From an uncultured archaeon (GTDB lineage Archaea; Asgardarchaeota; Lokiarchaeia; Sigyniarchaeales; SOKP01), in the NCBI GenBank assembly GCA_964525635.1, contig CAZGJX010000075.1, positions 1 to 14,386 on the forward strand: 14,386 nucleotides of DNA. Reading direction: 5' to 3'. This document shows, one piece after another, positions 1 through 14,386 of the stretch (position 1 is its first letter; every line of letters starts with the position of its first letter). Position numbers and translations under genes: made by a program. The notes beneath the pieces are model-generated. The model was not told where the DNA came from. It saw only the letters and a list, made by a program, of their open reading frames with translations, and made no database searches.

Positions 1-52
1 GTTGTTGGCCCTCAAGCTGGATGTCCAATAATGTCCAGATTTTTTGCAACGG
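1..52. mobile_element. End of an IS/MITE-like element related to the insertion at 8686-9118 (rest lies outside the window)
   Basis: 22-54 TGTCCAATAATGTCCAGATTTTTTGCAACGGTA matches 9088-9120 TGTCCAGAAATGTCCAGATTTTTTACAACGGTA (30/33). The latter is the end of an insertion that interrupts a gene. Confidence 0.65.
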
Positions 53-587
53 TAATTTCCTTACAAATCAGAATGAGATAGAACCATCTTTCGTTACTCA
101 ATTAAATCATATGCAGATTTTATTAGAATATCCTAGCACTCGAAATGAAGAAAGTGTTGAAAATCTCTTTTCATGGTTTTCCAGAAAAATGAACAATATA
201 AATGATTGGTTTGATAAATTTCAAACGTCAATATTTTATTTAATTGATAGAATTACAAGAACCTTTAAATCAAATCCTAATCTTATTCCATGGAATGTTG
301 AATTTCTTCGAGATTGGCTTGGAAACCATCAAAATGAAGATGGAGAATGGGGTACTTTTATTTCAACTCATTATGAAACTAGCTTAGCGATTAATGCTCT
401 TTTACGTTTAAAATCTTCATGGAACCTTGATATTGAACATTTAATCTCTAAAACAAGAAAATTTTTCATTAATAATCGAGATTATGACTATTATTCTTTT
501 TGGAATGGTAAAAGTTGTTATTTTACTCCAATCTTAGTAGATTATTCCTCTATATTATCAGCTATGCTTTATCTTGCAAGATTATGA
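53..587 (+). pseudogene. 3' fragment of a prenyltransferase/squalene-cyclase-repeat (QW motif) protein, truncated upstream by the element end
   Basis: WLGNHQNEDGEWG...ETSLAINALL resembles a QW/prenyltransferase repeat. The ORF-track start (ATG 21, MSNNVQIFCNG) is encoded by the element end, so it is probably not the native start. Confidence 0.5.
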
Positions 588-611
588 ATTTTAATTCTCT
601 CTTTTAATTAT

Positions 612-1448
612 CTACAATGAAGATATATTTATAAATTCCTCAACTCTATTAAGCCATTCTCCTACTAAAGCTCTGAAAAGGCTCTTTTGTTCAATAGATA
701 AAGCATGACCTGCACAATCCATTACAATAAAAGTACCTCTTGGAAAATTATCTAAAATTTGATATGCTTCTCTATAACCACACCATTGATCATAACGTCC
801 TGTTAAAATTAAAGTAGGTGCAGGAAAAGGTTCTTTAAGAAAATCCACATTGAATGTGAATGTATAATTCTCTAATTTATGTAATCGTTTCAAGAATTCA
901 TCATCCGCTATATTCATAGCAGGAAAGATTGAGTTTCTAAAGGTATGGAGTAAGTCCATACTTTGAACTACAACCATTTCTTTTATACCTTCTTCATTTG
1001 GTTGTAATGCCTCAAGGAATTCTTTATCATCCCTTAAAATTCGATGTTTTGGTAAATTAGCTTTTTGATCATTTGGTTCGATACGAGGCACATTCATTAA
1101 TACCCCATCTATTTGCGTACTCCGGTGATAAATCAATCCACGAGCTAAATATCCCCCATATGAATTTCCTACTACAATAAAATTTTCATTGGGTATTACT
1201 TTATCGATAAACTCAATAATAATTTTAAGCATATGATCTTGTGTTTTAATCCAATCTCCTCCAGGAGTTCTTCCCATACCTGGTAAGTCTGGATATATCC
1301 TTTTCCATCCCTTTCGTTCCAAGAAAATTGGTTCCATGTCAGAATAAATACTGCGGTGATCAAGTGGCCATCCATGTAACATAATTATAGGCCTACCAGA
1401 ACCAATTTCCTCATAATAGATTGAGATGTTCTCTAAAGTACATTCCAT
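612..1448 (-). CDS. Alpha/beta fold hydrolase
   Basis: HGWP oxyanion motif, DLPGMG, nucleophile elbow GNSYGG, acid in LTGRYD and catalytic His in AGHAL; 278 aa. Confidence 0.92.
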   Translation of the reverse strand: MECTLENISIYYEEIGSGRPIIMLHGWPLDHRSIYSDMEPIFLERKGWKRIYPDLPGMGRTPGGDWIKTQDHMLKIIIEFIDKVIPNENFIVVGNSYGGYLARGLIYHRSTQIDGVLMNVPRIEPNDQKANLPKHRILRDDKEFLEALQPNEEGIKEMVVVQSMDLLHTFRNSIFPAMNIADDEFLKRLHKLENYTFTFNVDFLKEPFPAPTLILTGRYDQWCGYREAYQILDNFPRGTFIVMDCAGHALSIEQKSLFRALVGEWLNRVEEFINISSL

Positions 1449-1665
1449 TATTTTTTCATTCCTAACAATTCAAATAACATTTATTATCATCAAAAATAAA
1501 TATAGAATAATTTAATGATTATGAAATTTCATCTCATATGAAGTTAAATTGTTTTATATTCGTTCTAAATAAATTTCAAATTGATTAATTTCTGTTTCTA
1601 TAAATCCATCATAAAATATATTGATCATCTGATGTGATATATCTATATACTTGTTTTGTAAGGCT

Positions 1666-2319
1666 TTATTTTTTTCTGTAAAAATATAGCGTTTTATAGG
1701 AGATTTCCTCTTTTTTTATCAGACCTATTTTACATAGTACTTTAACATATTTTGTCACTGTTTTTAAATGCATATTCAATTGTTCTGAAATACCCGTTTT
1801 AGTAATACCTCCATCAGCATTATTTTTAAGATGTTCTATAATCATTTTACATTTTTCATTTGAAAGATAATATCTTTGAATAGCATCCATAGGATCTAAA
1901 TTCGCATCAAAATATATATCATGATTATCCACTTGAATTTTAGAAATAAAATTAAACATTAATAACATATCTAAGTGCCATTTTACCACATGATTACTAA
2001 TATTCAATTCTTTAACTAAACAATAAAAATAGACTCCGGGATTTTCTTTAATATAATTAAATAGTTTTATCCTATTTGGATGCGTTAAGATATCTTCCTT
2101 AACTAATTTTGATCTTTTAACAATTAATCTTCGTTCTATTAATGATGAGATTATTTTAGCAATCCCTTCTTCATTGATATTAATTTGAGCATTTGTAAAT
2201 CTATTTTTAATATATGGAATGAGATTGGTAATATTTAAATAGCGATTTTTATTCAAATATTCTTGAATCATTTGATAAACTAATTTCTCTTTTTCTTTCT
2301 CCATTAAGGTGTAATTCAT
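1666..2319 (-). CDS. Winged helix-turn-helix transcriptional regulator with three predicted wHTH modules (ArsR/MarR-like, Lokiarchaeia-type)
   Basis: NRIKLFNYIKENPGVYFYCLVKELNISNHVVKWHLDML and GITKTGISEQLNMHLKTVTKYVKVLCKIGLI are wHTH-like, and the N-terminal third is also wHTH-like. GAGTGA lies upstream of the ATG, 41 bp after the GH9 gene stop. Confidence 0.85.
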   Translation of the reverse strand: MNYTLMEKEKEKLVYQMIQEYLNKNRYLNITNLIPYIKNRFTNAQININEEGIAKIISSLIERRLIVKRSKLVKEDILTHPNRIKLFNYIKENPGVYFYCLVKELNISNHVVKWHLDMLLMFNFISKIQVDNHDIYFDANLDPMDAIQRYYLSNEKCKMIIEHLKNNADGGITKTGISEQLNMHLKTVTKYVKVLCKIGLIKKEEISYKTLYFYRKK

Positions 2320-2360
2320 TTTACCAAATCACTCAAAAATATCTTTTTATTATTAGTCGT

Positions 2361-5300
2361 CTAAGAATTTAAATTATCCAACATATGATTGAATATTCTT
2401 TTTCTTTCTTCTGGAGTTAACGAGATCATTTCCTTAATAAATAAAAATTTCTCAGTTTCGTCCTTCCATTCAAGAAGTTCAATTTTTTCAAAAAAATCTT
2501 CTTCAAGTAAAGTTATTTCCATACCTTTTAATTTAGTCACCTTATCGATTATATTATTTTCATTTAATAAATCATTTAATTGAATATCTTTAAAAATATC
2601 ATCAACGGAAACCACTTCAGTTGTTTTTAGTTTCCAATATCTTTTTTCTAAAGGTTTATTTTTTATTTTTACTCTTTTCTTAGATTGAATTTCTTTTATT
2701 TTATTTGGAGTTGTATTTTTTTTATTTAATTTTGATCTTTTCACTTCTGTTAAATATAAAGTCACAACAGAAATTCCAATTAAGCTTAAAATTATAATTA
2801 ATGATATAATAAACAAAGAATCATTAATTTTAGTATCATCATTAAGAGTTTTAGCGCTAACTTCTAATGAAGGCCCACTTGGATTATTATATATATCAAT
2901 AGCTATTATGACATAATAATATGTTGTATCAGGAGTTAAGCCTGTATCGAAATATTGACTTATTGATGTATTTATGATAAAATTAGTGGAATCCGGCATA
3001 AAACCGGGAGTAATACTTCGATAGATTGAATATTTTTCAATATCTGGCTCAATATTATCACTCCAATCAATATAAATACTTGTTGGATTAATTTTTTCAA
3101 TTATAAGTCCTATTGGAGCTAATGGAGGATTAGTATCTTTGGTAGTTGTAGCACTCTCTTCCATTGATGAAACACTTGGATTACCATAAATGTCAATTGC
3201 TATCAATTGATAATAATATGTTGTACTCGGAGTTAATTCTGTATCGAAATACTGGCTTAATGATGTATTTGCGATAAAATTAGTGATGTCTGGAGTAAAA
3301 CTTGGAGTATTACTTCGATAAATTGAATACTTATCAAAATCAGGCTCAATATTGTCATTCCAACTAAGCTTAATATTTGTTGAATCAAGTGTATTAGCTG
3401 TGAGTCCTGTTGGAGCTGCAGGGCTATTTGTGTACATTTGTGGATCCAAACCATATATCCAAATTCCATTGTCATATACAGGAATATATTTATTTGGAAA
3501 TCTTGTACTATTTAAAGATTGAAAAGACCAATCATTTGTAGGATTCCACGCCTCATCTGGTGAAGCATCAGGTAATCCAATTCTAATTTGTGTTTCTTTT
3601 GCACATTCAACTTCACCAGCAGGATACAGTATAGTTCCTTTATAATCAACTTCTACATAATAAATATCATTTTCCAAATGAATTATTTCAGGAATATTAA
3701 TTATTGCTCCCGGCTCTGTCCAGATTGATGTAACTGTAATATCATTAGAAGTATATCCCCATGAATATATTTCGCTTATATTGAAATAATATCTATAAGA
3801 TAATTGGTCTGTTACTCTAGCAGGCCATGTCGCGTGATTTGCGAGATCAACACTAATCTCTGTCCAAGCAGTTCCATCTATAGTAAGCCTAGCATCACTG
3901 TAAATTTCGATAAGACTCATATTTTTAGGTTTAAACCATGAAGGGCCGGGAAAATCATTATGGGGTGTTCCTCCATATAAATCTGTCATTTTAGCTAAAG
4001 CACCTATTAATCCAGAATTATAATCACATGCAATAGATGTCCTCTCAAGAGTAAGTCTATCATCAGTCCAACTATCACTCATATCGGGACCTGACACAAG
4101 AGCACCATATAGAATGTGTCTATTATCGGCGGGTAAATTAGGTAAATTGGCCCAAGATCCATGGGCTGTTTCATGACGTGGATTTTGAGGTGAATTAGGT
4201 CCAAAACCAACAAGATAACTACTGCTTCTTGGATTATCACCAAGAATATATTTTATTTGTTCTTCAGCAAAATTATGATATATAGAAGCCTTTGAAGTGG
4301 TACAATTAGGGCTATCAGCCCATACAAACGCAAGAAAAGCAGCATTTGCAGCATATCTGAGTGATCCTAATGAAGCTAACCAAGCAAGACCTCCTGGAGT
4401 ATAGTCAATTCCCCCACCAGGCATCCACCAATCTAAATTTCTCTCGATTGAGTCTATATAGGTTTGATTAGTTGAGACTCTTGATAATAGAATTTGTGCC
4501 ATATAATGCATATCATTCCAACAATGCGTTGTTTGATATTTTATTTCTGTTTCATACTCCTCAATTGCCCAATTTGCTGCTGCTTGCTCAGATTTATCTA
4601 AATATGTTGTGTTTCCTGTCTTTATATATAATAATACTCCACAAGCTGATAATTCATCCCAAAAGCCATTTTCAGATTCATAATATGCTCCTGCTATTGA
4701 ATTATAAAAACTATCAGATTGAGCAGCCCATGCTAAATTATTTAATTGAATTGCATGGGTTAAGCAAATATCTGCATAAGTAGGATCTGAGTTATTAAAA
4801 ATAATCGAAGCTAAGGTTAAAGCCGCAGCTGTAGCCCCACAAACGGCAGATCCTCCTTGCGACGAAGTAACTCTATAAGAAGAACGACTCATTACTTCCT
4901 CAATTACTTCAGAAGGCCCCCACCAACTAGCATCAGAAACAGGATCACCTACTTGAAAATAAAATTCATTTGGATTAGGATTTGCTTTAATAAAATAGTC
5001 TGTTCCCCATTTAATTGCATCCAATATCTCATCTAGTTGGTCTATATTTTCAAAAACAGAATAATATTCATAAACACTCCACGCTAGTGTAGCTATAGTT
5101 GATGCCATAGGTAATCCAAATTTATTTGATCCACTACCATCATAATATCCTCCTGTAAGATCTAATCCTGAATCAATACCATCATTTAAACAAGAATCTC
5201 CCTTCCATATTACAGGATTATTATCTGTTAGATTGCCTGAACGTTGTTGCATATAGAAATATATCGATTTTTGTAATGCAGCTGCATAATTATCAATAGT

Positions 5301-5477
5301 TTCTTCAGGAGGAGGCCATGAAGCGCTATTAATATTGTTAGAAACTAGTTGGAATTTATAAGTATTATTTGATGAATTAGTTTCTATTTTTAGATTATTA
5401 AAATTAAATATATAATTACAAAATAAAAATAGAATGAGTATAGTACCATATAACTTTATTCTGCTATTTTTTGGCAT
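2361..5477 (-). CDS. Membrane-anchored GH9-like (catalytically degenerate) + CBM3c-like + 2xFN3 + TM + cytoplasmic domain protein; putative carbohydrate sensor
   Basis: N-terminal hydrophobic signal. GH9 scaffold motifs (NYAAALQKSIYFY..QRSG, DLTGGYYD, KFGLPMA, IKWGTDYFIKA, YFQVGD, YTPGGLAWL, GSLRYAANAAFLA, YILGDNPRSSSYLVGFG, GALVSGP, ACDYNSG) at about aa 63-497. CBM3c-like NHATWPARVTDQLSYRYYFNISE...KETQIRIG...WNPTNDWSF...IPVYDNG..IYGLDP. Two FN3 domains, TM at about aa 887-909, then a basic linker and acidic helical tail. Confidence 0.9.
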   Translation of the reverse strand: MPKNSRIKLYGTILILFLFCNYIFNFNNLKIETNSSNNTYKFQLVSNNINSASWPPPEETIDNYAAALQKSIYFYMQQRSGNLTDNNPVIWKGDSCLNDGIDSGLDLTGGYYDGSGSNKFGLPMASTIATLAWSVYEYYSVFENIDQLDEILDAIKWGTDYFIKANPNPNEFYFQVGDPVSDASWWGPSEVIEEVMSRSSYRVTSSQGGSAVCGATAAALTLASIIFNNSDPTYADICLTHAIQLNNLAWAAQSDSFYNSIAGAYYESENGFWDELSACGVLLYIKTGNTTYLDKSEQAAANWAIEEYETEIKYQTTHCWNDMHYMAQILLSRVSTNQTYIDSIERNLDWWMPGGGIDYTPGGLAWLASLGSLRYAANAAFLAFVWADSPNCTTSKASIYHNFAEEQIKYILGDNPRSSSYLVGFGPNSPQNPRHETAHGSWANLPNLPADNRHILYGALVSGPDMSDSWTDDRLTLERTSIACDYNSGLIGALAKMTDLYGGTPHNDFPGPSWFKPKNMSLIEIYSDARLTIDGTAWTEISVDLANHATWPARVTDQLSYRYYFNISEIYSWGYTSNDITVTSIWTEPGAIINIPEIIHLENDIYYVEVDYKGTILYPAGEVECAKETQIRIGLPDASPDEAWNPTNDWSFQSLNSTRFPNKYIPVYDNGIWIYGLDPQMYTNSPAAPTGLTANTLDSTNIKLSWNDNIEPDFDKYSIYRSNTPSFTPDITNFIANTSLSQYFDTELTPSTTYYYQLIAIDIYGNPSVSSMEESATTTKDTNPPLAPIGLIIEKINPTSIYIDWSDNIEPDIEKYSIYRSITPGFMPDSTNFIINTSISQYFDTGLTPDTTYYYVIIAIDIYNNPSGPSLEVSAKTLNDDTKINDSLFIISLIIILSLIGISVVTLYLTEVKRSKLNKKNTTPNKIKEIQSKKRVKIKNKPLEKRYWKLKTTEVVSVDDIFKDIQLNDLLNENNIIDKVTKLKGMEITLLEEDFFEKIELLEWKDETEKFLFIKEMISLTPEERKRIFNHMLDNLNS
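2850..3425 (-). repeat. Tandem FN3-encoding duplication, 297-bp period, inside the GH9-like gene
   Basis: Two ~99-aa units (W.DNIEPD..KYSIYRS.TP.F.PD.TNFI.NTS.SQYFDT.LTP.TTYYY..IAIDIY.NPS). DNA CTGTATCGAAATA recurs at 2942 and 3239. Confidence 0.85.
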
Positions 5478-5573
5478 ATTCCCGTTGCTTATTAATATTT
5501 TTCTTTTCTATCAATAGTTTAAGATTAAAAGCAAAATCAAACCATTCTATTCTATAGTATAATAGATTACATA

Positions 5574-5610
5574 AGTGCTATATAAGATCATATGGTAAAA
5601 GTTTGATGGT
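5574..5610 (-). promoter_or_regulatory. Promoter/operator motif copy 1 (TATA box CTTATATA preceded by ACCA-n10-ACCA) for the GH9-like/wHTH operon
   Basis: Minus strand ACCATCAAACTTTTACCATATGATCTTATATAGCACT, 32/37 identical to 5773-5809, ending 96 bp upstream of the ATG at 5477. Confidence 0.7.
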
Positions 5611-5772
5611 ATCTTTAAATTTGCCCATCCGCTCTATATATTTACCTCCTTACTTCTTATATTCTCTTACTTTCAAAATATATGGTTATAATCATTAAAG
5701 CATATCGTTCCAAAAAGAAATCAATATGAAAATGCTAAATTTCTATTTAAATGCTTTTTTATCAATAAATCA

Positions 5773-5809
5773 ACCATCACAGTTTTACCAGATGATCTTA
5801 AATAGAACT
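5773..5809 (+). promoter_or_regulatory. Promoter/operator motif copy 2 (TATA box CTTAAATA preceded by ACCA-n10-ACCA) for the GH5 gene
   Basis: ACCATCACAGTTTTACCAGATGATCTTAAATAGAACT is the inverted copy of 5574-5610, ending 61 bp upstream of the ATG at 5871. Confidence 0.7.
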
Positions 5810-5870
5810 ATCTGTTTTCTTTTATATAATTTTTACATTTGACATAAAATATGTAATTAGATACAATAAA

Positions 5871-6449
5871 ATGCCAAAAAATAAAAAAGACAAAATAGGA
5901 AATTTTACTTTTTTCTCTTTATTTGATCCTTCTTTTGGATTTTTTGTTCCATCAATGGAAGGATCTATATCTGGTTCTAAAATACAAACATCAGATATCA
6001 CTAAAGATGATTGGTATTATATTGTAGAAAATAGCGTCGCTCCATTATTTGAAGGAGAGTGGGGCGGTCCTGCTAGTGGTGAACTTCTGACGTGGTTGAA
6101 TGCAATAAGAGAATTTAAGCATGATATAAAGCTATATCATACTTTCTGGTGGTTTAATCCTAATTCTGGAGAAACTATTGATTTAGTAAGTGGTGGCTGG
6201 AAAATATTAGATCAAACAAAATACAATATAGTCGAACAATTATTATGGAAAGATAATGCTGGGGGTTATATTTCACATAATTATGAAGATGGACTTAATG
6301 CATATCTAACAAATATTATTGAATTAATAGCTAATTAAAATCCAGCACCGCTTCCTGGAGGAGATGGAGGTGATACTACCCCTCCAACTACTCCAACAGG
6401 AATAAATCCTGATAGTGAAATATATCTAAATTTAAGTAGATTACAATGA
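5871..6449 (+). pseudogene. Internally deleted GH5 (subfamily 1-like) endoglucanase with linker and start of an FN3 domain
   Basis: WYYIVENSVAPLFEGEWGG...WLNAIREF...HTFWWFNPNSGET..LV...D.TKY.....LW matches the C-terminal part of GH5_1 cellulases, including the nucleophile motif GEWGG. The N-terminal barrel with the NEP acid/base is absent. The frame continues after TAA 6336-6338 as NPAPLPGGDGGDTTPPTTPTG (linker plus FN3 start) to TGA 6447-6449. Confidence 0.8.
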
Positions 6450-6556
6450 AAAAGAGAATGATGATTTTTTTATATTAATTGGTTAAAATATACATTTTTC
6501 TTAGTATTTTGAAGTTTTTCAATCAAATATTTATTAAAAAAATAATTAAAATAATA

Positions 6557-8008
6557 ATGTTCTATAAAAAAACTCAAAAAAAAAGCAGAATATTAGTCAC
6601 TATATTCTTTTTATTGGCAATCTCATTCTCATTTGGAGTAATTATCGGTAAAAATGCTATTATTGATAAAGATGAACAGAAAGAAAAAAGAGAGATAAAT
6701 TCTTCAGCTCCAGGAAGGCTTTCTTTCGATGAATCAATTATGGAAAATAAAGTAATAAATGTAGATATAAATCAAACATGGGGAGGAACTGGTGATGATG
6801 TTGGAAACGACATATTTATGGATGATAATGGAAATATATATCTAACAGGAGAGACATGGAGTTATGGTTCTGGTGCTTCTGATGTTTTTGTATTAAAATG
6901 TGATAAGTCTGGAACTATTTTCTGGGAAAGTTATTGGGGAGGCTCTGATATGGAAAAGGGGAATAGTATTACTTTAGATCCTTCTGGAAATATTTATGTA
7001 ACTGGTTATACTTGGAGTTTTAGCAATGGTCAAGCAGATGTATTTCTTCTGAAAATGGATTTAAATGGAAATGTAATATGGTATACAACATGGGGTGGTT
7101 CTCGTGAGGATATTGGTTTTAGTTTAGCCTTAGGAGGTTCTGGAAATATATATCTAACAGGACATACAAAGAGTTATGGAACAACAAATGAAGACATAAT
7201 TCTAATGAAATACGATCCTAATGGAAATTTGTTATGGAATTTAACATATACAATTCCAGATTCAAGCACTGGTAAAGGATATGATATTAAAGTAGATATT
7301 GATGAGAATATCTACATTAGTGGTGGAGGAAGTTATTTTATCCTTAAATTTGATTCAGAAGGGAATTTATTATGGGCTACTGAATGGTCTGGATGGACTA
7401 ACGATATCATTATAGATAATAACAATAACGTTATATATGCGACTGGGGCTACATGGACTTATGGTAATGGTGAGTCAGATGTTTGTATAGCAAAGTTTGA
7501 TTTAGATGGTAGATTATTGTGGGAGTGGACATGGGGAGGACCTGGTATTGAATATACACATGGTATTACAATGGATAATAATGAAAACATATATATAACA
7601 GGAGAAACCTGGAGTTATGGTTCTGGATGGTTTGATATGTTTCTTTTGAAATTTGATTCAGAAGGTAATTTAATTTGGAATTTTGTTTGGGGAAGTGCAC
7701 TTACGGAGAGAGGAAGTAAAATATGTATTGATAGTTGGGGCGATTTATATATTGTTGGTACATTAGAGTGTCTTGGAATACAAAAGAGTGAATTGATGTT
7801 TTTAAAAGTTTCATATTCTGATGGTGATATAAAATTAGGTGATGTAAATGGGGATGGTTATGTAGATATTGTTGATGCAATGCAAGTAGCTCAATATGCT
7901 GCTGGATTTAATATACCTAATTTTAATCCTGACTTAGCGGATGTAAATTATGACGGAAGTATTAATATTGTTGATGCTTTAATGATTGCTGAATACTATA
8001 TAAACTGA
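6557..8008 (+). CDS. Secreted or N-anchored SBBP-repeat beta-propeller protein with C-terminal type I dockerin
   Basis: Probable start MFYKKTQKKSR plus a hydrophobic helix (ORF track starts at 6479). About 7 repeats of WGG..D.G..I..D..GNIY.TG.T.S.G.G..DVF.LK.D..G. Duplicated Ca-binding segments GDVNGDGYVDIVDAMQVAQY and ADVNYDGSINIVDALMIAEYY at 7838-8005. Confidence 0.88.
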   Translation: MFYKKTQKKSRILVTIFFLLAISFSFGVIIGKNAIIDKDEQKEKREINSSAPGRLSFDESIMENKVINVDINQTWGGTGDDVGNDIFMDDNGNIYLTGETWSYGSGASDVFVLKCDKSGTIFWESYWGGSDMEKGNSITLDPSGNIYVTGYTWSFSNGQADVFLLKMDLNGNVIWYTTWGGSREDIGFSLALGGSGNIYLTGHTKSYGTTNEDIILMKYDPNGNLLWNLTYTIPDSSTGKGYDIKVDIDENIYISGGGSYFILKFDSEGNLLWATEWSGWTNDIIIDNNNNVIYATGATWTYGNGESDVCIAKFDLDGRLLWEWTWGGPGIEYTHGITMDNNENIYITGETWSYGSGWFDMFLLKFDSEGNLIWNFVWGSALTERGSKICIDSWGDLYIVGTLECLGIQKSELMFLKVSYSDGDIKLGDVNGDGYVDIVDAMQVAQYAAGFNIPNFNPDLADVNYDGSINIVDALMIAEYYIN

Positions 8009-8017
8009 AGACACAGA

Positions 8018-8052
8018 CTTTTTTTTAATTTATTCTAAACCCCTTTTTTTTT
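8018..8052 (+). terminator. Oligo-T archaeal-type terminator
   Basis: Two long T runs immediately after the TGA at 8008. Confidence 0.45.
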
Positions 8053-8126
8053 AATTATATTAAGTGATAGCTACTTTATATTGATAATCTTAGGATATCA
8101 ATAAAAAATATAATAATAATATTAAG

Positions 8127-9173
8127 TTAATTCATCAGAAATATCATCAAACTCAAATTAAAGTAGAATAATTGATACGAACTAACCATTATTCTTTCGA
8201 TTAGACCCTTGTATTTGCTTTGTGCGAGGATACCCGATACAATAACAAGAATTACAGATAAAATTGCTGAAATAAGTGAATATATAGCAAAACCACTCCA
8301 AGCAGGTACTGACTGTAAACGGAACCAAAGTGCTACCATCCCAATAATAGTTAATATTCCTGATGCAACTACAAGAATTAGATGCATTTTTCCCTTGAAA
8401 GTTATTATTTCACCTCCTTCATCAAGAGGGTAAAAAAAAAGCAACGAGTATTCCTAAAATTGAACTAATTAAAAAGAGAATAGGTCCTAGAATTGACCCT
8501 CCTCCATCAGTTATACCTTCATGTAATCCAAGATAAAATACAAACAATAAAACACTTGAACATATAATAAATGATTGTGCTAACCGTTTGTTAGGGGCTC
8601 CAACAGCAAAAAGCGAACTTATATCGTTTCGAATATGACTATAATCTTTTTGTAGTTTACCGAAAAGAATCCACATAAGAATAAACCCATAGTATCTAAA
8701 AAAATAGACAAATCTGGACACTATAAAAATCCATATATGATTTAGATATAATATTCTTTGGCTATTTATAACACTCTTAATAGAAAATTATCACTATCTT
8801 CTCATTTAAAAACTAGTATGACATATAATAGAATAATGACATTAGGAGCTGATTTAACAATAGAAAAATAATACGTAATTGGATTGAAAATTATAATTTC
8901 TCTGATGATTGGAAGTGATTTGGATTAGAAAATATATTATTGAGGATTTCCCTCGATTGTGGAAAAAGAATCCCGTTTCGGGAAAGAATATGATATTCGC
9001 TTTTCGAGATAGCTATATGTTATTCTCGAGACCGTCCGTTGTCGGTCACTCAGGCATCTATTTAAAGATGTAAAAGAAAAAAAAATTTGTCCAGAAATGT
9101 CCAGATTTTTTACAACGGTATATACAATTGGACTAAACATTCCACACAATGCAAGAATCCTAAAAAGAATTAT
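8127..9173 (-). pseudogene. DUF998-family membrane protein, split by an insertion (8686-9118) and a homopolymer frameshift (A9 at 8432-8440)
   Basis: Deleting 8684-9120 joins RILALCGMFSPIVY in frame to ILMWILFGKLQKDYSHIRNDISSLFAVGAPN. Removing one T of the T9 tract gives VAFFYPLDEGG...GKMHLILV...GLIERI. The YS...ISSL..VGAP, MH and GL.ER motifs fit DUF998. The likely start is ATA at 9173, after a GAGGT RBS. Confidence 0.8.
8686..9118. mobile_element. ~433-bp non-autonomous MITE-like insertion (no transposase), CC...GG termini, subterminal TCTGGACA motifs
   Basis: Interrupts the DUF998-like gene, and excision restores the frame. The ends (C)CCATAGTATCTAAAAAAATAGACAAATCTGGACA and CCGTTGTAAAAAATCTGGACATTTCTGGACA (reverse complement) form an imperfect inverted repeat. 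Flanks are TAAA/TATA (imperfect 4-bp or TA duplication). The right end is also present at 22-54. Confidence 0.72.
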
Positions 9174-9301
9174 AATAACCTCTTTTTCTATTTTTCTATT
9201 GGTTTAATCACATATATAACATTACATTTAGAATATAATTTAAAGTAAAAATATATCTATATTTATATTCTTTTATGTTTTTCACATAATACTGCTGATA
9301 T

Positions 9302-9426
9302 CTTTATACGAGGATGTTAGATATAATTACAAAAATTAATTATGTTGTTACTAAAATAAGTGAATATATAACAAAAACACTCCAAGCAGGTACTGATTGT
9401 AAATGGAATCAAAGCGCTAACATCCC
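9302..9426 (-). pseudogene. Decayed fragment of a second DUF998-like gene
   Basis: Ungapped 125-bp match to 8218-8342 (about 100/125 identical by hand count). The TGG codon of LWF is TGA here. Confidence 0.8.
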
Positions 9427-9480
9427 TTCAATGTATGAAATAAGGAGTACTGAAATGAGAATTATAACTACTACTACATA

Positions 9481-10059
9481 TCATCTTCTTTTATTCCAAT
9501 CAATTCCTTTAATACAAATACTTGTATTAACAGAACCATCCCATTCCACATTAAGATCATATTTTTTAATCGTCTGGAAAATTATATTACCGATTTCAAG
9601 AGCATCCTCATCTGTTCCACTTATGGAATCATAAGATAGATAAAGGGTACCCAATTCACAATCACGTTCAGTATCCTATGAATGATAGAAAGTATAACCA
9701 ATTGGTTTTGAATGCTCCTTAAATATCTTAATTTCATAACCAATTTCAGAATGACCACAATTATTACAACAGGCAAAGTTTTGTCGTGCTACAATACCTT
9801 TTTCCTCTAATTTTGCAAATATATCATCGATTTTATCACAATCAGTGGGATCTTTCCATGTATTTTGCTCTTTATCATGTTGACTGAAGAGTTTATCTAT
9901 TAAACTTTCAATATAAATTGTTTGATCATCTCTCTCATATTCCTCCTCAACCATTTCTACTAAAATTTCAATTATATCTTCTCTAATTTCGAAACCTGCT
10001 TTAACTCTATATTCAATCTGTTCTTGTATATTTTTTTTTATTTCATTAGTATCGACCAT
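9481..10059 (-). pseudogene. DUF6891-like protein with one in-frame TAG (9676-9678)
   Basis: LEEKGIVARQNFACCNNCG...GYTFYHS* then in-frame DTERDCELGTLYLSYDS...ALEIGNNI...LNVEWDGSVNTSICIKGIDWNKRR* to TGA 9481-9483. The TAG sits where FYHxQD would have Gln. Confidence 0.75.
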
Positions 10060-10216
10060 AATATCTCATAACTTTTTGGTATTTTAAATATTTCCTTTTA
10101 AATATAGGAATCTTTATCTATTACCTTTATGTATTAGATTATATTTTTCTAAATAATTATAGAATATATAAATTTTTGAAAATTTAGATTAAAAAAACAA
10201 CGATGTAGTTTATGAA

Positions 10217-10477
10217 ATGGATGCAATTAGTGGTATTCTATTTACTGAAATCTCAGGGAAGGGATCTAGATCTGAAGGATTAAAATAATATATTAAACCT
10301 ATAGATGATTACGCTAATAGATGGGAGAAAATTCTTATAAGAAAAAAAACCCATTTATGGGAAGAAGATCCAGCACTACATAAATTTATTGATAAAAAAG
10401 TCTCAATTTCTGGTGTAATAATTGAAACTAAAAGTACGATTACTATTGACTATGAATCAGTGAAAGAAATAAGATAA
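10217..10477 (+). pseudogene. Small (86-codon) hypothetical beta-rich/OB-fold-like protein with one in-frame TAA (10286-10288); absent from the ORF track
   Basis: MDAISGILFTEISGKGSRSEGLK*YIKPIDDYANRWEKILIRKKTHLWEEDPALHKFIDKKVSISGVIIETKSTITIDYESVKEIR* reads as one protein-like frame across a single stop. Confidence 0.6.
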
Positions 10478-10559
10478 ATCGGGTATTTTTTTCCTAAATT
10501 GGAATTAATTTTAATAAATAGAATAATAATAAAAAAAAAAATTGAGAGTATTAAACGAT

Positions 10560-12905
10560 TCAATATTTTTTAATTTTTTTTTTGTAGACTAGAACGACAG
10601 TGAATATAATAGATATCGATGAAATAGCTAACAGAAGTAACAAATCTGGTCCTGAAATATTATTTATATTTACTCTTATCGTCACTTCAACTTGATCTGT
10701 AATAAAATAACCTCTCCTATCTGTTATATTCATTCTATAAGTGTATTCTCCAAGACCTATCCCATCATCCTCCTCATCATGGAGCACATATCTAATTTTT
10801 CCTCCACTTGACCAAGAGGTTGGCCCTTCAACGATACCTGTTCCTTCAAGTGTAATTGTATAAGTATCTGGATTACGATCAGTTGCTGTCCAAATAAGAG
10901 GTTCAGAAACAAAATTTCGTGTTAAGGTAATATCGCTTGGTTTTAAATTTATTTCCGGAGGTTTAAAATCAGTAATACTCACCTGTATTACACCTAAACC
11001 CATTCCACTACAAGCAACATATGCATAATCTCCACTTATATGTATATCCTTTGCACCAGTACCCGCTTCACGATAAATGGGAGTTCCTGGATTTGTAGGA
11101 TTTGATATATCTATAGCCCAAAGTGCCCATCCAGCTCCAAGATAAGCATAATCTCCACTTATATAAACATCATCAGGAACTTGTTGTGAAGTAATATTTA
11201 CAAAGATTGGAGTTCCTGGATTTATAGGATCAGTGATATCTACAACAACTAGACCAGTATTTAAATCATTAAGATTATAATAAGCTATATAAGCATAATT
11301 TCCACTCACACATATTCCATTCGCTACAATATTTATATCGTAATAAATAGGTGTTCCTGGATTTTTAGGATTTGAAATATCTATTATAGCTAAACCAGCA
11401 TAACTATTAGCAATATATGCATAATCACCACTTATATATATTTTATTTGTATAATCAGTAGTATTACAATATATTGGAGTTCCTGGATTTGTAGGATCTG
11501 AAATATCTATAATAGCTAAACCACAATTTATTCCTTGATAATCATGATATGTAAGATACGCATAATCTCCACTCACATATATTCCTCTTGTTGTTTCATA
11601 TATATTCTGATATATAGGTGTTCCTGGATTTGTAGGATCTGAAATATCTATTATGGCTAATCCTACATCACCATTAGCAATATATGCATAATTTCCACTT
11701 ATATAAATATCATATGCAGTACCCGTAGTATCTCTAAATATAGGTGTCCCTGGATTAGATGGATCTGATATATTAATGATCGCTAAACCTTCCCAATCAT
11801 TAGCTATATACGCATAATCTCCGCTTACATATACTCCTCTTGCTGTGTCGTCGGTGCTTCTATATACATTAGTACCTGTATTTATTGGATATGACACATA
11901 TATAATAGCTAATCCTGCATCATCATTAGCAACATATACATAACTCCCACTTTTAAAACCATCATATGCAATACCATTTGTATCAGTATATTCATGAATA
12001 TCTGGATTTTTCGGATTTGCAATATATATAATAGCTAAACCTGAAGATCCACCTGTAACATATGCATAATCTCCACTTATATAAATTCCCAAAGCATAAC
12101 CAATTGTATCTTCATACATAGGAGCTCCTGGATTTGTAGGATCAGAGATATCTATTATAGCTAAACCAGCATATCCATTAGCAACATATGCATAATCTCC
12201 ACTTATATAAACACCCATAGCCTCACCAATTGTATCTTCATACACAGGAGTTCCTGGATTTGTAGGATCAGAGATATCTACAACAGCTAGACCAGAAGCA
12301 CTATCAGCAATGTATGCATAATCTCCATCTATATAAACATCCATAGCACCACTAATTGTATCCTCATACACAGGAGTTCCTGGATTTGTAGGATCAGAGA
12401 TGTTTATAACAGCTAGACCAGAATCACCATCAGCAATATATGCATAATCTCCACTTATATAAACATCATATGCAAGTCCCGTAGTATCTTCATACACAGG
12501 AGTTCCTGGATCCGTAGGATCAGAGATGTTTATAACAGCTAGACCAGAATCACCATCAGCAACATATGCATAATCTCCACTTATATAAACACTCATAGCA
12601 TCACCAATTGTATCCTCATATACAGGAGTTCCTGGATTTGTAGGATCAGTGATATCTACAACAGCTAGACCAGAAGCACCATCAGCAACATATGCATAAT
12701 CTCCATCTATATAAATACCATAAGAATTACCCTTAGTATCCTGCTCATATGTATCTAATGCATTATTCTTTAATACAGTATTATTATCTATACTTATTGC
12801 ATAATTAGTTGATATTGGAATGAATAAAAAGCATATCATTACTATCAGTGCTGTAAGTATACAAAAAACTCGAGCTTTTAAATTAAGACTATATTTTTTC
12901 TTCAA
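10560..12905 (-). CDS. LVIVD-repeat cell-surface protein with Ig-like stalk and C-terminal TM anchor (Loki-CTERM-like)
   Basis: TTG start after a GTGA RBS, signal peptide, about 14 repeats of GDYAYVADG.SGLAVIDISDPTNP, a D..PP.I Ig-like domain, and an ISGP-hydrophobic-KKKIKKY tail. Confidence 0.9.
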   Translation of the reverse strand: MKKKYSLNLKARVFCILTALIVMICFLFIPISTNYAISIDNNTVLKNNALDTYEQDTKGNSYGIYIDGDYAYVADGASGLAVVDITDPTNPGTPVYEDTIGDAMSVYISGDYAYVADGDSGLAVINISDPTDPGTPVYEDTTGLAYDVYISGDYAYIADGDSGLAVINISDPTNPGTPVYEDTISGAMDVYIDGDYAYIADSASGLAVVDISDPTNPGTPVYEDTIGEAMGVYISGDYAYVANGYAGLAIIDISDPTNPGAPMYEDTIGYALGIYISGDYAYVTGGSSGLAIIYIANPKNPDIHEYTDTNGIAYDGFKSGSYVYVANDDAGLAIIYVSYPINTGTNVYRSTDDTARGVYVSGDYAYIANDWEGLAIINISDPSNPGTPIFRDTTGTAYDIYISGNYAYIANGDVGLAIIDISDPTNPGTPIYQNIYETTRGIYVSGDYAYLTYHDYQGINCGLAIIDISDPTNPGTPIYCNTTDYTNKIYISGDYAYIANSYAGLAIIDISNPKNPGTPIYYDINIVANGICVSGNYAYIAYYNLNDLNTGLVVVDITDPINPGTPIFVNITSQQVPDDVYISGDYAYLGAGWALWAIDISNPTNPGTPIYREAGTGAKDIHISGDYAYVACSGMGLGVIQVSITDFKPPEINLKPSDITLTRNFVSEPLIWTATDRNPDTYTITLEGTGIVEGPTSWSSGGKIRYVLHDEEDDGIGLGEYTYRMNITDRRGYFITDQVEVTIRVNINNISGPDLLLLLAISSISIIFTVVLVYKKKIKKY
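12040..12720. repeat. 126-bp tandem coding repeats (42-aa LVIVD units)
   Basis: TATGCATAATCTCCA occurs at 12061, 12187, 12313, 12439, 12565 and 12691, an exact 126-bp period. Confidence 0.95.
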
Positions 12906-13081
12906 TATTTATCACTTTATACTTATTGATTTCATTTATATAAAAGTATAATTAAATTTTCTCCATATTAAATTAAAATTGAATTTACTAATTTTGATAT
13001 TATATTTTTATTTTTAAAGTTTGGGGATTTTTGATTTTATGATTTATGTTAAATATTACTGGATTATTATTACTTTATTGA

Positions 13082-14386
13082 TTAAATGATATTAATAAAA
13101 GTTATAATCAAATTCATAGTTCTCTTTTTTTTTTCTCTTAGGAAAATAAAAATTATTATTGAAAATCCAATACATCCAATCAATATGACTGGATGATATC
13201 CCAAAATACTTGGAGCGTTATCATCTCTTTTAAACCAATAATCTTTCAAAATGATTTCAAAATCTAAGGTATGTCTAGAATTTACAGTACCATTATAGTG
13301 ATAATAGGATAAAAGCCCTGTAGATTTATCCCATTTTTCATGAATGCTATAGTTTTCATTCATTGCATGGTATCCAAAAGTTGTTGCATTGTTAATGATT
13401 TCTACTTCTGGGTCCCCAAATATAAATTGACCATGACCCTGATACCATAAAGCTATATCATCCCATGTCCAACTTGCACTAGGTGGGCGAACTTCACGGA
13501 TCCAAAAAGGACCTTCAACTGGAATGCCGGGAATTATTTCAGGATTACCATAATACCAGTTTGGATCTCCATCATGACCATCGGATATAATTGTAACATT
13601 TGACCATGATAAACCATTTGTAGAAGAAACATACATTATTTCTGTATCTGGATAACTACCCCAAAATCCATTTGTTGTTTCCATCCAAACAACATGAATT
13701 CCTCCCGAACTATTGACTGCGATAGAGGGAAAAAAACTATCACCATCATTCCAATATATTCCATTATATCCATCTGAAATAACAGTAGCATTTGACCATC
13801 CCAATCCATATGTGTAATTCGAGTACATAATCTCAAGATCAGTTCCCCAATCACCTTCAGTATAATCCTGCCATACTAAATGAAGATTTTCCAATGAATC
13901 TATAGTAATACCTGGAAAATTACTACTCTTAGTATTCCAATATATACCATTAAGGCCATCTGAAATAACAGACGCATTTGACCATCCTAAACCATTGGTA
14001 TAATTAGTATACAATATTTCTTTATCATCGGTTAAATGTGTCCAAATCCCTTCTGAATTATCATCCCAAACAACATGAATAACATTTGAATTGTCAACAA
14101 CAATAGCAGGATTTAAACTATCACCATCATTCCAATGAGTTATATCATCTGAAATAACTGTTGCATTTGACCATCCCACTCCTTCTGTATAGGATGAATA
14201 CATTATTTCTGTATCATTTCCCCAGATGCCCTCTGTAGTATCCTCCCAGACAACGTGAATATAATTTAAATTATCAACAGCGATAGCAGGATTTTTACTA
14301 ATACCATCATTCCAATATACTCCATTAAAACCATCTGAAATAACTGTTGCATTTGACCATCCCACTCCTTCTGTATAGGATGAATA
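13082..14386 (-). CDS. Repeat-rich (BNR/beta-propeller-like) surface glycoprotein with C-terminal TM anchor (Loki-CTERM-like); 5'-partial
   Basis: The frame is open to the window end. ~62-aa repeats WSNATVISDG...WN.G.S..P.IAVD....IHVVW.D.T.G.WG.D.EIMY, many N-x-S/T sequons, and a PSILGY-hydrophobic-REKKKR tail. Confidence 0.85.
   Translation of the reverse strand, partial: YSSYTEGVGWSNATVISDGFNGVYWNDGISKNPAIAVDNLNYIHVVWEDTTEGIWGNDTEIMYSSYTEGVGWSNATVISDDITHWNDGDSLNPAIVVDNSNVIHVVWDDNSEGIWTHLTDDKEILYTNYTNGLGWSNASVISDGLNGIYWNTKSSNFPGITIDSLENLHLVWQDYTEGDWGTDLEIMYSNYTYGLGWSNATVISDGYNGIYWNDGDSFFPSIAVNSSGGIHVVWMETTNGFWGSYPDTEIMYVSSTNGLSWSNVTIISDGHDGDPNWYYGNPEIIPGIPVEGPFWIREVRPPSASWTWDDIALWYQGHGQFIFGDPEVEIINNATTFGYHAMNENYSIHEKWDKSTGLLSYYHYNGTVNSRHTLDFEIILKDYWFKRDDNAPSILGYHPVILIGCIGFSIIIFIFLREKKKRTMNLIITFINII
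14146..14386. repeat. Perfect 55-bp direct repeat (14146-14200 = 14332-14386), 186-bp period
   Basis: CATCTGAAATAACTGTTGCATTTGACCATCCCACTCCTTCTGTATAGGATGAATA occurs twice; the second copy runs to the window end. Confidence 0.9.

Follow-up and report, generated by a model that had tools for sequence, protein, structure and literature searches.

A retired GH9 cellulase as the outer domain of a candidate membrane receptor-regulator pair in Lokiarchaeia

Why should an archaeal protein with the layout of a cellulase lack its catalytic residues, cross the membrane once and be encoded just upstream of a putative transcription regulator? We addressed this question at a locus of an uncultured lokiarchaeon, within a window of 14,386 nucleotides (the whole stretch of DNA that was analysed). 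A sequence-only reading of the window had proposed a cellulose-sensing system, in which a receptor would control a winged-helix-turn-helix (wHTH) regulator and, through a shared promoter motif, a divergent cellulase gene. The source genome (4.45 Mb, 26.8% GC) holds a large cellulolytic gene set, with 7 GH9, 11 GH5, 25 dockerin and 8 cohesin matches. The locus DNA recurs in salt-marsh metagenomes, the host being a salt-marsh archaeon, and no RNA dataset was among the datasets listed as containing it. Close homologs carry the label Candidatus Lokiarchaeota, and regulator look-alikes that of Promethearchaeota. The locus comprises the following features.

1666..2319, minus strand: triple winged-helix regulator, 217 aa
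1675-1896, minus strand: regulator unit D3, HTH_24-like wHTH
1897-2103, minus strand: regulator unit D2, HVO_0163-like wHTH
2104-2307, minus strand: regulator unit D1, family-specific docking unit
2361..5477, minus strand: 1038-aa receptor-like membrane protein of type I topology (in order: N-terminal hydrophobic leader, dead GH9, CBM3, two FN3 repeats, transmembrane helix, Lys-rich linker, tail)
2364..2582, minus strand: acidic, conserved tail domain on the cytoplasmic side (aa 966-1038), the predicted binding partner of the regulator
2757..2819, minus strand: single transmembrane (TM) helix, aa about 887-907, from hydropathy
2838..3422, minus strand: two FN3 repeats (stalk)
3438..3920, minus strand: CBM3 module immediately C-terminal to GH9, where GH9-CBM3c endoglucanases have their CBM3c
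3996..5288, minus strand: dead GH9 domain, aa 64-494 (codons of the replaced catalytic residues: 5130-5132 for Gly116, 4035-4037 for Ser481)
5574..5610, minus strand: promoter motif of the receptor-regulator operon, half-sites 11 bp apart, TATA-like octamer 5578-5585
5773..5809, plus strand: second motif copy, 5' of the GH5 remnant, TATA-like octamer 5798-5805
5871..6449, plus strand: GH5 pseudogene remnant, with an internal deletion joined at about 6005-6020, a stop codon at 6336-6338, and a degraded linker and beginning of FN3

The receptor gave a full-length match to the GH9 family (PF00759, aa 64-494, E 5e-125, 419 bits) and a CBM3 match at aa 536-610. One strong TM segment at about aa 887-907 was followed by 131 aa, and 12 N-glycosylation sequons lay before it and one after. 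Cel9G (PDB 1g87) and E4 (PDB 1js4) contain the same GH9-CBM3c pair (E 1e-162 and 1e-149, respectively), whereas the receptor ends in a TM helix and cytoplasmic tail in place of a dockerin, and its base, acid and several cleft residues are replaced. Comparison with Cel9G and 125 active homologs placed Gly116 at the position of the catalytic base Asp of the DAGD motif and Ser481 at that of the acid Glu, with the first Asp (113) retained; the D/D/E triad was present in 106 of 108 database homologs. The earlier description of a single-pass GH9-CBM3-FN3x2 protein without catalytic residues and with a tail of about 130 aa was thus accurate. On the residues compared, the domain is incapable of hydrolysis by the GH9 mechanism.

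The changes were not limited to the catalytic pair. The positions occupied in active enzymes by His183, Trp316, Asp321, Trp370, His434, Arg436 and Tyr477 were also replaced, and 16 of 76 conserved polar or aromatic GH9 positions were altered in the receptor copy. The fold core was retained, and the cleft was reworked differently in each paralog, with different substitutes. Because the cleft has changed beyond the catalytic pair, cellulose binding is not assured. CBM3c modules alone bind crystalline cellulose poorly.

We found nine dead GH9 sequences in four genomes of one Lokiarchaeia genus, with reading frames open in all four, so that the dead form is a maintained lineage. They formed a single clade nested among active lokiarchaeal GH9s (SH-aLRT 99, in a quick tree with the catalytic columns included). 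Every complete dead GH9 carried a TM segment and the tail, and no active GH9 did. The dead codons, together with the deletion junction and stop of the neighbouring GH5 remnant, had the same letters in contigs of four other runs (possibly one sampling campaign), which leaves an assembly error unsupported. For one dead-GH9 paralog, the regulator was truncated in three genomes and missing from a fourth; short D1-D2 regulators may reflect decay rather than a conserved form.

The tail domain comprises about 75 aa, with a short extended segment and three helices. The host genome contains 15 copies in 14 ORFs, and public data contain 322 clusters at 50% identity. Among 400 Asgard genomes, 136 had tail matches, including 118 of the 134 from the host's own family, and almost none lay outside its class. 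In the 150 best representatives, the tail was C-terminal in 145 and preceded by a TM segment in 115. Above it stood unrelated ectodomains (beta-helix, propellers, Kelch, LamG, PKD and GH9), and the check for ectodomain diversity that the sequence-only reading had suggested was passed. No match to the tail was found in Pfam, NCBIfam or PDB sequences, nor a usable one in the Atlas, and the best fold match (Z 5.2, rmsd 1.8 over 49 residues) was weak and to a generic three-helix arrangement. The tail is probably a new domain. It was acidic in 46 of 54 cases, and the regulator units were basic. Stand-alone tails of about 90 aa also occur; a role as soluble inhibitors is doubtful, since the codon changes within one orthologous pair were 18 non-synonymous and 3 synonymous.

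The regulator ORF (1666-2319, minus strand) lies 41 bp downstream of the receptor gene on the same strand, as previously read, and out of frame with it; its model (pLDDT 96) shows three helical or winged units. D2 and D3 resemble the HVO_0163-like double-wHTH proteins (PF24266 plus PF13412; PDB 5duk), from which the regulator differs by the extra N-terminal D1 and by a PF24266 score of 28 against a cut-off of 31. There are about 11 paralogous regulators in the host genome. D1 was found in 11 host proteins, of which 10 adjoin a tail gene and one is fused to TM segments, whereas relatives without D1 had no tail neighbour. Neither receptor nor regulator contains a kinase or receiver domain, consistent with the earlier reading, and this separates the pair from two-component systems.

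Co-location of tail and regulator across genomes had been put forward as a check on the proposed pairing, and it held widely. Of the 65 tail matches that fell in long ORFs, 51 had a regulator no more than 1 kb downstream and another 8 had one upstream in the same cluster (59/65, tandem tails being counted twice). The two were also adjacent in 17 of 17 held-out loci, taken from genomes outside the alignments used, and the pairing reaches further families within the order and the class. In three single-contig genomes, distant tail-regulator copies adjoin dnaK-dnaJ. Across the 400 genomes, 123 contained both, 13 the tail only, 9 the regulator only and 255 neither, an agreement of 378/400 in which related genomes are non-independent and the tail and regulator thresholds differ. 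Four genes of one genome encode ectodomain, TM segment, tail and regulator as one fused protein, and TM-regulator fusions without a tail exist; a search for longer fused regulators found none, which is weak evidence. Read-through fusion of receptor and regulator was rejected, as intergenic gaps occur in all three frames (14, 21 and 23).

We then modelled the complex. Tail and regulator scored 0.79 and the best control 0.18, which supports the interaction proposed earlier; in calibration, the mark was reached by 58 of the 80 solved complexes but by just 2 of the 110 mismatched pairs, a guide that is only rough for the alignments used. The runs shared at least 93% of contacts, with a partner pLDDT of at least 75. 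In the model, residues 65-68 of D1 pair with the tail, which also packs against helix 108-121, the D2 recognition helix by wHTH topology; the nearly invariant tail Phe1013 contacts the invariant regulator Trp114, and D3 is left free. Mean conservation was not higher in the predicted interface (0.54) than in other residues (0.52). On the basis of this model, the tail very probably binds the regulator. The copy studied here carries Lys68-Arg69 within the predicted interface, where the family has Glu-Gly. Together with the adjacent pseudogene, this suggests that the receptor-regulator copy may be beginning to decay.

That pseudogene is the divergent gene previously read as a working cellulase. 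About 289 codons, the acid/base motif among them, are missing from the GH5 ORF at 5871-6449, and an in-frame TAA interrupts it at 6336-6338, after which the sequence decays. Its start aligns to aa 32-57 of an intact 949-aa paralog elsewhere in the genome (contig C47) and then jumps to aa 332, so that the NEP motif (paralog aa 209) is gone. From the alignment, the deletion apparently occurred between two similar short motifs at paralog aa 47 and 336. The gene is therefore a deletion pseudogene and not an intact cellulase. Two sister genomes have an intact GH5 gene and an active GH9 gene in divergent orientation, perhaps the original arrangement.

The shared promoter motif was only partly as described. 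The repeat itself is real: the copies at 5574-5610 (minus strand) and 5773-5809 (plus strand) are identical at 32 of 37 bases, form the longest inverted repeat of the window and each end in a TATA-like octamer. Its second gene is the GH5 remnant, however, and the motif is not private to these two genes. The core consists of TTCA, seven bases and CCA, then a TATA box at a fixed distance. A matrix iterated from the two copies found 31 sites above 21 bits in the genome, and column-shuffled matrices reached at most 20.2 bits. Genes behind strong sites encoded an N-terminal hydrophobic leader in 16 of 20 cases, against 469 of 2,776 (17%) overall. The targets included both complete dead-GH9 receptors, the intact GH5, dockerin proteins and, with weaker sites, cohesin scaffold genes, as well as C14 and C25 peptidases, LamG, propeller and lectin-like proteins and a small GTPase. 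The idea of a CAZyme regulon did not survive this survey, as the motif is missing from the majority of the host's GH5 and GH9 genes and present at peptidase, propeller and lectin-like genes; it was also absent between the divergent active GH5 and GH9 genes of the two sister genomes. Instead of a cellulase regulon, it marks some 30 promoters, whose genes encode varied secreted proteins.

Outside the host genus, 13 of 37 receptor promoters scored above 11 bits, compared with 4 of 43 neighbouring promoters (p 6e-5, inflated by kinship; the matrix was trained on the host genome alone), the background among upstream regions being 3.1%. The motif occurs before receptor operons of other genera, at fixed spacing to their TATA boxes, and since these promoters outscore their neighbours, it appears tied to the receptor family and not to cellulose. 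Mere co-duplication of a promoter is insufficient as an explanation, because the motif precedes unrelated genes and the receptor operons of other genera, and a general core promoter is unlikely, because only 20 of 2,776 upstream regions pass. The two half-sites are similar and lie 11 bp apart, a spacing that a pair of tandem wHTH units could well match, and we consider it likely that the regulator binds the motif.

Taken together, we favour, at slightly better than even confidence, a membrane anti-activator paired with an activator, that is, RsgI/SigI-like logic built from unrelated parts. The acidic tail would bind the co-encoded regulator through D1 and cover the D2 recognition helix, keeping the regulator off DNA and inactive at the membrane. 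A ligand of the outer domain would free the regulator, through a conformational change or proteolysis of the receptor. The freed regulator would then bind the two half-sites, which are spaced by one helical turn and lie immediately 5' of a weak BRE and TATA box, and activate its own operon along with genes for secreted and surface proteins. It seems fairly probable that the regulator acts as an activator, and control by the outer domain can be expected with similar confidence. As to release, the host genome contains M50 and rhomboid genes, as do all 14 control genomes; it has no match to the SPP family, and no conserved juxtamembrane cleavage module was seen in the receptors.

As the outer domain is a retired GH9-CBM3 cellulase, the best candidate for a ligand is a beta-linked glycan, from plants or another source. 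Cellulose or a cello-oligomer would be a plausible choice, to which we give somewhat less than even weight. Of the cellulose-sensing receptor first proposed, the receptor-regulator part is supported, through pair coupling, fusions and the complex model, and cellulose is not necessarily its ligand, given the remodelled cleft. A more far-reaching proposal, which we offer tentatively, is a third transmembrane signalling class in Lokiarchaeia, distinct from both two-component and sigma/anti-sigma systems. Receptor tail and triple-wHTH protein would form a modular switch whose outer domains have been exchanged in hundreds of versions; here the pseudo-cellulase would sense plant polysaccharide and turn on a surface programme including parts of an archaeal cohesin-dockerin system, with the factor freed by receptor cleavage.

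Other readings of the same evidence deserve weighing. The tail might be a lasting tether or allosteric activator, so that receptor and regulator form a split transmembrane regulator working at the membrane like ToxR/CadC through ligand-driven clustering. Such one-component regulators are common in archaea (PMC10269533), fusions of TM segment and regulator occur with and without the tail, and the model leaves D3 free; the placement of the tail on the D2 recognition helix fits inhibition better than an active tether, and we regard this reading as rather unlikely. A feedback loop without outside sensing would make the dead GH9 an adhesin or structural surface protein and let the tail titrate the activator, limiting production of its own surface protein. 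The remodelled cleft, the many adhesin-like ectodomains, the leader-rich target set of surface and secreted proteins in general and the lack of a conserved cleavage module near the membrane agree with it. A counting device, however, needs no set of paralogs with different outer domains, and the confinement of catalytic loss to tailed GH9s would be left unexplained, which makes this alternative improbable.

The sign of regulation could also be opposite, the regulator being a BRE-covering repressor that the ligand-bound receptor pulls off DNA. In E. coli, Mlc/PtsG follows the logic of a repressor pulled off DNA by a membrane protein. The second half-site ends a few bases 5' of the TATA box and could overlap the BRE, and sequestration is compatible with the same complex model. 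Fixed spacing 5' of a TATA box with a poor BRE is, however, the pattern of archaeal activators (PMC5937170), and we give the repressor reading little weight. An ordinary anchored cellulase beside an unrelated neighbour is highly improbable: GH9-CBM3-FN3 is a normal enzyme layout and the domain is 47-60% identical to active enzymes, but base and acid are both missing, and the coupling and fusions of tail and regulator contradict it.

The preferred anti-activator reading resembles the SigI/RsgI systems (PMC10328401, PMC6056542). RsgI proteins of Clostridium (Acetivibrio) thermocellum carry CBM3b, PA14, CBM42 and GH10 as outer modules, and like the receptor they are single-pass, with a variable outer carbohydrate module and a small conserved cytoplasmic domain. 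A co-encoded factor (its binding modelled here), many paralogous pairs and an autoregulated operon (predicted here) are also common to both. The partner here is a triple wHTH protein, in which Pfam, NCBIfam and the model show no sigma domain. To our knowledge, archaea have no sigma factors. The receptor has its sensor N-terminal and its binding domain C-terminal (type I), whereas the RsgI binding domain is N-terminal; no sequence or fold link was found, nor an RsgI-type periplasmic domain in the receptor. Outer domains here are mostly non-CAZy and the targets are not mainly cellulases. SigI is released by autoproteolysis and intramembrane proteolysis, and no such site was identified in the receptor. 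The pair works like RsgI/SigI yet is not a member, having no sigma factor, the opposite topology and unrelated domains.

Similar in genomic layout is TFB-RF1 (PF1088)/PF1089 of Pyrococcus furiosus, where a membrane-protein gene precedes the regulator gene in one operon, as here (PMC5937170). TFB-RF1 binds just 5' of the weak BRE/TATA of its own operon, archaeal activators binding at a fixed distance upstream of weak BREs, and the predicted site here has the matching position. PF1089 has four TM segments, an unknown function and no reported regulator binding, in contrast to the single-pass receptor; the TFB-RF1 site is a 13-bp palindrome and the motif here a non-palindromic half-site pair, and the comparison is one of layout. 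The four fused relatives, with a DNA-binding domain and TM segment, fit the definition of ToxR/CadC-type transmembrane regulators, whereas here, as at most loci, receptor and regulator are separate proteins that a dedicated docking pair connects; neither Asgard nor Loki is mentioned in the text of the survey of that class (PMC10269533). No description of the tail-regulator system was found in the literature searched, with most subscription papers outside its reach. What emerges is known regulatory logic assembled from undescribed parts.

How Asgard archaea sense the outside and respond in gene expression is largely unknown. The present analysis provides a candidate system of two defined parts that is widespread, together with predictions of its interface, DNA site and targets that can be tested with small soluble fragments. 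In the dead-GH9 branch, an enzyme has clearly been reused as an outer domain that no longer catalyses. The recurrence of the pair under varied outer domains across Lokiarchaeia suggests that surface signals reach the genes by an undescribed route that needs no kinase.

Directly upstream of a second dead-GH9 receptor, a paralog of the one in the window (where catalytic base and acid are replaced), three genomes have a gene for a Ras-family small GTPase of 185 aa, accompanied by a strong copy of the 37-bp promoter motif:

L052:5168-5725, minus strand: Ras-family small GTPase gene
L048:1453-2010: the same
L300:743-1300: the same

A sister family has one distant receptor-regulator pair that, in genomes consisting of a single contig (loci L308, L309, L310, and L311), adjoins dnaK-dnaJ-like genes, as named from the starts of their sequences. 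Within the Lokiarchaeia genome itself (G000), the dead GH9 on contig C222 (L062) extends past the contig end, and an FN3-TM-tail gene opens contig C8 (L051); their FN3 repeats overlap with 94% identity, and the two may be a single gene.

The tail, the conserved cytoplasmic domain of these receptors, was also found in other contexts:

L018:1198-1992, minus strand: two-TM tail protein, ~266 aa
L051:2031-2309, L054:8739-9002, and L056:250-537: stand-alone tail ORFs, 87-95 aa

Proteins of the two-TM type were frequent in two large genera; after their tail comes a weak ubiquitin-like domain, which at 22.7 bits scores below the cut-off, and the regulator gene sits upstream. The stand-alone ORFs, one of which is preceded by a strong motif copy, are probably remnants. 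At least three CxxC motifs lie between TM and tail in approximately 24 of 150 tail proteins (e.g., P0128, P0144, and P0154); these motifs are zinc-ribbon-like.

Beyond the receptor operon, the window encodes the following:

6479-8008, plus strand: secreted protein combining an SBBP beta-propeller and a C-terminal dockerin
8050-10500: decayed DNA, in which a stop interrupts a DUF6891 gene and a DUF998 gene is split and partially duplicated (8218-8342 and 9302-9426)
10560-12905, minus strand: anchored protein with LVIVD repeats
13082-14386, minus strand: repeat-rich anchored protein, its gene broken by an N gap just past the window end

Genome-wide, G000 yielded 25 dockerin and 8 cohesin matches. 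Clusters on contigs C10 and C110 (L054 and L060) combine membrane-anchored cohesin proteins, GH9-dockerin and GH5-dockerin proteins, and tail receptors. A literature search returned no paper on an archaeal cellulosome-like system of such kind; the cohesin-dockerin set looks like a cellulosome-like system of archaeal type.

Follow-up and report, generated by a model that had tools for sequence, protein, structure and literature searches.

GH18 chitinase-like lectins have kept a glycoside hydrolase (GH) fold after the loss of the catalytic acid and reuse it for binding. A further case of a glycosidase fold reused for binding, the GH18-derived xylanase inhibitors (XIP-I), is cited in PMC3526467. 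That a disabled GH can form the outside of a membrane sensor is already known from Clostridium (Acetivibrio) thermocellum, where Rsi24C-GH5 has lost its acid/base and binds crystalline cellulose (PMC3526467), and RsgI6-GH10 has very low activity and binds xylan and cellulose (PMC4711584).

We analysed a 14,386-nucleotide window (the whole stretch of DNA under study) from an uncultured Asgard archaeon of the Lokiarchaeota type, in which one gene encodes a membrane-anchored GH9-CBM3c protein. As in Rsi24C-GH5 and RsgI6-GH10, an extracellular GH module in which catalysis is lost or nearly so is displayed by a protein that crosses the membrane once and binds a transcription factor with its inner end, the loss of activity and this binding being predictions here, and the host likewise encodes dockerin-borne enzymes. 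The GH-like module lies outside the membrane in both cases, here with relaxed cleft residues. The present host is, however, archaeal; the module is GH9-CBM3c rather than GH5 or GH10; and the topology is reversed, with the sensor N-terminal and the inner domain C-terminal. We found no match to RsgI_N in the 1038-aa protein, whose only Pfam families are GH9, CBM_3 and fn3. The partner is a multi-wHTH protein encoded next to the receptor gene rather than a SigI-type sigma factor; archaea are not known to have sigma factors. Chitinase-like lectins and XIP-I, in contrast to this protein with its relaxed cleft, are soluble, lack an anchor or paired regulator and have conserved binding sites. With Cel9G (1g87), T. 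fusca Cel9A/E4 (1js4), BlCel9A (8u49) and CelR (7unp) the protein shares a two-module fold of about 590 residues (43-44% identity, TM 0.90-0.94). Unlike the processive GH9-CBM3c endoglucanases, it has replacements at D58, E424, H125, H376, R378, Y420, W209, W256 and W313 (E4 numbering); rather than being secreted or dockerin-borne, it is anchored in the membrane and has a tail in the cytoplasm. The best reading is a non-catalytic transmembrane receptor, which would be like the clostridial Rsi24C-GH5 and RsgI6-GH10 sensors in logic and built from unrelated parts. The open-access literature that we searched on degenerate GH9, Asgard cellulosomes and Lokiarchaeal GH9 held no description of such a system.

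Results

The putative receptor gene lies at 2361..5477 on the minus strand and, according to the open reading frame list and the translation, encodes 1038 aa in the order N-terminal signal or anchor, GH9 domain, CBM3c, two FN3 domains, transmembrane (TM) helix and cytoplasmic tail. The host genome has 30% GC, and the open frame is 3.1 kb long. The GH9 domain (residues 64-494; 3996..5288, minus strand) matches Pfam Glyco_hydro_9 (PF00759) over profile positions 1-444 of 444, with an E value of 5e-125 and 418.7 bits; the original prediction had placed it at 3985-5291, in agreement with the Pfam domain. Joined directly to the GH9 barrel is the CBM3c module (about residues 515-650; 3528..3935, minus strand), seen as Pfam CBM_3 at residues 536-610 and as a structural match over 592 columns, the alignment running to the last residue of 1g87. 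Two stretches matching Pfam fn3 form a stalk (about residues 655-862; 2892..3515, minus strand), followed by the TM helix (about residues 876-900; 2778..2852, minus strand), which was located from the sequence and a hydropathy scan. In that scan a hydrophobic segment at 882-900 precedes a Lys/Arg-rich stretch, and by the positive-inside rule the remainder of the protein is therefore placed in the cytoplasm. It ends in a conserved helical domain without a Pfam family (residues 945-1038; 2364..2645, minus strand); no Pfam family was matched in residues 880-1038 at E≤0.1. On the same strand, 42 nt downstream of the receptor gene, lies a gene for a 217-aa multi-wHTH protein (1666..2319, minus strand; Pfam HTH_24 and HVO_0163 N-terminal HTH).

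The domain had been proposed to be a GH9 fold without its catalytic base, acid and His/Arg pair, on the strength of the motifs GGYYDGSGSNKF, SDASWW, PRHE and DDRLTLERTSIACDYN. All four are present in the translation as written, and the proposal is borne out when the domain is aligned with Cel9G (1g87) and with T. fusca E4 (1js4). In these alignments the base Asp D58 of E4 corresponds to G116 and the acid Glu E424 to S481; H125, H376, R378, Y420 and V421 correspond to A183, R434, E436, L477 and E478, respectively, and D55 and H377 are kept as D113 and H435. Among 119 homologues with catalytic residues, D58, H125, H376 and E424 are 100% conserved and R378 98%, so the replacements are not chance variation. 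Nor are they single sequencing errors, since several require at least two base changes, such as Glu to Ser (TCT, S481) and His to Ala (GCT). The residues that took over differ between degenerate lineages, being S, R, K or G at the acid position and G, N or S at the base position, and the D55 position is Asn in the type B lineage while this copy retains Asp. The domain is thus a GH9 fold that has lost the catalytic base and acid together with five further active-site residues, and loss of hydrolysis is predicted. The caveat that E478 might act as a relocated acid now looks unlikely, because the active paralogue on contig C110 has a Glu at this position beside its normal Glu (FEMNE); a Glu is found there in 8 of 127 sequences. 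E436, the other candidate, occurs in this copy alone. As had been expected of automated annotation, the degenerate relatives P0012, P0016 and P0017 are named 'glycoside hydrolase family 9 protein'.

The GH9 fold is intact. The AlphaFold2 (AF2) model of the region has a pLDDT of 89.3 and a pTM of 0.89, Foldseek superposes it on Cel9G (1g87) with both modules matched (TM 0.94, rmsd 1.6 Å), and the domain keeps 88 of the 105 columns whose conservation in active enzymes is 95% or more. The cleft is another matter. In E4, W209, W256, W313 and Y420 are aromatic platforms of the cleft, and H125 belongs to the active site; here the four platforms are replaced by E269, T316, L370 and L477. W209, W256 and Y420 were lost throughout the clade and W313 in this copy alone, and the stacking positions differ between degenerate lineages. 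The equivalents of E4 D55, Y206, W260, D262, R317, Y318 and H377 are kept. The claim that several cleft Trp residues remain thus holds for W185, W186 and W320 (E4 W260) and fails for the equivalents of W209, W256 and W313. In a column comparison of the degenerate clade, nothing in the sequence pointed to a conserved ligand site. On the CBM3c module, a column table against E4 shows W538, D579, I580, W586, E628, Q630 and R632 to be kept or conservatively changed; in E4 these seven positions face the cellulose.

The catalytic residues are likewise missing from ten relatives, which come from metagenomes and from four genomes belonging to a single Lokiarchaeal genus. Together with this copy they form one clade of 11 sequences with an SH-aLRT of 99, or 98 after removal of the 26 trait columns, so that the nearest relatives by tree are all without DAGD/NE and the changes are not private to one strain. 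The shortest path from the base of the clade leads to this copy (0.30). For the ectodomains of degenerate orthologue pairs, dN/dS was 0.17 (dS 0.19) and 0.18, similar to active paralogues (pairs at 0.07-0.24). Neither the protein collection nor the genus's three other genomes yielded an orthologue of this copy that exceeds 63% identity, and selection on it is therefore judged from the clade, the open frame and comparisons that are saturated: its pairwise dN/dS against paralogues, at dS of 1.06-1.32, is not taken as a measure of selection. The 1038-codon frame is open, as originally reported, and neutral simulation of the frame gave about 23 stops at 25% divergence, with 0.5% of runs stop-free at 5%. 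The clade, the dN/dS values of its orthologue pairs, the frame and the short branch support the view that selection maintains the protein and that it is not in decay. The original prediction spoke of selection for binding without hydrolysis; retention by selection is supported, and the binding part is not shown by these data, given that the stacking residues of the cleft are lost clade-wide and variable. We also considered a pure pseudogene and rejected that reading because of the clade, the dN/dS values and the open frame.

Three of the seven full-length GH9 genes in this genome, namely this gene and two paralogues, are degenerate. The active paralogues (C110, C31 and C97) carry a dockerin at the C-terminus, while the degenerate proteins (this copy, C33, C222 continued on C8, P0012 and P0026) terminate in a TM helix and tail. 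Indeed, every degenerate member with an assembled C-terminus has the order GH9-CBM3c-FN3-TM followed by the conserved cytoplasmic tail, and at each such locus checked a multi-wHTH gene lies just downstream. Paralogous wHTH genes adjoin genes with the tail on C8, C33, C70 and C155, as at this locus (C75), and locus L055 of another genome has the same arrangement, with a wHTH protein that is 44% identical.

When the tail (residues 945-1038) was searched as a single sequence against a collection of 5.8 billion proteins, the query alone was recovered, and a profile search was needed; it gave 284 representative clusters, with matches nearly always C-terminal. The family is present in 74 of the 101 genomes of the order, behind many different ectodomains and also as free-standing small proteins. 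This copy matches the family profile at 2e-30 and keeps every invariant and near-invariant residue of the alignment, including the invariant E-R. The tail alone was modelled by AF2 with moderate confidence (pLDDT 64.8). For its complex with the wHTH protein we obtained an ipSAE of 0.80 against 0.00 for the best control, a value that is the model's own confidence and was obtained with small, self-made alignments; the same mark is attained by 58 of 80 solved complexes, and among mismatched pairs by 2 of 110. The runs shared at least 91% of contacts, with a partner pLDDT of at least 72. The tail of this copy is thus predicted to bind the wHTH protein, and retention of the degenerate GH9 gene is best explained by features that the original prediction did not take up, namely its membrane anchor, its conserved tail and the wHTH regulator next to it.

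Upstream of the receptor gene we noted a promoter-like element, a 44-nt inverted repeat that is 82% complementary (5574..5617, minus strand). The 22-nt core of this element (5574-5595) includes a TTATATA box and is situated 96 nt before the receptor ATG. A second copy (5766..5809, plus strand) faces a divergent GH5 cellulase remnant. A search with the core allowing up to 4 mismatches gave 5 matches in the genome and none in the reversed genome; the core precedes both the receptor gene and the GH5 remnant, and also the full GH5 gene of C47 and an ORF on C8 that encodes the tail alone. By eye, a core-like copy with 6 mismatches is seen 110 nt upstream of the C33 receptor gene. Exact 9- to 12-mers common to the upstream regions of five receptor genes yielded nothing useful.

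The neighbouring genes had been described as decayed, which is right for two of them. The GH5 remnant (5871..6338, plus strand; 155 aa), divergent to the receptor gene, represents the last third of the barrel and is 51% identical to C47:10061-10402, inside a 958-aa GH5 frame; a DUF998 gene is broken into two ORFs at 8127-8721. Because the adjacent GH5 gene is a remnant, the local module may be partly obsolete.

Discussion

From sequence and structure prediction, we think that the protein is probably a transmembrane receptor, in which an inactive GH9-CBM3c ectodomain on an FN3 stalk is linked through one helix to a tail that binds the wHTH regulator encoded downstream. The FN3 domains would hold the presumably inactive module at the cell surface, with the single helix as anchor, and the tail domain would bind the multi-wHTH regulator. 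Binding of a ligand outside the cell might then alter the hold of the tail on the regulator, which in turn would change transcription at promoters with the 22-nt element; the targets would include the gene of the receptor itself and one or more GH5 cellulase genes. A candidate ligand is cellulose or another glucan, bound via CBM3c and what remains of the cleft, or possibly a protein.

It is also possible, if unlikely, that the protein is a non-catalytic surface adhesin or binding protein that only tethers the cell to cellulose or keeps glucan chains in place for the dockerin enzymes, with a tail that does not signal. A membrane anchor with an FN3 stalk and the conserved face of CBM3c in this copy would suit such a role, and a tether of this kind could serve the active GH9 and GH5 enzymes with dockerins that the genome encodes. 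A plain anchor, however, has no need of a conserved 90-residue cytoplasmic domain, still less of one that has a wHTH gene beside it in six or more loci, is a predicted binder of the wHTH protein and also exists as free-standing small proteins; and loss of the cleft platforms weakens a chain-holding role.

Two further readings concern the GH9 domain itself. The gene could have been disabled recently and be heading for decay like its GH5 neighbour, as the missing orthologue in three congeneric genomes, the local decay seen in the GH5 remnant and the split DUF998 gene, and the additional loss of W313 in this copy might suggest. We consider this very unlikely: the catalytic residues were already lost in the ancestor of a clade in which purifying selection acts on the other members, the 3.1-kb frame has stayed open at 30% GC where 5% neutral drift leaves 0.5% of simulations stop-free, all invariant and near-invariant residues of the tail are retained, and the 217-aa wHTH partner is intact. 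The least probable reading is that the domain is still an enzyme, with E436 or E478 as relocated acid and D113 as base, capable of weak hydrolysis or acting on another substrate. D113 (E4 D55) is indeed retained, E436 occupies the Arg378 position beside the catalytic centre, and catalytic residues can migrate in pseudoenzymes, according to PMC10211241. Nevertheless, the base Asp, the acid Glu, His125, His376, Arg378 and Tyr420 are all replaced together, and the different residues in each degenerate lineage point to relaxed constraint rather than to a new catalytic set; a Glu at the E478 position is shared with the active C110 paralogue and occurs in 8 of 127 sequences, and no other copy has E436.

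If this gene and its two paralogues were taken for cellulases, the cellulolytic capacity of the organism would be overstated. Beyond the receptor itself, we tentatively suggest that an order-wide Asgard signalling system, composed of a variable ectodomain, a helix, the tail and a cognate multi-wHTH protein, may exist, in which one genus took up a disabled cellulase to sense plant fibre and control cellulosome-like enzymes, as an independent archaeal counterpart of clostridial RsgI/SigI made from unrelated parts. If this is true, design has converged, the same logic having arisen in an Asgard archaeon with another inner domain and with a wHTH protein as partner. The tail and the wHTH protein make a short, soluble pair, a candidate DNA element is defined, and the active C110 paralogue is a built-in assay control; the locus would thus offer a testable entry to transmembrane signalling and gene control in archaea, fields about which little is known.

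Results

The GH9 gene of the window lies on the minus strand (2361–5477; GH9 domain, 3996–5288) as one open reading frame of 1038 residues. Pfam matches in the protein are Glyco_hydro_9 over the full profile (residues 64–494, E 5e-125), CBM_3 (residues 536–610) and two stretches of fn3. A hydrophobic helix at residues ~876–900 precedes a Lys/Arg-rich stretch and 138 further residues and, together with the N-terminal hydrophobic segment, suggests a type I membrane protein; by the positive-inside rule, GH9-CBM3c-FN3-FN3 would face outside and the last ~140 residues inside. The window is AT-rich (GC ~30%) and occupies positions 1–14,386 of contig C75, which belongs to an assembly of 4.45 Mb in 245 contigs; the nearest named proteins are from assemblies labelled 'Candidatus Lokiarchaeota archaeon'.

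The protein aligned without large gaps to Clostridium cellulolyticum Cel9G (1g87; 547 bits), and likewise to Thermobifida fusca Cel9A (E4, 1js4), whose numbering we use as reference. By counting along both alignments, D58 is replaced by G116, H125 by A183, H376 by R434, R378 by E436, Y420 by L477, V421 by E478, and E424, which we take to be the acid Glu of 1js4, by S481; D55 (D113) and H377 (H435) are kept. In 1js4, D55 and D58 are the base residues and the acid is a Glu (PMC4221708). Among 119 homologues with the catalytic set, D58, H125, H376 and E424 were invariant and R378 was 98% conserved. The replacement codons (GGA, GCT, CGT, GAA, CTT and TCT) show that several of these replacements amount to at least two base changes each. 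All residue numbers and motifs of the original prediction were thus right, and its conserved fold held up as well: active enzymes show at least 95% conservation in 105 columns, of which this copy retains 88, and an AF2 model of residues 55–650 (pLDDT 89.3, pTM 0.89) matched Cel9G with a TM of 0.94 (rmsd 1.6 Å, 592 columns). Alignment and model point to a GH9 fold left untouched in this copy.

It had also been considered that E478 or E436 might act as a relocated acid. For E478 this is unlikely. Glu occurs at that position in the active paralogue on contig C110, where it coexists with the normal acid (DFEMNEV), and in 8 of 127 aligned sequences, and E478 is therefore inherited rather than compensatory. 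E436, at the Arg378 position, was found only in this copy. Since the base Asp and four other residues of the centre are gone, residual catalysis by this copy appears very improbable.

The genome of the window encodes seven full-length GH9 genes. Four (on C110, C31, C32 and C97) retain DAGDH, HHR or HHD, and NE; the other three, this copy and those on C222 (DGSNN, QHS, NR) and C33 (DDDGY, RHS, NR), lack the catalytic motifs and are here called dead. A survey of the order (101 genomes) placed GH9 only in the window's genus (4 of 4 genomes) and one other genus, and the dead forms in the genus are of the types DGS[SN]N / QHS / N[RK], NDGGY / [NS]HR / TG, the C33 form and this copy. In a maximum likelihood tree of 50 GH9-CBM3c sequences, 11 dead sequences formed one group (SH-aLRT 99), which persisted with support of 98 after 26 trait-carrying columns were dropped. 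Its sister is a dockerin-bearing active group that includes C110, and its first branch is this copy. The root was not inferred, and the direction of loss, from active to dead, is taken from the fact that all sequences outside the group are active. On the simplest history, catalysis would have been lost once, and the dead genes would then have duplicated and diverged.

Architecture sets the dead proteins apart from the active ones. Among the active paralogues, those on C110, C31 and C97 have a C-terminal type I dockerin and that on C32 has CBM4_9 modules, whereas the dead GH9s (this copy, C33, and P0012 and P0026, homologous proteins) carry FN3 repeats and a TM helix together with a common cytoplasmic domain, the tail. 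The C222 gene runs off its contig; FN3 repeats resume at the start of C8 and are followed by a TM helix and tail. C222 (3–2678, minus) and C8 (2–952, plus) are apparently halves of one dead-GH9 gene for a putative receptor, and the contig break sits inside near-identical FN3 repeats.

We analysed selection on the GH9-CBM3c region by the Nei-Gojobori method. The dN/dS comparison among orthologues proposed with the original prediction gave 0.17 (dS 0.19) and 0.18 (dS 0.87) for orthologous dead pairs, and active pairs gave 0.07–0.24. No orthologue of this copy was found (the best matches are active proteins, 61–63% identical), and its comparisons are saturated (dS >1). Three indirect observations argue that this copy has probably been maintained. 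Of all the dead sequences it has the shortest path to the root of their clade (0.30 changes per site; others, 0.46–0.63), its tail retains all invariant and near-invariant residues of the tail family, and its frame is open; when neutral substitution was simulated at the base composition of the genome, 23 stop codons had arisen on average at 25% amino-acid divergence, and just 0.5% of runs were stop-free at 5% divergence.

We then considered the cleft, taking W209, W256, W313, Y420 and H125 of E4 to be sugar-stacking or cleft residues. Stacking residues are lost across the whole dead clade, and the substitutes vary by lineage: E/K/Q/H/F for W209, T/S/Q/E for W256, L/gap/S/P/K/T for Y420, six different residues for H125, and Leu, in this copy only, for W313. 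Y206, W260, D262, R317 and H377 are retained in the clade, and Y318 is retained, with Phe in other dead members. In one pair of type B (the dead lineage with Asn at the D55 position), conservation at the changed positions (12 of 17) did not exceed that of the whole domain (77%). The lost stacking residues show a largely dismantled canonical cleft and speak against a simple version of binding without hydrolysis; the lineage-varying cleft would fit either relaxed constraint or divergence in ligand specificity between paralogous sensors. At the CBM3c positions that we presume face cellulose in E4, this copy has the same residues or conservative changes, as does its active sister C110.

A gene for a 217-residue wHTH protein (1666–2319; HTH_24, HVO_0163 N-terminal HTH) lies 42 bases downstream of the dead GH9 gene on the same, minus strand. 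Its paralogues adjoin tail-bearing genes on C8, C33, C70 and C155 and lie near one on C13; that on C8 (984–1649) follows the C222/C8 receptor half. At locus L055 of GCA_016926735.1, the gene after that of the dead GH9 P0012 encodes a 150-residue protein that shares 44% identity with residues 1–146 of the window's wHTH protein. This type B partner (L055:7708–8157) and the 163-residue C33-type partner (L052:84–572) are short, lacking the third wHTH domain of the 217-residue protein.

Across three complex-prediction runs with tail residues 945–1038 and the wHTH protein, the ipSAE was 0.80, against a maximum of 0.00 among three controls. Of 80 solved complexes, 58 attained that mark, as did 2 of 110 mismatched pairs; this calibration holds only roughly here because small alignments of our own were used. 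Contacts agreed between runs by at least 91%, with partner pLDDT of at least 72, and the predicted contact surface on the regulator (residues 15–121) is retained in the short 150- to 163-residue versions. The model thus supports a putative interaction between the tail and the wHTH protein.

The tail matched no Pfam family at E≤0.1. A profile built from 11 copies matched 284 representative clusters (E≤0.001) among 1.84 billion proteins. The matching proteins range from 60 to 1900 residues, with the match almost always at the C terminus, and those of large size also have Laminin_G_3, right-handed beta-helix, SBBP, LVIVD or sialidase-like CBM domains. Within the order, 74 of 101 genomes contained a match to the profile, and the window's genome contained 15. 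Proteins of 95–110 residues consisting of the tail domain only are encoded at C10:8715–8999, C39:18152–18445 and C8:1977–2306, and such free-standing tails could be rivals of the receptors for wHTH regulators.

The divergent intergenic region upstream of the receptor gene contains two 44-nt inverted-repeat arms, 82% complementary, one facing the receptor gene (5574–5617) and one facing a GH5 remnant (5766–5809). Their 22-nt core, CCATATGATCTTATATAGCACT, which includes a TATA-like box, has five matches in the genome with up to 4 mismatches and none in the reversed genome. Three of them lie 96 nt before the ATG of this copy, 61 nt ahead of the GH5 remnant and 52 nt ahead of the full-length GH5 gene on C47; a fourth precedes the tail-only ORF on C8 just past the C222/C8 receptor-wHTH pair, and the fifth is ~1 kb before the C33 receptor. 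A weaker match, seen by eye, lies ~110 nt upstream of the C33 gene. The matches are few, yet restricted to the receptor system. The GH5 remnant (5871–6449, plus) has a 155-residue ORF that spans the final third of a GH5 barrel (GEWGG, FNPNSG), with a Pro/Gly/Thr linker and FN3 start past its stop in a different frame, a layout matching the full GH5-FN3 gene on C47 (9044–11917). It is a decayed cellulase gene that retains its copy of the promoter-like element.

Other genes lie nearby. The gene at 6479–8008 (plus) encodes an SBBP beta-propeller with a type I dockerin at its end (E 5e-12); in this archaeon, the product would be a passenger without enzyme function on a cohesin scaffold. A DUF998 membrane-protein gene (8127–8721, minus) is broken into two overlapping ORFs (profile positions 7–89 and 89–179) by a frameshift, an insertion or an assembly error, and a 127-residue DUF6891 protein (9676–10059, minus), matching just positions 3–123 of 189, may be truncated. 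Two large repeat proteins (10560–12905 and 13082–14365, both minus), one with 13 LVIVD repeats and the other with a 'GWSNATVISD' repeat of no Pfam family, each have a C-terminal TM helix and, in contrast to the long-tailed GH9 protein, almost no cytoplasmic tail. In two other assemblies, the gene immediately preceding that of the type B dead GH9 receptor encodes an Arf/Ras-family small GTPase (185 residues; L055:3207–3764 and L056:743–1300).

Discussion

These results support the original view of the GH9 domain as a pseudoenzyme and widen it to a clade and a putative receptor-regulator module. We found no description of dead GH9 modules or of Asgard cellulase sensors in the open-access literature searched. 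The nearest precedents in logic are from C. thermocellum: Rsi24C-GH5, a binder of crystalline cellulose whose acid/base is lost (PMC3526467), and RsgI6-GH10, which binds both xylan and cellulose and whose activity is very low (PMC4711584). The dead GH9 protein, however, lacks an RsgI_N domain, has the reversed topology, and is partnered by a wHTH protein rather than a sigma factor. If our reading is right, it would work like RsgI-type sensors without being one of them. Given the spread of the tail over most genomes of the order and its varied ectodomains, the tail system appears to be old and modular, and the GH9 ectodomain would be a recruit at the level of the genus.
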